Source: Acidimicrobiia bacterium | GTDB lineage: Bacteria; Actinomycetota; Acidimicrobiia; IMCC26256; JAGNEX01 | Assembly (NCBI GenBank): GCA_018003035.1 | Contig: JAGNEX010000002.1 | Span: 67,895-131,894, forward strand | Length of the DNA stretch: 64,000 nt | Reading direction: 5' to 3' | Shown: piece after piece, positions 1 to 64,000 of the stretch | Numbering within the stretch: position 1 is the stretch's first letter | How the letters are laid out: the number at the start of each line of letters is the position of its first letter | Program-made: the position numbers and the translations under genes | Notes under the pieces: generated by a model | The model's database searches: none | What the model was told of the DNA's origin: nothing | The model's input: the letters and a program-made list of their open reading frames with translations, nothing else

Positions 1-1
1 C

Positions 2-2932
2 TTGCCCAGGAAGCGCATCCGGGTTTACGAGTTGGCTCGTGAACTCGGGGTAGAAAACAAGGACGTGCTGGACCTTTGCGATGAACTTCGCATCGGGGTC
101 GGGAGTCACTCGTCCAGCATTGAGGAACCCCAGGCAGACCGGGTGCGCCGTTTGGCGCGCGACAAGGGTCTCGGTGGTTCCGGTGAAGAAGACGAACGTT
201 CCCGTCGGCGGCGTCGTCGCCGTGAGGCGCGCGAGGGCGAAAACTCCGAGGAAGAGACTCAGGCACCGTCGAGTGAATCTGACGAGGCCGGAGAACGCAA
301 GGTCGTTCGCGCCGGAGGGTCGAGCCTTCGGGTCCGCTCAGGCGGCGAAGGTCGGACTCTGCGCGTTCGCGCGGCCGGCACTCGTGACGAACCCGTCGCC
401 GAAACGATCACGAGCCCCGCACCTTCGCCGGCGGTTACCGACACTGCAGATGTCTCAGAGCCTTTGGTGTCGCCAGCTGCCGAGCGCGAGGACATCGCAA
501 TCGACCGCGACTCAGATGGACGGGAAGCTCCCATTGGAGCGTCGGCGCCAGCAGTTGCCGAGACGGTCAGTCCGGCTCAGCCTGCGCCAGCGGTCGAACA
601 GCCTGCCGTTGCCGACCCTGCGCCGGTGGCAGCTCACGTTCCCGCGAGCGCCGTGGACGAACCGGCCGCCGACGTGGCTGGACCGGCCACAGCGTCAAGC
701 GAAACGCCGCGGGCGGCCGATCCGACTTCGGCTCCGCTGCAAGATCGTCGTCGCCCTATGAGTGCGTCCGGCAAGCCAATCCCGCCTCCGCCCAACTTTT
801 CAGGCAAGCCAATTCCGCCGCCACCGGGACGCAAGCCCGGTGCACCGCCACCGCGGTCGCCTCGGGGCGGTGCCCCGGGTCGTCCGGCAACCGGTGCGCC
901 CGCGCGCGGGCGCCCAGGCGGTGCTCCAGGTGGTGGGGGCGGCGGTTTCACGCGCCCAGGTCAAGCGCGCAGCGGTCCCGGTGGCGGTCCTCCGCCAGGG
1001 GGCGGTGGAGCCGGCGGCCCAGGTGGTGCCGGTCGTGGTCGGCCCGGGGGCCCGCCACAGCGGCGAAAGAAGCGTAGGAAGCGTCGCCAGCAGGAGGACC
1101 TCGAACCACAGCAGGCTCCTCAGTACACCGAGCAGGACGCGCCCGTTCCCGAGGGTGAGATCGTGGTGCCTCGCGGCGTCACCATCCAGGACTACGCGCC
1201 CAAACTCAACAGGACCGCAGCTGACCTGGTTCGCATGCTGATGATGGCCGGGGAAATGGTCACGGCCACCCAGTCCCTGTCAGACGACATGATCGAGCTC
1301 ATCGCTGACGAACTTGGCGCGGAGATCCTTCTCGTCGACCCGGGTCAAGAACAAGAGCAAGAGCTGCTCGCGTTGTTCGACCAGGAAGAGCCCGACGAGT
1401 CAGAACTCGTCGAGCGTCCGCCGGTCGTTACGGTGATGGGCCACGTCGACCACGGAAAGACAAAGCTGCTCGACGCGATTCGCGCAGCGAATGTCGTGGC
1501 CAGCGAAGCCGGTGGGATCACTCAGCACATCGGCGCCTATCAGGCGTACCGCAATGATCAGCCGATCACGTTCATCGACACTCCAGGACACGAGGCCTTT
1601 ACCGCCATGCGTGCTCGCGGGGCGCGTGCAACCGACATCGCCGTTCTGGTCGTTGCTGCCGACGACGGCGTGATGCCTCAGACGCTCGAAGCGCTGAGCC
1701 ACGCTCGGGCTGCCGAGGTGCCGATCGTTGTAGCGATCAACAAGGTCGATCGCGAAGACGCCAATCCAGACCGCGTCCGCCAGCAGATGGTGGAACAAGG
1801 CCTGATCCCCGAAGAATGGGGTGGCGACACGATCATGGTCGAGGTCTCGGCGCTGAAAGGTGAAGGCATCGACGCACTCATGGACGCCTTGCTCCTGGTC
1901 GCCGAAGTTGAAGAACTGGAAGCCGCTCCGGACCGCCCCGCGGTTGGTTTGGTGTTGGAGGCCCATCTCGATGTCGGCCGTGGCCCCGTCGCAACCGCTC
2001 TGATCCAACAGGGCACCATGCGAGTGGGCGACCCGGTCGTTGCGGGTGGGGCATTCGGCAAGGTGCGAGCAATGCTCGACGACCAAGGCAACCGGGTTGA
2101 CGTTGCCGGCCCGGCGACGCCGGTTCAGGTGCTTGGGTTCAACGATGTGCCGTTGGCTGGCGACCAGATCCGTGTTGCCCCCGATGAGCGTGTCGCCCGC
2201 ACCGTGGCAGAGGCCCGTGCAAGACGAGCCCGTCAGGTCGAACTGATGGGCACGGCGGCTGCACCTGTCGGAGCAGGATCGAAGCTCGAGGACATTTTCG
2301 CCCACATCCAGCGTGGCGAGATCACGACTCTCAACTTGATCCTCAAAGCTGACGTGCAGGGATCTCTCGAAGCTGCCACCGACGCACTGCGCAAGCGCGA
2401 GCGCGACGACGTCAAGCTTGCCTTTGTTCAGCGGGGCGTCGGCGGAATCACCGAGAACGATGTCAACCTCGCTATCAGTTCGAACGCAACGATCATCGGG
2501 TTCAACGTCCGTCCGGACCGCATCGCTCGTGAGTTGGCAGAACGCGAGCGGGTCGAGGTCCGGCTCTACGAGATCATCTACGAGATGCTCGAAGACGTCG
2601 AGGCAGCGATGGTCGGAATGCTCGCTCCCGAATACGAGGAAGTCGTTACCGGTGAGGCAGAGGTCCGCGAAGTCTTCTCGGTGCCTCGTGTCGGCCGGAT
2701 CGCCGGTTGCTACGTGCGTTCCGGTGTCGTCAAGCGTGGGTCTAAGGTTCGCTTCCTGCGCGAAGGCGTCGTCATCTGGAAGGGCGAGATCGCTTCGCTC
2801 AAGCGCTTTAAAGAAGATGCGCGTGAAGTATCCGCAGGATACGAGTGCGGAATCGGACTTGAGCAGTTCCAAGACTTGAAGTCCGGCGACATCATCGAGA
2901 CGTACGAAGAGCGCGAAATCGCTCGTACCTAA
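2..2932 (+). CDS. infB: Translation initiation factor IF-2
   Basis: 976-aa ORF from TTG at 2. N-terminus [17 protein letters not shown], then a long Pro/Gly/Arg-rich low-complexity linker. GTPase motifs [28 protein letters not shown]. Followed by rbfA and truB as in the conserved operon. Confidence 0.95.
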
Positions 2933-2944
2933 CCTCGGATGTGT

Positions 2945-2982
2945 GACCTGACCGGCTCGAAGCGACCCGAGCCGGTCAGGTC
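2945..2982 (+). terminator. Perfect 15-bp GC-rich hairpin after infB (no U-tract); attenuator or processing site
   Basis: GACCTGACCGGCTCG (2945-2959), 8-nt loop, CGAGCCGGTCAGGTC (2968-2982). Starts 13 nt after the infB stop and lies 70 nt before rbfA. Confidence 0.45.
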
Positions 2983-3052
2983 GGTCCGATAAACTGGGGC
3001 ACGTGGTTGCGCTCGCAGGGTACGCGGGTGAGCGGGTTGACGGAGGGGTCCG

Positions 3053-3403
3053 ATGGCGCAACGAAGTTTTCAGCGATCGGACCGAATCGGCGAACTGGTG
3101 CGCACAATCGTTGCCACTGAGGCCGAACGGTGGGACGACGATCGACTCGGATTTTTCACGGTGACCGACGTCGAGATGGAAGCAGATAACCGAATTGCTG
3201 TCGTGTACTACACGGCCTTTGATTCGGATCCGGCGACGGTGAAAGAAGCCCTCGACGAGGCCCGTCCTGCCGTGCAACGACTCGTTGCTCACTCGGTCCG
3301 AATGCGGCACACCCCGCGCGTAGAGTTTCGACTGGACCGAACCCGGGAACGGGTTGACGCCATCGAGGCTGCGATTGCTCGAATTCACCAGCAGGACCAA
3401 TGA
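3053..3403 (+). CDS. rbfA: Ribosome-binding factor A
   Basis: 116-aa ORF of RbfA size in the canonical position after infB. Its stop overlaps the next start (ATGA at 3400). Confidence 0.85.
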   Translation: MAQRSFQRSDRIGELVRTIVATEAERWDDDRLGFFTVTDVEMEADNRIAVVYYTAFDSDPATVKEALDEARPAVQRLVAHSVRMRHTPRVEFRLDRTRERVDAIEAAIARIHQQDQ

Positions 3404-4356
3404 ACGACACGCTCGCAGATGTGGCTGCGGTAATCCGTGACAACAGCGAATTCGCGCTTGCTTGCCACGTCAGTCCCGATGGTGACGCCTTAGGGTCGAT
3501 GCTCGCACTGCATCTCGCGTTGCAAGCCGCCGACTTCACCTCGGTCGCCTCTTTTAGCCAGCCGTTTGAGGTAGCGCCTCACTATCGGTCGCTTCCAGGC
3601 CTCGACCGGCTCACTCACCCTGAGGCCTACCCGGCTCAGCCAAAGGTGATGATCACACTCGACTCCGGGTCGCTCGGTCGACTTGGCGATCTGGGGACCA
3701 ATGCGCAGGCCGCAGAGAACCTGATCGTGTTGGATCACCACGTTTCCAACACGCGTTACGGAACGCTGAACGTGATCGACGACCGCGCAGCGGCGACCGC
3801 GGTGATGGTGTTCCAACTCATACAGATGCTCGATCTGCCGATCACCGACGAAGTCGCCACGTGTTTGTATGCCGGTCTGGTGTGCGACACCGGTCGCTTC
3901 CAATACCAGACCACCACCCCAGAAGTCTTTGAGATGGCGGCGCAGTTGTCCGCCTACAAGGTCGATATTCCTTCACTGTCGCGAGAGCTGTTCGAAGAGC
4001 ACCGGTTCGCGTATTTGCAGCTAACGGCACGGGTTCTGGCAGAGACTCAGCTCGACGCAGAGAAACATTTCGCGTCGGCGATCATTCGTCAGGCCGATCT
4101 TGAAGAGTTCGGCGTCACCCTCGATGAGACTGAAGGGCTGATCGATCTTGTCCGACGGATCCAAGAAGCCGACGTCTTTGCCGTCCTGAAGGAAGAGCCG
4201 TCCGGACGTGTGCGAGTGAGCCTTCGTGGCCTCGGTAGCGTCGACGTTCAGGAAATCGCTCAAAAACACGGCGGCGGGGGCCACAGCTTCGCTGCCGGTT
4301 TCACCTCTGACGGTCCGGCCGAGCGGATTGTTGAGTCGATCCGGGCGTCGCTTTAG
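3400..4356 (+). CDS. nrnA: DHH/DHHA1 phosphoesterase (NrnA-type oligoribonuclease / pAp phosphatase)
   Basis: Motifs SPDGDALGS, LDHHVSN (DHH) and C-terminal GGGH (DHHA1). Sits between rbfA and truB as in other Actinobacteria. Confidence 0.85.
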   Translation: MNDTLADVAAVIRDNSEFALACHVSPDGDALGSMLALHLALQAADFTSVASFSQPFEVAPHYRSLPGLDRLTHPEAYPAQPKVMITLDSGSLGRLGDLGTNAQAAENLIVLDHHVSNTRYGTLNVIDDRAAATAVMVFQLIQMLDLPITDEVATCLYAGLVCDTGRFQYQTTTPEVFEMAAQLSAYKVDIPSLSRELFEEHRFAYLQLTARVLAETQLDAEKHFASAIIRQADLEEFGVTLDETEGLIDLVRRIQEADVFAVLKEEPSGRVRVSLRGLGSVDVQEIAQKHGGGGHSFAAGFTSDGPAERIVESIRASL

Positions 4357-4361
4357 ACCAC

Positions 4362-5258
4362 ATGGCCAAGCGGAAACAACCTACCGTTCATGGCGTTGTC
4401 ATCGTCGATAAGCCGGCGGGCGTTACCTCGCACGACGTCGTCGGTGCGCTACGTCGGATCTACGGGGAACGGCGCATAGGTCACGGCGGTACCCTCGATC
4501 CCGCTGCAACAGGTGTCTTGGTTGTAGGGGTCGGCTGGGCGACCCGCCTGCTCAACTATTTTCAGCACGACACCAAGCGGTATACCGGAACGGTTACGTT
4601 CGGGACGGCGACTGACACGCTCGACGCAGAAGGGCAGGTCACCGAAACCATTTCCGATGCTCCGTACGAGGCTTCCGCAGTTACTTCGGTGTTGTCGCGG
4701 TTCACGGGGCCGATCAACCAAACGCCCCCGATGGTCTCCGCCATCAGAGTGGACGGTGAACGGCTGTACGAAAAGGCTCGGCGTGGTGAGGTCGTTGAAC
4801 GCGACGCGCGGCCTGTGACCATCCATCGGCTGGAAATGATCGACTTCTTCGACGGTCCGCCACCTCGGGCAATCCTCGACGTGACCTGTTCGGCTGGAAC
4901 CTACATTCGGGTCCTGGCCGCTGATATCGGCGAGGCGCTTGGCGGCTGTGCGCATCTCTCCGCGCTCCGCCGCACCGAAGCGTCGGGGTTTGGTCTGGAT
5001 CGAGCGCTCGACCTGGACCAGATCCAGTCCGATCCCTCAAGCGCCCTCCTGTCGGCCGAGGAAGCGGTACAACACATGGAGACGGTCGAGGTCTCCCCAG
5101 AGCTGGCAGTTCGCCTGCGACACGGTCAACGACTGCCACTCGACAGTGTTGGCGCGGTCGGCGGCGTCTGCGCGGTCCTCATGGAAGGCGAGTTTGTCGG
5201 CATGGCAGAGCCGAAAGGTTCCGTCCTCGCGCCGCTCATGATCTGGCCATCCACGTAA
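4362..5258 (+). CDS. truB: tRNA pseudouridine(55) synthase
   Basis: N-terminus HGVVIVDKPAGVTSHDVV and catalytic GHGGTLDPAATGVL motif; 298 aa. Confidence 0.93.
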   Translation: MAKRKQPTVHGVVIVDKPAGVTSHDVVGALRRIYGERRIGHGGTLDPAATGVLVVGVGWATRLLNYFQHDTKRYTGTVTFGTATDTLDAEGQVTETISDAPYEASAVTSVLSRFTGPINQTPPMVSAIRVDGERLYEKARRGEVVERDARPVTIHRLEMIDFFDGPPPRAILDVTCSAGTYIRVLAADIGEALGGCAHLSALRRTEASGFGLDRALDLDQIQSDPSSALLSAEEAVQHMETVEVSPELAVRLRHGQRLPLDSVGAVGGVCAVLMEGEFVGMAEPKGSVLAPLMIWPST

Positions 5259-5413
5259 GGCGTCCCGGGCCTTGCTGTTCCCCGGACGTGACCGTTCGGG
5301 TTTTGCCGGGTTGGGAATGTCGCTTTATTGGCGGACGATGCGACGAGAACGGCGCTCCGCCGCGAGGATCAAGGACCGAGTTAGCTCCGAAGCAGTCAGG
5401 ATCTGGAGCCCTT

Positions 5414-6409
5414 ATGCAGGTGATTCGCCACGAGCCTTGGCATGTTCCCGGTCGCTTCGCAGTGACGATTGGGGCCTATGACGGTGTCCACCTGGGACAC
5501 CGCGCCGTCATCGAAGTGCTCGCTGAGCGTGCCCGGGCCCTTTCCACTCCAGACGAACCGGTCCGGACAGCGCTCGTCACCTTCGATCGCCACCCTGCGG
5601 AGATCGTTCGTCCGGACGCAGCTCCGCCGATCCTGACCAGCCTCGACCACAAGCTGGAGATCTTGGAGACCATCCCGGAGCTGGACGTGGTCGTGGTGTT
5701 GCGCTTCGACAAGGTCCGACGCGAAGAGGAAGCCAACAAGTTTGTGTGGGACGTCCTCGTCGATGGGCTGTCGGCCAAGAGCATCGTCGTCGGTGAAGAC
5801 TTCCACTTCGGGAAGAACCGGGCCGGCGACGTTGCCTTGCTCCGAGAGATGGGCGCAGAACTGGGATTCGAGGTACACGCCTTGGAACTGGTCGGCAGCG
5901 ACGATGCCGGGCCAGAGAGTTTCTCGTCGACGCGGGTGAGGCGGCTCATCAAGGACGGCGATGTCGAAGGAGCTTCCCGGATCTTGGGTCGCGCCTATGA
6001 ACTCCGAGGTACGGTCGTTCACGGCGATGCCCGGGGACGGGAGATCGGATTTCCGACCGCCAACATCGATGTCGACAGGCATTTCTGCCTCCCTGCGGAC
6101 GGCGTGTATGCCGGGGCACTCCTCCTCGACAGCGAACGTTTGGGAGCCGCGATCTCGTTGGGAACCCGAGAGAGCTTTGACACCGATCACAGCCGCCTCG
6201 TCGAAGTTCACGTGTTGGACTGGGACGGTGACATCTATGGCAAAGCGGTCGGGGTCGAGTTTCTGAAGTTCCTGCGGCCCCAACAGAAGTTCTCGTCGCT
6301 TGCCGAAGTACGTGCGCAGTTGACCGCAGATGTCGATCAGGCAAGATCCTTTTGGGGTCATGTGACATCGCTCAAGCGAGAGACGCCCCCGCCCCTTGGC
6401 GACAGCTGA
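5414..6409 (+). CDS. ribF: Bifunctional riboflavin kinase / FMN adenylyltransferase
   Basis: From ATG 5414 (MQVIRHE...): TIGAYDGVHLGH nucleotidyltransferase motif. C-terminal kinase part has GFPTAN and VYAG motifs. The ORF track begins at 5288, but those 42 codons look like a non-coding extension. Confidence 0.9.
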   Translation: MQVIRHEPWHVPGRFAVTIGAYDGVHLGHRAVIEVLAERARALSTPDEPVRTALVTFDRHPAEIVRPDAAPPILTSLDHKLEILETIPELDVVVVLRFDKVRREEEANKFVWDVLVDGLSAKSIVVGEDFHFGKNRAGDVALLREMGAELGFEVHALELVGSDDAGPESFSSTRVRRLIKDGDVEGASRILGRAYELRGTVVHGDARGREIGFPTANIDVDRHFCLPADGVYAGALLLDSERLGAAISLGTRESFDTDHSRLVEVHVLDWDGDIYGKAVGVEFLKFLRPQQKFSSLAEVRAQLTADVDQARSFWGHVTSLKRETPPPLGDS

Positions 6410-6504
6410 TTCTTTTCAAACAGGACGCTGTGCTAGCTTTTCTCGGTCGGCGCGTGGTGCGCTGACACGTTCCTATTCTTCTACTGCGAGGTTGACGCGC
6501 CGTC

Positions 6505-6762
6505 ATGTCGGACAAGACCGCTGTAATGCAAGAGTACGGTCTGCACCAGAGCGACACAGGTTCGCCTGAGGTCCAGGTGGCGCTGCTCACCAAAAGGATC
6601 AACCACCTTACCGAGCACCTGAAGGTCCACAAGAAGGACCATCACTCTCGGCGGGGACTGTTGATGCTGGTCGGGCAACGTCGCCGGCTGCTGGACTACC
6701 TCAAAGGGATCGACGTCGAGAGGTATCGATCGTTGATCGCCAGGCTTGGCCTGCGACGGTAA
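6505..6762 (+). CDS. rpsO: 30S ribosomal protein S15
   Basis: 85 aa with [48 protein letters not shown], a textbook S15 sequence. Confidence 0.96.
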
Positions 6763-6780
6763 CCAGAGTGTGCAACCTCG

Positions 6781-6837
6781 GGAGCGGCCTTGCCGCTCCC
6801 GACTCGCGTAGTTGTTCGAATAGGGGCACGAACAACA
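6781..6837 (+). promoter_or_regulatory. rpsO-pnp leader hairpins (candidate Actino-pnp type autoregulatory / RNase III target)
   Basis: Hairpin 1: GGGAGCGGC-ctt-GCCGCTCCC (6781-6801). Hairpin 2: GTTGTTCG-10 nt-CGAACAAC (6812-6837). Both lie in the 237-nt gap between rpsO and the pnp ATG at 7000. Confidence 0.5.
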
Positions 6838-6999
6838 ATCAATTCGCACCGCCAACGGGTGGAACCGGTTGTCAGTCGCCAGATGCTTTGGGCTTCCCGC
6901 CCGAGGCGTTTGCCAACTGGGAACTGGCGGTCCCGTTACCGGGATCAGTCCGGAGGCCAAATGGGGCCTCTGCGGTGCGTTTCTAACGAAAGAAACCAC

Positions 7000-9552
7000 A
7001 TGAGTTCTATTCATTCCGTGAGCCGGGAAATCTCCGGTTCCGACAAAACCATGCTGCTCGAAACCGGTCGGGTTGCTGCTCTCGCCGATGGCTCCGTGAT
7101 CGTCGGTATGGGTGACACCCGAGTCCTCGTTACCGCCTGTGCGGCATCCGGGGTTCGTGACGGTATCGACTTCTTCCCGCTTACCGTCGACGTCGAAGAG
7201 CGTGCGTACGCCGCAGGCAAGATCCCCGGTTCGTTCTTCCGTCGCGAAGGTCGGCCTGGCGAACAGGCCGTTCTGACGTGCCGTTTGACCGACCGTCCGA
7301 TCCGTCCGGCATTCGCCGACGGGTACCGCAACGAAACCCAGATCGTCGGCACCGTGTTGGGTGTCGACATGGTTAACCCGCACGACGTGGCTGTGATCAA
7401 CGGTGCGTCGGCCGCTCTCACCGTTTCGGGGATTCCTTTCCAAGGTCCTATCGGTGCGGTCCGTGTCGCTCAGGTCGATGGTGAGTGGGTTGCGCACCCC
7501 AGTTACGAGCAGTCCGATGGAGCGACCTTTGAGATGGTCGTTGCGGGGCGGCGTGCCGACGACGGCTCCGTTGCGATCATGATGGTCGAAGCCGGTGGCG
7601 GACCCAACGCCTGGGCGCTCTACCAAGACGGTGCTGCGAAGGTCGATGAAGCGACCGTCGCCGCGGGTCTCGAGGCTGCCAAGCCCGCCATCGAAGACGC
7701 GATCGATCTTCAGCTCGAACTGAAGGCGAAGTACGAGGCCGAGAACGGCCCGATCGCGCCGATGACCTACGACCCGCAGATCGACTATTCCGATGAGGTC
7801 CGGGACGCGGTCAACAACGCTGCAACCAGCGACGTCGAAGAGGCGATGACCATCGCCGACAAGCACGACCGCAATGCCCGCCTCGACGAGATCGAACGCC
7901 GTATCGTCGGCGAGCTCGTCGGGACCTCCGACGCCCCTGGCCCCCTTGCCGGCGAGGGAACAGCGGTTGGTCGTGCCTTCCGTTCGTTGCAGAAGTCGGT
8001 TGTGCGGCGTCGCATCGTCAACGACGGATTCCGCATCGATGGCCGTGCGACCGACCAACTTCGTCCGATCTCGGCGGAGGTCGGCATTTTGTCTACCGCT
8101 CACGGTTCCGCGCTTTTCCAGCGGGGTGAGACCCAGGTGTTGTCCGTGACGACGCTTGGCATGCCTCGCCTTGAGCAGATGATCGACTCGATCTCCACGC
8201 TCGAATCGAAGCGCTACATGCACCACTACAACTTCCCGCCGTACTCGGTTGGTGAGACCGGGCGTGTCGGGTCGCCGAAGCGCCGGGAAATCGGCCACGG
8301 CGCACTCGCCGAGCGGGCGCTAGTCCCAGTGCTGCCTTCCTCCGAGGAATGGCCCTACACCATGCGCGTCGTTTCCGACGTGATGGCATCCAACGGGTCA
8401 ACGTCGATGGCGTCGGTGTGTGGTTCGAGCTTGTCGCTCATGGATGCTGGTGTGCCGATCAAGGCTCCGGTCGCGGGTATCGCGATGGGCCTGGTCTACG
8501 CAGATGGCAAGTACACGACACTGACCGACATTTTGGGTGCAGAAGACGCCTTTGGTGACATGGACTTCAAGGTCGCTGGGACCCGGGACTTCATCACCGC
8601 CTTGCAACTCGACACAAAGATCGACGGCATTCCGGCAGAGGTCTTGGCACAAGCCCTCGAGCAAGCACGTGTCGCTCGGCTCTCGATCCTCGACACGATG
8701 GACGCGGCTCTGGCGGCACCACGTCAGGACGTGGCAGACGTTGCACCGAAGATCGTCAGCATCGAGATTCCGCTCGACAAGGTGGGCGAGGTTATCGGCC
8801 CGAAGGGCAAGATCGTCAGGGCCATTCAGGACGAAACCGGTGCAGAGATCGCCGTCGACGACGACGGTGTCCAGGGCATCGTGACCGTCGGAGCGACACA
8901 GCGTGCACAGGTGGACGCTGCGGTTCAACGCATCAACGAGATTCTCAACCCGCCGCAGCCCGAAGAGGGCAAGACATACACCGGAGTGGTGGTCAACATC
9001 ACTGACTTCGGAGCTTTCGTCAACATCCTCCCTGGTCGTGACGGACTTCTCCACATCTCCAAGCTAGGACGCGGCCAGCGCGTCAGCCGGGTGGAAGACG
9101 TCGTCCAACTGGGTCAGCCGGTCGAGGTGGTAGTTGACGAGGTCGATCACCGCGGCAAGGTGTCGCTGCGTCTCGCTGGCGACGAGGGTGGTTCTGGCGG
9201 AGACGGCAACGACGGTGGCGACGACTCAGGCGATGGGGCGCCACGGGGATCTGATTCTCGCGGCTCAGATTCGCGTCGGTCAGACTCGGGTCGTTCTGAT
9301 GCACGCCGCTCCGATTCGCGTCGTTCCGACGATTCCGACGACGCCGATTCGGGTCGCCGTTCTGACCGTCGGTCTGAAGGTGGCGGAGACCGTGTTGACG
9401 TTTCCTTCCGCCAAGAGTGGGACGCTCAGGCTGAGCAGCAGTTCGGCGAGCTGGGAACCGCCCGCAAAGATGAGCGTCGTCGTTCGGCGCCGCCGAAGCG
9501 TCGCCCTGGCGGTCGCGGTCGCGGCGGTCGTTCCCGCGGTGGTCGCAGCTAA
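7000..9552 (+). CDS. pnp: Polyribonucleotide nucleotidyltransferase (PNPase) with C-terminal RSD/RGG extension
   Basis: From ATG 7000 (MSSIHSVSREISG...): two RNase PH domains (FPLTVDVEERAYAAGKIPGSFFRREGRP; HHYNFPPYSVGE), a KH domain (GPKGKIVRAIQDETGAEI) and an S1 domain (YTGVVVNITDFGAFVNILPGRDGLLHIS). A 119-aa low-complexity tail follows. Confidence 0.95.
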   Translation: MSSIHSVSREISGSDKTMLLETGRVAALADGSVIVGMGDTRVLVTACAASGVRDGIDFFPLTVDVEERAYAAGKIPGSFFRREGRPGEQAVLTCRLTDRPIRPAFADGYRNETQIVGTVLGVDMVNPHDVAVINGASAALTVSGIPFQGPIGAVRVAQVDGEWVAHPSYEQSDGATFEMVVAGRRADDGSVAIMMVEAGGGPNAWALYQDGAAKVDEATVAAGLEAAKPAIEDAIDLQLELKAKYEAENGPIAPMTYDPQIDYSDEVRDAVNNAATSDVEEAMTIADKHDRNARLDEIERRIVGELVGTSDAPGPLAGEGTAVGRAFRSLQKSVVRRRIVNDGFRIDGRATDQLRPISAEVGILSTAHGSALFQRGETQVLSVTTLGMPRLEQMIDSISTLESKRYMHHYNFPPYSVGETGRVGSPKRREIGHGALAERALVPVLPSSEEWPYTMRVVSDVMASNGSTSMASVCGSSLSLMDAGVPIKAPVAGIAMGLVYADGKYTTLTDILGAEDAFGDMDFKVAGTRDFITALQLDTKIDGIPAEVLAQALEQARVARLSILDTMDAALAAPRQDVADVAPKIVSIEIPLDKVGEVIGPKGKIVRAIQDETGAEIAVDDDGVQGIVTVGATQRAQVDAAVQRINEILNPPQPEEGKTYTGVVVNITDFGAFVNILPGRDGLLHISKLGRGQRVSRVEDVVQLGQPVEVVVDEVDHRGKVSLRLAGDEGGSGGDGNDGGDDSGDGAPRGSDSRGSDSRRSDSGRSDARRSDSRRSDDSDDADSGRRSDRRSEGGGDRVDVSFRQEWDAQAEQQFGELGTARKDERRRSAPPKRRPGGRGRGGRSRGGRS
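9247..9378 (+). repeat. Imperfect 15-nt coding repeats, (G/R)SDSR units, inside the pnp tail
   Basis: Translated GSDSR GSDSR RSDSG RSDAR RSDSR RSDDS DDADS GRRSD RRSE. The DNA shows the same 15-nt periodicity. Confidence 0.8.
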
Positions 9553-9566
9553 CGGAGGCCGAATCT

Positions 9567-10808
9567 GTGACGGAGCCTGAGACTGGCATCCGCGTAACAC
9601 GCCTTGAAGGGGGACCGCTCGTCGTAACTGAGCGGTCCCCGCTGGCGTTGTCGGCTGCTCTTGGCGTTTGGGTCGATGTGGGGTCGCGGGACGAACCAAC
9701 GTCGATGCAAGGTGCAACGCACTTTCTTGAACACCTCGTCTTCAAAGGGACCGAGCGGTTCGATGCTGATGAGATCAGCGAAGAGATCGAACGGTTCGGC
9801 GGCGATATCAACGCGTTCACCACGGCGGAACACACCGTCTATGAGGCGCACCTGATCGCCGAAGGCCAAGGCACGGCGCTTGAGATCCTCACGGATCTGG
9901 CGTGTCGCCCGAACCTTGAACAACCCGACATCGAGTCCGAGCGTGAGGTCGTCCTTGATGAACTCCGCGGGGCAGATGATCAGGCCGGTTCGATCGCAGA
10001 TGACCTCCTCAACGAGGCGCTGTTCCCGGAACATCCGTTGGGTCGGCGCATTCTCGGCACCGAAGAGCACCTGCTGGCCCTTAACAGCCAGTCCATCCGC
10101 GCGTATCACGACGAGCAGTACGTGTCGGGCCGGATGATTGTGGCCGCAGCCGGTTTGGTCGATCACGACGAGATCGTCGAAGCCGTCCAGGCGAACATTC
10201 CTTCCACCGACATCAAGGGTCGACCGTCACGGAAACAGCCGGGCGCGACGCCGCCGATGATCGTTTCAGAGGATCGACCTGGCGAACAGACCCATGTGCT
10301 TTTGGCCGCGCGAATTGGCGAGGCACAGGACCCGGGGCGCTATGCGCTAACCGTCTTGAGTCATGTCCTCGGTGGGGGCCTGACGTCGCGTCTTTTTCGA
10401 GAAGTACGCGAGAAGCGCGGCCTTTCGTACGCGGTCGGATCCGACCTGTCGTTGTACACCGACGCCGGCATCTTGTTGCTCTACGCGACCTGCAGCCCCC
10501 GCCGGGCCGAAGAGACCGCATCGGTGATCGCCGCGGAACTCGAAGCCATCTTGACCGATCGACCGGTTTCTGAAGCCGAGTTGGAGCGGACCAAGGCGGC
10601 AATTCGGGGCAGCTTTGCCATTGCTGATGAGTCGATGCGCAGCCGCATGCACCGCATCGGACGATCGGCGCTGCTCCAAGGTGAACCCGCTTCGGCCAAC
10701 GAAGTGGTTCAGCGGTACGAGGCTGTTTCCATGGCCGACATGGACGAAGTCCGTCAGCGGCTCCAAGCATCGCCACTCGTCTCCGTGCGGGTTGGTCCCA
10801 AGCCTTGA
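9567..10808 (+). CDS. M16 family (pitrilysin/insulinase-like) zinc peptidase
   Basis: Inverted zinc motif HFLEHLVFKGTE near the N-terminus; 413 aa. Sits in the usual actinobacterial position between pnp and dapB. Confidence 0.85.
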   Translation: MTEPETGIRVTRLEGGPLVVTERSPLALSAALGVWVDVGSRDEPTSMQGATHFLEHLVFKGTERFDADEISEEIERFGGDINAFTTAEHTVYEAHLIAEGQGTALEILTDLACRPNLEQPDIESEREVVLDELRGADDQAGSIADDLLNEALFPEHPLGRRILGTEEHLLALNSQSIRAYHDEQYVSGRMIVAAAGLVDHDEIVEAVQANIPSTDIKGRPSRKQPGATPPMIVSEDRPGEQTHVLLAARIGEAQDPGRYALTVLSHVLGGGLTSRLFREVREKRGLSYAVGSDLSLYTDAGILLLYATCSPRRAEETASVIAAELEAILTDRPVSEAELERTKAAIRGSFAIADESMRSRMHRIGRSALLQGEPASANEVVQRYEAVSMADMDEVRQRLQASPLVSVRVGPKP

Positions 10809-10881
10809 GACGCTTGGCGCTCTAACCTGGGCGCCTCACGGGACCCGATCCAGACGGTCCCACGGCGTCAGAGGTTGGGAA

Positions 10882-11688
10882 GTGTCGGCAACGGAAGGTG
10901 TTGAAGTGCCCGGGGCTGTTGGACCAATTCGCGTGGCTGTCGCGGGCGCGTCTGGACGCATGGGATCGACGACATGTGGTGCGATCGAGGCGGCGGATGG
11001 CCTGATCGTGGCTGCAAAGGTCGATCCCAGCCAAACAGGCGACGACTGGTTTGCGTCTGTCGATGATGTCGACCCCGACCACGTGGATGTGTTGGTTGAC
11101 TTCACCCATTTCGAAAGCGCTCGCCGCAACCTGACCTGGTGTATGCGCTCAGGGGTGCACGCGGTCGTGGGCACGTCTGGTTTTGACGCGGCTGTCCTTG
11201 CGGACCTGAATGACCAGATTCCGCCAGGGGTCAACATCGCAATCATCCCAAACTTCGCGATCGGTGCGGTCTTGATGATGCGGTTCGCGGAACTAGCGGC
11301 GCCGTTTATGGACACCGTCGAGGTGATCGAGTTCCACCATGACAAAAAGATTGATGCCCCGTCTGGGACCGCAGTCGCGACGGTGAATCGGATCGCCGCG
11401 GCCCACGACAAGTGGGCGCCCGACCCGACGACCGACGAGAAGATCCCGGGAGCTCGCGGCGGTCGAGGGGATGCCGGGATCCGCATTCATGCTGTCCGGA
11501 TGCGGGGGATGGTCGCCCACCAAGAGGTGCTCTTCGGTGCCGAAGGTCAGACCTTGACGATTCGCCACGATTCGATCGATCGATCGTCGTTCATGCCTGG
11601 AGTAGTTCTCGCCGTTCGGTCAGTCTCTCGTTTTCCTGGCCTTACGGTGGGTCTCGACCGCTATTTGGGTATCGATTCGATCGCATAG
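10882..11688 (+). CDS. dapB: 4-hydroxy-tetrahydrodipicolinate reductase
   Basis: IRVAVAGASGRMG Rossmann motif and EFHHDKKIDAPSGTA catalytic motif. Start chosen at GTG 10882 with GAGG 7 nt upstream; GTG 10906 is an alternative. The ORF-track start 10615 overlaps the previous gene. Confidence 0.9.
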   Translation: MSATEGVEVPGAVGPIRVAVAGASGRMGSTTCGAIEAADGLIVAAKVDPSQTGDDWFASVDDVDPDHVDVLVDFTHFESARRNLTWCMRSGVHAVVGTSGFDAAVLADLNDQIPPGVNIAIIPNFAIGAVLMMRFAELAAPFMDTVEVIEFHHDKKIDAPSGTAVATVNRIAAAHDKWAPDPTTDEKIPGARGGRGDAGIRIHAVRMRGMVAHQEVLFGAEGQTLTIRHDSIDRSSFMPGVVLAVRSVSRFPGLTVGLDRYLGIDSIA

Positions 11689-11868
11689 GCGGGCGGATTC
11701 CTGGGCGTTTTTGGGCCCAATCTGTCGCTTTGATGGGAGTGCGTGGTGGCGGAGATGGCGCCGGGCCCCTAATCTCCTCACAACATTGCTCCGGCATTGC
11801 CGGTGCGTTGTGCGAAATTCGTGGTTGGTGGGACGAGCGGGAAACCGCGAGACGTGGCGGGAGGACGA

Positions 11869-12690
11869 TTGAGCGGTTCTGCAACCAATGAGGTGCAGCC
11901 TGTGTTGTCCGTGCGCAATGTTGAAGTCGTGTACAACGGCGTTGCCCAAGTGCTCCGAGGCGTCAACCTCGAAGTGCAAAAGGGCCAAGTCGTCACCCTT
12001 CTCGGTGGCAACGGTGCCGGAAAAACAACGCTTCTTCGGGCGATCACCGGGCTGATCGGGGTCCACGGTGGCGAGGTGACCCGGGGCGAAGTCGACCTCG
12101 CTGGACAGCCGATCCTCGGCCTTGACCCACCCAAGATCGTCAGTGCCGGGATCGCCCAAGTCATGGAGGGGCGGCGGATCTTCGGCGAGCTTTCAATTGA
12201 GGAGAATCTGCGCGCCGGGGCCTTCACGAATAGGGACAAAGCAGGCGCCCAGAAGACGATGGCTCGCATCTACGAGATGTTTCCCGTCCTAGGTGATCGA
12301 CGGGCACAGCATGCGGGATATCTGTCGGGCGGGGAGCAACAGATGTTGGCCATCGGTAGGGCGATGATGGCGAACCCCACGTTGCTGCTCCTCGACGAGC
12401 CATCGCTCGGCCTGGCTCCCCTCATCGTTGAACAGATCGGCAACATCATCCGTGAGGTCAACGCGACCGGAACTTCGGTGTTGTTGATTGAACAAAACGC
12501 CCACATGGCGTTGGGCGTCTCGAACTTTGCCTACATCCTCGAACACGGACGGGTCGTCCGATCGGGGAGCTCTGAAGCACTGCGCGCCGACAAGGACATC
12601 CAGGACTTCTACTTGGGTGGCGCCAGCGAGGCGGACCGCTCATTTGCCGAGGTGAAGAGCTACCGGCGCAAGAAGAAGTGGAGCGCATGA
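11869..12690 (+). CDS. Branched-chain-type ABC transporter ATP-binding protein (LivF-like)
   Basis: Walker A GGNGAGKTT, signature LSGGEQQML, Walker B LLLLDEPS, and a basic C-terminal tail KSYRRKKKWSA. Start uncertain: TTG 11869 after GGGAGGA, or GTG 11893. Confidence 0.88.
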   Translation: MSGSATNEVQPVLSVRNVEVVYNGVAQVLRGVNLEVQKGQVVTLLGGNGAGKTTLLRAITGLIGVHGGEVTRGEVDLAGQPILGLDPPKIVSAGIAQVMEGRRIFGELSIEENLRAGAFTNRDKAGAQKTMARIYEMFPVLGDRRAQHAGYLSGGEQQMLAIGRAMMANPTLLLLDEPSLGLAPLIVEQIGNIIREVNATGTSVLLIEQNAHMALGVSNFAYILEHGRVVRSGSSEALRADKDIQDFYLGGASEADRSFAEVKSYRRKKKWSA

Positions 12691-13457
12691 GTACCGACCT
12701 GCTCGAAGTACGCAACATCACGCTTCGTTTCGGTGGCGTCACCGCCATCAACGACGTCTCTTTTTCCGTCGGCGAAGGCGAACTGTTCGCAATCATCGGC
12801 CCCAACGGCGCCGGCAAGACCTCGATGTTCAACTGCCTGAACGGCGTTTACCGCCCCCAGTCGGGTTCCATCGTGCTCGCAGGTGAAGACATCAGCGGCT
12901 ACAAGCCCACCCGTATCGCCAAGCTTGGAATCGCTCGTACCTTTCAGAATCTCGGGCTGTTCACCAACCTCAATGTGGTCGACAACCTGATGCTCGGTCG
13001 TCACATGCACATGAAGACCGGCTTTCTGTCCGCGGCGGTCTGGTTCGGCAGGGCGCGCAGCGAAGAAATTCGCCAGCGAGAAGCGTGCGAAGAAGTCATG
13101 CGGCTCCTCGAGTTGGAGCCGTACCGCTATACGACGGTCGGTCTGCTGCCCTACGGGGTCCAAAAGCGCCTCGAGCTCGGCAGGGCGCTCGCCATGGAGC
13201 CAAAGGTGCTGCTCCTCGACGAGCCGGTCGCGGGGATGAACCATGAAGAGACCGAAGACATGGCTCGGTACTTGCTCGAAATCCGCAGCCAACTGAACAC
13301 GACGATGATCATGGTCGAACACGACATGCCCTTCGTCATGGACCTCGCCGACCGAGTGATGGCGATCGACTTTGGTCAACGAATCGCCATTGGAACGCCC
13401 GACGAGGTGCGGAACGACCCAGCCGTTGTGGCTGCCTACCTGGGAGGTGAGGCATGA
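12687..13457 (+). CDS. Branched-chain-type ABC transporter ATP-binding protein (LivG-like)
   Basis: Walker A GPNGAGKTS, Walker B LLLLDEPVAGMN, MVEHDM. ATGA overlap with the upstream stop. Confidence 0.9.
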   Translation: MSTDLLEVRNITLRFGGVTAINDVSFSVGEGELFAIIGPNGAGKTSMFNCLNGVYRPQSGSIVLAGEDISGYKPTRIAKLGIARTFQNLGLFTNLNVVDNLMLGRHMHMKTGFLSAAVWFGRARSEEIRQREACEEVMRLLELEPYRYTTVGLLPYGVQKRLELGRALAMEPKVLLLDEPVAGMNHEETEDMARYLLEIRSQLNTTMIMVEHDMPFVMDLADRVMAIDFGQRIAIGTPDEVRNDPAVVAAYLGGEA

Positions 13458-15262
13458 CGGAACGGGCTGCAGGAATGACCACGCTTCCGGACATGCTTGC
13501 GGACTGGGCTCAGCGGACGCCGACAAAGACGGCGCTCCGCAAGAAGTCGCTCGGGCGCTGGCGTGAGTACACCTGGGCGGAATACCGCGAACGGGTTGCT
13601 CGGGCGGCCAGTGCCCTGACCGCGTTGGGAGTCGGCAGGGGAGACGGAGTCGCCATCCTCTCGGGGAACCGGCCCGGCTGGTTGTTTGTCGATCTTGCGA
13701 CGCAATCGTTGGGTGCTCGTTCGGTAGGCGTGTATCCAACATCCAGTTCCTCGGAAGCCCGTTACGTCATCGATCACTCAGATGCGTCGATCGTGTTCGT
13801 TGAAGACGAAGAGCAACTCGACAAGGTGCTGGACGCTCGAAGCGACCTTCCGCACCTGAGAAAGATCGTCATCTTTGACGCGCGGGGCATTCGCGGCCTC
13901 GACCAACACGACGATGTGATGTCGTTCGCCGATTTTGAGGCGCTCGCCCCTGGCGAAGCTGCCCAAGAGATCGCGTCGTGGGACAAAGCGAGGGCTGAGC
14001 TCGATCCAGACGACACCACACTGCTCGTATACACGTCAGGTACGACGGGGCCGCCCAAGGGGGCGATGCTGTCGCAACGCAATCTGGTGGTCGCTGCAGA
14101 AACCTTTGTCAAGGCCTGGGGCGTGCACGCAGGGGACGAGTTGATGTCCTATCTCCCCCTCTGCCACGTCGCCGAGCGCCTGATGAGCGTCGCCAACGGT
14201 TTGCACGCTGGCTACATCGTGAACTTTGGGGAAGGCCCCGACACGTTCACCAACGACCTCACCGAGTTGCAACCGACGGTCTTCCTGGGCGTTCCGCGGG
14301 TGTGGGAAAAGCTCATGGCCGGCGTCGAACTCCGAATGCAAGACGCATCTGGCTTACGTCAGAAGGCCTACCGTTGGGCGCTGCGCAGCGGAAACAAAAC
14401 AGCTGCTTCGCGACGTGAGAGCGGTTCGAAGTCGGCAGGCGGCACGCTCGCCCGCTTCGTGGTTAGTCGGCCTTTGACGAACAAGATGGGTCTTGGTCGG
14501 GTCCGAGTTGCTCTCACCGGTGCCGCGCCGATTTCGGTCGAGGTGCTCGAGTATTTCTGGGCTCTAGGAGTCGATATTCGAGAGGTGTACGGTCAAACCG
14601 AAGGTACGGCGCTTGCGACGGCCAACGTTGGCTGGCCGGTCAAACTCGGAACGGTGGGCAGGGCGCTTGACGGTGTCGAACTACGCCTCGAGGCAGACGG
14701 CGAGATCACTGTTCGTGACCCTGGAGTCTTTAAGGGCTACTACAAAGACGAAGCAGCGACAGCAGAAGTTGTCGACGCAGACGGGTGGCTCCACACCGGA
14801 GATGTCGGAGTTCTCGACGACTCCGGGTTCCTCACGATCACCGATCGCAAGAAGGACTTGATCATCACTTCTGGCGGTAAGAACATCTCGCCCTCCTACA
14901 TCGAGAACAAGCTCAAAGTGTCCCCGCACATCGCCGAAGCGATCGTCGTTGGTGACGCTCGTAAGTACTGCACCGCCCTCATCGGCGTGGACGCGGAGGC
15001 GGTGGCCGACTGGGCAGGTCGTCAGAACCTTTCATTTGGTTCCTACGCTGACCTGGCTCGTTTGCCTGAAGTCCAGAAACTGGTGGACGGGTGGGTGCAA
15101 TCGGTCAACGAAGATCTTGCACCGGTTGAGCAGATCAAACGCTTTGCCCTGCTTGAAAAGGAGCTCGACGTCGATGATGGCGAGTTGACCGCTACGCAGA
15201 AGGTCAAGCGTTCAGCGATTCATGCGCTGTATCAGGACCAGATCGAGGGGTTGTACCGATGA
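13454..15262 (+). CDS. AMP-dependent acyl-CoA synthetase (long-chain fatty acid-CoA ligase-like)
   Basis: AMP-binding motif LVYTSGTTGPPKGAML, YGQTE, GWLHTGDVG, and DRKKDLIITSGGKNISP. 602 aa. ATGA overlaps at both ends place it inside the ABC operon. Confidence 0.9.
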   Translation: MTERAAGMTTLPDMLADWAQRTPTKTALRKKSLGRWREYTWAEYRERVARAASALTALGVGRGDGVAILSGNRPGWLFVDLATQSLGARSVGVYPTSSSSEARYVIDHSDASIVFVEDEEQLDKVLDARSDLPHLRKIVIFDARGIRGLDQHDDVMSFADFEALAPGEAAQEIASWDKARAELDPDDTTLLVYTSGTTGPPKGAMLSQRNLVVAAETFVKAWGVHAGDELMSYLPLCHVAERLMSVANGLHAGYIVNFGEGPDTFTNDLTELQPTVFLGVPRVWEKLMAGVELRMQDASGLRQKAYRWALRSGNKTAASRRESGSKSAGGTLARFVVSRPLTNKMGLGRVRVALTGAAPISVEVLEYFWALGVDIREVYGQTEGTALATANVGWPVKLGTVGRALDGVELRLEADGEITVRDPGVFKGYYKDEAATAEVVDADGWLHTGDVGVLDDSGFLTITDRKKDLIITSGGKNISPSYIENKLKVSPHIAEAIVVGDARKYCTALIGVDAEAVADWAGRQNLSFGSYADLARLPEVQKLVDGWVQSVNEDLAPVEQIKRFALLEKELDVDDGELTATQKVKRSAIHALYQDQIEGLYR

Positions 15263-16194
15263 CGGAGTTCATCCAAGCACTCGTCGGCGGAGTTGCCCTG
15301 GGCAGCATTTATGCCCTTGTGGCGCTCGGTTTCGTGGTCATCTATCGGGCGACTGGGATCATCAACTTTTCCCAGGGTGCAATTGTGACCTTGGGTGCCT
15401 ACCTGACCTTCAATGCCGCCCAAACCTGGGGCCTGCCGTTCGCCATTGCAGCGATCGTGGCGATCGCGGGTTGCGCCTTACTCGGCGTTTTCATCGAGCG
15501 ATTCTTGCTGCGTTGGTTCGTTGGGCAGCCAGTCCTCGCCGTCATCATGGTGACGATTGGGTTGCTGAACATCTTGGACCAACTCATCAAAGAGATCTGG
15601 GGTGTTAGTCCCGTTGTCATGGGCGAGCCGTGGCGTTTCAAGAACGTGACCGTCGGGTCGATCGTCATCCCCTGGAATGACATCATCACGCTCGCTGTGA
15701 CCACTGCCCTCGTCACCCTGTTCTTCTTCACGATGCAGCGGTCTCGAATCGGGCTCGGTATGCGGGCGGTGGCGATCGACACCGAAGCAGCTCTTGCGAA
15801 CGGCATTTCTGCAAATGCCATGAATGCTGCGGCGTGGGCAATGTCAGGAGGCATCGCTGCGATCGCGGGAATCATGCTGGCTGGTGACCTTTCCAACGCC
15901 AATCCCAACATGGGCTTCATCGCCTTGGCTGCTTTTCCGGCCATGATCCTGGGCGGCCTCGATTCACCGGTGGGAGCGGTTTTTGGCGGCATCATCATCG
16001 GCCTCACCGAAGTCATGACGAAGATCTACATCAATCCATGGGCGACGAAACCGCCCCAATGGTTGGAGAATCTGGTCGGTACCCCGACGATTCTGGAAAA
16101 CGTGCATCAGGTCACGCCGTACATCGTGATGGTGCTCATCCTGTTGATCAGACCCCAGGGCCTGTTCGGCACCAAAGAAGTGGAGCGGGTGTGA
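15259..16194 (+). CDS. Branched-chain-type ABC transporter permease (LivH-like)
   Basis: 311-aa polytopic membrane protein starting MTEFIQALVGGVALGSIYALVALGFVVIYRATGIINFSQG, typical of the LivH family. Confidence 0.88.
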   Translation: MTEFIQALVGGVALGSIYALVALGFVVIYRATGIINFSQGAIVTLGAYLTFNAAQTWGLPFAIAAIVAIAGCALLGVFIERFLLRWFVGQPVLAVIMVTIGLLNILDQLIKEIWGVSPVVMGEPWRFKNVTVGSIVIPWNDIITLAVTTALVTLFFFTMQRSRIGLGMRAVAIDTEAALANGISANAMNAAAWAMSGGIAAIAGIMLAGDLSNANPNMGFIALAAFPAMILGGLDSPVGAVFGGIIIGLTEVMTKIYINPWATKPPQWLENLVGTPTILENVHQVTPYIVMVLILLIRPQGLFGTKEVERV

Positions 16195-17504
16195 TGGCCG
16201 GGAACCGCGGGCTCGTCACGAACTATTCAGATGAGGTGAAGCTGTGGCGTACCAGCGGTGACTGGTACCGCCTCGGTGCAATCCTCTTGGCATACCTGGT
16301 CGTTCCCCACGTCGTGACCAGCGACTTCTGGCTTGGAATCCTGAACTTTGCCGGAGTGCTGGCCATTGGAGCGATCGGCCTCAACCTGTTGACCGGCTAC
16401 ACGGGTCAAGCATCGCTTGGCCATGCGTTCTTCCTAGGTGTCGGCGCGTACACAGCCGGGTACTTCGGTGGTCAGTACTTTGAGTCCAAAACGTTTTCGT
16501 TCTTTGGGCTTGTCTCCATCGAAGGCCCGCTGCCGATGCCGATTTGGATTGTGCTTGCGGCCATCGTCGGCGCCCTCATTGGGGCCGTGGTTGGACCGTT
16601 CGCACTACGCCTGCGCGGCAACTACCTCGCGGTCGTGTCGGTTGGCCTTGTATTCGTCGGTACCCACATTTTCAAGAGTTGGTCCTCGGTAACCGGCGGT
16701 CGATCGAACTTGAGTGTGGCCCCGGTCGCCAAGGTTGGGCCTCTCGACTTCAACGATCTCAACGTCTTGGGGTCCCAGTACACGCGTCAACAGGGACTGT
16801 TCTTCCTCATCTGGTTCGCGGTGTTGATCGTTGCGCTGTTGAGCAAGAACATTGTGCGCTCTCGCCCAGGCCGAGCGATGCAGGCGGTTCGTGATCGGGA
16901 TATGGCCGCCGAGATCATCGGGGTCGATACGGCGAAGTACAAGATCTTGGCGTTCGCCGTCAGTTCGGCCATCGCCGCCGTCGCGGGTGGCCTGATGATG
17001 ACGTATGAGCAGTTCGCGTCGCCGGATCGCTGGGACCTGTTCCTTTCCATTCAATTCGTGGCGATCATCATCGTCGGTGGTGTCGGCACGATCTTTGGGT
17101 CAATCATCGGAGCGGTGACCATTTGGGCAACTCCAGAACTGGTCAAGTGGGCGACGGGTTCTGGGTATATGCCCTACATCTATGAGACCGGCGGTTCCAT
17201 GAACCGATCTGACTCGGCAATGGTTCCAGTAGTGCTTGGAGCGATTGGTTTGGCCCTCGTGGGTGCAGCTGTGTGGCGGTGGACTGCGGGTTCTCGGCGG
17301 GGAGCTATCGCGTTGGCGGTGCTCGGTGCCATCACGCTGCTCGGTATCCCGTTCGGCGACACCGCCATTATTGGCGTTGACCAGTTCAACGGGATCTTGT
17401 TCGGTTTGCTGATCGTCGTGTTCTTGCTGGTCGAACCCCGCGGGCTTGCGGCGGTCTGGATGCGCCTCCGAACGTCGATCAAGATGTGGCCGTTTTCGTA
17501 CTAG
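16194..17504 (+). CDS. Branched-chain-type ABC transporter permease (LivM-like)
   Basis: Polytopic protein with LNLLTGYTGQASLGHAFFLGVGAY, a LivM-type motif. ATG 16194 overlaps the upstream TGA. The ORF-track start 16038 lies inside the livH-like gene. Confidence 0.88.
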   Translation: MAGNRGLVTNYSDEVKLWRTSGDWYRLGAILLAYLVVPHVVTSDFWLGILNFAGVLAIGAIGLNLLTGYTGQASLGHAFFLGVGAYTAGYFGGQYFESKTFSFFGLVSIEGPLPMPIWIVLAAIVGALIGAVVGPFALRLRGNYLAVVSVGLVFVGTHIFKSWSSVTGGRSNLSVAPVAKVGPLDFNDLNVLGSQYTRQQGLFFLIWFAVLIVALLSKNIVRSRPGRAMQAVRDRDMAAEIIGVDTAKYKILAFAVSSAIAAVAGGLMMTYEQFASPDRWDLFLSIQFVAIIIVGGVGTIFGSIIGAVTIWATPELVKWATGSGYMPYIYETGGSMNRSDSAMVPVVLGAIGLALVGAAVWRWTAGSRRGAIALAVLGAITLLGIPFGDTAIIGVDQFNGILFGLLIVVFLLVEPRGLAAVWMRLRTSIKMWPFSY

Positions 17505-17625
17505 CAAAAGCGGCAACGATCAGCGCTGCGTTTGGTTCCCCTTCAAAACACTCTCCGGTGGGGGTGTACAAGCCGGACGCAGCGGTGTACAACATGGTGT
17601 CTCAACCTGATCTGAGGAGGATCAA

Positions 17626-19053
17626 ATGAAGCGAGGATCACTGCGCTGGCTAGCGTTGTTTTCCATTCTTGCCCTGTTTGTCACGGCGTGTGGCGCTGGT
17701 GACGATGAAGATGATGGGGCTGGCGGCTCGGGCGACAGCAACACAACCGTCGCCGACGACGCCTCCGACACAACCGGTGCTGATGGCGCAAGCGACACCA
17801 CCACGGCCGATGACGGCAGTGACACCACTGGCGCAGAAGCGCCTGCGGGCGACCCCGAGGCTGCCCCTGGCTTCGACCCAGAAACCGGTGTGATCAAAAT
17901 CGGCGTCATCACCGACCTCAGTGGTCCGCTGGCGATCGGTGGCAAGCTCCTGACTCGCGGCAACAAGATCTTCTTCGAGGCGCTCAACGCCAAGGGTGGG
18001 ATCGCTGGCAAGTACAAGGTCGAACTGGTCGTGGAAGATCACGGCTACGACGAGGCCGCTGCCGCCAACGCGTTTAACAAGATCAAAGACGATGTCGTCA
18101 TGATCGGCCAGGTGTTTGGCACCCCTCCGACCAAGCGCCTTTTGCCGTTGCTCGGTCAAGAAAGCATGCTCGCCGCTCCGGCTTCACTGGCTGGGTCGTG
18201 GGTTCGTGACGCTCGCTTGCTCCCTGTCGGTACTCCGTACCAAGCGCAGATCATCAACGGCGCCGCCTACTACACCGAGTCCCTGGGCTCGAAAGACGAC
18301 AAAGCCTGTGCCATGGCGGCTGACGACGACTACGGCGATGAGGGTATCGAGGGTGTTGAGTTCGCGGCCGAGGAACTGGGCTTCGAACTGACAGAGACCG
18401 TTCGTTTTGCGGCTACCGACCAAGACTTCGGGCAAGTCAGCCAGCTGGCTGACTGCGACGTCGTGTACCTGATCTCGACACCTCTTGCCACCAACGGCAT
18501 CATGAGCGAGGCAGCGAACTCGAACTTGGACGCCACTTGGATTGCCATGTCGCCAGCGTTCCTGTCGCTCGCAAACCAGGGTGGTCCTGCCGACTACATG
18601 GAAGAGAACCTCTACGTCATCGGTGACGGTCCCGCCTACGGCGACACCTCCAACGCCGGGATGAAGCGCCTCATGGACGACACCAAGGTGTATGTCGGCA
18701 CGGTTGACGGTGAAGAGAAGACCGGAGCCGAAGGTGCGGACACCTTCCGGGTGTTTGGTTACGGCCAAGCATGGGGAATCACCCAGATCCTCGAGAAGGC
18801 CGTCGCTAACGGTGACCTCAGCCGTGAGGGTATTCAGAAGGCGGCTCAGGACATCGACCTGAAGTTCGACGGTTTGTTCGGTGACTACGTGTACGGCTCA
18901 GACGAGGGCGTGGTTGCGGAACGCACGCCGCCGCTGAGCTCGACGATTCTGAAGGTTGACTTTGCGGAAGCGGTTGGCCTGAAGGTTGTCGCCGAAGCAT
19001 TCACTTCGGACGCTGCGAAGGCATACGACGGTTACGCCCAGCCGCAGGGCTAG
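17626..19053 (+). CDS. ABC transporter substrate-binding lipoprotein (LivK / Peripla_BP_6-like)
   Basis: GAGGAGG SD. Signal peptide with lipobox LFVTAC. Acidic D/T/G repeat linker (DDASDTTGADGASDTTTADDGSDTTG). A type-I periplasmic binding fold then begins IKIGVITDLSGPLAIGG. Confidence 0.88.
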   Translation: MKRGSLRWLALFSILALFVTACGAGDDEDDGAGGSGDSNTTVADDASDTTGADGASDTTTADDGSDTTGAEAPAGDPEAAPGFDPETGVIKIGVITDLSGPLAIGGKLLTRGNKIFFEALNAKGGIAGKYKVELVVEDHGYDEAAAANAFNKIKDDVVMIGQVFGTPPTKRLLPLLGQESMLAAPASLAGSWVRDARLLPVGTPYQAQIINGAAYYTESLGSKDDKACAMAADDDYGDEGIEGVEFAAEELGFELTETVRFAATDQDFGQVSQLADCDVVYLISTPLATNGIMSEAANSNLDATWIAMSPAFLSLANQGGPADYMEENLYVIGDGPAYGDTSNAGMKRLMDDTKVYVGTVDGEEKTGAEGADTFRVFGYGQAWGITQILEKAVANGDLSREGIQKAAQDIDLKFDGLFGDYVYGSDEGVVAERTPPLSSTILKVDFAEAVGLKVVAEAFTSDAAKAYDGYAQPQG

Positions 19054-19115
19054 GTACATTGCTCTGATACTCGGATGAGCCTGAGCGCCCGCCTAGTCTG
19101 AGCAAACGTTGTCCG

Positions 19116-19147
19116 TTGAGGGCCGCCCTTTCGAGGGCGGCCCTCAA
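19116..19147. terminator. Perfect 14-bp GC hairpin after the ABC operon
   Basis: TTGAGGGCCGCCCT-ttcg-AGGGCGGCCCTCAA, 63 nt after the SBP stop. No U-tract. Confidence 0.6.
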
Positions 19148-19266
19148 TGCGTCGGTTGCCACCACGGACTCGGCCAGTGTCCTTGCACAACCGGTTAGAG
19201 CTGTACCTTGAGTCGCCATTAAGTGTCTGCTGGTGCGTTGACCAGCCCCGTGCGATGACCCGGGGT

Positions 19267-19959
19267 ATGAATTCCCCACATGTCATTCATCGCCGCCTCT
19301 CCTTGCTGCTCACGTGTTTGATAGCAACGGGTTTCGTCCAGTTCGTTTCGAAAACGCCGAGTCTGGCGGCGGAAGGCGACGAAGCGACGCCCGTTCTTTT
19401 GGCCCTCGACGGCGTCCGGATCGATGAAGGAAGACGACGGGACAGGGACCACCAAGATCGACGCAGCTCGAGCTGCGGTCCGCGACGTCATCGAGGCCGC
19501 TCCCGCGGGCACGCCCCTCGGTCTACGCGTATTTTGGCAACCGGGTTCCGAGCTCGGATAAGGCAGCTGCTTGCAAAGATACGGAGTTGGTCACGTCCGT
19601 TGGCGTTGATAACCGGGACGATATGGCGTCGTTCGTCGATGGAGTCGAGGCGGTGGGTGAGACTCCGATCGGCTTATCCCTCGAAGAGGCGAGCGACGAT
19701 CTGGGCGAGTCCGGTGGCTCGGTGGTTCTCGTGAGCGACGGAGCTGAGGAGTGCTACCCCGACCTCGGACCAGCACCCTGCCACGTTGCCCAAGCCATCG
19801 CCGATGACGGCATCGACCTGCAAGTGCACGCCATCGGCTTCCAGACCGATAACGCCGCCAGTGAACAACTCAATCGGGATCATCGGAGTTCTCGGGGTCG
19901 CCGTTGTCTTTCTCCTTGGTTTGCTTTTGGGACGACGGCAATCAGGAACGGACGGGTAG
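19267..19959 (+). pseudogene. VWA (von Willebrand factor A) domain membrane-anchored protein, disrupted by three +1 frameshifts
   Basis: Frame 1, 19267-19413: signal peptide MNSPHVIHRRLSLLLTCLIATGF, ending ...PVLLALDG. Frame 2, 19415-19534: SGSMKEDDGTGTTKIDAARAAVRDVIEAAPAGTPLGLRVF; together with frame 1 this restores the MIDAS motif D-G-S-G-S. Frame 3, 19536-19871: GNRVPSSDKAAACKDTELV...GETPIGLSLEEA...VVLVSDGAEEC...LQVHAIGFQTD. Frame 1, 19873-19959: TM anchor IGIIGVLGVAVVFLLGLLLGRRQSGTDG then stop. Each junction needs one base removed: an extra G at 19414, an extra T in TTTT 19532-19535, and an extra base near 19872. Confidence 0.8.
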
Positions 19960-20216
19960 CAGCGGGCAAAGGGGCGGTGACCTCGTGACGCTGTTCGGCG
20001 GAACGCGTGCCTTACCAACCGCTGGCTAAGCGCGCGTGCGCGCCGACGCTATGGGGAAGCGGCTCCGACCTCGCCGGGTAGATGCTGCAGAGCCGCCGTC
20101 GCCGAGCGCATCCGTATCGCAGTAGCCGCGGCGCGCATTCGTCCGGCCCGTAATCCTGGCTTCGGCGCGCCACGCCACCCCGCTCGCTATCGTGGCGACC
20201 GACGGGAGGTCTGAGG

Positions 20217-20849
20217 TTGCAGGGTCAGTTGGGTGCATCGGTCGCGGTTCTGGAAGCGACGTTGAGGTGTTTCGCCGTCTCGGGCATCACCAAGACGACG
20301 ATCGACGACGTCGTCGCCGCCTCTGGGGTCTCGCGGCCAACGATTTATCGCATGTTTCCCGGTGGGCGCGACACCCTGGTGCGGAGTGCCATCACTCTAG
20401 AAATCCAACGATTTTTCCTGCGCCTGACAGGGGCAATCGACGACGCAATCGACTTTGCCTCTCGCCTGGAACTCGCGCTGCACTTCGCTCACGAGAACAT
20501 CGGCAACCATCGGCTGTACCAGACGATGCTCGCTGAAGAGCCCGAAGTGTTGTTGCCTCTGCTCACGACGCAATCCGAACAGGTCCGCGACATGGTGGCC
20601 GGGTACCTAGCTCCCTATCTCGTGCTGGAACAGCGGGCGGGGAGGACGCTCACAGGTGTCGACCCCGCCGCTGCCAGCGCCTACGTCGCTCGATTGACCT
20701 TGTCCTACATCGTCAATCCGGGGAGAGATGACCTCTCTAACTGGGCGGTTGTCCGCAGGGTGGTCAGACGTGAACTGTTGGGTGGTGTCCTGACATCGGA
20801 GGCGCTCGCCCAGCCCGGCCAGCCCGCCATTCCTCCTGAATCGTCATAA
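20217..20849 (+). CDS. TetR family transcriptional regulator (paralog 1)
   Basis: HTH region LEATLRCFAVSGITKTTIDDVVAASGVSRPTIYRMFPGGRDTL. TTG start with GGGAGG 7 nt upstream. Confidence 0.88.
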   Translation: MQGQLGASVAVLEATLRCFAVSGITKTTIDDVVAASGVSRPTIYRMFPGGRDTLVRSAITLEIQRFFLRLTGAIDDAIDFASRLELALHFAHENIGNHRLYQTMLAEEPEVLLPLLTTQSEQVRDMVAGYLAPYLVLEQRAGRTLTGVDPAAASAYVARLTLSYIVNPGRDDLSNWAVVRRVVRRELLGGVLTSEALAQPGQPAIPPESS

Positions 20850-20886
20850 GGGACGTCGCCCTCGGAACAATTTTCCAAAGTTTCCT

Positions 20887-20925
20887 TGATGGTGAGACAA
20901 AGAATGCCTTAGTGTCTCATCATGT
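20887..20925. promoter_or_regulatory. Imperfect inverted repeat in an AT-richer gap; candidate TetR operator
   Basis: TGATGGTGAGACA (20887-20899), 13 nt, then TGTCTCATCATGT (20913-20925). The 7-bp core TGAGACA/TGTCTCA is perfect and the flanks partly match. Confidence 0.4.
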
Positions 20926-21039
20926 CTTCGCCGGGCGCATCGCCTGATCTTGCTCGCTCTGGGCCAGGCGCATCATGACGTCATCGGTGCCCTGCGCCTT
21001 CCGGCCACCAGCCCCACCGGCTCCACGCGGTTCGGTTCG

Positions 21040-21678
21040 ATGACCGTGGTCATCGACGACCTCGACTCCATCGCGGCGCAGCGCAGCGCTCAGGAGATCG
21101 CCGTCGTCGACGCCACGCTGAGCTGCCTTGCCCGATATGGATTAGCCAAGACCACGTTGGCCGACGTCGCAAGTGAGGCGAAGGTCTCGAGAGCCACGAT
21201 CTACCGGTGGTTCCCAAGCCGGGAAAGCCTGTTTAATGCGGTCCTTGCCGTTGAGTACCGGCGGTTCACCGACCACGTTGAACAAGCGATCAACCGGTCA
21301 ACCGATCTCGCCGAGCTCATAGCGAGAAGTCTCCACGCTGGCGTGGGATACGTGGCGTCTCACCAAGCCCTCGGGCACGTGCTGGCGCACGAACCGGACC
21401 GGGTGCTTCCGCTCTTGGCTCTCGACCAAGGCGACTTTGTCTTAGAAGCTGGCGCGCGCGTGCTCCGCGGACCACTTCAGGTCTATCTGGCAGCCGACGA
21501 CGCTGATTGGGTAGCCCTCTGGATCGCCCGGCTCGGTCTGACCTACCTGCTCGGAACCGACGACTCACAAGACCTGGCCACAGTGGCCAAATGCCGGAGG
21601 CTCGTCATCGCCTTCGTCCTCCCTGGAATCTCAGATCTTCAGCTTGATCGCGAAGGCGATCGATCAAATCTCCTCTGA
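21040..21678 (+). CDS. TetR family transcriptional regulator (paralog 2)
   Basis: HTH VDATLSCLARYGLAKTTLADVASEAKVSRATIYRWFPSRESLF. Full-length similarity to paralog 1 (EPEVLLPLLT vs EPDRVLPLLA; ARLTLSYIVNPG vs ARLGLTYLLGTD). Start uncertain: ATG 21040 or TTG 20950. Confidence 0.85.
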   Translation: MTVVIDDLDSIAAQRSAQEIAVVDATLSCLARYGLAKTTLADVASEAKVSRATIYRWFPSRESLFNAVLAVEYRRFTDHVEQAINRSTDLAELIARSLHAGVGYVASHQALGHVLAHEPDRVLPLLALDQGDFVLEAGARVLRGPLQVYLAADDADWVALWIARLGLTYLLGTDDSQDLATVAKCRRLVIAFVLPGISDLQLDREGDRSNLL

Positions 21679-21692
21679 AAGGAAGATGCACC

Positions 21693-22853
21693 ATGACTGT
21701 TGTAGACACCTCCGAGAGCGCGGGATCAGGCCTCAAACTGTCTGTGTCACCCGAAGAGCTCGACGTGATTTTGTCGATGAAGTCAGGCGACCCTGCTGTC
21801 AAAGAACACCTGGTCGACGCTCACATCGTCGACTACTTCAGCTGGGAGTACCAGGCCAGCCGTGAACCCCTCCACCGTCTCTATGAGAAGGCGAAGCGCT
21901 CGCAGTGGAACGCGACCACTGACATCGACTGGTCGATCGAGGTCGATCAAGAAAAGGTAGCCGCCGACAACGGAGCGGCGGCTGGTGCCGGCATCGTCGA
22001 GGCGTTCGCTCGCATCGCTGAGGACCCACACTCGCCGATCGGCAACTGGGGTCCAGAAGAGCTCATCCAGATGGGCGTTCACATGCAGAACTGGACCCTC
22101 TCAAACTTTCTGCACGGTGAACAGGGTGCGTTGCTCTGCACGGCTCGGATCGTTGAAGTGGTGCCCGACATGGACGCCAAGTACTACGCGTCTACCCAAG
22201 TGATGGACGAAGCCCGCCACGTCGAGGTGTTCTCCCGCTACCTGGACGAGAAACTCGGCGGCAAGTTCCCGATTAACCCACATCTCGAAGCGCTCCTCGA
22301 CGACATCTTGGTGGACTCTCGCTGGGACATGACCTACCTGGGCATGCAGATCATGGTCGAAGGTCTGGCGTTGGCGGCGTTCGGGTTCATTCACGCAATG
22401 ACCACCGAACCGCTGCTCAAGCAGATCCTCCGGTACGTCATGAGCGACGAAGCCCGCCACGTCGCTTTCGGCGTCATGGCGCTTAAGGACGTGTACGCCG
22501 ATCTCACTCAGGCCGAAATCCGCGAGCGTCAAGAGTTTGCCTACGAGGCGGCCCTTCGGATGCGCAACCGCTTCTTGCAGCAAGAAGTGTGGGAAGCAAT
22601 GGGTGTCGACCCCAAAAAGATGGTGCCGTTGACCATCGACCTTCCCGAGCGCCGTATGTTCCAATCGGTGCTGTTCTCAAAGATCGTGCCCAACACAAAG
22701 AAGCTTGGCCTGCTCGATGCTGGGGATGGATGGCTGCGTGAAAAGTTCACCGACCTGGGTGTGATCCAGTTCGAAGACTGGGTTGACACTTCGGTCGAGT
22801 ACGAGACCTTGGACGCACTCGACGGCGGTAACCGTTCAGAGCAACCGAGCTAA
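21693..22853 (+). CDS. Ferritin-fold di-iron carboxylate protein (AurF/CmlI-like oxygenase superfamily)
   Basis: Four-helix di-iron ligand pattern E...ExxH...E...ExxH: HGEQGAL, MDEARHVEVF, VEGLALA, SDEARHVAFG. N-terminal WNATTDIDW motif. Starts 14 nt after TetR paralog 2, with an AAGGAAG SD. Confidence 0.65.
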   Translation: MTVVDTSESAGSGLKLSVSPEELDVILSMKSGDPAVKEHLVDAHIVDYFSWEYQASREPLHRLYEKAKRSQWNATTDIDWSIEVDQEKVAADNGAAAGAGIVEAFARIAEDPHSPIGNWGPEELIQMGVHMQNWTLSNFLHGEQGALLCTARIVEVVPDMDAKYYASTQVMDEARHVEVFSRYLDEKLGGKFPINPHLEALLDDILVDSRWDMTYLGMQIMVEGLALAAFGFIHAMTTEPLLKQILRYVMSDEARHVAFGVMALKDVYADLTQAEIRERQEFAYEAALRMRNRFLQQEVWEAMGVDPKKMVPLTIDLPERRMFQSVLFSKIVPNTKKLGLLDAGDGWLREKFTDLGVIQFEDWVDTSVEYETLDALDGGNRSEQPS

Positions 22854-22864
22854 CCGTTCTTTCT

Positions 22865-22912
22865 GGCGTTGGGTTCCCGCTAACCTGCGTACATACGCGG
22901 GAGCCCAACGCC
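22865..22912 (+). terminator. 16-bp GC hairpin after the di-iron gene
   Basis: GGCGTTGGGTTCCCGC (22865-22880), 16-nt loop, GCGGGAGCCCAACGCC (22897-22912). One G-U pair. No U-tract. Confidence 0.5.
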
Positions 22913-23001
22913 CACCGGCGGCAATGCTCGGGTTGGCAGCCCCTTGAACGAAGCATCGATTCGGCTCTCATGACGAACTCCACCGACTTTGAGGAGCCCG
23001 A

Positions 23002-24729
23002 GTGAGTGGCGATTTCGAGCCAAGTGTGCCCGAACAGAACCGGAGGTCGAGACGGCGCCGCGGAGCCCCGAGGGACGACGTTCGTATCGTGTTCTTGGGT
23101 GGGCTCGGCGAAATCGGGCGCAACTGTGCGGTCGTTGAATCCGAAGGCCGTCTTCTGGTCATCGACTGCGGACTCATGTTCCCCGATAACGAGATGCCCG
23201 GTGTCGACCTGGTCCTGCCCGATCTGAGCTATTTGGTCGATCGGGCCCACAAGATCGACGGCATCGTCCTAACCCACGGGCACGAAGACCACGTCGGTGC
23301 TCTGAGTTACTTGCTGCGCGACGTGGATCGGCCGATTCACATTTATGGCTCCCGTCTGTGCCTCAGTCTCTGTTCTGGCCGTCTCGAAGAGTCAGGCGTC
23401 GCTGACCGGGCGGTCCTTCATGAGATGGGTGACGGTGAGGTCGCGCAGGTCGGTGGCTACACGGTGGAGTTCATCGCTGTGACCCACTCCGTGCCGTTCG
23501 GCCACGCGCTGGCCATCGCTACGCCGCAGGGGACCATCATCCACACCGGTGACTACAAGCTCGATCCTGCCCCCGTCGACGACCGTCGGACCGACCTCGG
23601 ACGGTTCGGCGAACTGGGTCGACAAGGCGTGCGGCTGATGCTCGGTGACTCCACCAACGCTGAGGTGCCGGGATACACCGGTTCCGAATCCAGCGTCGGT
23701 GTCGCGCTGGTCGAAGTCTTCGACGAGTTCGCCGACTTTCGCATCGTTGCTGCGTCGTTCGCCTCGCACCTGCACCGCGTGAAACAGGTCGTCGATGTGG
23801 CGGTCGCGCAGGGACGCAAGATCGCGTTCCTTGGGCGGTCCATGATCCGCAACGTCGGCCTCGCCCGCGAGCAAGGCATCCTGCCGCTGTCCGACGCAGA
23901 CATCATCACGATCGAAGAGGTGTACAACTACCCGCCGAACGAAGTGGTCGTCATCTGCACGGGCTCCCAAGGGGAAGCCTTCGCCGCCCTGTCGTTGCTC
24001 TCGTCGGCCGACCATCGAGCCCTCAAACTCGGCGATGACGACGCGGTGATCATCTCGGCGACGCCGATCCCCGGAAATGAGTCAAACGTCAACCGGGTCA
24101 TCAACAACCTGAACCGGCTCGGGGTCCGAGTGATCCACTCTGGCGGGGCCCCCGTTCACGTATCGGGCCATGCCGCCGCGGCAGAGATCAAGGCGTTGCT
24201 CGAAATCGTCAAACCTGAGGCGTACGTTCCCGTCCACGGTGAGTACCGGCACATGGTCGCGAACGAAGCAATCGCGGCGGACGCAGGGGTGCCGACCCGC
24301 TTTCTGTGTCTCGACGGCGACGCTGTCGTTCTCGCCGATGAAGGGATCTCGGTACAGCGTCGAGTGGCTCCACACGGTTACGTGTATGTCGATGGCATCA
24401 TCGATGACGTGGGGCCGGGGCTCCTGCACGATCGTCGTCACCTCTCCGAAGAAGGCTTAGTTGTCGCGATCGTCATGGTTGACGGATCTTCGGGCGAGAT
24501 CCTCGGTCGCCCGCAAGTGGTCACGCGGGGCTGGGTGCACGCCGATGAATCGGGATGGATTATCGAGGAGGCCACCGATGTCGTGGCGGCGGCCGTCGAA
24601 GCGCTCAGTCCGCAGCAACGTCGGGACGTCGAACTGGTGAGGCGTCGCGTGCGTCGCGCCATCGGGGGCTACGTCGACGAGCGCACTCGCCGACGTCCTC
24701 CCATCGTTCCAGTGGTGATGGAAGTCTGA
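23002..24729 (+). CDS. rnj: Ribonuclease J
   Basis: Metallo-beta-lactamase motif LTHGHEDHVGAL, a beta-CASP region, and 575 aa. GTG start with GAGGAG 5 nt upstream. Confidence 0.9.
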   Translation: MSGDFEPSVPEQNRRSRRRRGAPRDDVRIVFLGGLGEIGRNCAVVESEGRLLVIDCGLMFPDNEMPGVDLVLPDLSYLVDRAHKIDGIVLTHGHEDHVGALSYLLRDVDRPIHIYGSRLCLSLCSGRLEESGVADRAVLHEMGDGEVAQVGGYTVEFIAVTHSVPFGHALAIATPQGTIIHTGDYKLDPAPVDDRRTDLGRFGELGRQGVRLMLGDSTNAEVPGYTGSESSVGVALVEVFDEFADFRIVAASFASHLHRVKQVVDVAVAQGRKIAFLGRSMIRNVGLAREQGILPLSDADIITIEEVYNYPPNEVVVICTGSQGEAFAALSLLSSADHRALKLGDDDAVIISATPIPGNESNVNRVINNLNRLGVRVIHSGGAPVHVSGHAAAAEIKALLEIVKPEAYVPVHGEYRHMVANEAIAADAGVPTRFLCLDGDAVVLADEGISVQRRVAPHGYVYVDGIIDDVGPGLLHDRRHLSEEGLVVAIVMVDGSSGEILGRPQVVTRGWVHADESGWIIEEATDVVAAAVEALSPQQRRDVELVRRRVRRAIGGYVDERTRRRPPIVPVVMEV

Positions 24730-24782
24730 AAGTTCGCAACCCTTCCAACGATGCGGTTGTGAATGGTGTTACTGTTGTTGTG

Positions 24783-27107
24783 ATGTCTCGGACAAAAACT
24801 CGCGCTCAGAGTGGTCAAAGCAGGCCAAAGGCACCGCAGCGAGCGGCGCGCGCATCTGCGCAGAAAGCTCCTTCGGGCGGCCCGTCGTTCATTACCGAAT
24901 TGGCGTCCGCGGTTCGGCAACGTCTTAGAGCGTCGCGCGGCCTCGGGTCGGTCATCTGCGGGGTTGTCCTCGCGCTCTTGATCTACATTCCCGCGCTGGG
25001 CTTTCTGAGGAGCGCCACCCTTTGGTCTGTCCGGGTGTTCATCGGCCAAGCGGCCCTGATCTTGCCGTTGGCCTTGATTCTGTTGGGGGCGCAACGCCTG
25101 TTGACGCCTGACGAAGAAGTGATGCGTCTCCGGCGTGGAGTGATCATTTCGACCCTGTCGTTGCTCGCTCTCACCGACGTTGCGTTCCGGGTTGTCGACG
25201 AGGGTTCGTCGAGCGGCCTGTTCGACGGTGGTGGTGCAATTGGTCTTCTGCTGAGTTTTCCGCTCCGAGCGTTCCTCCCCGAAGTCGTCGCCTTTCTGCT
25301 ACTCACCATCGCAGCGATGGTTGGCATGTGGTTCATTGCCGGCGACAATTTGGCCGGGCTCTCCGCTCGGGTGGGTCGTGCCCTTGAGTGGGTAAAGGAC
25401 TACCTTCTCGACGCTTTCCGGCCTGGCTACGAGCGAGACAATGAAGCCGAGGCCGCGGAGCGCTACGAACCGACTCCAGTGGAACCGTCCGCTCCCGAGC
25501 CAGTACGGGCCCCTCGTCAACCGGCACCGGACCGGCCGCCGCTGCCCTCATTGCAAGAGCGCCTGGCGGGCAACGAGATCGACGTCACATTGCCCGAGAC
25601 GAGTTCCCTCGACGACGTGGCATTTTCTGAGCCTCGTCAACAAGGGGAATGGATTCTGCCGTCCTTGGGTGTGCTTCGGACCGGCAAGTCCAAGCCGATC
25701 GACCGTCGCCTGGTCGAACAAAGCGGCCAGACCCTCGAATCGGCGCTTCACGAACACGGTGTGGATGCCCGCCTGGTCGGTATGACCGTCGGGCCAACGG
25801 TCACACGATACGAATTGGAGTTGGCGCCTGGCGTCAAGGTCAATCGGGTCACGAGTCTGTCCAATGACATTGCCTACGCGATGGCCAGTCCCGACGTCCG
25901 AATCCTTGCCCCCATTCCGGGCCGTAGCGCCATCGGTGTCGAGGTGCCAAACGCTCAGCGTCAGCTGGTCAGCCTGGGCGACATCCTCCGTTCACAAGAA
26001 GCGCAGGATGCCGATCATCCACTCGAAGTCGGGATGGGCCGTGGGATCTCCGGCAAGGCCGTCATGACCAACATCGCGACGATGCCTCACGTTTTGATCG
26101 CAGGTCAGACCGGTGCTGGTAAGTCGTCCTGTATCAACTCGCTGATCACATCGCTGCTGATGCGAACGACTCCCGACGAAGTTCGGCTGATCCTCATCGA
26201 CCCCAAGAGGGTTGAACTCGGCCAGTACAACGGTCTCCCGCATCTGCTGACCCAGGTCGTTACCGACCCGAAGAAGGCGGCGAACGCCCTCGAGTGGGCG
26301 GTCCGAGAGATGGAACGCCGGTACGAAGTGCTCGCATCGGTCGGTCAACGTGACATCACGGGCTACAACGACGCCTTTGACCGCGGCGACTTCGAGGACC
26401 GCATCGAAGGGGAGTATCGCCGCTTCCCCTACATCGTCTTGGTGGTTGACGAGCTCAACGACTTGATGATGGTCGCCGCTCGCGACGTCGAAGCCTCGAT
26501 CTGCCGTATTGCCCAGATGGCCCGTGCGGTTGGAATCCACCTGGTCATTGCGACACAACGCCCATCGGTCAACGTCATCACCGGCGTCATTAAGGCAAAC
26601 GTGCCGAGCCGCATGGCCTTCGCTGTTTCGTCGATCGCTGACTCCCGAGTGATCCTCGACCAGGCGGGAGCCGAAAAGCTGATCGGTCAAGGCGACATGT
26701 TGATGACCACTGCGTCGTCATCCCGTGCGCAGCGAATCCAAGGCGCCTGGATCGACGAAGAAGACATCCGCAAGGTTGTCGAGCACTGGCAAAACCAGAT
26801 GGAAGCCGAGCCCGAATACGTCGAGGCCGTCGTCGAAGGTGGCGCTGCGGCCGCCGACACCTCGGGTTTCGGCGATGGGCTCGACGAGGAAGACGATCTT
26901 CTTTCGCAGGCGATGGAACTGGTTGTGAGGTCACAGCTGGGGTCGACGTCGATGCTGCAGCGCAAGCTACGCGTGGGGTTTGCTCGTGCCGGCCGGCTCA
27001 TGGACTTACTCGAGCAGCGCGGCGTCGTGGGCCCATCGGAAGGATCAAAGGCTCGTAACGTGCTGATGACCGTCGACGAGCTCGAAGGTCGAATGACCAC
27101 CGTCTGA
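24783..27107 (+). CDS. ftsK: DNA translocase FtsK/SpoIIIE
   Basis: N-terminal TM segments, a Pro-rich linker, motor domain Walker A GQTGAGKSS, Walker B VLVVDELNDLMM, and a C-terminal gamma (winged-helix) domain SMLQRKLRVGFARAGRLMDLLE. Start chosen at ATG 24783; the ORF-track start overlaps rnj. Confidence 0.93.
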   Translation: MSRTKTRAQSGQSRPKAPQRAARASAQKAPSGGPSFITELASAVRQRLRASRGLGSVICGVVLALLIYIPALGFLRSATLWSVRVFIGQAALILPLALILLGAQRLLTPDEEVMRLRRGVIISTLSLLALTDVAFRVVDEGSSSGLFDGGGAIGLLLSFPLRAFLPEVVAFLLLTIAAMVGMWFIAGDNLAGLSARVGRALEWVKDYLLDAFRPGYERDNEAEAAERYEPTPVEPSAPEPVRAPRQPAPDRPPLPSLQERLAGNEIDVTLPETSSLDDVAFSEPRQQGEWILPSLGVLRTGKSKPIDRRLVEQSGQTLESALHEHGVDARLVGMTVGPTVTRYELELAPGVKVNRVTSLSNDIAYAMASPDVRILAPIPGRSAIGVEVPNAQRQLVSLGDILRSQEAQDADHPLEVGMGRGISGKAVMTNIATMPHVLIAGQTGAGKSSCINSLITSLLMRTTPDEVRLILIDPKRVELGQYNGLPHLLTQVVTDPKKAANALEWAVREMERRYEVLASVGQRDITGYNDAFDRGDFEDRIEGEYRRFPYIVLVVDELNDLMMVAARDVEASICRIAQMARAVGIHLVIATQRPSVNVITGVIKANVPSRMAFAVSSIADSRVILDQAGAEKLIGQGDMLMTTASSSRAQRIQGAWIDEEDIRKVVEHWQNQMEAEPEYVEAVVEGGAAAADTSGFGDGLDEEDDLLSQAMELVVRSQLGSTSMLQRKLRVGFARAGRLMDLLEQRGVVGPSEGSKARNVLMTVDELEGRMTTV

Positions 27108-27254
27108 GACAAGCCCGAGAAATCCGGCCGTCCTCGGCCCGGTTCTGGCCCGAACGACAACGTGGTTGGGGCTATGTTGACCGTTGAACCCGGGCGCCTT
27201 CGGTCGAAGGCCGCCTACATGATCTGAGCGTTCACCTCATTAGGATCGAGCTCC

Positions 27255-28694
27255 ATGGCGGCATCTTCGCAAGCACCCCGCGTGTACATCGCTACCCTTG
27301 GCTGCCCGAAGAACGCTGTCGATTCCAGCAAAGTCGCCGGTTCTCTGAGCGACGATGGCTATGTGGCGACCGACGATCCCGAAACTGCGGATCTTGTCGT
27401 GGTCAACACCTGCGCCTTCATTGACGCTGCTCGCCAAGAGTCGATTGACACCGTGCTCGACCTGGCCGATCGACGTCAGGCCGGAGCGAAGATCGTCGTG
27501 ACGGGCTGTATGGCCGAGCGATACGGCGACGAGATCCGGGACGCAATGCCCGAAGTCGACGCGGTGATCGGTTTCGCGGACGAAGGTGCCATCGCTGCGG
27601 CCATACACCCGGACACTGGGCTCGTCGGCCAGCCGGTTTCGAGTGTGGGCGTCCTGCTCAAATCCAAACCGGTCGGAGTGCGGGACCTCCTCGAGCTCCG
27701 ACGCCCCGCCGACGGCTCGCCGTGGGCGTATGTCAAGGTCGCCGAAGGTTGCGACCGTGCCTGCGCGTTTTGCGCCATCCCGTCGTTCCGAGGCAAACAA
27801 CGATCTAGGACGATCGACAGCATCTTTGCTGAGGTTTCTGAGTTGGTATCGGCAGGGACCCGCGAAATCGTTCTGGTCGCCCAGGACCTCGCTTGGTTCG
27901 GGCGCGACCGTTCAGAGGGGCAGACGCTTGCCGAGCTCATCGGCCGCCTTGAAGCCCTAAGCCCGCACGGCTTGGCGCGGGTCCGTTTGCTGTATCTCTA
28001 CCCGTCGGAAGTTCGAGGCGAGCTCCTCGAGGTGATGACTACATCGCCCCTGGTCGTGCCCTATTTCGATCTTTCGCTGCAGCACGTGTCGCCGCCGCTG
28101 CTGCGCCGCATGAAGCGATGGGGCGACGGCGATCGTTTTTCCGACCTCATCGCCGACCTCCGGGCGCGTACCGACGGGCGGGCGGTCATCCGCTCATCAT
28201 TTATCGTCGGCTTCCCCGGCGAAACCGAGGCCGATCACGATCAGCTGCTCGACTTCTTGGATGCTCAGCGGATCGAGTGGGCCGGTCTTTTCGCCTATTC
28301 GCGTGAAGACGGCACCGCGGCAGCCGTCCTCGATGGCGCCGTCCCGGACGGGCTGGTTGCCGAACGGCTGAGAGAGTTGAGTGAACTTCAAGACGCCATC
28401 ACGGCTGACGCCCGCCACGCTCTGGTCGGCGCCCGGGTGGACGTTCTGATCGACGAAGTTGACGCTGAAACCGCGGTTGGGCGCACCTTCCGTGAGGCTC
28501 CCGAGATCGATGGCATCGTGACGATCACCAGCGGCGAAGTCGACGCGATGGTCCCGGGCACTTTCGTCGAGGCGATTGTTGACGGTGTTGAAGGACCAGA
28601 CCTAACCGCGACGTTGTTGCTCGACCGGGCCGACGCTGCCGGGGCGGGGGCTAGCCAGGCGCACTCCGGTGCCATTCCCACGGCCGGAGGGTGA
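27255..28694 (+). CDS. rimO: Ribosomal protein S12 methylthiotransferase
   Basis: N-terminal MTTase domain LGCPKNAVDS, radical-SAM cluster motif CDRACAFCAIP, and a C-terminal TRAM domain. Confidence 0.88.
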   Translation: MAASSQAPRVYIATLGCPKNAVDSSKVAGSLSDDGYVATDDPETADLVVVNTCAFIDAARQESIDTVLDLADRRQAGAKIVVTGCMAERYGDEIRDAMPEVDAVIGFADEGAIAAAIHPDTGLVGQPVSSVGVLLKSKPVGVRDLLELRRPADGSPWAYVKVAEGCDRACAFCAIPSFRGKQRSRTIDSIFAEVSELVSAGTREIVLVAQDLAWFGRDRSEGQTLAELIGRLEALSPHGLARVRLLYLYPSEVRGELLEVMTTSPLVVPYFDLSLQHVSPPLLRRMKRWGDGDRFSDLIADLRARTDGRAVIRSSFIVGFPGETEADHDQLLDFLDAQRIEWAGLFAYSREDGTAAAVLDGAVPDGLVAERLRELSELQDAITADARHALVGARVDVLIDEVDAETAVGRTFREAPEIDGIVTITSGEVDAMVPGTFVEAIVDGVEGPDLTATLLLDRADAAGAGASQAHSGAIPTAGG

Positions 28695-29269
28695 GCACTG
28701 CCATGGCGCAAACAATGCGCTACGACGACGATGCGTTGCTCACGCCTGCGAACCTGATCTCGCTGGCCCGAATGGTTCTCGCCGGGCCGTTCGTCCTGGC
28801 AATGCTCGAGTGGAAAGACAGCTGGCTCAATCTCGGGCTTTGGGTCATTTTGAGCGTCTCTGACGGGGTCGATGGTTGGCTCGCTCGACGTCAAGGACCA
28901 ACGAAGAGCGGTGCCTTCTTGGACCAGCTCGCCGACAAGGTTCTGACCGTCTCGGCGTTTTGGGCGCTTGTCTCGATCGGCACCTTTTCGATGCTGCCGG
29001 TGTTGTTGATCACCGTACGGGAAGTCGGTATAGCCCTGTACCGGACCGCGGTGGGCACCACAAAGGGTGTCAGCCTGCCTGCGCAGTGGCCCGGCAAGCT
29101 CAAGACAGCGCTTCAGACGATGGTGATTGGATGGGCCCTCGCTCCGCCACTGGCCGACGAAGAGGGTGTCTTGCAGTTTCTGCTGTGGGCTGCGGTCGCC
29201 CTGACGTGGTACTCCGGCCTCCTCATCCTCGGCGCTCGCTGGACGTCCCTCCATCGAACCGCGCCGTAG
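28691..29269 (+). CDS. pgsA: CDP-diacylglycerol--glycerol-3-phosphate 3-phosphatidyltransferase
   Basis: CDP-alcohol phosphatidyltransferase motif DGVDGWLARRQGPTKSGAFLDQLADK in a 192-aa membrane protein. Start overlaps the rimO stop. Confidence 0.88.
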   Translation: MSTAMAQTMRYDDDALLTPANLISLARMVLAGPFVLAMLEWKDSWLNLGLWVILSVSDGVDGWLARRQGPTKSGAFLDQLADKVLTVSAFWALVSIGTFSMLPVLLITVREVGIALYRTAVGTTKGVSLPAQWPGKLKTALQTMVIGWALAPPLADEEGVLQFLLWAAVALTWYSGLLILGARWTSLHRTAP

Positions 29270-29318
29270 CAACTTCGTGGTCGGCAGAGATCGGTCTCGG
29301 TACTGAAAGGAAACGCAG

Positions 29319-30575
29319 ATGCGCGTCGATGTTCTTGCTATCGGTACCGAACTGTTGCTTGGTCAGATAGTCGATTCGAACACTGCCTGGCTGGGCGAAC
29401 AGCTGGCAGCCGTCGGCATCGACACCTTTCGATCCGTCCGAATCGGCGACAACCACGATCGGATGGTGCAAGAACTGCGTGCCATGGCCGAGCAGGCGGA
29501 TGCGCTGATCTGTTGTGGCGGGCTCGGACCAACCCAAGACGATTGCACGCGGTCAGCCTTGGCCGATGCCATGGGCGTTCCGCTGGTCCGCCGCCAGGAG
29601 TTAGTTGCTCACATCGAGAGTCTGTTTGCTGGGCGAGGACGCCCGATGCCGGATTCCAACCTCCTCCAAGCTGATGTGCCCGATGGCGCCGCGGTTATCC
29701 CCAATCCGCTTGGCACCGCGCCAGGGATTCAGGGTGACGTAACCCGGTCCGATGGGTCCAAGATCCCTATCTATGCCCTTCCCGGGGTGCCCTATGAGAT
29801 GCACGAGATGTTTACCGCCTCGGTGCTTCCCGACTTGCTCGGTCGCCAAGGCGAACGCCGGGTCATCGTGTCGAGGACACTCAAAACCTGGGGTACTAGC
29901 GAGTCAGGACTGGCCGAGTCGATCGCCGACATCGTGGATGCCCAGACCAATCCAACGATCGCTTTCCTCGCTCGGGGGATCGAGGGCATTCAGGTGCGGC
30001 TCACGGCGTCGGCGCCAGATGTTGACGGTGCGCTCCGCTTCATCGAGCCCGTCCAGGTCGAGATCGAGGATCGGCTTGGACCACTCGTCTACGCACATGA
30101 TGACGAGACTATGGAGTCCCAGGTGCTCGCGTTGTTGTCCGAGCGTGGCTGGAAGGTCGCGGTGGCGGAATCGTTGACCGGGGGTCTGGTCTGCTCCCGC
30201 CTCGTCGGAGTGCCGGGAGCCGGCAGAGCTTTCGTCGGAGGAATGGTCACGTACGCAACCGAGATAAAGCGGGGAGCGCTCGGTGTTACCGCGACCGATG
30301 TCATTTCCGACGAATGTGTGCTGCAGATGGCCGAGGGCATCAGAGCGGGTATGGACGTTGAGGTCGGTATTGCCGTGTCCGGTGTTGCCGGACCGGACCG
30401 CCAGGATGGGCACCCTGTTGGCGAGGTCCATTTCGGCATCGTGACTCCCCACGGAAGCGTGGCGTACTCGCGTTTGATGCCTGGTGACCGCGAACGCATA
30501 CGAAGCTTCTCGGCGATCACCCTGTTGGATACGCTCCGCCGCACGCTTTCGGATTTGTCGACACCTAATGCTTGA
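29319..30575 (+). CDS. cinA: CinA family protein (MoCF-like domain plus nicotinamide-nucleotide amidohydrolase PncC domain)
   Basis: N-terminus MRVDVLAIGTELLLGQIVDSNTAWL; C-terminal ESLTGGL motif. Classical position upstream of recA. Confidence 0.9.
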   Translation: MRVDVLAIGTELLLGQIVDSNTAWLGEQLAAVGIDTFRSVRIGDNHDRMVQELRAMAEQADALICCGGLGPTQDDCTRSALADAMGVPLVRRQELVAHIESLFAGRGRPMPDSNLLQADVPDGAAVIPNPLGTAPGIQGDVTRSDGSKIPIYALPGVPYEMHEMFTASVLPDLLGRQGERRVIVSRTLKTWGTSESGLAESIADIVDAQTNPTIAFLARGIEGIQVRLTASAPDVDGALRFIEPVQVEIEDRLGPLVYAHDDETMESQVLALLSERGWKVAVAESLTGGLVCSRLVGVPGAGRAFVGGMVTYATEIKRGALGVTATDVISDECVLQMAEGIRAGMDVEVGIAVSGVAGPDRQDGHPVGEVHFGIVTPHGSVAYSRLMPGDRERIRSFSAITLLDTLRRTLSDLSTPNA

Positions 30576-30577
30576 TC

Positions 30578-30589
30578 GAACGTTTGTTC
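30578..30589. promoter_or_regulatory. LexA (Cheo-type) SOS box upstream of recA
   Basis: tcGAACgtttGTTCgg is a perfect GAAC-N4-GTTC with TCGAAC/GTTCG flanks. It lies 3 nt after the cinA stop and about 190 nt upstream of the recA GTG. Confidence 0.75.
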
Positions 30590-30779
30590 GGCGCTACTCT
30601 GCGTTTGGCGGCGAGGCTTTTTGAGGTGACCTTGTGCCCGCTCGACGACGTTCGGCTGCGGTCCTGGATTCACTGTCACACCTCGTCTCTACGATCACTT
30701 CCAAGCGTTCCAACACGGAGCGCTCGTCGCGGCCGGGCGGTCGCCTGAAGAGCAACTCACCTTTTTTTAAGGAGCAAAA

Positions 30780-31829
30780 GTGGAACGCCAACAAGCTCTC
30801 GACATGGCCCTGAACCAAATTCAAAAGCAATTTGGCAAGGGATCGATCATGAAACTGGGCGATCGCGGCGCGGTCAACATCGACGCCATCCCGACCGGAG
30901 CACTGTCGCTGGATATCGCTTTAGGAGTCGGGGGCCTTCCCCGGGGACGTATCGTCGAAATTTTCGGACCGGAATCGTCTGGTAAGTCGACGCTGGCAAC
31001 GCATGTCGTCGCAGAAGCCCAGCGCAACGGGGGAACGTGCGCCTATATCGACGCGGAGCATGCCCTCGACCCTGTCTATGCCAAGGCGATCGGGGTCGAT
31101 ATTGACCAGCTTCTGATCTCGCAGCCCGATACGGGGGAACAGGGCCTCGAGATCGCCGACATGCTGATCCGGTCGGGCGCACTCGATGTCGTGGTCATCG
31201 ACTCGGTCGCGGCGTTGGTGCCAAGGGCGGAAATCGAAGGCGACATGGGCGATACCCACGTCGGGCTTCAGGCACGTTTGATGAGTCAGGCGCTCCGCAA
31301 GCTCACCGCCAACCTCAACCGTTCCCGGACGGTTGCTGTCTTTATCAACCAGCTACGAGAAAAGATCGGCGTCATGTTCGGCAGCCCCGAAACGACGCCG
31401 GGTGGTCGTGCGCTCAAGTTCTATTCCTCGGTCCGTATCGATGTGCGTCGCATCGAATCGATTAAGGACGGGCCCGAAGTCGTTGGTAACAGGGTCCGCG
31501 CCAAGGTGGTCAAGAACAAGACCGCCCCACCCTTCCGGCAAGCCGAGTTCGACATTATGTATGGCGAGGGGATCAGCCGCGAAGGCTCTGTGCTGGACCT
31601 GGCAGTCGATCTTGACGTCGTGAAGAAGGCGGGGGCTTGGTACACCTACGAAGGTGAACAGCTCGGTCAGGGACGTGAGAACGTCAAGCGCTTCTTGCGA
31701 GAGTCGCCCGAACTCATGGTTGAGATTTCCGAGAAGGTCCGCGCCGAATCGGGCCTAACGGGCACGCCCGAAGATGCTGACGAACTCGAACAGGTCGACG
31801 CTGGAGCCGACGTCGAAGGCGAGCTTTAG
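30780..31829 (+). CDS. recA: Recombinase A
   Basis: [28 protein letters not shown] and Walker [18 protein letters not shown] 5 nt before the GTG. No intein. Confidence 0.97.
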
Positions 31830-31953
31830 CTAGACGCACTTGGGGGTTGGCGCGGCCAACGCGTCAACCCTGCCAGGTCTGGACGGTGTCTTGGCCTTTG
31901 ACCGGCGCCTCTGTGCAGAATCTGGCGGACGCTCCTCGGGTCGGAACGGCCTT

Positions 31954-32601
31954 CTAGCCGTTCCCTGCTTCGGTCGTGGGTGATGAGCCGATCGAGTCGA
32001 GGAAGCTTTTTTCGAGTCCACACTGGTTGTCGGCCGCGACCCTGAACTCAAGAAGCGCCGTGCCGAGCAGGTTTGGCCATTCCGGATCACCGCTGAGTTC
32101 GAGGCGAAGCGACGGGGTGTAAGCCTGCATCACGTTGGATTCGATCAGGTCGATTGAATCCAACAGGTCTTCGGGGGCGGTACGCCGGATCGTGTCGAAG
32201 AACTCATTCCAGCCAGCAAGGGTTGCCTCTGCGCTGACCGGCAGTTCCTCAACGGTCGTGCTGGTCAAAGCGGAAAGCGACTCGTCGACGGGTGCTGCCG
32301 GAATGGTGGCAATCGTCGAAACATCCACGAACCTGCCGTTGGCCAGATCAATCAGCGTCTGACAGAACGGGTCATCTGAGGACTCAAGCTCGGGCGCCAG
32401 GGGCTGGAGGGTTGTCGAAGGCGTCTCGGGAACACCGAACGGGTCATCAGTGTCGACCCGGCCGACGTCGTCGGCGCCCGTTGTTGTCGAGGTAGCGGCG
32501 GCTGCGTCGCCCTTGTCCTCCTTGTCGTCGTTGCTGCACGAGGCCAAAAGTGCGAGGCAAAGCAGTGCGGTCACGAACTGACGCCAGAGGGAGATCTTCA
32601 T
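31954..32601 (-). CDS. Hypothetical lipoprotein
   Basis: From ATG at 32601: MKISLWRQFVTALLCLALLASC (lipobox LLASC), then an acidic/Thr linker. The 385-aa ORF in the track extends antisense into miaB and is trimmed here. Confidence 0.65.
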   Translation of the reverse strand: MKISLWRQFVTALLCLALLASCSNDDKEDKGDAAAATSTTTGADDVGRVDTDDPFGVPETPSTTLQPLAPELESSDDPFCQTLIDLANGRFVDVSTIATIPAAPVDESLSALTSTTVEELPVSAEATLAGWNEFFDTIRRTAPEDLLDSIDLIESNVMQAYTPSLRLELSGDPEWPNLLGTALLEFRVAADNQCGLEKSFLDSIGSSPTTEAGNG

Positions 32602-32703
32602 GCGGGCGAGTTTAGGAGGGGTCGTGGCAAGAGTCGCATCTCCTGTGAGCGCGCCTTTCCGCCACGGTCCCTGGAGGAATCCCAAGGGTGCCACGTCGGT
32701 ACA

Positions 32704-34101
32704 ATGCAACTCGTGACGAGGCGCTACCACATAAAGACGTTCGGCTGTCAGATGAACGAGCACGATTCCGAGCGGATCGCCGGCATGCTCGAAGCCGACG
32801 GAATGGAGGCGGTTGACGACATCGCCCAAGCAGATGTCGTCGTCATGAACACCTGCTGCATCCGGGAGAACGCCGACAACCGTTTCTATGGTCATCTGGG
32901 CGAGTTGAAGGCTCAGAAAGCGGCGAACCCAGACCTGCAGATAGCGGTGGCCGGCTGCCTTGCCCAAAAAGACCGCGAGTCGATCGTTGAGCGCGCCGGG
33001 CACGTCGACGTTGTCTTCGGAACCCACAATCTGCACCGAGCCTCTGACCTCTTGAAAGAAGCGAGGGCATCTGGTGGGACCATCGTCGAGATTCTTGAAG
33101 AACAGGAACACGACGAGTTCCCCTCGGCCCTTCCGACCCGACGTGAGTCATCGTTTGCGGCGTGGGTGACGATTCAGATCGGCTGTGACAACAGTTGCGC
33201 CTTCTGCATCGTGCCTCAGGTACGTGGGCGTGAGATCTCCCGCCGCATGGGCGACATCGTTGCCGAAGTCGGCGAGCTCGCCCGCGATGGAGTGTCCGAA
33301 ATCACCCTCTTGGGTCAGAACGTCAACTCGTACGGCCGCGACCTCGGCGCTGGCCAGTACTCGCCACGTTTCGCAGACCTGTTGCGGGCGGTCAACGATG
33401 TCCCCGGAATCCGTCGAGTTCGGTATACCTCGCCGCACCCCAAGGATCTGCGCCTCGAAACCATCGAAGCGATGGCCGAATGCGAAAACGTCTGCGAACA
33501 CCTGCACCTTCCGTTGCAGTCCGGGAGCGACAGGATCCTCGCTCGGATGCATCGCGGATACACAGCTGAGCGATACCTCGAACGCCTGACCGCGGCTCGT
33601 GAAGCAATGCCCGAGCTGGCCGTCACCACCGACATCATCGTCGGTTTTCCAGGCGAGACCGAGGCCGATTTCCAGCAGACCCTCGAAGTAGCAGCGGAAG
33701 GTGATTTTGACGGTGCGTACACCTTCGTATACTCCTCCCGGCCAGGGACGGAAGCCGCGGCCTGGGTCGACGAGATGCTGCCGGCGTCGGTGACGGGTGA
33801 GCGAATGGAGCGGCTCGTTTCCATTATTCGGGCATCGAGCGCTCGCCGCCACGCGGCGTATGTGGGCTCGACGCAGGAGCTGCTCATCGAAGGTCCCTCA
33901 AAGCGCGATCCGGCTCGGCTGACCGGGCGAACGCGCTCGCACAAGGTGGTCCATTTGGACGGTCGCGACGGTCTGCGGGCCGGCAGCTATGTCCGTTCGA
34001 CCATCACCAAGGCGTTCTCTCACTATCTCGAAGCTCAAATCGACGAGGTGCTCTCAATCCCGGCAGCGACTCGGGTGCGAATCCCCCTTAGCGTCGTGTG
34101 A
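32704..34101 (+). CDS. miaB: tRNA-2-methylthio-N6-dimethylallyladenosine synthase
   Basis: YHIKTFGCQMNEHDSE N-terminal MTTase motif, radical-SAM CDNSCAFCIVP, and a TRAM C-terminus. Confidence 0.92.
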   Translation: MQLVTRRYHIKTFGCQMNEHDSERIAGMLEADGMEAVDDIAQADVVVMNTCCIRENADNRFYGHLGELKAQKAANPDLQIAVAGCLAQKDRESIVERAGHVDVVFGTHNLHRASDLLKEARASGGTIVEILEEQEHDEFPSALPTRRESSFAAWVTIQIGCDNSCAFCIVPQVRGREISRRMGDIVAEVGELARDGVSEITLLGQNVNSYGRDLGAGQYSPRFADLLRAVNDVPGIRRVRYTSPHPKDLRLETIEAMAECENVCEHLHLPLQSGSDRILARMHRGYTAERYLERLTAAREAMPELAVTTDIIVGFPGETEADFQQTLEVAAEGDFDGAYTFVYSSRPGTEAAAWVDEMLPASVTGERMERLVSIIRASSARRHAAYVGSTQELLIEGPSKRDPARLTGRTRSHKVVHLDGRDGLRAGSYVRSTITKAFSHYLEAQIDEVLSIPAATRVRIPLSVV

Positions 34102-35066
34102 CACAACTCAATCGCCCTATCCTCGCGGGTATCGTGGGTCCGACCGCTCTCGGAAAATCGCGCCTGGCCATGGACCTCGCCAAGGCCGCTGGCAACGCCT
34201 CGATTCTGTCGACCGACTCCATGCAGGTGTATCGAGGCATGGATATTGGGACAGCGAAGCCGACCCCGGACGACCGGATTCTCGTCCGGCACTACGGGAT
34301 CGATGAAGCCGATCCATGGGACAGCTGGACGGTCACTCGGACGCAAGAAGTCGCGTCGGCGTGCCTCGCAAAAACTGCGGCCGACGGTGACGAGTGCATT
34401 GTCGTCGGCGGAACCGGACTGTATTTCCATGCCGTGATCGACAACTTCGAGGTCCCGCCCGCCGCTGAAGCCGAAAGGCGACTGCTTTCCGATCAGGCTG
34501 CAACGGCCGAAGGCCTCGTGAGGCTCTACCAACGGCTTGAACAGCTCGATCTCAGCGCAGCGTCCAAGATTGAACCAAATAACGAACGGAGGATCGTCAG
34601 GGCGCTGGCTGTCATCGCATCAACCGGTCGGCCCTTCTCGTCATTCGGGCCCGGCGTTGCAGACTTCTCGGCTGGCCTCGGTACTCCGAAGACCGCCGCC
34701 GAGCGATCGACGCCTTGTTTGATTGGCTTGACGGCCACTGCTGAGACTCGCGCCATGCAGATCGCCGAGAGAATCGACCAGATGATGGACCTGGGTTGGT
34801 TACAGGAAGTCGAGCGGCTGCTCGCAGGTCCCAAGCCGTCAGCGACCGCGTGGCAAGCGATTGGTTACCCCGAGCTGGCGGCAGTCATCACGGGCGAACA
34901 CACCATCTCCGACGCTATCGAGGCCATCAACTCCCGAACGCGGCGCTTTGCGCGCCGGCAGATTGCCTGGTTCCGTCGCGACCCGCGGATTAGGTGGTTC
35001 GACGTCGACGATTTCGCTTCGAAGGATTCGTTGACCTCCGCGGTGCTCGACTTTGTCCGCATCTGA
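34098..35066 (+). CDS. miaA: tRNA dimethylallyltransferase
   Basis: P-loop IVGPTALGKS and LSTDSMQVYRGMDIGTAKPT. GTG 34098 overlaps the miaB stop. Confidence 0.92.
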   Translation: MTQLNRPILAGIVGPTALGKSRLAMDLAKAAGNASILSTDSMQVYRGMDIGTAKPTPDDRILVRHYGIDEADPWDSWTVTRTQEVASACLAKTAADGDECIVVGGTGLYFHAVIDNFEVPPAAEAERRLLSDQAATAEGLVRLYQRLEQLDLSAASKIEPNNERRIVRALAVIASTGRPFSSFGPGVADFSAGLGTPKTAAERSTPCLIGLTATAETRAMQIAERIDQMMDLGWLQEVERLLAGPKPSATAWQAIGYPELAAVITGEHTISDAIEAINSRTRRFARRQIAWFRRDPRIRWFDVDDFASKDSLTSAVLDFVRI

Positions 35067-35106
35067 GCGCCAAAGCGCGAGACATGTGGCGCGGTTACAG
35101 GGAAGA

Positions 35107-36009
35107 ATGGCGGACATGACGCCAGCCCAAGATGCCCCGGTCCGCCGCCTGGGCTTGTCGAAATACGAAGCGACAGCCAACGACTTCCTGGTTGTCGACG
35201 ACCTCGATCGCACACTGGACGGTTGCGACTTGGCCGGCGTTGCTCGTGCCGTCTGCGACCGGCATGTCGGGATCGGTGCCGATGGTCTCATCCGGATGTT
35301 GCCACCCACGGAGGCGGAGTCTGACTGCAGCATGGAACTCCACAACGCGGACGGCTCGCGAGCGGAGATGTCTGGCAACGGGATCCGAACCCTCGCTCTG
35401 GCGGCGCGTCGCAAGGGGCTTGGAACAGAACACGAGTTGCGGGTGGACACAGACGCTGGGCTGAAGACCATTACGTTTGCTGAGGCCGTATCGCCTGCAA
35501 AGGCCGCTTCGGGACAAGCGGTCGAGTCGACAGTCGCAATGGGCGAACCGACTTTCGACCCTGCCGAAATCCCCTTTACCGGCGACCTGCCGATCGAGGT
35601 TGAGCTAGATGGCAAGGTCGTGTCGGGGATTCCGGTCGGGATGGGTAATCCACATCTGGTCCTCTTCGTCGACGACCCCAGCGCAGTCGATCTCGACCTA
35701 CATGGTGCTGTCCTCGAGCACGACGAACGATTTCCGAGGCGAACCAACGTTGAGTTTGTTCGTGTAACGGATGGCGATCTGGAGCTGAGAGTGTGGGAGC
35801 GGGGAGCGTCGGAGACCCTCTCCTGCGGCACAGGTGCGTGCGCCAGCGCGGCGGCGGCCCATCGAATGGGTCGCATAGGCACTAGTTCGAATGTGAACGT
35901 GCCCGGCGGGCGGCTGTCTGTGCGTCTCGATGGCACTGCTTTCCTGACCGGACCAGCCCGCTGGATTGCCGATATCGAAATACTCATGCCTGGAGCAGCA
36001 GATGACTGA
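35107..36009 (+). CDS. dapF: Diaminopimelate epimerase
   Basis: GNDFLV-type N-terminus (ATANDFLVVDD), catalytic Cys motifs EMSGNGIR and SCGTGA. Start chosen at ATG 35107. Confidence 0.9.
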   Translation: MADMTPAQDAPVRRLGLSKYEATANDFLVVDDLDRTLDGCDLAGVARAVCDRHVGIGADGLIRMLPPTEAESDCSMELHNADGSRAEMSGNGIRTLALAARRKGLGTEHELRVDTDAGLKTITFAEAVSPAKAASGQAVESTVAMGEPTFDPAEIPFTGDLPIEVELDGKVVSGIPVGMGNPHLVLFVDDPSAVDLDLHGAVLEHDERFPRRTNVEFVRVTDGDLELRVWERGASETLSCGTGACASAAAAHRMGRIGTSSNVNVPGGRLSVRLDGTAFLTGPARWIADIEILMPGAADD

Positions 36010-37459
36010 CCAACGTGATCACGTGCGACCGGTGGCAGGTGACGACGATGACGCCTGGGGAGACGAAGAGAACGTCCGTTTGGTGAACACCGCTGGCGAG
36101 GCCCTACCTGACCGAGGAGCGAGCGATGCGCCTGAGGACGACGGGGGATCGAGCGGAGCCCACGTTCACCGAACAGGCAAGCGCCTTACCGCGTCTGAAA
36201 CCGATTTCGATGTTGTCCGACAGAAGGCCTTTCTGGTGGCGCTCGCTCCTCCGGGGACGACCGATGCGGACGTCGAGGAATTACTGGACGAACTAGCCCT
36301 CCTGGTCGATACCGCAGGGGCCGACGTGGTTGGCCGCAGCGTCCAGCGGCGCGCTCACCCCGACCCGGCCACGTTCATCGGACCAGGCAAGGTCGAAGAA
36401 CTGGCCTTTGCCACCCAGGAACTCGACGTCGATTTGGTTGTCTTTGACGACGAACTGAGCCCCGCTCAGACCCGCAACCTGGAGCAATCCTTCAAAACCG
36501 ACGTGGTAGACCGCTCCGCGGTCATCCTCGACATCTTTGCTCAACACGCAACCAGTCGGGCTGGAATGTTGCAGGTAGAACTGGCCCAGCTGCGGTACCT
36601 GCTGCCGCGTCTGCGGGGCAAGGGCGCACAGATGAGCCGGCTCGAAGGTCGCATCGGCACCCGCGGTCCTGGTGAAAGCAAGCTCGAAGTCGATCGTCGG
36701 CGGATCTTGCGACGGATCACCCGACTCGAAGGAGACATCCGCTCCCTGGAACGGGTGCGGGCAACGCAACGAAAGGCTCGCGAACGTTCGGGCGTACCAA
36801 CGGTCGCCCTCGTCGGCTACACCAACGCTGGGAAGTCGTCGTTGCTCAATCGGATGACCGGTGCCGACGTGCTCACCGAGAACCGTCTGTTTTCGACACT
36901 CGACCCGACCGTTCGTCGGCTCGAAGTTCCCGGTGTTGGCGTCGTGCTGTTGGCCGACACGGTCGGTTTCGTTCGAAAGTTGCCGCACCAGTTGGTCGCG
37001 GCATTCAGATCCACTTTGGAAGTCGTCAAAGAAGCCGACGTGTTGGTGCATGTCGTCGACGGATCCTCGCTCCACGCGGCGCATCACATCGCTGCTGTCG
37101 AGTCGGTGCTTTCGGACCTAGATACCGGCGATCAGCCGCACCTGATCGTCGCCAATAAGGCGGATCGGGCGACCGCCCTTTCCCGGTCAGCGCTTGAGTC
37201 TGAGATGGCAGACGACGTCATTTGGGTAAGCGCGCTCTCCGGTGATGGGGTTGACGGCTTGCGTGGTCAGATCATTGAACAGGTTCGCCGTTTGCGTCCG
37301 GCCGAGAGCTTCTGGATTCCGTGGAGCCGCGGCGATGTCCTCGCCTCGCTGCACCGCGACGGTGAGGTGCTCGTCGCCGTTCACGAAGAGGAAGGGGCAC
37401 GCGTACAGGCCCGTCTTCCCGACGACGCGGCGCCCCGCTACCGCGAGTTCATGGTGTAG
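36002..37459 (+). CDS. hflX: GTPase HflX
   Basis: GPGESKLEVDRRRI HflX N-domain motif and G-domain GYTNAGKSSLLN, DTVGF, NKAD. An acidic N-terminal extension of about 90 aa. ATG 36002 overlaps the dapF end by 8 nt. Confidence 0.9.
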   Translation: MTDQRDHVRPVAGDDDDAWGDEENVRLVNTAGEALPDRGASDAPEDDGGSSGAHVHRTGKRLTASETDFDVVRQKAFLVALAPPGTTDADVEELLDELALLVDTAGADVVGRSVQRRAHPDPATFIGPGKVEELAFATQELDVDLVVFDDELSPAQTRNLEQSFKTDVVDRSAVILDIFAQHATSRAGMLQVELAQLRYLLPRLRGKGAQMSRLEGRIGTRGPGESKLEVDRRRILRRITRLEGDIRSLERVRATQRKARERSGVPTVALVGYTNAGKSSLLNRMTGADVLTENRLFSTLDPTVRRLEVPGVGVVLLADTVGFVRKLPHQLVAAFRSTLEVVKEADVLVHVVDGSSLHAAHHIAAVESVLSDLDTGDQPHLIVANKADRATALSRSALESEMADDVIWVSALSGDGVDGLRGQIIEQVRRLRPAESFWIPWSRGDVLASLHRDGEVLVAVHEEEGARVQARLPDDAAPRYREFMV

Positions 37460-37572
37460 TTCCCGCTCTACTCGGTTGCGGGTGCGTTCCCGGGGAGCTT
37501 CCCCAGCCGCTTTCGGCCCAGGGGCTCAGCGCGCAGCCGTGTTGGAAGGAGCCTCGCCGCTAACCTTGCGGC

Positions 37573-38736
37573 GTGTCAGATTCCGGTTTTGTGCCGCCGC
37601 CTTATCCGTACGACAAGCTCAACGAATTGAGACGCGTCGCGTCGAACGTTGCGCCGGGTTGCATCGACTGTTCCGTCGGGACGCCGTTTGATCCGATGCC
37701 GGACGTGGCCCGGGACGCTGCTGTCGCCGGTCTCGCTAAAGGCCAGACCTACCCTCCGAGTATCGGGGAACTCGATTTCCGTGAAGCGGCGGTGGGGTGG
37801 ATGCAGCGTCGACTCGGTGTCACTGTCGATGCTCGGTGGGTGGCCGCAGGCATCGGGGCCAAAGAGCTGGTGGCGGGGCTGCCTCACTGGCTGAGCCTCC
37901 GTTCACCTCGAAAACGCACGGTGTTGCATCCTGCCGTTTCGTATCCCTCGTACGCAATGGGTGCCGAACTCGCGGGCTGCCGGGCCGTGGGTGTGCCCGC
38001 TGACGAGGATTGGCACCTCGACTTCGAGAGTATTTCTGACCAGGACGCCGACGATGCCCTGCTCCTCTGGATCAACGAACCCGGCAACCCCACCGGCAGC
38101 AGTGTGGACGCAGCATGGATGGAACGCTGTGTCCGTTGGGCGCGCGAGCGAGACATCTTGGTCGTCAGTGACGAGTGTTACATCGAATTCTGCTTCCCGC
38201 CGGCAGGTCAGGCGTTGACGCCGAGCGGGCAATGGCCGGCCGGGGTCTCGGCGATGGCCGAAGGAAACTCGGGCGTACTCAGCGTTCACTCGCTGTCGAA
38301 GCGGTCGAATCTTGCGGGCATGAGGGCTGCGTTCTACGCCGGTGATCCTGATGTCGTCCTCTACCTGGCTGAAGTGCGTAAGCACGCCGGAATGATGACT
38401 CCGTTTCCAACTCAACGCGCCGCGACCGCTGCCCTGCTCGATGATCGACACGTCGACGAACAACGTGCGCGATACGCAGCACGTCGGACACTGATGATCG
38501 AGGCACTCAAGGGGACTCCGCTACGGCATCAAGGCGGCGATGCGACGTTCTACCTTTGGGTGTCCTCTGAGACCCAGTCCGATGGGTGGGAGTTAGCTCG
38601 GCGCTTCGCGGAGCTGGGGGTACTCGTTTCTCCGGGCGACTTCTATGGCCCACAGGGTGCGCCGTACGTTCGGATCGCTCTGGTCCAACCCCTTGACCTT
38701 TTGGAACTGGTCGCGGAACGCCTCGCCAACTGGTAG
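37573..38736 (+). CDS. dapC: Succinyldiaminopimelate aminotransferase (class I PLP aminotransferase)
   Basis: 387-aa fold-type I aminotransferase with PLP lysine motif SLSKRSNLAGMR. Adjacent to dapD and dapE. The function is inferred from context. Confidence 0.7.
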   Translation: MSDSGFVPPPYPYDKLNELRRVASNVAPGCIDCSVGTPFDPMPDVARDAAVAGLAKGQTYPPSIGELDFREAAVGWMQRRLGVTVDARWVAAGIGAKELVAGLPHWLSLRSPRKRTVLHPAVSYPSYAMGAELAGCRAVGVPADEDWHLDFESISDQDADDALLLWINEPGNPTGSSVDAAWMERCVRWARERDILVVSDECYIEFCFPPAGQALTPSGQWPAGVSAMAEGNSGVLSVHSLSKRSNLAGMRAAFYAGDPDVVLYLAEVRKHAGMMTPFPTQRAATAALLDDRHVDEQRARYAARRTLMIEALKGTPLRHQGGDATFYLWVSSETQSDGWELARRFAELGVLVSPGDFYGPQGAPYVRIALVQPLDLLELVAERLANW

Positions 38737-38817
38737 GCCGCGCCGACCGAGCCGTTTTTACCCCGAGAAGGTTTGCAGGGTTCAACACCTGCAAACCCAC
38801 ACCACACAGGAGGCCAC

Positions 38818-39648
38818 GTGTCTGAAGACCTAGCCCGCTCGATCGAAGCCCTATGGGAGAATCGCGACGATATGGCGTCGGTCATGTCGGCAGAAGAAGC
38901 TCGGCAGGTGATTCATGCTGCGGTCGAGCTGCTGGATAGCGGCCAAGGGCGTTGCGCCGAGGTGATCGACGGAAAGGTCGTTGTCCACCAGTGGCTCAAA
39001 CAGGCGGTGCTGTTGCTGTTCCGTGTCCAGGCGATGGAGACCATCGAGCTCGGCCCGTTCGAGTTCGCCGACAAGATCCCACTCAAGAAGAACTACATGG
39101 AGTCGCGTGTCCGGGTCGTCCCGGGCGCGTCTGCCCGCTGGGGTTCGTACCTCGCTCCTGGTGTGACCATGATGCCGTCGTACGTCAACATCGGCGCTTA
39201 TGTCGATGAGGGGACCCTAGTCGACACATGGGCCACCGTCGGGAGCTGCGCCAGCATCGGCAAGAACGTGCACCTGTCGGGGGGCGTGGGTATCGGAGGA
39301 GTTCTCGAACCCCCTCAGGCGGCCCCCGTAGTCATCGAAGACGATGCATTCATCGGGTCGCGTTGCATCGTGGTGGAAGGTGCTCGAGTTCGGCGCGGCG
39401 CCAAACTCGGAGCAGGCGTCGTCTTGACCTCTTCGACCCCCGTGATCGACTCTGCCACCGGCGAGGAATTGAGCCGCGGCGACGTGCCGGAACGTGCAGT
39501 GGCGATCGCAGCGACACGAAACCGCGACTTCGGCGGCGGGTCCTTCGGGCTTCCGTGTGTTCTGGTGTTGCGGACCCTGGAAGAGGGCGAGGAGCACGAC
39601 AAGCTCAAGCTCAACGCGATCCTCCGCGAACATGGGGTCGCGACGTGA
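38818..39648 (+). CDS. dapD: Tetrahydrodipicolinate N-succinyltransferase
   Basis: Left-handed beta-helix hexapeptide repeats (IGKNVHLSGGVGIGGVLEP...VIEDDAFIGSRCIVVEGARV). GTG 38818 is preceded by GGAGG. Confidence 0.85.
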   Translation: MSEDLARSIEALWENRDDMASVMSAEEARQVIHAAVELLDSGQGRCAEVIDGKVVVHQWLKQAVLLLFRVQAMETIELGPFEFADKIPLKKNYMESRVRVVPGASARWGSYLAPGVTMMPSYVNIGAYVDEGTLVDTWATVGSCASIGKNVHLSGGVGIGGVLEPPQAAPVVIEDDAFIGSRCIVVEGARVRRGAKLGAGVVLTSSTPVIDSATGEELSRGDVPERAVAIAATRNRDFGGGSFGLPCVLVLRTLEEGEEHDKLKLNAILREHGVAT

Positions 39649-40790
39649 CGTCGCCCAAAGTGATCGTCGATTCGTCGGCGGTTTCCGAGGCGTTGGTGCA
39701 GGGTGCCGCGTACGTCGAACGCGGAAGCTCCACGGATCTCCTCGCTATGACCGCCGCGCTCGTCTCTGTTCCGTCTCAATCCCTCCAGGAGCAGCGACTG
39801 GCGGATGCTGTCATGGCACGCGTTGCCCAAAGAACCGACGTTGAAATCACGCGGATCGGGAACTCAGTCGTGGCGTCGACGCGTTTTGGACGGGCGAAGA
39901 GGGTGGTCCTGGGCGGGCATCTAGACACGGTCCCCCCTAACGGCAACGAACAAGCGCGTCTTGAAGGTGAGACCTTGTTCGGTCTGGGGACCGCGGACAT
40001 GAAGGGCGGCCTTGCGGTTATGTTCCGCATCCTCGAAGAGGTTGCTGCGCACTCCCGCTTTGACGTCACCCTCGTTTGGTATGAAGCCGAAGAGGTCGCC
40101 GTTGTCCACAATGGTCTGCTCGCAATCTCTCAGCAACGACCCGAGCTGCTCGCCGGCGATGTCGCGATTTTGCTGGAACCCACAGACGGATGGGTTGAGG
40201 CTGGTTGCCAGGGCACTCTTCGAGTCCAGGCAGCGTTCCGAGGCGAACGAGCACACACTGCCCGCGCTTGGATGGGGGACAACGCCATCCACAAAATGGC
40301 TGGTCTTCTCGCCCGAGTGGCGGATTATGAGCCCGCGACGGTCAACGTCGACGGGCTCGACTACCGCGAGGCACTCCAGGTCGTCAAGATCGAGGGAGGC
40401 GTGGCGGGAAACGTTGTTCCTGACCGCGCGGTGGCGACCATCAACCGACGGTTCGCTCCGACCCAAACGCTTACCGACGCTGTCGAGGAGTTGCGTGCCA
40501 TCATCGGACCGGTGGACGAGTTCGCTGTCGACGACGCCGCGCCAGCGGCGCCGCCACAGCTGTTTTCGCCGCTCGTGGCGGAATTTGTCGGGACGCTCAA
40601 CCTTCCGGTGCGTCCCAAACTTGGTTGGACCGATGTCGCAAGGTTTGCCGAACTGGGGATTCCGGCGTGCAACTACGGGCCAGGTGACCCGAGCGTTTCA
40701 CACACACAAGGCGAATTCGTCACTGCGACGTCGCTCGAACGGTGCTTTCAGGCGCTGAAGTTATTCCTCAGCACAGATGAGATCCGGTAG
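39645..40790 (+). CDS. dapE: Succinyl-diaminopimelate desuccinylase (M20 family)
   Basis: From GTG 39645 (overlaps the dapD TGA): M20 motifs LGGHLDTVP and GTADMKGG. The ORF-track start 39228 lies inside dapD. Confidence 0.85.
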   Translation: MTSPKVIVDSSAVSEALVQGAAYVERGSSTDLLAMTAALVSVPSQSLQEQRLADAVMARVAQRTDVEITRIGNSVVASTRFGRAKRVVLGGHLDTVPPNGNEQARLEGETLFGLGTADMKGGLAVMFRILEEVAAHSRFDVTLVWYEAEEVAVVHNGLLAISQQRPELLAGDVAILLEPTDGWVEAGCQGTLRVQAAFRGERAHTARAWMGDNAIHKMAGLLARVADYEPATVNVDGLDYREALQVVKIEGGVAGNVVPDRAVATINRRFAPTQTLTDAVEELRAIIGPVDEFAVDDAAPAAPPQLFSPLVAEFVGTLNLPVRPKLGWTDVARFAELGIPACNYGPGDPSVSHTQGEFVTATSLERCFQALKLFLSTDEIR

Positions 40791-40792
40791 CG

Positions 40793-41419
40793 CTACAAAC
40801 GCCGCATGACGGTGACAACCCGACCGTAGACCGTGACGTCACCTGCAGGGAAGACCATGTCTTCAAGAGCGGGATTCGCTGGTCGGAGCACGATGGTGTC
40901 GGTGCCGCCCATGAAGGTCTTTACCGTTGCCTCATCGCCCGGGATCCCCGCGACGACTATTTCGCCCTTCCGTGCGGTGTTCTGTCGACGTGCAACGACG
41001 TAGTCGCCGTCGAAAATCCCCACGTCGATCATCGACTCGCCGCGTACCCGCAACATGAAAAGGTCCCCATCGCCGGTGAGGTCTGCAGGCAGTGGAAAGA
41101 CCTCCTGCATCGTCTCTTGGCCGAGCACCCCAGTGCCGGCTGCAACGTCGCCGACGAGGGGGACGTGACGTACCGGTCGACGTTCGACCGGCGTGTCGAT
41201 CTCTGAACCAAAGTGGACTTCGATTGCACGAGGCTTGGTCGGATCTCGTTTGATGAAGCCTTTCCGCTCTAGCGCGGAAAGGTGAGCGTGAACCGTCGAG
41301 GACGACGTGAGTCCCATAGCTGCGCCGATCTCCCGAACCGACGGCGGGTACCCGCGACTCTGGACCATCTCGGCGATGTACTCAAGGATCTGGCGCTGAC
41401 GAGTAGTGAGTTCTTGCAT
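40793..41419 (-). CDS. lexA: LexA repressor
   Basis: From ATG at 41419: MQELTTRQRQILEYIAEMVQSRGYPPSVREIGAAMGL (winged HTH). Ala-Gly cleavage region VAAG, and S24 peptidase Ser/Lys motifs GESM and VTVKTF. Confidence 0.95.
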   Translation of the reverse strand: MQELTTRQRQILEYIAEMVQSRGYPPSVREIGAAMGLTSSSTVHAHLSALERKGFIKRDPTKPRAIEVHFGSEIDTPVERRPVRHVPLVGDVAAGTGVLGQETMQEVFPLPADLTGDGDLFMLRVRGESMIDVGIFDGDYVVARRQNTARKGEIVVAGIPGDEATVKTFMGGTDTIVLRPANPALEDMVFPAGDVTVYGRVVTVMRRL

Positions 41420-41576
41420 GATCTTGCTCCAACCCGATCGGGTAAGTGTTCTGAGTGACGGCTCCACCAGGAGCGATACATGGGCAGTTGGGCGCAACCT
41501 GGTGAGGCAAATGCACGTAGGCCGAGCGCCGGCTGCGAACTTGGGCCAGACCGTAACACGGAGAGTTATCCAGTAC

Positions 41577-41605
41577 AAACATTTGTTCTTATCGCACTTG
41601 TGTTC
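41577..41605. promoter_or_regulatory. Two degenerate SOS-like boxes in the lexA divergent region
   Basis: AAACatttGTTC (41577-41588) and GCACttgtGTTC (41594-41605). Each has one intact GTTC half-site and one near-match half-site. Confidence 0.4.
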
Positions 41606-41629
41606 CCCTCAGGTCCGTGGTTACCATGC

Positions 41630-41641
41630 GAACAGTTGTTC
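41630..41641. promoter_or_regulatory. Perfect Cheo-type SOS box
   Basis: GAACagttGTTC. Ends 34 nt upstream of ATG 41676 of the small membrane-protein ORF and lies about 210 nt upstream of the lexA start on the other strand. Confidence 0.7.
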
Positions 41642-41675
41642 CGTAGGTACAGGTGTTCGAAGGATCGCGATAACG

Positions 41676-42041
41676 ATGAGTTCACTACTTCTCCCAAATG
41701 GCGGCTACTACGGTCCGCAGGGCGCCCGCCGCCCCGTTTCGCTCAGCACTCCGCGGGGTGCCAAGCAGACCGCATCGCTCATCGCCAGCGAAGCGCTCCG
41801 TTCCGAAGTCGAGGTGACTGTGCGATCACGAGCGGTCGCGTGGATCTTGACCGTTGTGATGTGCGGTGCCTTTGGCGCTGCCTGGATGTTGAGCATCGAC
41901 GGGTCGCCTACGGGCGCCACTGGCGCCATCGACGCACCTGGTCTGGTCCATGTTCAAGGTGCGGGGGCCAGCGCTGCAGAAGTGGCGGGCTCTACAAACC
42001 CCGCTGCCAGCGACTCTATAAACCCAGCCCAGTCGAGGTAA
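41676..42041 (+). CDS. Small single-pass membrane protein, candidate SOS-induced factor
   Basis: 121 aa from ATG 41676 (AAGGA 11 nt upstream). One TM segment, AVAWILTVVMCGAFGAAWMLSI. Mostly G/C-ending codons as in neighbouring genes. Divergent from lexA and preceded by an SOS box. No family recognised. Confidence 0.55.
   Translation: MSSLLLPNGGYYGPQGARRPVSLSTPRGAKQTASLIASEALRSEVEVTVRSRAVAWILTVVMCGAFGAAWMLSIDGSPTGATGAIDAPGLVHVQGAGASAAEVAGSTNPAASDSINPAQSR
41783..41800 (+). repeat. 18-nt direct repeat, copy 1 (inside the small ORF)
   Basis: CGCCAGCGAAGCGCTCCG, identical to 42043-42060. Confidence 0.9.
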
Positions 42042-42042
42042 C

Positions 42043-42060
42043 CGCCAGCGAAGCGCTCCG
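42043..42060 (+). repeat. 18-nt direct repeat, copy 2 (just after the small ORF stop)
   Basis: CGCCAGCGAAGCGCTCCG, identical to 41783-41800. A 9-mer AGTCGAGGT also recurs at 41806-41814 and 42031-42039. Confidence 0.9.
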
Positions 42061-42104
42061 CCTAGTCTGGGGCCGGTCGACACGGGTGACGCAAGGATTG
42101 GGCG

Positions 42105-44876
42105 ATGACGCTGGCGTTTGAAGAAGCAGCCTTGGGTATTGGACGGCACTTCACGGCGGAAGGGGTGAACCCTTTCGACATGGTCGAGTGGGAAACCTCC
42201 GACGCTCGAATCACCAATTGGTCAGACGGCACCGACGCCTTCTACCAGCCTGACGTGGAGTTCCCGAGTTCGTGGTCGGTGAACGCACGCAACATCGTCG
42301 CTCAGAAGTACTTTCGCGGCGAACTTGGCTCGGCCAGCCGCGAGGCATCGCTGAAGACGGTCGTCGACCGTATCGTTTCGACGATCGCAGCCTGGGGCCT
42401 TGCCGGCGGCTATTTCGTCGATCAAGACGAAGCCGATGTGTTCGCCGACGAATTGCGATTCATCCTCGTGACCCAACGGGCGGCCTTCAACTCTCCGGTG
42501 TGGTTCAACATCGGGGTCAAGGGCGTGCCCCAGCAGGCGTCGGCCTGTTTCATTCTTTCGGTCGAAGACTCCATGCCGTCGATCCTTGAGTGGTACCGGC
42601 AAGAAGGCGTCATCTTCAAGGGTGGGTCTGGCGCAGGAATCAATCTCAGCACGCTGCGCTCCGCTGACGAGCAGCTCGATGGCGGGGGGACCGCGTCCGG
42701 TCCCGTTTCTTTCATGCGTGGAGCCGATGCGTCCGCGGGGACGATCAAGTCCGGCGGCAAGACCCGACGGGCCGCCAAAATGGTCATCCTTAACGCTGAC
42801 CATCCCGATGTCGAAGATTTTGTGTGGTGCAAGGCGCGTGAGGAGCGAAAGTCACGCGTGCTCGCAGCGAACGGCTTCGACATGAGCCTTAACGGCGCTG
42901 ACGCCTTTTCCGTTCAGTACCAGAACGCGAACAACTCGGTGCGGGTAACCGACGACTTCATGCAGGCCGTGCTCGACGATGCGCAATGGTCGCTCAAGGC
43001 CGTTACCACGGGTGAAGTCATCAAGACGGTCCGTGCCCGAGAGTTGATGCACGAGATCGCATCCGCTGCCTGGGAGTGCGCCGATCCCGGAATGCAGTTC
43101 GATACCACGATCAACCGTTGGAATACCAGCGCCAATACAGCGTCGATCAACGCATCCAACCCTTGCTCTGAGTACATGCACCTCGACAACTCGGCGTGCA
43201 ACTTGGCAAGCATCAATCTGGTCAAGTACCAAACCGCCGAAGGCGATTTCGACGTCGACGCATTCGTCCACACGGTTCGGATCCTGACGACCGCGCAGGA
43301 CATCCTCGTCGACAACGCCGCATACCCAACGCCACAGATCGAGGCCACCACTCGAGCGTTCCGCCAACTCGGTTTGGGATACGCCAACCTCGGTGCGCTT
43401 CTCATGAGCGAAGGTATGCCGTACGACTCCGAGGTCGGGCGGGCCTGGGCGGCGGCGATCACCGCGCTCATGACGGGCGGCGCCTACCGGACTTCGGTCG
43501 ATATTGCCGCCAAGCTGGGTCCGCACCGCGGCTATCGCGACAACGTCGAGCCGATGCAGCGCGTGCTCCGTCAACATCGAGACGCCGTTGAGGGCATTGA
43601 CGCAACGCTGGTGCCCGAGGCGCTTATTTCGAGCGCTCGGTCCGTATGGCGCGAGGTGTGTGACCAAGCGGCGGTTCACGGCGTGCGCAATGCACAAGCT
43701 TCGGTGCTGGCGCCCACTGGCACGATCGGCCTTGCGATGGACTGCGACACCACCGGTATTGAGCCCGACCTTGGTCTTTTCAAGACCAAGAAGCTGGTGG
43801 GCGGCGGGACGCTCCAGATCGTCAATCAGTCCGTTGGACGGGCGCTTGAAGCCCTCGGATATCAGGAGCCTGATATCGAGCGGATCGTCGCTTACCTCGA
43901 AACTGAACGCACGATCGTGGGCGCACCCGGTCTCGATCCCGATCACCTTGCCGTTTTTGCGTGCGCGATGGGGGACAACGTCATCCTCCATATGGGTCAT
44001 GTGCGAATGATGGCAGCGGTTCAGCCGTTCCTTAGCGGCGCAATCTCCAAGACCGTGAACATGCCCGAAGACGTCACAGTCGACGACGTCGAAGAGCTCT
44101 TCATCGAATCGTGGAAGGCGGGTATCAAGGCCGTCGCCATTTATCGCGACGGTTCGAAGTACGCCCAGCCACTTGAAACGAACAAGAAGTCATCCAGCGA
44201 TGTGAGCACCGTCGCTCTGTCGAGTGCCACGCAGCTTTCGTCTGCAGCAGTTGAGCTGATCGCTGACGCTCGGCCGGTCCGAGAGAAGCTCCCTCGGAGC
44301 CGCCAGTCAAAGACGTTTTCTTTCCGCGTCGCTGATTGTCATGGCTACGTGACGGTCGGGGAGTACCCGGACGGTCGACCGGGTGAGATCTTCTTGCGGG
44401 TCGCCAAACAGGGCTCGACGCTCGCCGGGATCATGGACGCGTTCGCCATATCGGTGAGTCACGGTCTGCAGTACGGCGTGCCGCTCCGGTCCTTTGTTGA
44501 AGCCTTCGTCAACATGCGTTTTGAACCGGCTGGAATCACCGACGACCCAGATCTCCGTCTCGCTTCGAGCTTGGTTGACTACATCTTCAGGCGATTAGCC
44601 CTTGAGTACTTGCCCACCGACGAACGGCAGGGGCTAGGTATTTTGACCGTCAACGAACGCAAGCAGCCGACGCTGCCAGGAGTTGATGAGGCCACGGCCC
44701 CGAGCCTGCCCGTCGCTGAACTGAGCGATCCGCCGTCGGCGGCATTGCCTGCGGTTCAACTCGAGGCCGGAGGCACGGTGCACGCAGAGATTTGTCCCAA
44801 CTGCGGCGACATCATGCGTCGTGCTGGATCCTGCTATGCCTGCCCAAGCTGCGGGAGCACGAGCGGCTGCTCGTAG
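42105..44876 (+). CDS. nrdJ: Class II (adenosylcobalamin-dependent) ribonucleotide reductase
   Basis: 923 aa. N-terminus FTAEGVNPFDMVEWE. Catalytic NPCSEY with Cys, SACNLASINL. C-terminal zinc ribbon CPNCGDIMRRAGSCYACPSCGSTSGCS. Confidence 0.93.
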   Translation: MTLAFEEAALGIGRHFTAEGVNPFDMVEWETSDARITNWSDGTDAFYQPDVEFPSSWSVNARNIVAQKYFRGELGSASREASLKTVVDRIVSTIAAWGLAGGYFVDQDEADVFADELRFILVTQRAAFNSPVWFNIGVKGVPQQASACFILSVEDSMPSILEWYRQEGVIFKGGSGAGINLSTLRSADEQLDGGGTASGPVSFMRGADASAGTIKSGGKTRRAAKMVILNADHPDVEDFVWCKAREERKSRVLAANGFDMSLNGADAFSVQYQNANNSVRVTDDFMQAVLDDAQWSLKAVTTGEVIKTVRARELMHEIASAAWECADPGMQFDTTINRWNTSANTASINASNPCSEYMHLDNSACNLASINLVKYQTAEGDFDVDAFVHTVRILTTAQDILVDNAAYPTPQIEATTRAFRQLGLGYANLGALLMSEGMPYDSEVGRAWAAAITALMTGGAYRTSVDIAAKLGPHRGYRDNVEPMQRVLRQHRDAVEGIDATLVPEALISSARSVWREVCDQAAVHGVRNAQASVLAPTGTIGLAMDCDTTGIEPDLGLFKTKKLVGGGTLQIVNQSVGRALEALGYQEPDIERIVAYLETERTIVGAPGLDPDHLAVFACAMGDNVILHMGHVRMMAAVQPFLSGAISKTVNMPEDVTVDDVEELFIESWKAGIKAVAIYRDGSKYAQPLETNKKSSSDVSTVALSSATQLSSAAVELIADARPVREKLPRSRQSKTFSFRVADCHGYVTVGEYPDGRPGEIFLRVAKQGSTLAGIMDAFAISVSHGLQYGVPLRSFVEAFVNMRFEPAGITDDPDLRLASSLVDYIFRRLALEYLPTDERQGLGILTVNERKQPTLPGVDEATAPSLPVAELSDPPSAALPAVQLEAGGTVHAEICPNCGDIMRRAGSCYACPSCGSTSGCS

Positions 44877-44930
44877 TCACGAGCTGCGCCGCTGGGCGGG
44901 TCTGCGGGCGACATCCACGACGGTACCCCC

Positions 44931-45464
44931 CTACTCGTCGCAGTCTGAGCTGCCGTCAATCCTCTCGAGCGATACCGCCATCAGGTAACCCCGCGCCCGT
45001 TCGGTCTTTGGAAACTGGTTGACGAGCGTCCAGAAGCCAGGGCCGTGGTTAGGCTCGACGAGGTGGGCGAGTTCGTGGACAACGACGTAGTCGATCACGA
45101 AATCGGGCATTGGGATGAGGCGGTCCGAGATCCGGATGGCACCGGTACGCGGCGTGCACGATCCGTACCGGCTGTTCTGGTTGCTGACCCAACGGATTGA
45201 CGTCCACGCCAGTCGCCCGCCGAAGAACATTCGGTTCAACTTCTGCGCCCGCTCCTGCAGGTCGCTGTCGGTGCGTTGGCGACGGCCACGGCGCCGTTCG
45301 AGGCGCTTTCGGAGGTCATCGATGATGGGAGCCAACTCAGCGTCCGACATCCGTGCGGGGGCGCGGACGACGTAGCCGCCGTCTCGTTCTTGCATCGTGA
45401 CCGACTTGTGTCGCCGAGTGCTTCGGACAACCTCGATCCGGAGGTCGATCTGCTCGCTCGTCAT
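44931..45464 (-). CDS. YgjP-like (DUF45 / M48-related) zinc metallohydrolase
   Basis: SRYGSCTPRTGAIRISDRL and HELAHLVEPNHGPGFW (HExxH) motifs. Start chosen at ATG 45464. Confidence 0.75.
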   Translation of the reverse strand: MTSEQIDLRIEVVRSTRRHKSVTMQERDGGYVVRAPARMSDAELAPIIDDLRKRLERRRGRRQRTDSDLQERAQKLNRMFFGGRLAWTSIRWVSNQNSRYGSCTPRTGAIRISDRLIPMPDFVIDYVVVHELAHLVEPNHGPGFWTLVNQFPKTERARGYLMAVSLERIDGSSDCDE

Positions 45465-45658
45465 CGTGGTTTCAATCGATTCTGGCGTCCGTTCCTGGCG
45501 CGCCGTGACTGGCGGGAGGGGTTGTTCCTGGTCAACCCGTACAAATATTTCCACTGTTCGGTGTAACAAGGACGGTCCGCGAAGCGTCCGTCTGACGCGC
45601 CGTAGGATGCGTGCCCAAGAAACCCGCCGTTCGGTACCTGAGGAAAGGTGAGCCGCCC

Positions 45659-46024
45659 ATGCTTAAAGAGTTCAAGGAATTTATCGCCCGAGGAAACATC
45701 GTTGACCTCGCCGTCGCCGTTGTCATCGGCACAGCGTTCACAACTCTGATCAAGTCGTTCGTCGACAACGTGTTGATGCCGCTCGTGGCAGCGATCTTGG
45801 GTGGCAATAAGCCTGATTTCACGGCCTACTTCTTCACCATCGGCGAGTCGAAGATTCGGTACGGGACGTTCCTGACAGCGCTGGTCAGCTTTGTGATCCT
45901 CGCTTTTGCGGTCTTCTTGGTGGTCAAAGCCATCAACAAGTTCTACAAGAAGGAAGAGGCGGACGCAGGTCCTTCGGAGATCGACCTGCTGACCGACATC
46001 CGCGAGATCCTCTCCCGCAAATAG
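45659..46024 (+). CDS. mscL: Large-conductance mechanosensitive channel
   Basis: MLKEFKEFIARGNIVDLAVAVVIGTAFTTLIKSFVDNVLMPLV is a classical MscL N-terminus. 121 aa. GAGGAAAGG SD. Confidence 0.93.
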   Translation: MLKEFKEFIARGNIVDLAVAVVIGTAFTTLIKSFVDNVLMPLVAAILGGNKPDFTAYFFTIGESKIRYGTFLTALVSFVILAFAVFLVVKAINKFYKKEEADAGPSEIDLLTDIREILSRK

Positions 46025-46147
46025 GGTTTGGCTAGCGGCTCGAGACCGGGCCGAACCACTCTCGGAACTGCGCACCAAGGCGGTAGGTCACATCCGTGAT
46101 CTGCCGCCTTGTCGCGTCGTCGACGTTTGGGACGGGGAACCGTCCGA

Positions 46148-47458
46148 TCAGGCGATCATCATTCGTGTTGCGAGGGCCCGCGCTGGACGTCGGAGGATGA
46201 TCATCGCGGGGATCAGCAGCAAGATCAACACAGTGATGGACACGATGATCAAACCGCCCGCCGAGAACGATGGGTCAACGAAGGAATACATCCCGACGCC
46301 GAACGCAGTCGCCGCAAGAACCCACGGTGAATAGCCAAGGGAGGAAAGCAGTCCGGCGAGCAGCGACACGATGCCGTAAGCGCCAAAGCCGATCAGCAAC
46401 CTCATTGCGGCGTACTTCGAGCCACCGAACCAGTTGGCGGAAATGAAGATCGGCGTGCCGAGAACGACCGAGGTCAAGACGACCCGCGAAAGCGCCTTCA
46501 ACAGGATCGACTCACCGGACCACCGCCGGGATCCGAGGTTGCGTTCGAACACCGAGTGCCCTTCCAACGACTCGGGTAAGGCGCGCCACAGTTCGGAGAG
46601 TTCGATGCCACCCCAGGCAACACCAACGGCTGACGGCAGCAGGGTGACGGCTGGCAGCAGATTGCGCATGCCGTAGCCGACGGAATCGTCGAGAACGAGC
46701 ATCAGGCCCAGGAACGCTCCAATGATGGTCTCAATGATCACCTGCAGCCAGGGGCCGGGGTGATGAGCTCGTTCAGGTTCGGAAACGATCGCTCCTCGGA
46801 CCAGGACGCACATTGCGACCGCAGCAAGTAGCAACACGGGCATGGGCGGAACGCTGAGGAACAGAGGGACCGTAACGGCGAGTGCCAGAAAGGTGTACTG
46901 CCAGACCCACCGGCGAGCGACGAGGAGCGACCCCCCGACCCACGTCACCGAGAGAAAGGCGGCTAGCCAACCTTGGGTACCGAGGGTTAGTCCGAGTAGC
47001 AAGGATCCGACGGCAGCGCCGGTAAGGACCCATTTACCGTCGGGCCTCATCGTCGCAAGGCCGCCGCGGCGAGCAAGATAGCGTCGGCGGAGCCCGCCCT
47101 GAAAGGCCATCGTGATTGGCAGTGCAAGCCGGAGAGTGTCGCTCACCACCTGGGGTTCATACCGCCACGAGAGCGGAATGGACCAGGTTGCCAACGTGAA
47201 GAGCGTGAGCACCAGGCCGAGTCCCAGGCTCAGGTATCGCTCCCTCGGCAGCGAGTAGCTGACCTGTGGCCGGGCCTCATGTGGGCGGCTTCGAGATTCA
47301 GCGACGACCTGACGCCCCAGATTCAGGGCATCGGCACTCGTCATACCGCCCCAGGCTTCAAGCACGACGCCAGCTTCGATGGCGTCCTGCGGCTGGCGTT
47401 CCAGGCGAGCTTCGACAACTGCTCGGGCAGTGTTGACATCGATGCGGTGCCGGTTCAT
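46148..47458 (-). CDS. 12-TM membrane protein, PelG-like by position and topology (polysaccharide export?)
   Basis: 436 aa with a soluble N-terminus of about 70 aa, then about 12 hydrophobic segments counted by eye. Its ATG overlaps the stop of the upstream DUF3492 glycosyltransferase (ATGA). No sequence-level family recognition. Confidence 0.5.
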   Translation of the reverse strand: MNRHRIDVNTARAVVEARLERQPQDAIEAGVVLEAWGGMTSADALNLGRQVVAESRSRPHEARPQVSYSLPRERYLSLGLGLVLTLFTLATWSIPLSWRYEPQVVSDTLRLALPITMAFQGGLRRRYLARRGGLATMRPDGKWVLTGAAVGSLLLGLTLGTQGWLAAFLSVTWVGGSLLVARRWVWQYTFLALAVTVPLFLSVPPMPVLLLAAVAMCVLVRGAIVSEPERAHHPGPWLQVIIETIIGAFLGLMLVLDDSVGYGMRNLLPAVTLLPSAVGVAWGGIELSELWRALPESLEGHSVFERNLGSRRWSGESILLKALSRVVLTSVVLGTPIFISANWFGGSKYAAMRLLIGFGAYGIVSLLAGLLSSLGYSPWVLAATAFGVGMYSFVDPSFSAGGLIIVSITVLILLLIPAMIILRRPARALATRMMIA

Positions 47459-48993
47459 GCGACATCCTCACGGGGACGGGCCGTCTCGGCGCCTGTTCGC
47501 GGTGGCTTTGCCAGACGAGAGACATCCCAGAGCGCTTGGCGATACGCCGCCAAATGACGTTCGGCTGTGTACTTGCGCTTTACCCGGTTGAACCCACGAA
47601 TGCCCATCTCTTCGGCCATATCGGGGAAGTCAAGGAGCGTGCAGACAGCGTTGGTCAGCCCGTGCACGTCGCCAGGTTGGGTCGTGAGCCCGCAACCGTG
47701 GATGACGTCTGCGACCCCACCAACTCCGGTGGCGACGATGGGGCGTGCCTCGCTCATCGCTTCAAGGAGCGTCATCGGCAGACCTTCTGAGATCGAGGTC
47801 ATCAGCACAACATCTGCGGCCCGAAGCGCACGTTCCGGTTCGTCGGTCGAGCCCATGAAACGGAACTTCGGCCCGAGGTTGAGCGACCGGTAGACCATCT
47901 GAACCGACCGGGCGTATTCCTCTTGAGATTCGCCAATCGGTCCGTAATGCAAGAACTGGGTGTTGGGGCGCTCTTTGAGCACGGCTTCTGCGACGCGTAG
48001 AAGGGTGTGAACGTCCTTCAGCGGGTCGATGCGCCCCACCGAGACCACAACATCGTGGCGTGGTAGCGGTGTGGGGGAGTCCGGGTTCCGCACCCCGTTT
48101 GGGATCGTCCGGATCTTGGCCGGGTTTACGTCAAAGGCCCGCTCCCATTGAGTGTGAGCAGGTGTCACCGGGGCGATCATGTCAGAAACGGAATAAGCGG
48201 TCCGCGTGAGGCCACGAGCGAGTCGCGAGGTGATGAATCGACGACCAGGGGTCGCGTTGGTCGACATCGCTCCCAAGTAGGCCTCGCGCACGTAGAGGCC
48301 GTGTTCGGTCAGCAAGACGGGGGTACCCCGCTCGGCCTTCTCGGCTACGGCCGGCAATGCGGCCCACCCGGCAGCTGTCAGGTGCAACACGTCGGACTTC
48401 GGCAGAGGCATGGCCCCGCAGCGCGCCACCCAGTAGAGGGTCTGGTACAGCTCGCTCGCCTCGGGAATGTCCATCTCGGGCATGACGTGGGCGTCAGGAA
48501 CGGTTTCCTTGCGCAGGTCTTCAAGCGCGTCGAGAAAGCCGTCCCATCCCACAGCAGCGCGAAATGCGTGCCGGATCCGGGTGGGATTGTTTCGGCACCA
48601 CACGAGGGGTTCCCGGAGGGTCGTCGGATCGGCGTCCCAGGCGAGGAGGCCCCTTAACAGTTCTGCTGGCAGATCGTCGCGCCGCGCACGCCCTTGTGCT
48701 CGTCCACCGATCGTGCGAATACGCGAGTCGGACCAGAGTTCGAGCGGCTTCATCAGCCTGACATTGCTCGGGATCTGGAAGATTCGTTTGCGGATCGTGT
48801 CTCCACCGACGATCGGCAGCAGGATCCAATCGACGTCGGAGAGCCCGCCAACCAACTGATCACACCAGGAACTCACACCGCCGACGACGAAGGGATATGT
48901 CCCCTCGGTCACCATCAGGACCCGCAGCGGCGGGCGAGATGAGGACTTGCCAGCTGATTCGCCAGGTGCGGCCAGCGGCCGATCGGTACTCAC
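47455..48993 (-). CDS. DUF3492-type GT4 glycosyltransferase (PelF-like)
   Basis: N-terminal LRVLMVTEGTYPFVVGGVSSWCDQLVGGL matches my recollection of the DUF3492/PelF signature (EGTxPYxxGGVSSW). The C-terminal GT4 part has GRIDPLKDVHTLL and the E-x7-E region EGLPMTLLEAMSEARPIVATGVGG. Confidence 0.8.
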   Translation of the reverse strand: MSTDRPLAAPGESAGKSSSRPPLRVLMVTEGTYPFVVGGVSSWCDQLVGGLSDVDWILLPIVGGDTIRKRIFQIPSNVRLMKPLELWSDSRIRTIGGRAQGRARRDDLPAELLRGLLAWDADPTTLREPLVWCRNNPTRIRHAFRAAVGWDGFLDALEDLRKETVPDAHVMPEMDIPEASELYQTLYWVARCGAMPLPKSDVLHLTAAGWAALPAVAEKAERGTPVLLTEHGLYVREAYLGAMSTNATPGRRFITSRLARGLTRTAYSVSDMIAPVTPAHTQWERAFDVNPAKIRTIPNGVRNPDSPTPLPRHDVVVSVGRIDPLKDVHTLLRVAEAVLKERPNTQFLHYGPIGESQEEYARSVQMVYRSLNLGPKFRFMGSTDEPERALRAADVVLMTSISEGLPMTLLEAMSEARPIVATGVGGVADVIHGCGLTTQPGDVHGLTNAVCTLLDFPDMAEEMGIRGFNRVKRKYTAERHLAAYRQALWDVSRLAKPPRTGAETARPREDVA

Positions 48994-50861
48994 GAAACAA
49001 CCTTCACGGGAGTCGCCGTGTTGCCCTTGGTGTCAACGAACCCTGAGATCTCTGCGCCGTATTGATCGAGGCCTTGAGCTCCGGTGACGGGCATGCGCAA
49101 CTCTTTGTTGGCAGCGTTGACGAACACGATCTGTCCGTTTTGGACGAAGGCCTCGACGTTGCCTGATTCGAGCTGGTTCGCCCAGTCAGCGTTTGCCGCC
49201 CGAATGTCTGCGATCGCGCTGTAGTCAGGCTGAGCGATCGGCAAGGACGTAAGCGCCTTGTAGCGCTCGAGAACTCGATCAAAGACGTCGTAAAACACGC
49301 GGTCTTCAGCAAGGTTGGACTGGTGGAGGTAGTGCGGGTCCGGGTTGCCAGACATCAGAATCCGGAGGATTCGATCGGCTTCCCAGTCGGCGTACTGCTC
49401 GTAGCTGAACGGCTCCTCAAAGCATTCAGACACGCAGCTGCCGCCCGCATAGCGGTTGTTGAACTCGTCGAGCTGTTCTTCCCGGGTGCCGGTGTCGTAA
49501 TACATGTTCATGGGCCAGCGGGGGACGGTCCACGTGTTGCCGAGCAGTTGGGAGGGTTCGCCGGCGACCGAGTGGTCCGAGGCGGTAATGGCGATGTTGT
49601 TTTTGGCAAGCGCCTGGGGAAGGTTTGGGTTCCGCAAACCTGAATGCTCCCCGGTCACAAGCTCGGTTTTGACGATCGGAATGCCATTTTCGTCAGCGAA
49701 GGTGATGTTCTTGGCGATCTCTTCGTCGAGTTGCTCGGCAGTTGCGTTATCGAGATTGAGGTGGCTGTACGTGTGGTTGATCCAGCGGAACTTGTCTTTG
49801 TCGGCGAGCAGCGTGGTCAACAACGGATCGTTGCCATTTTGTTGCGTTGCGAGTTCGGTCCCGTAGCCGTTGTAGACGAAGTCGAAAACAATGCCCGTCT
49901 TTGCGCTCCACGCCGCGGCGGCTTCGGCGTCTTCGGGAGTCATCCGGATGGGCGTGTCGGTTTGGGTGTTGGTCTGCTTCGTCGCCGGGTCCCAGCGGTG
50001 GTTGGGAAGAAGGATGTCGTCGACGTGAAGCGCCAGATAGTTGCGCTTAAATCCAAGGTGAACGCCCTTGGTGACCCAGCTGAGCATCGCGGGAATCAAG
50101 ACTTCGGCGTGTTCGCTCACTTCGCTTGAGTCAAAGGTGCCGATCAGTTCCTCGCGCCCGTCGTCGTAGGTCCGCACACCCATGAGCGTTGAGTTCTGTG
50201 GTCCGGTGAGCAGCGGGGTCACGTCCTGAGCGACGGCCAGGTATACCCACGCTTGATCGTCGATGGGCAGCGTGTCGGTCGTTCCCGGCAGGGCAGCCTT
50301 GCCTTCGGGTGTGACCGTGGCGACCAAATCGTCCATTGGGCCGCTGGGATCGAGCGCTTCTTCAAAACCCCACGACGGGTTGGGGTACACATACGCCGTG
50401 ACGTGCCTGACGCCGAAGGTCTGCTCGAAGCTAATAATCGCGCCCTGCTCGTTTTGGTCCAGGGCTTCCCACGCCTTCTGGGAAATCACCACGACGCCGT
50501 TGTAGAGGGCACGTTTGCCCTTGGCCAGGCGGTCTGGGGTGAGGTTCTCTGCCGCGGCGACGACCACGTCGTAGGGCGTTCCCATGGTCTCGAGCATCGA
50601 CTGCCACGCCACTACGTTCGGCTCGGAACCGGTCTCTGCGATGATCAGAAGGCGGAGGTCAAGACTGGGGGTATTGGCGTCCCGGCTACCCGCCGACACT
50701 TCTTCTACGGTTTTGTTAGGAGCCGCCGAAGTAGGTGGTGACGTAATCGTCGAACCTTTGTTGGAGTCCTTTGAACACGCGGTGAAGGCGAGAGCAAGGA
50801 TCGAAAACAACAGGAGGCACATCCGCCCCGGCCGGCAGCGCTTGTTCATGAACACTCTCAT
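48990..50861 (-). CDS. Large lipoprotein with polysaccharide-deacetylase-like metal motifs (PelA-deacetylase / Agd3-like?)
   Basis: Signal peptide with lipobox LAFTAC. LALHVDDILLPNHRW (Asp-Asp) and WINHTYSHLNLD (H-x3-H) resemble CE4-type motifs 1 and 2, but lie roughly 80-90 aa apart. 623 aa. GTGA overlap with the downstream glycosyltransferase. Confidence 0.55.
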   Translation of the reverse strand: MRVFMNKRCRPGRMCLLLFSILALAFTACSKDSNKGSTITSPPTSAAPNKTVEEVSAGSRDANTPSLDLRLLIIAETGSEPNVVAWQSMLETMGTPYDVVVAAAENLTPDRLAKGKRALYNGVVVISQKAWEALDQNEQGAIISFEQTFGVRHVTAYVYPNPSWGFEEALDPSGPMDDLVATVTPEGKAALPGTTDTLPIDDQAWVYLAVAQDVTPLLTGPQNSTLMGVRTYDDGREELIGTFDSSEVSEHAEVLIPAMLSWVTKGVHLGFKRNYLALHVDDILLPNHRWDPATKQTNTQTDTPIRMTPEDAEAAAAWSAKTGIVFDFVYNGYGTELATQQNGNDPLLTTLLADKDKFRWINHTYSHLNLDNATAEQLDEEIAKNITFADENGIPIVKTELVTGEHSGLRNPNLPQALAKNNIAITASDHSVAGEPSQLLGNTWTVPRWPMNMYYDTGTREEQLDEFNNRYAGGSCVSECFEEPFSYEQYADWEADRILRILMSGNPDPHYLHQSNLAEDRVFYDVFDRVLERYKALTSLPIAQPDYSAIADIRAANADWANQLESGNVEAFVQNGQIVFVNAANKELRMPVTGAQGLDQYGAEISGFVDTKGNTATPVKVVS

Positions 50862-51013
50862 GGTCGAACGGGTCGGCCTCGCGGATCGGTCCCTGCGGCA
50901 AGGCCAAAGATGGGGAATATCATCGCGCTGGCACCGGCCGTGATTTTGGTCGGAGCTTCAAGCCGATAGGACATCCCTGGGTAACAGGGCCGTCTCAAAA
51001 CGTCGGGTCACGC

Positions 51014-51781
51014 CTAGCCGCGTCGAGCCGGAGAGCTGCGGCGAGGGTCGCCGGGCCGTGGCCGTTCTGAGGGCGACGCCCCTGTCCGAGGCGATCGGAG
51101 GTCGGCTTGACCTGGAACCGGTTTTGAGCCGTTGACAGGCCCGATCGGCTTTACGACCGGGGAGTTTGAACCGCCAACCTTGGCAGCTCCAGCCCCAGCT
51201 CCGGGAGCTCCGGTCTTGTTAGCACCGGGCGCCGAATTAACGGGAGCTGCCTTTTTGGGGGTTGGCGGCTTGTTGGCACCAGACGGTGCGCTGAAGGCGG
51301 AGTTGGGCGCCGCACCCGCAGGCGCGGGTCGAGCGAGATCAGGTCGTAGGCCTTCGGTGGCTGGGCGAGGACCCGTGCCATTCGTCTCGGCCCGAGTGGG
51401 ACGTGGGGTCGCAGCCCGCTTCACCGGAGTTGCGCGCAGGCGCTCCTGCAGGTCCCCCAAGGCTGCCATCGCCTCTTCGGTGACCTTGGCCAGCGCGCGG
51501 CGCAACATGACCGTTTCTGCCTGAAGCGCGGCTACGTCGTCCCCAGCATCGGTTTGAACGCGAGCGATCTCCCGCAACCTTGACGCCTCGTCTTCGGCTC
51601 CATAGACGCCGAGAACTTGCATCTGGAGGCGGTGGTTCTCCTCCCGCAGCGCAATATTCTCAGCCCGAAGCCGCTCTATTTCACGCGCCCGCTCGTCGCG
51701 TGCCCTGCGAGGGCGAGCTCCATCAGGGAGCTGTTCGTCACTGGCAGGCCGTGCGTTTGGCGTCTTGGAAAGTCGTGCCAA
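51014..51781 (-). CDS. Coiled-coil plus Pro/Ala/Gly-rich hypothetical protein
   Basis: TTG start with an AAGGG SD. The N-terminal half has heptad-like charged repeats (EIERLRAENIALREENHRLQMQ; LQAETVMLRRALAKVTEEAMAALGDLQERL). The C-terminal half is P/A/G/K low complexity. Same strand as the EPS operon, 152 nt upstream of it. Confidence 0.55.
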   Translation of the reverse strand: MARLSKTPNARPASDEQLPDGARPRRARDERAREIERLRAENIALREENHRLQMQVLGVYGAEDEASRLREIARVQTDAGDDVAALQAETVMLRRALAKVTEEAMAALGDLQERLRATPVKRAATPRPTRAETNGTGPRPATEGLRPDLARPAPAGAAPNSAFSAPSGANKPPTPKKAAPVNSAPGANKTGAPGAGAGAAKVGGSNSPVVKPIGPVNGSKPVPGQADLRSPRTGASPSERPRPGDPRRSSPARRG

Positions 51782-52165
51782 CGTGTCACCCTTCGTTGTC
51801 GCCGCCGAGGGTCATCACTCTGCGTCGACGCAATCGTATGGTGCTCACCAACCAACACCGCAACCGGCTTAGGTCAACGGCGTTGAAGTGGTGCGGGACT
51901 ACTGGAGCTCCCATTGTGGGGTCCACTAGGCGAGATCCCGGTGCCTCCGTAGTGCTGAGAATAGGTCGTCTCGGGAGGGGTGCGGCGTATCGACCGCTGA
52001 AGAACTTACTTCAGGTCGGCCACGTCCCACGCCCAGTGTGGCCACTGGTACTTTGTGTGGTCTCGGACCCCCAAAGTTTAGGTCGATGACCGGTAAAGCG
52101 GGGCCGCGCCCGAACACCTGTTTAGTATGCCGTCTCGTTGTAACGGTGATGTTTGGGAGACGCGA

Positions 52166-53050
52166 ATGAGTCGCAACCGCTCCGCCCTGTTGGCGATTTC
52201 GATGGCGATATTTGTGGCGGTGCTGAGCGCTTGTTCAAGTTCCAAAGATGGCGACCCCGACAAGCCCGCCGATTCAGCGGTCGCCACGCCCACCAGCGCG
52301 GTAGGCGACGCTAGTGAGCGAAACGCCGCAGCCCCGGACGGTTGGTGGCGCCCGGAGAAGGGGTTGTCGTGGCAGTGGCAACTGCAAGGTGACATTGACA
52401 CCGCGATTGATGCAGACGTCTATGACCTCGACATCACCGGGCCGAGTGACGAAGTCCTGGCGACGCTCGCGGGGCGCGACGTCAAACTGATCTGCTACTT
52501 CAGCGTTGGCAGCTGGGAGGATTGGCGACCCGATGCTGCAGATTTCCCGGACGGAGTCCTTGGTAATGAGAACGGTTGGCCAGGGGAGCGCTGGCTCGAC
52601 ATCGGCAACCTCGACGCGCTGCGGCCGATCTTTCAGGCGCGTATCGACACCTGCGCAGAGCGGGGTTACGACGCGATTGAGCCCGATAACACCGACGGTT
52701 ACAGCCACGAGACCGGGTTCGAGATCTCGGAGGACGATTCCATCGCCCTGATCCAGATGCTGGCAGATATGGCGCACCAAAAGGGCCTGGCTATCGGCCT
52801 CAAGAACTCGCCGGTGTTGGTGGAGCGGCTCGTGAACACGGTGGATTTCGCCGTGGTCGAACAGTGTGTGTTCTACGAAGAATGCTTTTACTGGGATCCC
52901 ATGCTCGCAGCGAACAAGGCTGTGTTCTTAGCCGAGTACCAGGTGGAGCCCGCCGTCTTCTGCCCGCAAACCCAACCAGTCGGTATCAGCGCCATATATA
53001 AGGATCAAATGCTCGATGCTCCGGTCCAGTCCTGCGACGGTGAGGCCTGA
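52166..53050 (+). CDS. GH114-family endo-alpha-1,4-polygalactosaminidase-like lipoprotein
   Basis: From ATG 52166: MSRNRSALLAISMAIFVAVLSAC (lipobox). Then SWQWQLQG...DVYDLD...KLICYFSVGSWEDWRPD...GERWLDI...RGYDAIEPDNTDGY...GLAIGLKN, which matches the Glyco_hydro_114 pattern as I remember it. Confidence 0.8.
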   Translation: MSRNRSALLAISMAIFVAVLSACSSSKDGDPDKPADSAVATPTSAVGDASERNAAAPDGWWRPEKGLSWQWQLQGDIDTAIDADVYDLDITGPSDEVLATLAGRDVKLICYFSVGSWEDWRPDAADFPDGVLGNENGWPGERWLDIGNLDALRPIFQARIDTCAERGYDAIEPDNTDGYSHETGFEISEDDSIALIQMLADMAHQKGLAIGLKNSPVLVERLVNTVDFAVVEQCVFYEECFYWDPMLAANKAVFLAEYQVEPAVFCPQTQPVGISAIYKDQMLDAPVQSCDGEA

Positions 53051-53865
53051 TGGTCCGGTTCGATTCGGGTGACATCCTCGCCGAACAGCCAAAACCAAAA
53101 GGTCCGCAGTACCCGAAGGTGGCGGCCATTCCCGGCACGCTCGTCGAACACCGCCGATCAGGATTCGAGGGGGTCATCGTCGACACGTTCGATGACGGGG
53201 TGACGATCCGCAATCGCGAGGGAATGCAACGAATCTTGCGCATGGACCCCGGTGCTTTTCGGGTCCACGGTCAGGTGGTATCGATCGTTCCCGCACCCCG
53301 ACAGGCCACCTCCACACCCCGTGTGACCGCGTCGGGCTCCACCGCCGTTCCGGAGGCAAAAGCACGGGTCGCTCGAGCAAGCCGGATCTATGTCGAAGGT
53401 AAGCACGACGCAGAATTGATCGAGCGGGTCTGGGGTGACGACCTTCGGGTCGAAGGCATCGTGGTGCTGCCGATGGATGGCGCTGACGACCTCGCCCTCT
53501 TGGTTCGTAAGTTTCAGCCAGGGCCGGGCAGACGGTTGGGTGTGCTGTTGGACCACCTCGTCGAAGGGTCGAAGGAAACGCGACTTGCGGCCCAGGTCAA
53601 CAGCGCAGATGTGCTGATTACTGGTCACCGATTTGTCGACATCTGGGCGGCGATACGCCCCGATCGCGTCGGACTGCCGCCATGGCCTGACGTTCCTCGC
53701 GGGACGCCGTGGAAAGAGGGGATTTGTCAGGCTCTCGGCGTCGCGGACCCCGCGGATTTCTGGCGCCAGTTACTCAGGCGAGTCGACTCCTATGCCGATC
53801 TTCATCCTGATCTGGTAGGCGCGGTCGAACAGTTGATCGACTTCGTCACCATGCCGGAGAACTGA
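53050..53865 (+). CDS. Conserved actinobacterial protein, DUF3097-like (Toprim-like C-terminal half)
   Basis: 271 aa. YVEGKHDAELIERVWGDDLRVEGIVVLPMDGADDL. The ATG shares one base with the GH114 stop (TGATG). The family name is from memory and not verified. Confidence 0.5.
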   Translation: MVRFDSGDILAEQPKPKGPQYPKVAAIPGTLVEHRRSGFEGVIVDTFDDGVTIRNREGMQRILRMDPGAFRVHGQVVSIVPAPRQATSTPRVTASGSTAVPEAKARVARASRIYVEGKHDAELIERVWGDDLRVEGIVVLPMDGADDLALLVRKFQPGPGRRLGVLLDHLVEGSKETRLAAQVNSADVLITGHRFVDIWAAIRPDRVGLPPWPDVPRGTPWKEGICQALGVADPADFWRQLLRRVDSYADLHPDLVGAVEQLIDFVTMPEN

Positions 53866-54088
53866 CGGACTGACGGCAGGTGTCCTCGACGCTTTCAGTC
53901 GGCTTTATCGATGCTGTGGAGCGGATCCATCGTTATTCGCCGCGGCGTTGGCGGTCCCAGCAAAAATTCTCTGAATAACACTCAAGTGATTCGACTTTCC
54001 TGCCGAAGGGCACCCCAAGGGAGGGCCTAGGCGGTCCTCTGCCTGCGTCGTTGGTGCCCCGCAATGCCGCGACAATCGGAGGTCGAAG

Positions 54089-55336
54089 ATGTTGAGTGCG
54101 CGCCACATCCCCCGGACCGCTGTGCGGTCGCTGAGGGATTGGTTCGCCGCATTCGTGTTGTTTGGCATCGCGTTTACCGCCACGTTGGCGGGTTTCGATG
54201 CTGTACCCGCCAGCGCGGCACCCGTGACCCGGTCGATCTCCGGGACGATCAGTCTGAGCTCTGAGGGTCGGAGCCAGCTCACCCAGCGCGTGTGGATCTC
54301 GGTTACAACCCTCAATGAGGTCGAGGTGGCCCGTGTCCGGGTGTCTTCGGACGGCACGTTCCACGTCGTCGGACTTCTGCCCAACCGCTACCGCATCAGC
54401 TTTGTTATGCCGACGCTTAGCGTCACCTCGGTACTCGAAGACGGTGACGCCCGGCGCGACGGAACCACCGTCCTGGACCTGCGGCAGCGATCCGAAGATT
54501 CGCTCGACGTGGACTTCGAAGTGCGCCCGATCGATACCGTCACCGGGATCGGTGGGTCTGTATGGATCGACGTTGACGGAGACGGCGAACCCGGGATCGA
54601 CGACAGGCCTGGGACCGGTGTGTGGGTCATCGTCGAGGAAGGTGACGGCAAAGAGGTCGGGCGGGCCAAGACCGACGCCGCCGGGCGATTCCAGGTCAAC
54701 GGGCTTTGTGTGTGCCGGACGACGGACCCACAGCTCTGGCTTCGAGCGATCTCACCGGGAACATCAGCGGTCGGGCGTGTGAGCGTGCCGGTCGGCTCGA
54801 TGAGTATGACCGCACGGGTACCACTGACTCCCGTTGAGGAGCCGACCACTACGACGACTCCAATCGTGGAGGCGTCCCCAATCGTTCAGCAGTTGGTCGT
54901 CGCTTCGGAGTCGATCGTATCGGTCGTCGAACCCATCGAAACGACCACCACGGTGGCCGCCGCCCAAGACGAACAGGAGACTGCGACGACGAGAAAGCCG
55001 TCTGCGTCAACCACGACCTCGTCGAGTACTTCGGCGCCGGTAAAGAACCAGCTTCCAACCGAATGGATGCTCGGCTCGCCAGCGCCGAAGGTTGCGACCA
55101 CCACTCAGGCGGACGCAACGTCGACCACCTCCATATATCTGGGTGACGCTGTACGCAGCCTTGCCGTTCCGCCGTCATCGTTGACTGGGACTGATGACAA
55201 CAAACGCGGCATCGCCGCCGAACTACTCGTGATCGTCGCGCTCGGCGGGCTCTGCGGCCTGATGTTGGTGGTGTCGGGATCTCGACTGAACGGAAGCGAG
55301 GACGACGAATCGTCAGATGTGTTGCCTTTTAACTAG
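54089..55336 (+). CDS. Secreted, C-terminally membrane-anchored protein with SdrD-B / CarboxypepD_reg-like repeats and a Thr/Ser stalk
   Basis: GGAGG SD. Signal/TM WFAAFVLFGIAFTATLAGF...ASAAP. GGSVWIDVDGDGEPGIDDRPGTGVWVIVEEGDGKEVGRAKTDAAGRFQVNGL motif. T/S/P-rich stalk. C-terminal TM AAELLVIVALGGLCGLMLVV. Confidence 0.7.
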   Translation: MLSARHIPRTAVRSLRDWFAAFVLFGIAFTATLAGFDAVPASAAPVTRSISGTISLSSEGRSQLTQRVWISVTTLNEVEVARVRVSSDGTFHVVGLLPNRYRISFVMPTLSVTSVLEDGDARRDGTTVLDLRQRSEDSLDVDFEVRPIDTVTGIGGSVWIDVDGDGEPGIDDRPGTGVWVIVEEGDGKEVGRAKTDAAGRFQVNGLCVCRTTDPQLWLRAISPGTSAVGRVSVPVGSMSMTARVPLTPVEEPTTTTTPIVEASPIVQQLVVASESIVSVVEPIETTTTVAAAQDEQETATTRKPSASTTTSSSTSAPVKNQLPTEWMLGSPAPKVATTTQADATSTTSIYLGDAVRSLAVPPSSLTGTDDNKRGIAAELLVIVALGGLCGLMLVVSGSRLNGSEDDESSDVLPFN

Positions 55337-55417
55337 CTGTGACCGCTCACTGGCCGAACCCGGTGAGCCTGGGGCCAGCCCGGACACGGCCGCTGGGTCG
55401 CACGCTGCAGGGGGGAT

Positions 55418-56320
55418 TTAGGCGAATGCTTGATGGGTGTGCGCGTCGGCCGGTGTTGCTGTCCGCTGCTCCGTCGGCGGGCCGGTCATTGCTAGGCGTG
55501 TCGCAGCGATCGTGCAGAGGACGGCGCCAACCATGTGGAGCCAGACCAGGCCTACCGGAACTCCGGTGAAGTACTGGACATATCCGACGATTCCCTGCAG
55601 CGTGAGCACGACGGCGATCGTGAGTGCTGCGCCCCGAACTTGCTGATCCTTGTTCCGCGTAACGACCGCGGCCGTGACTAATGACAGCCACGCCAGGACG
55701 CTGTGAACTCGTGCGACACTAGAAATGTCGAACGCGAATCTGGGGACGTCTTCCTCGCCGCCGTGGGGTCCCGAACCGGTGACGACGGCGCCTGCGACGA
55801 CCGTGAGAGCAACGAGCGCGGCCACAGCCAGCACGAGCGGGCGGTCAGACAGCGTAGGTGCCTCGGGGGACGGTACGGCACGCCGTTGGAATGCTGTCGC
55901 CAGAATCAACGTCAAGATGCCGAGCACCATGTGTCCCATGACGATCTCCGGTGCGAGTCCGCTCCACACTGTGACCGCGCCCAAGAGAATTTCCGCCAGG
56001 ATGACGGCAAAGATCGCCAACAACAGGACGCGCAGGTCTCGACGGGTAGACAGTTTGGTGAATACGAGCCGAGTGGCCATTGCTACCGGGATGACGATGG
56101 CGATCGAGATGAAGCGGTTGATCTGTTCGATCATCCCGTGGATCGTCAGTTCCGAAACGATCCGTTCCTCGGTACAGTTCGGCCAGTCCGGGCAGCCCAG
56201 TCCAGAACCGGTCAGTCGGACGGTGGCGCCAGACACGATGATCGCAGCCATCGCCCCGACCACCCACCAGCCGAGGGTGCGCAGCCGTTCATACTCTTTT
56301 TCGTGCGGGTCCTGGTTCAT
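55418..56320 (-). CDS. ctaA: Heme A synthase (COX15/CtaA)
   Basis: From ATG 56320: ATVRLTGSGLGCPDWPNC motif and a polytopic protein with conserved His residues. ATGA overlap with the rnhA stop. Confidence 0.85.
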   Translation of the reverse strand: MNQDPHEKEYERLRTLGWWVVGAMAAIIVSGATVRLTGSGLGCPDWPNCTEERIVSELTIHGMIEQINRFISIAIVIPVAMATRLVFTKLSTRRDLRVLLLAIFAVILAEILLGAVTVWSGLAPEIVMGHMVLGILTLILATAFQRRAVPSPEAPTLSDRPLVLAVAALVALTVVAGAVVTGSGPHGGEEDVPRFAFDISSVARVHSVLAWLSLVTAAVVTRNKDQQVRGAALTIAVVLTLQGIVGYVQYFTGVPVGLVWLHMVGAVLCTIAATRLAMTGPPTEQRTATPADAHTHQAFA

Positions 56321-56823
56321 GACCAGCCCATCCCTTCGTCGACGGGCAGCATCTGTTGTGCTGCGGTTGCCGCGGCCCGGGCACGAGTGTCGGCGGCTTC
56401 GTTGAGCGAGTGACCGGCATGGCCACGGACCCACACAAACTTCACAGTGCGGCCCGCAAGTTCGCGGTCGATCGCAACGATTAGGTCTTTGTTGGCGACG
56501 GGAGTTCCCGCTGCCGTCTTCCATCCTCGGCGGCGCCAGTTGTGAATCCAGCTGGTCATCGCGTCGATTGCGTACTTCGAATCGGATTCGATCTGGAGAA
56601 TCGCTTCACGGGGGAGCGACCGGAGCGCTTCCAGTATCGCCTGCAGCTCCATCTGGTTGTTGGTGGTGGACCTGCTCGCACCCGCTCTCCAGTGGTGTTC
56701 GTCCACATACCACGCCCACCCGCCTGGGCCTGGGTTGCCTAGGCAGCTGCCGTCGGTAGCAACGACGACGCGCGGCGTGGGGTCACTTTCGTCGGGGGCG
56801 AAAAGTGCGTCTTGTGCGTTCAC
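56317..56823 (-). CDS. rnhA: Ribonuclease HI
   Basis: VVATDGSCLGNPGPGGWAWY, TNNQMELQAILEAL, and WVRGHAGHSLNEAADTRA. GTG start. Confidence 0.92.
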   Translation of the reverse strand: MNAQDALFAPDESDPTPRVVVATDGSCLGNPGPGGWAWYVDEHHWRAGASRSTTNNQMELQAILEALRSLPREAILQIESDSKYAIDAMTSWIHNWRRRGWKTAAGTPVANKDLIVAIDRELAGRTVKFVWVRGHAGHSLNEAADTRARAAATAAQQMLPVDEGMGWS

Positions 56824-56967
56824 ATTGCGATGGTACGTCGACGGTGAGGATCACCTCGCACGCCACTCATAACGCCGTCACCACCGCCCCGTCCCCCGGC
56901 GTTTGGCTCGTGCGGCGAACCAGCGGCGAGACTCGTTGACGTATCCGACACCTTTGAGAGGCGACAA

Positions 56968-57402
56968 ATGGACATCGAGATCGTCAGATTGGACCTGGGC
57001 CTTCCGGTGCCGGCTGCTCAACATCAAGGCGATGCGGGTATCGATCTGCACGCTCGAGAAGGAGCGGACCTGCCCTCTGGAGGCGGGCGGGTCCTGATCC
57101 CAACCGGACTTGCACTTGCGATCCCCGAAGGGTTTGCCGGCTTTGTCCAGCCTCGGTCCGGTCTGGCCCTCAAACATGGTGTGACCGTCCTCAACACGCC
57201 CGGATTGATCGACGCCGGGTACCGGGACGAACTGAAAGTGATTCTGATCAACACCGATCCCTCCCAGCCCTACACGGTGCAACGGGGTGATCGGATCGCT
57301 CAGTTGGTGATCCAGCGGGTGGAAGCGGTTTCGCTGGTGCTCGTCGACGTGCTCTCCGCAAGTACGCGTGACACCGGCGGTTTTGGGTCGACCGGTCGCT
57401 AA
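56968..57402 (+). CDS. dut: dUTP diphosphatase
   Basis: AGIDLHA, PRSGLALKHGVTVLNTPGLIDAGYRDE, GDRIAQLVIQ, and C-terminal RDTGGFGSTG. Confidence 0.95.
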   Translation: MDIEIVRLDLGLPVPAAQHQGDAGIDLHAREGADLPSGGGRVLIPTGLALAIPEGFAGFVQPRSGLALKHGVTVLNTPGLIDAGYRDELKVILINTDPSQPYTVQRGDRIAQLVIQRVEAVSLVLVDVLSASTRDTGGFGSTGR

Positions 57403-57503
57403 CTTCTTAGGCCTCGGGCTTTGGAGGTCCGAGAAATGTCCTCGAATGGATGGGCCCCCGTTCGGCCCGAGGCGTCCTGGATGCTACGATGTCCACCGCT
57501 TAC

Positions 57504-57579
57504 GCGGACGTGGCTCAGCTGGTAGAGCATCACCTTGCCAAGGTGAGGGTCGCGGGTTCGAATCCCGTCGTCCGCTCCA
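57504..57579 (+). tRNA. tRNA-Gly (anticodon GCC)
   Basis: Cloverleaf by eye: acceptor GCGGACG/CGTCCGC, D arm GCTC-AGCTGGTA-GAGC, anticodon stem TCACC/GGTGA with loop TTGCCAA, T arm GCGGG-TTCGAAT-CCCGT, discriminator T, and encoded CCA at 57577-57579. Confidence 0.93.
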
Positions 57580-57584
57580 ACAAA

Positions 57585-57613
57585 GACCTCTGCATCCGTG
57601 CAGGGGTCTTTTT
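57585..57613 (+). terminator. Canonical intrinsic terminator after tRNA-Gly
   Basis: GACCTCTGCA-tccg-TGCAGGGGTC (one G-U pair) followed by TTTTT. Confidence 0.85.
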
Positions 57614-57922
57614 CGTTTCCTCTTCTTCGGCTCGCGCCGTCAGTCCGGGCAGGCCTGTGAACCAGCCCAGTGGACCAGAAATGCGGAACTTTTACTGCGC
57701 CGGTACAAGTGGGTGCTTGTGGGCGCGTTGGGATCACGTCTCAGGGCGGTAAATGCCGCATGGGTGCCATCCGCGTGGCGTTTGATCTGGTCCGTCCAAT
57801 CTGCGCGCTGACCTGCGACGTTGCTGTTGGCAGCGATTGTGGTTTTGCGCGGCTTGCAGGCTTCAGCTTCTGTTAGCGTCGTCGCCGGTCAACCCCGACC
57901 GACCGCCTCACAAGGAGCCTTG

Positions 57923-58534
57923 ATGTCACTTCGTTTACGTGTTTGCGCTTTTGCCGCTGTCTTGGTGTTGGGTGTCGCAGCCTGCGGAGGGAGCGACGAC
58001 GATTCGGAAAGCAAGTCAAGCGACTCGGCGAGCGACCAAGCGTCGGATTCCGCCGACTCCTCCGGTGATGACTCGGGTTCGTCGAGTGACACGGGTGTGG
58101 AGGCAGATGTGGACGCGTGCGCTCTGTATTCGGTTGAGGACATGGCCAAGCAGATGGGCGCTGACGATGTCACGGCACAGATGAAGTACACGACTCCTCC
58201 GACGTGTGAGTACGTCTCAAAGGCCCACTACCTGACAGCCGAGCTGGCTGTGCTCGATGCCCAGATGATGGCTGCACAACCACGCGACCCTGCCGCTCTC
58301 TTGCCGGAAGGTTCCTTCACCGACGACAAGATGGACGTTTCGGGCATCGGTGATGAAGTGTTCGGATTCTCGTCGTTTTCGGGGGCCAACATCGCGGTCC
58401 GAACGGGTGAAACCGGTTACTCCCTCCTGATCACGAACGCCGGCGGCGGCGCTGACGCGGGCAATTGGAAAGACGCGCCAGCCATGGAAGCCTCGGCGAA
58501 GGCCATCATGACCGCGGTCGTGGATGGTAAGTAG
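57923..58534 (+). CDS. Hypothetical lipoprotein (DUF3558-like?)
   Basis: AAGGAG SD. MSLRLRVCAFAAVLVLGVAAC lipobox. Acidic Ser/Asp linker. The globular part has two Cys (DACALY, PPTCEY). The family guess is from memory. Confidence 0.7.
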   Translation: MSLRLRVCAFAAVLVLGVAACGGSDDDSESKSSDSASDQASDSADSSGDDSGSSSDTGVEADVDACALYSVEDMAKQMGADDVTAQMKYTTPPTCEYVSKAHYLTAELAVLDAQMMAAQPRDPAALLPEGSFTDDKMDVSGIGDEVFGFSSFSGANIAVRTGETGYSLLITNAGGGADAGNWKDAPAMEASAKAIMTAVVDGK

Positions 58535-58743
58535 CGAGCGCGGTTGAGGCGGTCTGTCCGTCTCAGCGAAGAAGAGATTGCTGCGCAGTGCACAAGGTGT
58601 CGGGGCTCCCTAGTGGGTGCCTCGGCACCTTGCCGTTGGGGCTGAATGCGGGCGGAAAGTCTGTGTGTCTGTCGGTTCTGACCTGAACCGGCCAATGCGC
58701 CGCGTCGGTGGCAGCGATTTGGGTTGTGGAATGCTTGCCGCCG

Positions 58744-60111
58744 ATGAGCACTACCGAGGATTCTGCAACCGGCGACGACCGACCAGCGGTCCTGATGGAC
58801 GAACCAGCCAATCCGCGGTCTGGACGGCGACAGCTGCTGCTAGTCGCGTTGATCTTGACCGCACCCACCCTGTTCGTCTTGATCACCATGGTGACGATCG
58901 GTGCTCCCAAAGATCCCTTCGCCAGGTCCGCGTTTGACGACGGCGTGGACGGTTCATTCTTCGTGGTTGGCGACGATCTGGTGGCGCTGAAAGGCGACGA
59001 CCGAACCATCTGGAAGGATGCAGCGAAAGGCGTCTCCGACTTCCGGCCCGACGTCCATGCGGACGGATGGTGGGCCGTCAAGCCCTCAGCTGATACCGAG
59101 TCGATCACGATGCGCCTGTACGTGGCGGGGCAAGATAAACCCGAGCGAGTGTTGGAACGCCCGAACAGCGGTCGCCTCGAGGTCGTCCAGGATGTGGTGT
59201 TTGTCAGCGGTCCTGGCGATGGCACGATCGTCCGCCACGAGCTGTTGACCGATCTCGGGGATCAGGACTTAGAAATCACCGAGGATCAACGCTGGTTCGA
59301 CATCGGGATCTTGGATGGAGCTGTCTGGGTCCTTGACCAGGACGAACCGTTCATGGCTCGGACCGAAGCATTTTCTAACAACATCACGCGAACAGCGTCG
59401 TTTACGGCACTCGTCGACCCGGTGTGGGACCTCGGTTTCAACTCGGCGTGGGTGGTCGAGTCCGGTGGCAATCTGATCACCAGGCTTGATATCAACACCA
59501 ACAAGCGCCTGGACATCGATATGGAGACCGCCACTCCCGTCACCCTCGTGCTGTCAACCGAACGGTATGTCTGGGTGATCTTCGACGACGGCACGTCGTT
59601 AGTTGTCGATCCCGAGTCAAACGATGTGGCTGCCCGCTTCAACGCTTCACCGCTGGAGGGCGTTTCCATTGGCGATCCCTTTGACCGTGAGGTGCTGCGC
59701 CGGCAGTTCGACTGGGACGGTGCTTGGGGGCTTTCACCGAAGGGCGACTTAGTCAGGTTCGACGTGGGGTCGGCTGGCGCTCAGGATTCGGAGGCCGCGG
59801 CGCCAAAGGTCGTCGTCCCCGGCCCATTCGAACAGTTGATCGCCGACGAGGGGGCGGTCTGGGCGTACGGGGGCGACAAGCTGGCCGGTGTCAAGGGGGA
59901 CACGTCATACTCGGCGGCTGCGCCCGCCGACGCCGTTATGACGGCGGATGACCGTGCGCTGTGGTTCTCGTCGCCGAAGGGTGTCTTTCGCCTCGAAGTG
60001 AAAAACCCCGACGACGGGGTCAAACCGGTCCGAATCATCGGCGCCGATACCGATCAGCGGCTCGGAGCGACGCAGTTGGTCGGCTACGCGCCGACGATTC
60101 CCGTCGACTGA
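58744..60111 (+). CDS. N-terminally membrane-anchored protein with beta-propeller-like repeats
   Basis: TM LLLVALILTAPTLFVLITMVTIG. Recurrent blades of about 40-50 aa with a conserved Trp (GAVWVLD, SAWVVESGGNLITRLD, YVWVIFDDGTSLVVD, GAWGLSPKGDLVRFD, GAVWAYGGDKL, ALWFSSPKGVFRLE). Start is ATG 58744 or GTG 58708. Confidence 0.65.
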   Translation: MSTTEDSATGDDRPAVLMDEPANPRSGRRQLLLVALILTAPTLFVLITMVTIGAPKDPFARSAFDDGVDGSFFVVGDDLVALKGDDRTIWKDAAKGVSDFRPDVHADGWWAVKPSADTESITMRLYVAGQDKPERVLERPNSGRLEVVQDVVFVSGPGDGTIVRHELLTDLGDQDLEITEDQRWFDIGILDGAVWVLDQDEPFMARTEAFSNNITRTASFTALVDPVWDLGFNSAWVVESGGNLITRLDINTNKRLDIDMETATPVTLVLSTERYVWVIFDDGTSLVVDPESNDVAARFNASPLEGVSIGDPFDREVLRRQFDWDGAWGLSPKGDLVRFDVGSAGAQDSEAAAPKVVVPGPFEQLIADEGAVWAYGGDKLAGVKGDTSYSAAAPADAVMTADDRALWFSSPKGVFRLEVKNPDDGVKPVRIIGADTDQRLGATQLVGYAPTIPVD

Positions 60112-60194
60112 GCAGAGACCGACCGAAGTTCATACAAGCGGCGGGCGTCGCGGTGGATAGGATGGGCGGCCCTGGCGGTTAGCCAGCGAAAAGT

Positions 60195-60269
60195 GGCGGT
60201 GTGGTCGAGTGGCTTAGGCAACGGCCTGCAAAGCCGTGTACACCGGTTCGATTCCGGTCACCGCCTCCA
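60195..60269 (+). tRNA. tRNA-Cys (anticodon GCA)
   Basis: Acceptor GGCGGTG/CACCGCC, anticodon stem ACGGC/GCCGT with loop CTGCAAA, T arm ACCGG-TTCGATT-CCGGT, discriminator T, and encoded CCA at 60267-60269. Confidence 0.9.
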
Positions 60270-60280
60270 CGACAAGCTCA

Positions 60281-60320
60281 AATGCGGGACACCCAACGGG
60301 CGTCCCGCATTTGTCGTTTG
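60281..60320 (+). terminator. Intrinsic terminator after tRNA-Cys
   Basis: AATGCGGGAC, 11-nt loop, GTCCCGCATT, then a T-rich tail TGTCGTTTGGGTTT. Confidence 0.8.
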
Positions 60321-60553
60321 GGTTTGGCCGGCTCATTCGGGATGCCGCCGCCGGGGGTAAGCGGCCGGGTCGCCGAAACTGCTGATACCAATGTCGAGCG
60401 TGGGACGAGTCACTCCATGGCCGCTCAGCGAGGTAGGACAGCACACAGAGAGACCGGTTCATGTTGCGCGAAGCACTCTCTGCGGGCTGCTGTCGACTTT
60501 TGGGGCAGGGGCCCTGGCGGGCGGTCCGCTCAGGCAATAGTTTTCTTGCCTAC

Positions 60554-60692
60554 GGGACATGCCCCGATAGGGAGGGTGTCATATAGTCCCGGGACGGCAA
60601 CCGCTTAGAGTGGTTGTTGTTTGAGGGGACTAACGGGACGCCGGGTTGTCAGCGCAGGGCCGCCGACCACCTGCATAGGGACTATCGGGGAC
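60554..60692 (+). repeat. Cluster of six GGGAC pentamers plus the palindrome GTCCCGGGAC upstream of the HExxH protein gene
   Basis: GGGAC at 60554, 60591, 60626, 60635, 60678 and 60688. Two pairs are spaced 9-10 nt apart. The palindrome GTCCCGGGAC spans 60586-60595. Confidence 0.6.
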
Positions 60693-60694
60693 AA

Positions 60695-61894
60695 ATGGGT
60701 ATCGATGGCCGCCGATTTCGGCGCCTTCCGGGCACTATTCTGATAATTGCAGTCTTTCTAAGTGTGTTTGCGGGTTTGTCGGTCGCTGATGGATCGGCCG
60801 AGGAGCTGGCGCGAGTGGATACCGCGCCGACCGCTGAAAGTGGCATCTTGCTTTGGGGTCAGCCCTCGGAGCTTGTGCCTGGGCTAGGCGGCTTTCCACA
60901 CGCTGCTGGCGTTCCGCCGCTGGACGGGGATGCCGAACCGGTTCGAGTCATGCTCCGTTCGGCCGTCTCTGAGCGCCTATCCGGCCTTCGCTATGTCCAA
61001 GCGCACGCCGTGACAGCGACAGCTGGGTGGCCGGCCGACTGGGTTTCTGCAATCAAGGACCAGTTGGCTGATTTCGCTGCTGGCGGAGCAAGCGATGCAG
61101 CGGCGGGCGATTCTGAAACGTCTTCGACGTCAGCACAAGAGGAATCGTCGTCCAAAGGTGGTACCTGGCCGGACGCGTCGGCGAGCTCTAACGCATCTTC
61201 CACCCAAACGTCGGCTGCAGGTTTGGCCGGCGCTGGGAGTATTGCCGATCCGCAAGAGACCGATGACGGACCTGGCGGAGCCGCTACAAAGGACTCCGCC
61301 GCTGAACGTTTTGTGGTCCCGGTCACTTCTGCTCCCGCCACCACGCCCGTACCAACCACCTCGGTGACGGCGCCGCCGACAACAACAGCTCCGGCAACTG
61401 CGCCGCCGGTTTTGCCGGCCGCCGTCCCGGCTGGCCGAACAGGCTTGACAGCCAATGAAGTCGTCGACCAGGCGCTTGGGATGATCAACTATCCGTGGCA
61501 GAACCTCGGTATTCGGATCGAGGTCCACGGACCTAACCCGGCCCTCGCCGGCGAGGCGTTCACCGACCGGATCGACGTGTACGTATCGCCCGATCAGTCG
61601 GTTGCGGACGTTGCGTGGATCATCGCTCATGAACTGGGCCATGTTGTCGACTACCAGTACAACGACACGGTCCGACGAGCTGAGTATCTTGCGATGCGCG
61701 GAGTGGGCGGCGTTCCTGCGGACTATCAATCCTGGACGGGTGGGGGGCCGGGGACCACCCGGGCGGCTGCGTCGGAAGACTACGCCGACGTCTTTGCCGT
61801 CTACCTGATGGGGAATCTGAACTGGACCTCTAACTTGGCGGGGGCTCCGTCCCAAGGTGAAGCGCAGGCATTCTCCCGTTTCTTTTGGCCCTAA
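60695..61894 (+). CDS. Secreted hypothetical protein with C-terminal HExxH zincin-like domain
   Basis: From ATG 60695: MGIDGRRFRRLPGTILIIAVFLSVFAGLSVA (Arg-rich n-region, possibly Tat-like). Long S/T/A/P linker. C-terminal WIIAHELGHVVDYQYN plus downstream SEDYADVFAVYL. Confidence 0.6.
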   Translation: MGIDGRRFRRLPGTILIIAVFLSVFAGLSVADGSAEELARVDTAPTAESGILLWGQPSELVPGLGGFPHAAGVPPLDGDAEPVRVMLRSAVSERLSGLRYVQAHAVTATAGWPADWVSAIKDQLADFAAGGASDAAAGDSETSSTSAQEESSSKGGTWPDASASSNASSTQTSAAGLAGAGSIADPQETDDGPGGAATKDSAAERFVVPVTSAPATTPVPTTSVTAPPTTTAPATAPPVLPAAVPAGRTGLTANEVVDQALGMINYPWQNLGIRIEVHGPNPALAGEAFTDRIDVYVSPDQSVADVAWIIAHELGHVVDYQYNDTVRRAEYLAMRGVGGVPADYQSWTGGGPGTTRAAASEDYADVFAVYLMGNLNWTSNLAGAPSQGEAQAFSRFFWP

Positions 61895-61932
61895 ACCGGA
61901 AAGCCAGAGCGCCGCGGGGCGAGACGCGGGCC

Positions 61933-62346
61933 TTAGTTTTCTTCGTCCAGAAGTGACTGCAGCTCAGCGATGCGAGCCATCGCGACGGCCAGGTCTTCGC
62001 CAGCCTGTTGGCCGGCCTGGGCACGAAGGTCGATCAGCTCTGCCTGAAGCGAAGCGATGCGCTGCTGCATCCGGGTGATCTGGTCGCCACGGAACTCATA
62101 GCCGACCCGGAGTGTGTCGACAGCTTCCATCTCTTGAGCGAGGCTGCGTTCCGCCCAACCGATGGGCGACAGCGACTCTTGTGCTTTGCTGAGTTGCTGG
62201 CGGACGGCTTGAAGTCGTTGGTGCGCGGCCGCAAGGGTATCTGAGGCGACGGAGTCGCTGGATTGTGAGCCAGGCGTGTTCGGGTACATCTCGACCGTTC
62301 TGCTCGCTGCGATAACCACGTGACCCACCTTTGCCGTACACGACAC
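61933..62346 (-). CDS. Small coiled-coil hypothetical protein
   Basis: Heptad-rich sequence (AAAHQRLQAVRQQLSKAQESL; ITRMQQRIASLQAELIDLRAQAGQQ; MARIAELQSLLDEEN). Start is GTG 62346 or ATG 62289. Confidence 0.5.
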   Translation of the reverse strand: MSCTAKVGHVVIAASRTVEMYPNTPGSQSSDSVASDTLAAAHQRLQAVRQQLSKAQESLSPIGWAERSLAQEMEAVDTLRVGYEFRGDQITRMQQRIASLQAELIDLRAQAGQQAGEDLAVAMARIAELQSLLDEEN

Positions 62347-62670
62347 ACCGCGCCGTGTTTGTACACCTAGAGACGGTTGAGGTGGTGCCTCCGTCGCGCT
62401 CTTATCCAGTTATTGAAGTCGCAACGATCTCTGCGTGGTTTCGCTGCTTCGCGGCGTGGGATCTCGGCACAGTCGGACTCCTGGACGTGAGTCCGGGACT
62501 CGAATGAGGTCGAGGGCCAATGAGTCCAGGAGGGAATGAGTTCGCGGCCGATCGTCGCCTCCCGATACTTCCGTGCTCTGCGGCGGAGAAGCGCTTTGGT
62601 TGAAGGGGGCGCCCTCGCAGTGCAGCGCGGGAGCCCCATCTGGCGGAGTGTCCTCGCGTGTCGGGCGCGC

Positions 62671-62714
62671 AAAGGGGAGGGGCCCGGACCTTTCGGCCCA
62701 GACCCCTCCCCTTT
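62671..62714. terminator. Perfect 12-bp hairpin downstream of the LAFTG-protein gene
   Basis: AAAGGGGAGGGG (62671-62682), 20 nt, CCCCTCCCCTTT (62703-62714). Lies 45 nt beyond the stop at 62759 on the minus strand. Confidence 0.55.
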
Positions 62715-62758
62715 GGTCGTGCATTGGCGCCTCGGTAGCGCCTTGTATTTGGTGCCGC

Positions 62759-63817
62759 TTAGCGCTTGGTCCCTGGGCGGATCGCACGGCTCATCGCCGT
62801 ACCGATGAGAAGGGTGCCCAGACCGAGAAGGATCAATGGAAGGGTCGAGACGCCGCCACCCGTGAAGGCCAAACGGCCAGGTTGGTTGACAGCCGGCAAG
62901 GTTGACGCTGTCTGGTAGGTGCTACCCGTCATGTCGCGGTCGTAGCCGTCACGGTGCCCACCGGGGCCAGTGCTGGTGCTCGAGGACGAGGAGGAAGAAG
63001 ATGACGAGGTGTCGGTGCTCGTGGTCGTCGTCGAGGCCACCGGGGTGTTGGTGAACATCAACCACTTCTCTTCGTTCTCTTCCTTGAACTGGTAGGTCAG
63101 CGGGTTGTCGCCTTCGACGGCCCAGCCATCCTTGGGAAGTTCGGTGACGGTGTACTGGCAGTTGGCGCCAGCTTCGGTCTCAACCCAGACGGGGATGTTG
63201 ATGCTCTGGTCGCCGTACAGGGTGAAGTTCTCGATCGTCGGGCAACCGGCGATCGATTCGACCTTGAACTCGAACGGAGTGCTCGGCTGGTTCGCCGTGG
63301 CGGGCTTGATCATCTTGGTGACTTCGAGGATGCCGCACTGCTCGCTTGGGTAGTGGTAGATCCGGATGAAGATTTCACCGTCGTCTGCTGGGGTGTAGGA
63401 CGTGTCCTCGTCGAGAGGATCGGTGCCCTGGTTGTCTTCGCCCTCGAGGGTCGTCCAACAGAAGTTGTCGTCAGGCGTGATGGTGTACTTGCACTTGTTG
63501 TCTTCGTCGTCGAGGACGGGGACATCCATGGTGCTGGAAGCTCGAGACGAACCGTTCTCGGTGATCTCAATTTCGACCTTGACGGGGTCGTCGAGGCAGT
63601 CGATCAGGCCAGGAGCGTTGTCCACCGTATAGGTGAAGATCTCCTTGCCGTTGATGTAGTCGTGCCAATCGACATCGTTAGGGCCAGCAATCACTACCTC
63701 TTCGATAGTGAAGGCCTCTGTGTCTTCAGTTTGAGCGCCAGCCGCCACTGGCAACATCATCAAAACGATGGCTGCAATCGCCACAGCCACCGGCAAACTC
63801 CGCACACGTACGAGCAC
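62759..63817 (-). CDS. Cell-wall sorted surface protein with LAFTG (class E sortase-type) signal
   Basis: C-terminus LAFTGGG plus hydrophobic STLPLILLGLGTLLIGTAM plus basic SRAIRPGTKR. Poly-Ser/Thr stalk. Central TVTELPKDGWAVEG prealbumin/Cna-B-like motif. Cys-rich acidic N-domain. Start preferred at GTG 63817 (GGGAGG 9 nt upstream); the ORF track gives ATG 63838. Confidence 0.8.
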   Translation of the reverse strand: MLVRVRSLPVAVAIAAIVLMMLPVAAGAQTEDTEAFTIEEVVIAGPNDVDWHDYINGKEIFTYTVDNAPGLIDCLDDPVKVEIEITENGSSRASSTMDVPVLDDEDNKCKYTITPDDNFCWTTLEGEDNQGTDPLDEDTSYTPADDGEIFIRIYHYPSEQCGILEVTKMIKPATANQPSTPFEFKVESIAGCPTIENFTLYGDQSINIPVWVETEAGANCQYTVTELPKDGWAVEGDNPLTYQFKEENEEKWLMFTNTPVASTTTTSTDTSSSSSSSSSSTSTGPGGHRDGYDRDMTGSTYQTASTLPAVNQPGRLAFTGGGVSTLPLILLGLGTLLIGTAMSRAIRPGTKR

Positions 63818-63838
63818 GATGAAATTCCTCCCGATCAT

Positions 63839-63866
63839 CGCTCATGAATCCACCGCTCATGAATCC
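63839..63866. repeat. 13-nt tandem direct repeat (15-nt period) immediately upstream of the LAFTG-protein gene
   Basis: CGCTCATGAATCC at 63839-63851 and again at 63854-63866. Confidence 0.85.
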
Positions 63867-64000
63867 GGCAAGCATAGCGGTTGACCTCGCGCAGCGCATC
63901 CTGTGAATTTATGTGGGAGTTGACTACTCAGTTCAGGGCTTGTGCACCAGTGTCGCTCCGTCTGTTGGTCTTCTCGATCTTTGGGTCCGTCAGCGCAGCT

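Follow-up and report, generated by a model that had tools for sequence, protein, structure and literature searches.

A LysM-less candidate SOS division inhibitor encoded opposite lexA in an uncultured lineage of Acidimicrobiia

Small membrane proteins encoded divergently from lexA

The SOS division inhibitors of Gram-positive bacteria form a class that is defined by synteny with lexA and by the possession of one membrane helix, and two of its members, DivS and SosA, are without a LysM domain (PMC6851548). YneA of Bacillus subtilis has an essential helix that binds TM7 of FtsW, and it cannot inhibit septal wall synthesis without its LysM domain (PMC13396833). The LysM domain of Mycobacterium tuberculosis ChiZ (Rv2719c), a protein that interacts with FtsI and FtsQ, is in contrast reported to be dispensable (PMC3989709), and the sufficiency of the various inhibitor parts is accordingly under debate. 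Between lexA and Rv2719c, M. tuberculosis has four SOS boxes, of which three belong to Rv2719c and the remaining one to lexA (PMC3381160). DivS of Corynebacterium glutamicum is a single-pass protein whose SOS-inducible gene is divergent from lexA (PMC6851548, PMC3989709). SosA of Staphylococcus aureus is likewise small and single-pass; its gene is LexA-controlled and diverges from lexA, and the protein is poorly conserved beyond its lineage (PMC6851548). SosA-like ORFs were also seen at four Salinicoccus loci (L030, L048, L052 and L057). In a different phylum, DNA damage induces SidA and DidA of Caulobacter crescentus, membrane proteins of very small size whose action is via the membrane-embedded divisome (cited in PMC6851548, PMC4211646).

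Here we analyse a lexA locus from an uncultured Acidimicrobiia bacterium that is represented solely by metagenome assemblies. The window (the whole stretch of DNA that was analysed, 64 kb in length) encodes a LexA protein which, in a genome scan, proved 94% identical to that of the metagenome-assembled genome HK-STAS-ACTI-1 (locus L001); the LexA proteins of all other genomes are at most 70% identical, and a metagenome scan returned nothing above 70%. Three genes make up the locus:

40793-41422, minus strand: lexA (209 aa), with matches to Pfam LexA_DNA_bind (9e-29) and Peptidase_S24 (4e-27) and to NCBIfam TIGR00498 (2.6e-66).
41676-42041, plus strand: ORF121, an open reading frame of 121 aa (ATG at 41676, TAA at 42039-42041).
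42105-44876, plus strand: nrdJ, a class II (B12-dependent) ribonucleotide reductase, with matches to Pfam Ribonuc_red_lgC (8e-141), Ribonuc_red_2_N and TSCPD.

The first two are divergent and adjoining, with an intergenic gap of 253 nt, and a further 63 nt separate the end of ORF121 from the start of nrdJ. The only RNA elements detected in the window by an Rfam gathering scan were two distant tRNAs. Judged by synteny, ORF121 holds the position of the inhibitor genes in most Acidimicrobiia and in Mycobacterium, Corynebacterium, Bacillus and Staphylococcus.

A reading made beforehand from the sequence alone had placed ORF121 under the positional and topological rule that unites these inhibitors, and a survey of related loci makes that rule stronger than was claimed. 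We counted 48 Acidimicrobiia-like loci with enough upstream DNA, at which a single-helix ORF diverges from lexA behind boxes, and the encoded protein carries a LysM motif in 45 of them. Pfam recognises the LysM domain in 13 of 18 aligned positional orthologues, and the profile matches solved LysM domains in the PDB at 7e-10. In these proteins a conserved MAA(V/I) start leads into a tail rich in Arg and Pro, after which come a YRRRR motif, a single helix, a linker and the LysM domain; this is the ChiZ/YneA architecture. One of them also scores weakly, below the threshold, against the NCBIfam YneA model (4e-6). In many the helix starts near residue 54, as it does in ORF121. The usual gene order 3' of the LysM gene is nrdR followed by nrdJ. 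A second, independent LysM-less version, in which nrdR is retained, is present at two loci (L012 and L106). At Eggerthellaceae loci, where the ORF was chosen automatically, small proteins with only a C-terminal helix are encoded between lexA and nrdR. Taken together, these versions suggest that loss of the wall-binding domain at the lexA-divergent position is recurrent.

ORF121 resembles both ChiZ and the genes at Acidimicrobiia loci L002-L025 in its divergence from lexA and in sharing several SOS boxes with it, and the ChiZ-type proteins also have a basic N-terminal cytoplasmic tail of ~50 residues followed by one membrane helix. It differs from them in having no LysM domain, no detectable sequence similarity and no nrdR as its neighbour, and its juxtamembrane R-S-R is a reduced form when set against the YRRRR of the Acidimicrobiia LysM proteins.

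LexA boxes and candidate promoters in the intergenic region

GAAC-N4-GTTC is the type of LexA motif found in Gram-positive bacteria and actinobacteria. For actinobacterial LexA this type is also backed by PMC3381160. We take it as the putative LexA motif of the present clade, and the perfect box upstream of recA supports this assignment. The motif matches and associated signals are as follows:

30578-30589, no strand: perfect box (TCGAACGTTTGTTCGG in context), 190 nt (box end to GTG) upstream of recA (30780-31829).
41550-41555, minus strand: candidate lexA -10 element (TACGGT), inside a conserved ACCGTAACACG motif.
41577-41588, no strand: SOS box 1, AAACATTTGTTC, one mismatch; the probable lexA operator.
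41594-41605, no strand: SOS box 2, GCACTTGTGTTC, one mismatch; 17 nt from box 1 and identical in L001.
41622-41627, plus strand: candidate ORF121 -10 element (TACCAT, TAnnnT type), directly 5' of the perfect box and conserved in L001.
41630-41641, no strand: SOS box 3, GAACAGTTGTTC, perfect; ends 34 nt 5' of the ORF121 ATG.
41647-41658, no strand: SOS box 4, GTACAGGTGTTC, one mismatch; 17 nt from box 3.
41659-41664, plus strand: Shine-Dalgarno-like GAAGGA read from the sequence, 11 nt before the ORF121 ATG.

The sequence-only reading had the perfect box, its coordinates and its 34-nt spacing from the 121-aa ORF right, and the two degenerate boxes that it saw toward lexA are indeed present as boxes 1 and 2, although it missed box 4. 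All four boxes between lexA and ORF121, each with at most one mismatch, fall inside 82 nt and are arranged as two pairs with a start-to-start spacing of 17 nt within each pair. Such clustering is not expected by chance: four boxes of this quality within 100 nt were found in none of 300 simulated 64-kb sequences, in which the maximum was three (seven runs). The number of perfect boxes is by itself unremarkable, with two seen in 64 kb versus 1.6 expected from shuffled sequence, whereas the placement of both, one upstream of recA and the other in the lexA/ORF121 gap, is remarkable.

The boxes are also conserved. Boxes 1 and 2 lie within a 33-nt block (41575-41607) that is identical in both L001 and L162, two independent assemblies representing a sister clade of the window lineage, and AAAC-N4-GTTC occurs at the same relative place as box 1 in most Acidimicrobiia loci. 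The site aligned with box 3 in L001 and L162 is GAACATGCGTTC, in which the half-sites are kept and three of the four spacer bases are changed, the pattern expected of a LexA site and not of coding sequence or a chance match. Box 4 aligns with GCACAGTCGTTC in L001. Every related Acidimicrobiia locus has three to five such boxes in the same intergenic region.

A scan of 41300-42200 gave no match to a consensus sigma-70 promoter, and the two -10 elements listed above are candidates read from their sequence and setting. The ACCGTAACACG motif that contains the putative lexA element is identical in L001 and recurs as GGTAACAC beside the lexA-proximal boxes of other Acidimicrobiia loci. In the near-identical strain at locus L161, the substitution A41672G creates an ATG 5 nt after GAAGGA. 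We also scored the region with a Shine-Dalgarno/start matrix derived from 22 LysM genes, for which the best site is at 41590-41628 (ATG at 41626) with P ~0.2, and a vestigial ancestral start was rejected; the best L001 score is at the same site and is likewise not significant (P ~0.14).

Coding constraint and the ORF121 protein

Relatives of ORF121 are few. A phmmer search against 1.84 billion representatives returned only P0001, and word-indexed and exhaustive HMMER searches across billions of proteins show this to be a 98%-identical copy on contig L161. A profile search added P0002 (L001, annotated as hypothetical by NCBI) and its near-twin P0003 (L162), and nothing else, so that the family is known from four assemblies in two sister clades. 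The frame is intact in all four, and both clades keep a Shine-Dalgarno sequence and a start codon for it even though the surrounding DNA can no longer be aligned. Conservation with the sister clade is limited to about residues 37-73, and is best seen in one segment:

41805-41897, plus strand: conserved core EVEVTVRSRAVAWILTVVMCGAFGAAWMLSI (codons 44-74), comprising the juxtamembrane segment and the membrane helix.

Compared with its sister-clade counterpart AVELAVGSRIAAWFLTVVACVGFGAVWASAL (L001), this core retains 16 of 31 identical residues despite 38 differences in 93 nt. The corresponding dN/dS is 0.18 in the ORF121 frame and about 2 in both other frames, and random placement of an equal number of changes reaches the observed identity with P ~0.001 in simulation. 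The helix and its flanking Arg are conserved at the protein level through ~10 synonymous changes. Counts of the differences by codon position (10, 10 and 18) are not significant alone, and we therefore used the dN/dS and simulation results for this coding test, which rests on 31 codons and two clades. Purifying selection on the core indicates that the frame is real at least there. The sequence-only reading had let its proposal depend on conservation of the frame and purifying selection in relatives, and both are seen for codons 44-74 but not for the C-terminal third: the last 47 residues (75-121) are unconserved in the sister clade, where the L001 and L162 proteins end three residues past the helix and so have no outer domain. 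The sister-clade start is ambiguous, with gene callers giving proteins of 54, 98 or 148 aa.

Other measures of coding potential are weaker, and some of them would fit an ORF121 that is never translated and is simply a long open frame of high-GC DNA within a shared lexA/nrdJ regulatory region and leader. The same frame is open for 211 codons across the operator, another frame forms a 213-aa ORF, GC content by codon position is flat and not gene-like, and the protein matches no family. Codon usage in the ORF121 frame is the best of the six but weak, at 0.06 per codon versus 0.28-0.47 for reference genes that were also the training set. This account is nevertheless improbable, because the constraint on the helix is specific to the ORF121 frame, in which the helix and flanking Arg have persisted through synonymous change; one of the two alternative frames has stop codons within the core in both sequences. 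Comparison with the 99%-identical strain (L161) gives three synonymous and two non-synonymous changes in ORF121, a rate close to that of intergenic DNA, compared with six and none, respectively, in nrdJ; by our own calculation the synonymous excess in ORF121 (three of five) is not significant (P ~0.13). We conclude that ORF121 is a real, fast-evolving gene in which the constrained part is the juxtamembrane segment with one membrane helix.

That ORF121 has one transmembrane helix, as had been read from the sequence, holds up in two analyses. There is a single hydrophobic segment (Kyte-Doolittle score of 1.98 for the window starting at residue 54), with the membrane helix at about residues 53-74, and AlphaFold2, run with no alignment, predicts one helix at residues 26-74 with disordered ends (pLDDT 81-93 over residues 41-70). 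The N-terminal tail carries a charge of about +4 and the C-terminal tail about -3, with R50 and R52 beside the helix, and this distribution predicts a topology with the N-terminus inside and the C-terminus outside. ORF121 is therefore predicted to be a bitopic membrane protein with a basic cytoplasmic N-terminal tail and a short acidic outer tail. The earlier statement that it has no recognisable domain also stands, since searches of Pfam, NCBIfam, PHROGs and PDB sequences gave no match and, for LysM in particular, Pfam, NCBIfam and the PDB were all negative.

Sequence and profile searches detected no homology between ORF121 and any characterised inhibitor. The same is true of the local LysM proteins: hhalign assigns a probability of 0.9% to a relationship between the ORF121 and Acidimicrobiia LysM families, and Smith-Waterman alignments give z values of -0.2 and 0.16 against segment-shuffled controls. 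ORF121 could be a deletion derivative that has diverged beyond recognition or a de novo replacement. An 'L-x-H-V-Q' sequence that ORF121 and L004-type proteins both carry at a similar distance past the helix was set aside as anecdotal.

The lack of homology to any division inhibitor raises the alternative that ORF121 is a genuine SOS-induced gene with some other role, either as a membrane-perturbing dormancy toxin of the TisB/DinQ kind or in anchoring a repair or envelope function to the membrane. The regulatory evidence would be the same in either case, and a conserved part consisting of little beyond a membrane helix, in a family whose sister-clade protein has no outer domain, would suit such roles. 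Typical type I toxins are, however, smaller than ORF121, whose 121 aa (54-98 aa in the sister clade) and long cytoplasmic tail exceed them, and the Rfam scan gave no hit in the region. The position of the locus argues against another role, which we consider quite unlikely: this is the place occupied by division inhibitors across Gram-positive bacteria (PMC6851548) and by ChiZ-like proteins in sister Acidimicrobiia.

Our preferred reading, to which we give a probability of about 0.5, is that ORF121 belongs to the SOS division-inhibitor class as a lineage-specific member that is repressed by LexA and has no LysM domain. Membership of this class had been proposed from the sequence alone as something new and specific to the lineage. 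Locus position and topology support that proposal in part, and no sequence homology to the LysM proteins was detected. It is plausible that ORF121 belongs to a known functional class, as opposed to a new kind of system, and that what is new is a lineage-restricted version without LysM. Its parallels include DivS, which like ORF121 is actinobacterial, single-pass, LysM-less and encoded divergently from lexA (PMC6851548, PMC3989709), and SosA, with which it shares small size, a single membrane pass, the absence of LysM, the divergent gene arrangement and poor conservation beyond its lineage (PMC6851548). SosA differs in having only 77 aa, with the helix at residues 10-30 and the conserved, functionally important part outside the cell, close to the membrane; the ORF121 helix is placed centrally or toward the C-terminus and is conserved along with the segment before it, and the sister clade dispenses with the outer tail. 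YneA shares the lexA synteny but has a LysM domain that it needs (PMC13396833) and that ORF121 lacks. SidA and DidA set the precedent for an inhibitor reduced almost to a helix, as the L001 protein would be, although they are not encoded beside lexA and have no sequence relation to ORF121.

The nrdJ upstream region and a proposed division brake

No nrdR gene is present in the 64-kb window or at the L001 and L162 loci, and tblastn searches of the window and L001 for nrdR or LysM remnants yielded nothing convincing. In C. glutamicum, divS is reportedly immediately upstream of nrdR (as attributed to Ogino et al. 2008), whereas for ORF121 nrdR is absent and nrdJ follows directly. At other loci TTGACA precedes nrdJ, as do two palindromes (ATTACAGTGGTGTAAT and AACCACAAGATGTAGTGGTT) that we take to be NrdR boxes; palindromes of this type are absent from the window and from L001. 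The loss of nrdR and of the palindromes had been overlooked in the sequence-only reading. The distance from lexA to nrdJ is ~680 nt in the window (~680-1000 nt with L001 included) versus ~1350-1500 nt elsewhere. Immediately before nrdJ there is a further conserved element:

About 42005-42104, plus strand: conserved non-coding block 5' of nrdJ, overlapping the last ~35 nt of ORF121 and aligning well with L001.

The DNA neighbouring this block does not align with L001, in which the ORF has ended ~300 nt earlier. The block contains a candidate -10 element (TAGTCT, 42062-42067) and a Shine-Dalgarno sequence (AAGGA), which suggests that nrdJ also has its own promoter. A structured nrdJ leader or attenuator was considered and rejected (the fold of 42000-42130 has a z of 0.2 and lacks a terminator-like site). 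Given that no terminator-like site was found before nrdJ and that only 63 nt separate the two genes, read-through may add SOS control to nrdJ; with nrdR and the NrdR-type palindromes gone, nrdJ may be read through from the LexA-controlled promoter.

The same observations could be explained by decay. A deletion might have taken nrdR, the NrdR-regulated promoter of nrdJ and the LysM part of an ancestral chiZ-like gene, leaving a non-functional or barely functional ORF, with the boxes now serving lexA autoregulation and LexA control of nrdJ via a long leader. The shortened lexA-nrdJ interval and the missing nrdR and palindromes fit this history, as do the unconserved C-terminal tail, the truncated sister protein, the unconserved start position, a substitution rate in ORF121 equal to that of intergenic DNA with two of five changes non-synonymous, the weak codon bias and the lack of a terminator before nrdJ. 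We regard a decaying remnant as unlikely because the frame-specific constraint on the core (dN/dS 0.18, P ~0.001) is not expected of a pseudogene, because both clades have kept the frame open, with a Shine-Dalgarno sequence and a start codon, within otherwise unalignable surroundings, and because the conserved TAnnnT-bearing block suggests that nrdJ has a promoter of its own.

A functional counterpart to this history is that the lineage cut an ancestral ChiZ-like checkpoint protein down to a juxtamembrane and helix module with no wall-binding domain, and that NrdR was lost along with its operators in that same event, which left nrdJ directly behind the LexA-controlled promoter. We offer this only tentatively and consider it more doubtful than not.

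Returning to ORF121 as a LysM-less division inhibitor, we propose a mechanism modelled on YneA, which is itself LexA-controlled. In the absence of DNA damage LexA would occupy all four boxes. Boxes 1 and 2 would lie over the lexA promoter region, upstream of ACCGTAACACG, which can be read on the lexA strand as a TAnnnT -10 element, while boxes 3 and 4, directly 3' of the putative ORF121 -10 element TACCAT, would lie over the start of its transcript, with the perfect box covering the transcription start itself. Damage would lead to RecA-stimulated cleavage of LexA and hence to release of both promoters. The ORF121 protein would then insert in the membrane, where its conserved helix may bind a late membrane component of the divisome, presumably of the FtsW/FtsI/FtsQ type by precedent, through the residues S51 R52 xx A55 W56 x L58 T59 V60 V61 x C63 xx F66 G67 A68 x W70. 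Septation would thereby be delayed until repair is complete, and read-through from ORF121 into nrdJ could also raise ribonucleotide reductase.

ORF121 is probably a stripped-down local version of a cell-division brake that responds to DNA damage. If the minimal-module reading were true, the helix alone would carry the division-inhibiting contact, since the sister clade does without any outer part, and the SOS regulon would have taken over dNTP supply from NrdR. With nrdR lost and nrdJ placed behind an SOS operator, the locus would then be a small, testable case of regulatory rewiring. The organism is not culturable at present, and the value of the locus is mainly comparative. Our literature searches turned up no study of SOS regulation in this widespread and mostly uncultured actinobacterial class, to which the rule of an SOS division brake encoded divergently from lexA would now extend. 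Versions with LysM, without LysM and without any ectodomain, all at one locus, would amount to a natural deletion series, with which to ask which part of such an inhibitor suffices.

LexA-type boxes and the open frame across the operator

Besides the perfect LexA-type box at 41630-41641, the window contains a single further perfect box, whose end lies 190 nt before the recA start codon:

30578-30589, perfect LexA-type box TCGAACGTTTGTTCGG, 5' of recA (30780-31829)

The frame of ORF121, the 121-aa predicted single-helix membrane protein encoded divergently from lexA, is open upstream across the entire operator region (41406-42041; 211 codons), and the equivalent frame in the sister-clade locus L001 is likewise open through its whole operator region (178 codons). 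In the NCBI annotation, the corresponding L001 protein (P0002; 148 aa) begins at an ATG within the spacer of the perfect box; this start is likely to be an artefact of annotating high-GC DNA.

Among the other Acidimicrobiia lexA loci, seven (L003, L012, L014, L017, L018, L022 and L025) share a leader motif, TGTCACACCCC(C)T(G/C)AGGAG(A), which lies approximately 20-35 nt before the start of the LysM gene and continues into the Shine-Dalgarno sequence. A degenerate look-alike occupies 41599-41614 of the window; downstream of it, the ATG at 41626 starts a 6-codon mini-ORF spanning the perfect box. The match of this look-alike to a weight matrix built from the Shine-Dalgarno/start regions of 22 LysM genes was not significant.

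The region upstream of nrdJ

We compared window positions 42041-42104 with the 170 nt 5' of nrdJ at loci L002-L024. In most Acidimicrobiia in this comparison nrdJ is preceded by nrdR, a TTGACA element and two NrdR-box-like palindromes (ATTACAGTGGTGTAAT and AACCACAAGATGTAGTGGTT), whereas nrdR and both palindromes are missing from the window and from the sister-clade loci L001 and L162. These three instead have in common a conserved block of approximately 100 nt 5' of nrdJ, which differs from that of other Acidimicrobiia.

An 18-nt perfect direct repeat, CGCCAGCGAAGCGCTCCG, has one copy in this block and one in the ORF121 coding sequence:

41783-41800, first copy, within ORF121 (codons 36-42)
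42043-42060, second copy, within the conserved block 5' of nrdJ
41807-41818 and 42031-42042, 12-nt repeat (AGTCGAGGTGAC / AGTCGAGGTAAC), adjoining each 18-nt copy in swapped order

By our own estimate, the length of the 18-nt repeat is far beyond chance expectation for 800 nt. The first copy is not kept in L001, and in the near-identical strain (L161) an R42H change falls inside it. At the other end of nrdJ, the encoded protein has a Cys-rich C-terminal tail, CPNCGDIMRRAGSCYACPSCGSTSGCS (44760-44876), which gives weak Pfam zinc-ribbon matches and is kept in L001.

LysM-less genes at other lexA loci

The gene divergent from lexA also lacks LysM at L012 (~3476-3766, minus strand) and L106, where its product is 96-98 aa long. 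The conserved MAAI start is retained and nrdR is still the next gene; this is a second LysM-less form, independent of that in the window. Small ORFs of 50-118 aa, chosen automatically, also lie between the lexA box cluster and nrdR in three Eggerthellaceae loci (L049, L072 and L080) and in Aquicultor (L026). Each predicted product has one hydrophobic segment, located C-terminally, and lacks an outer domain. They may be examples of a 'tail-anchored' form that recurs among lexA-adjacent proteins.
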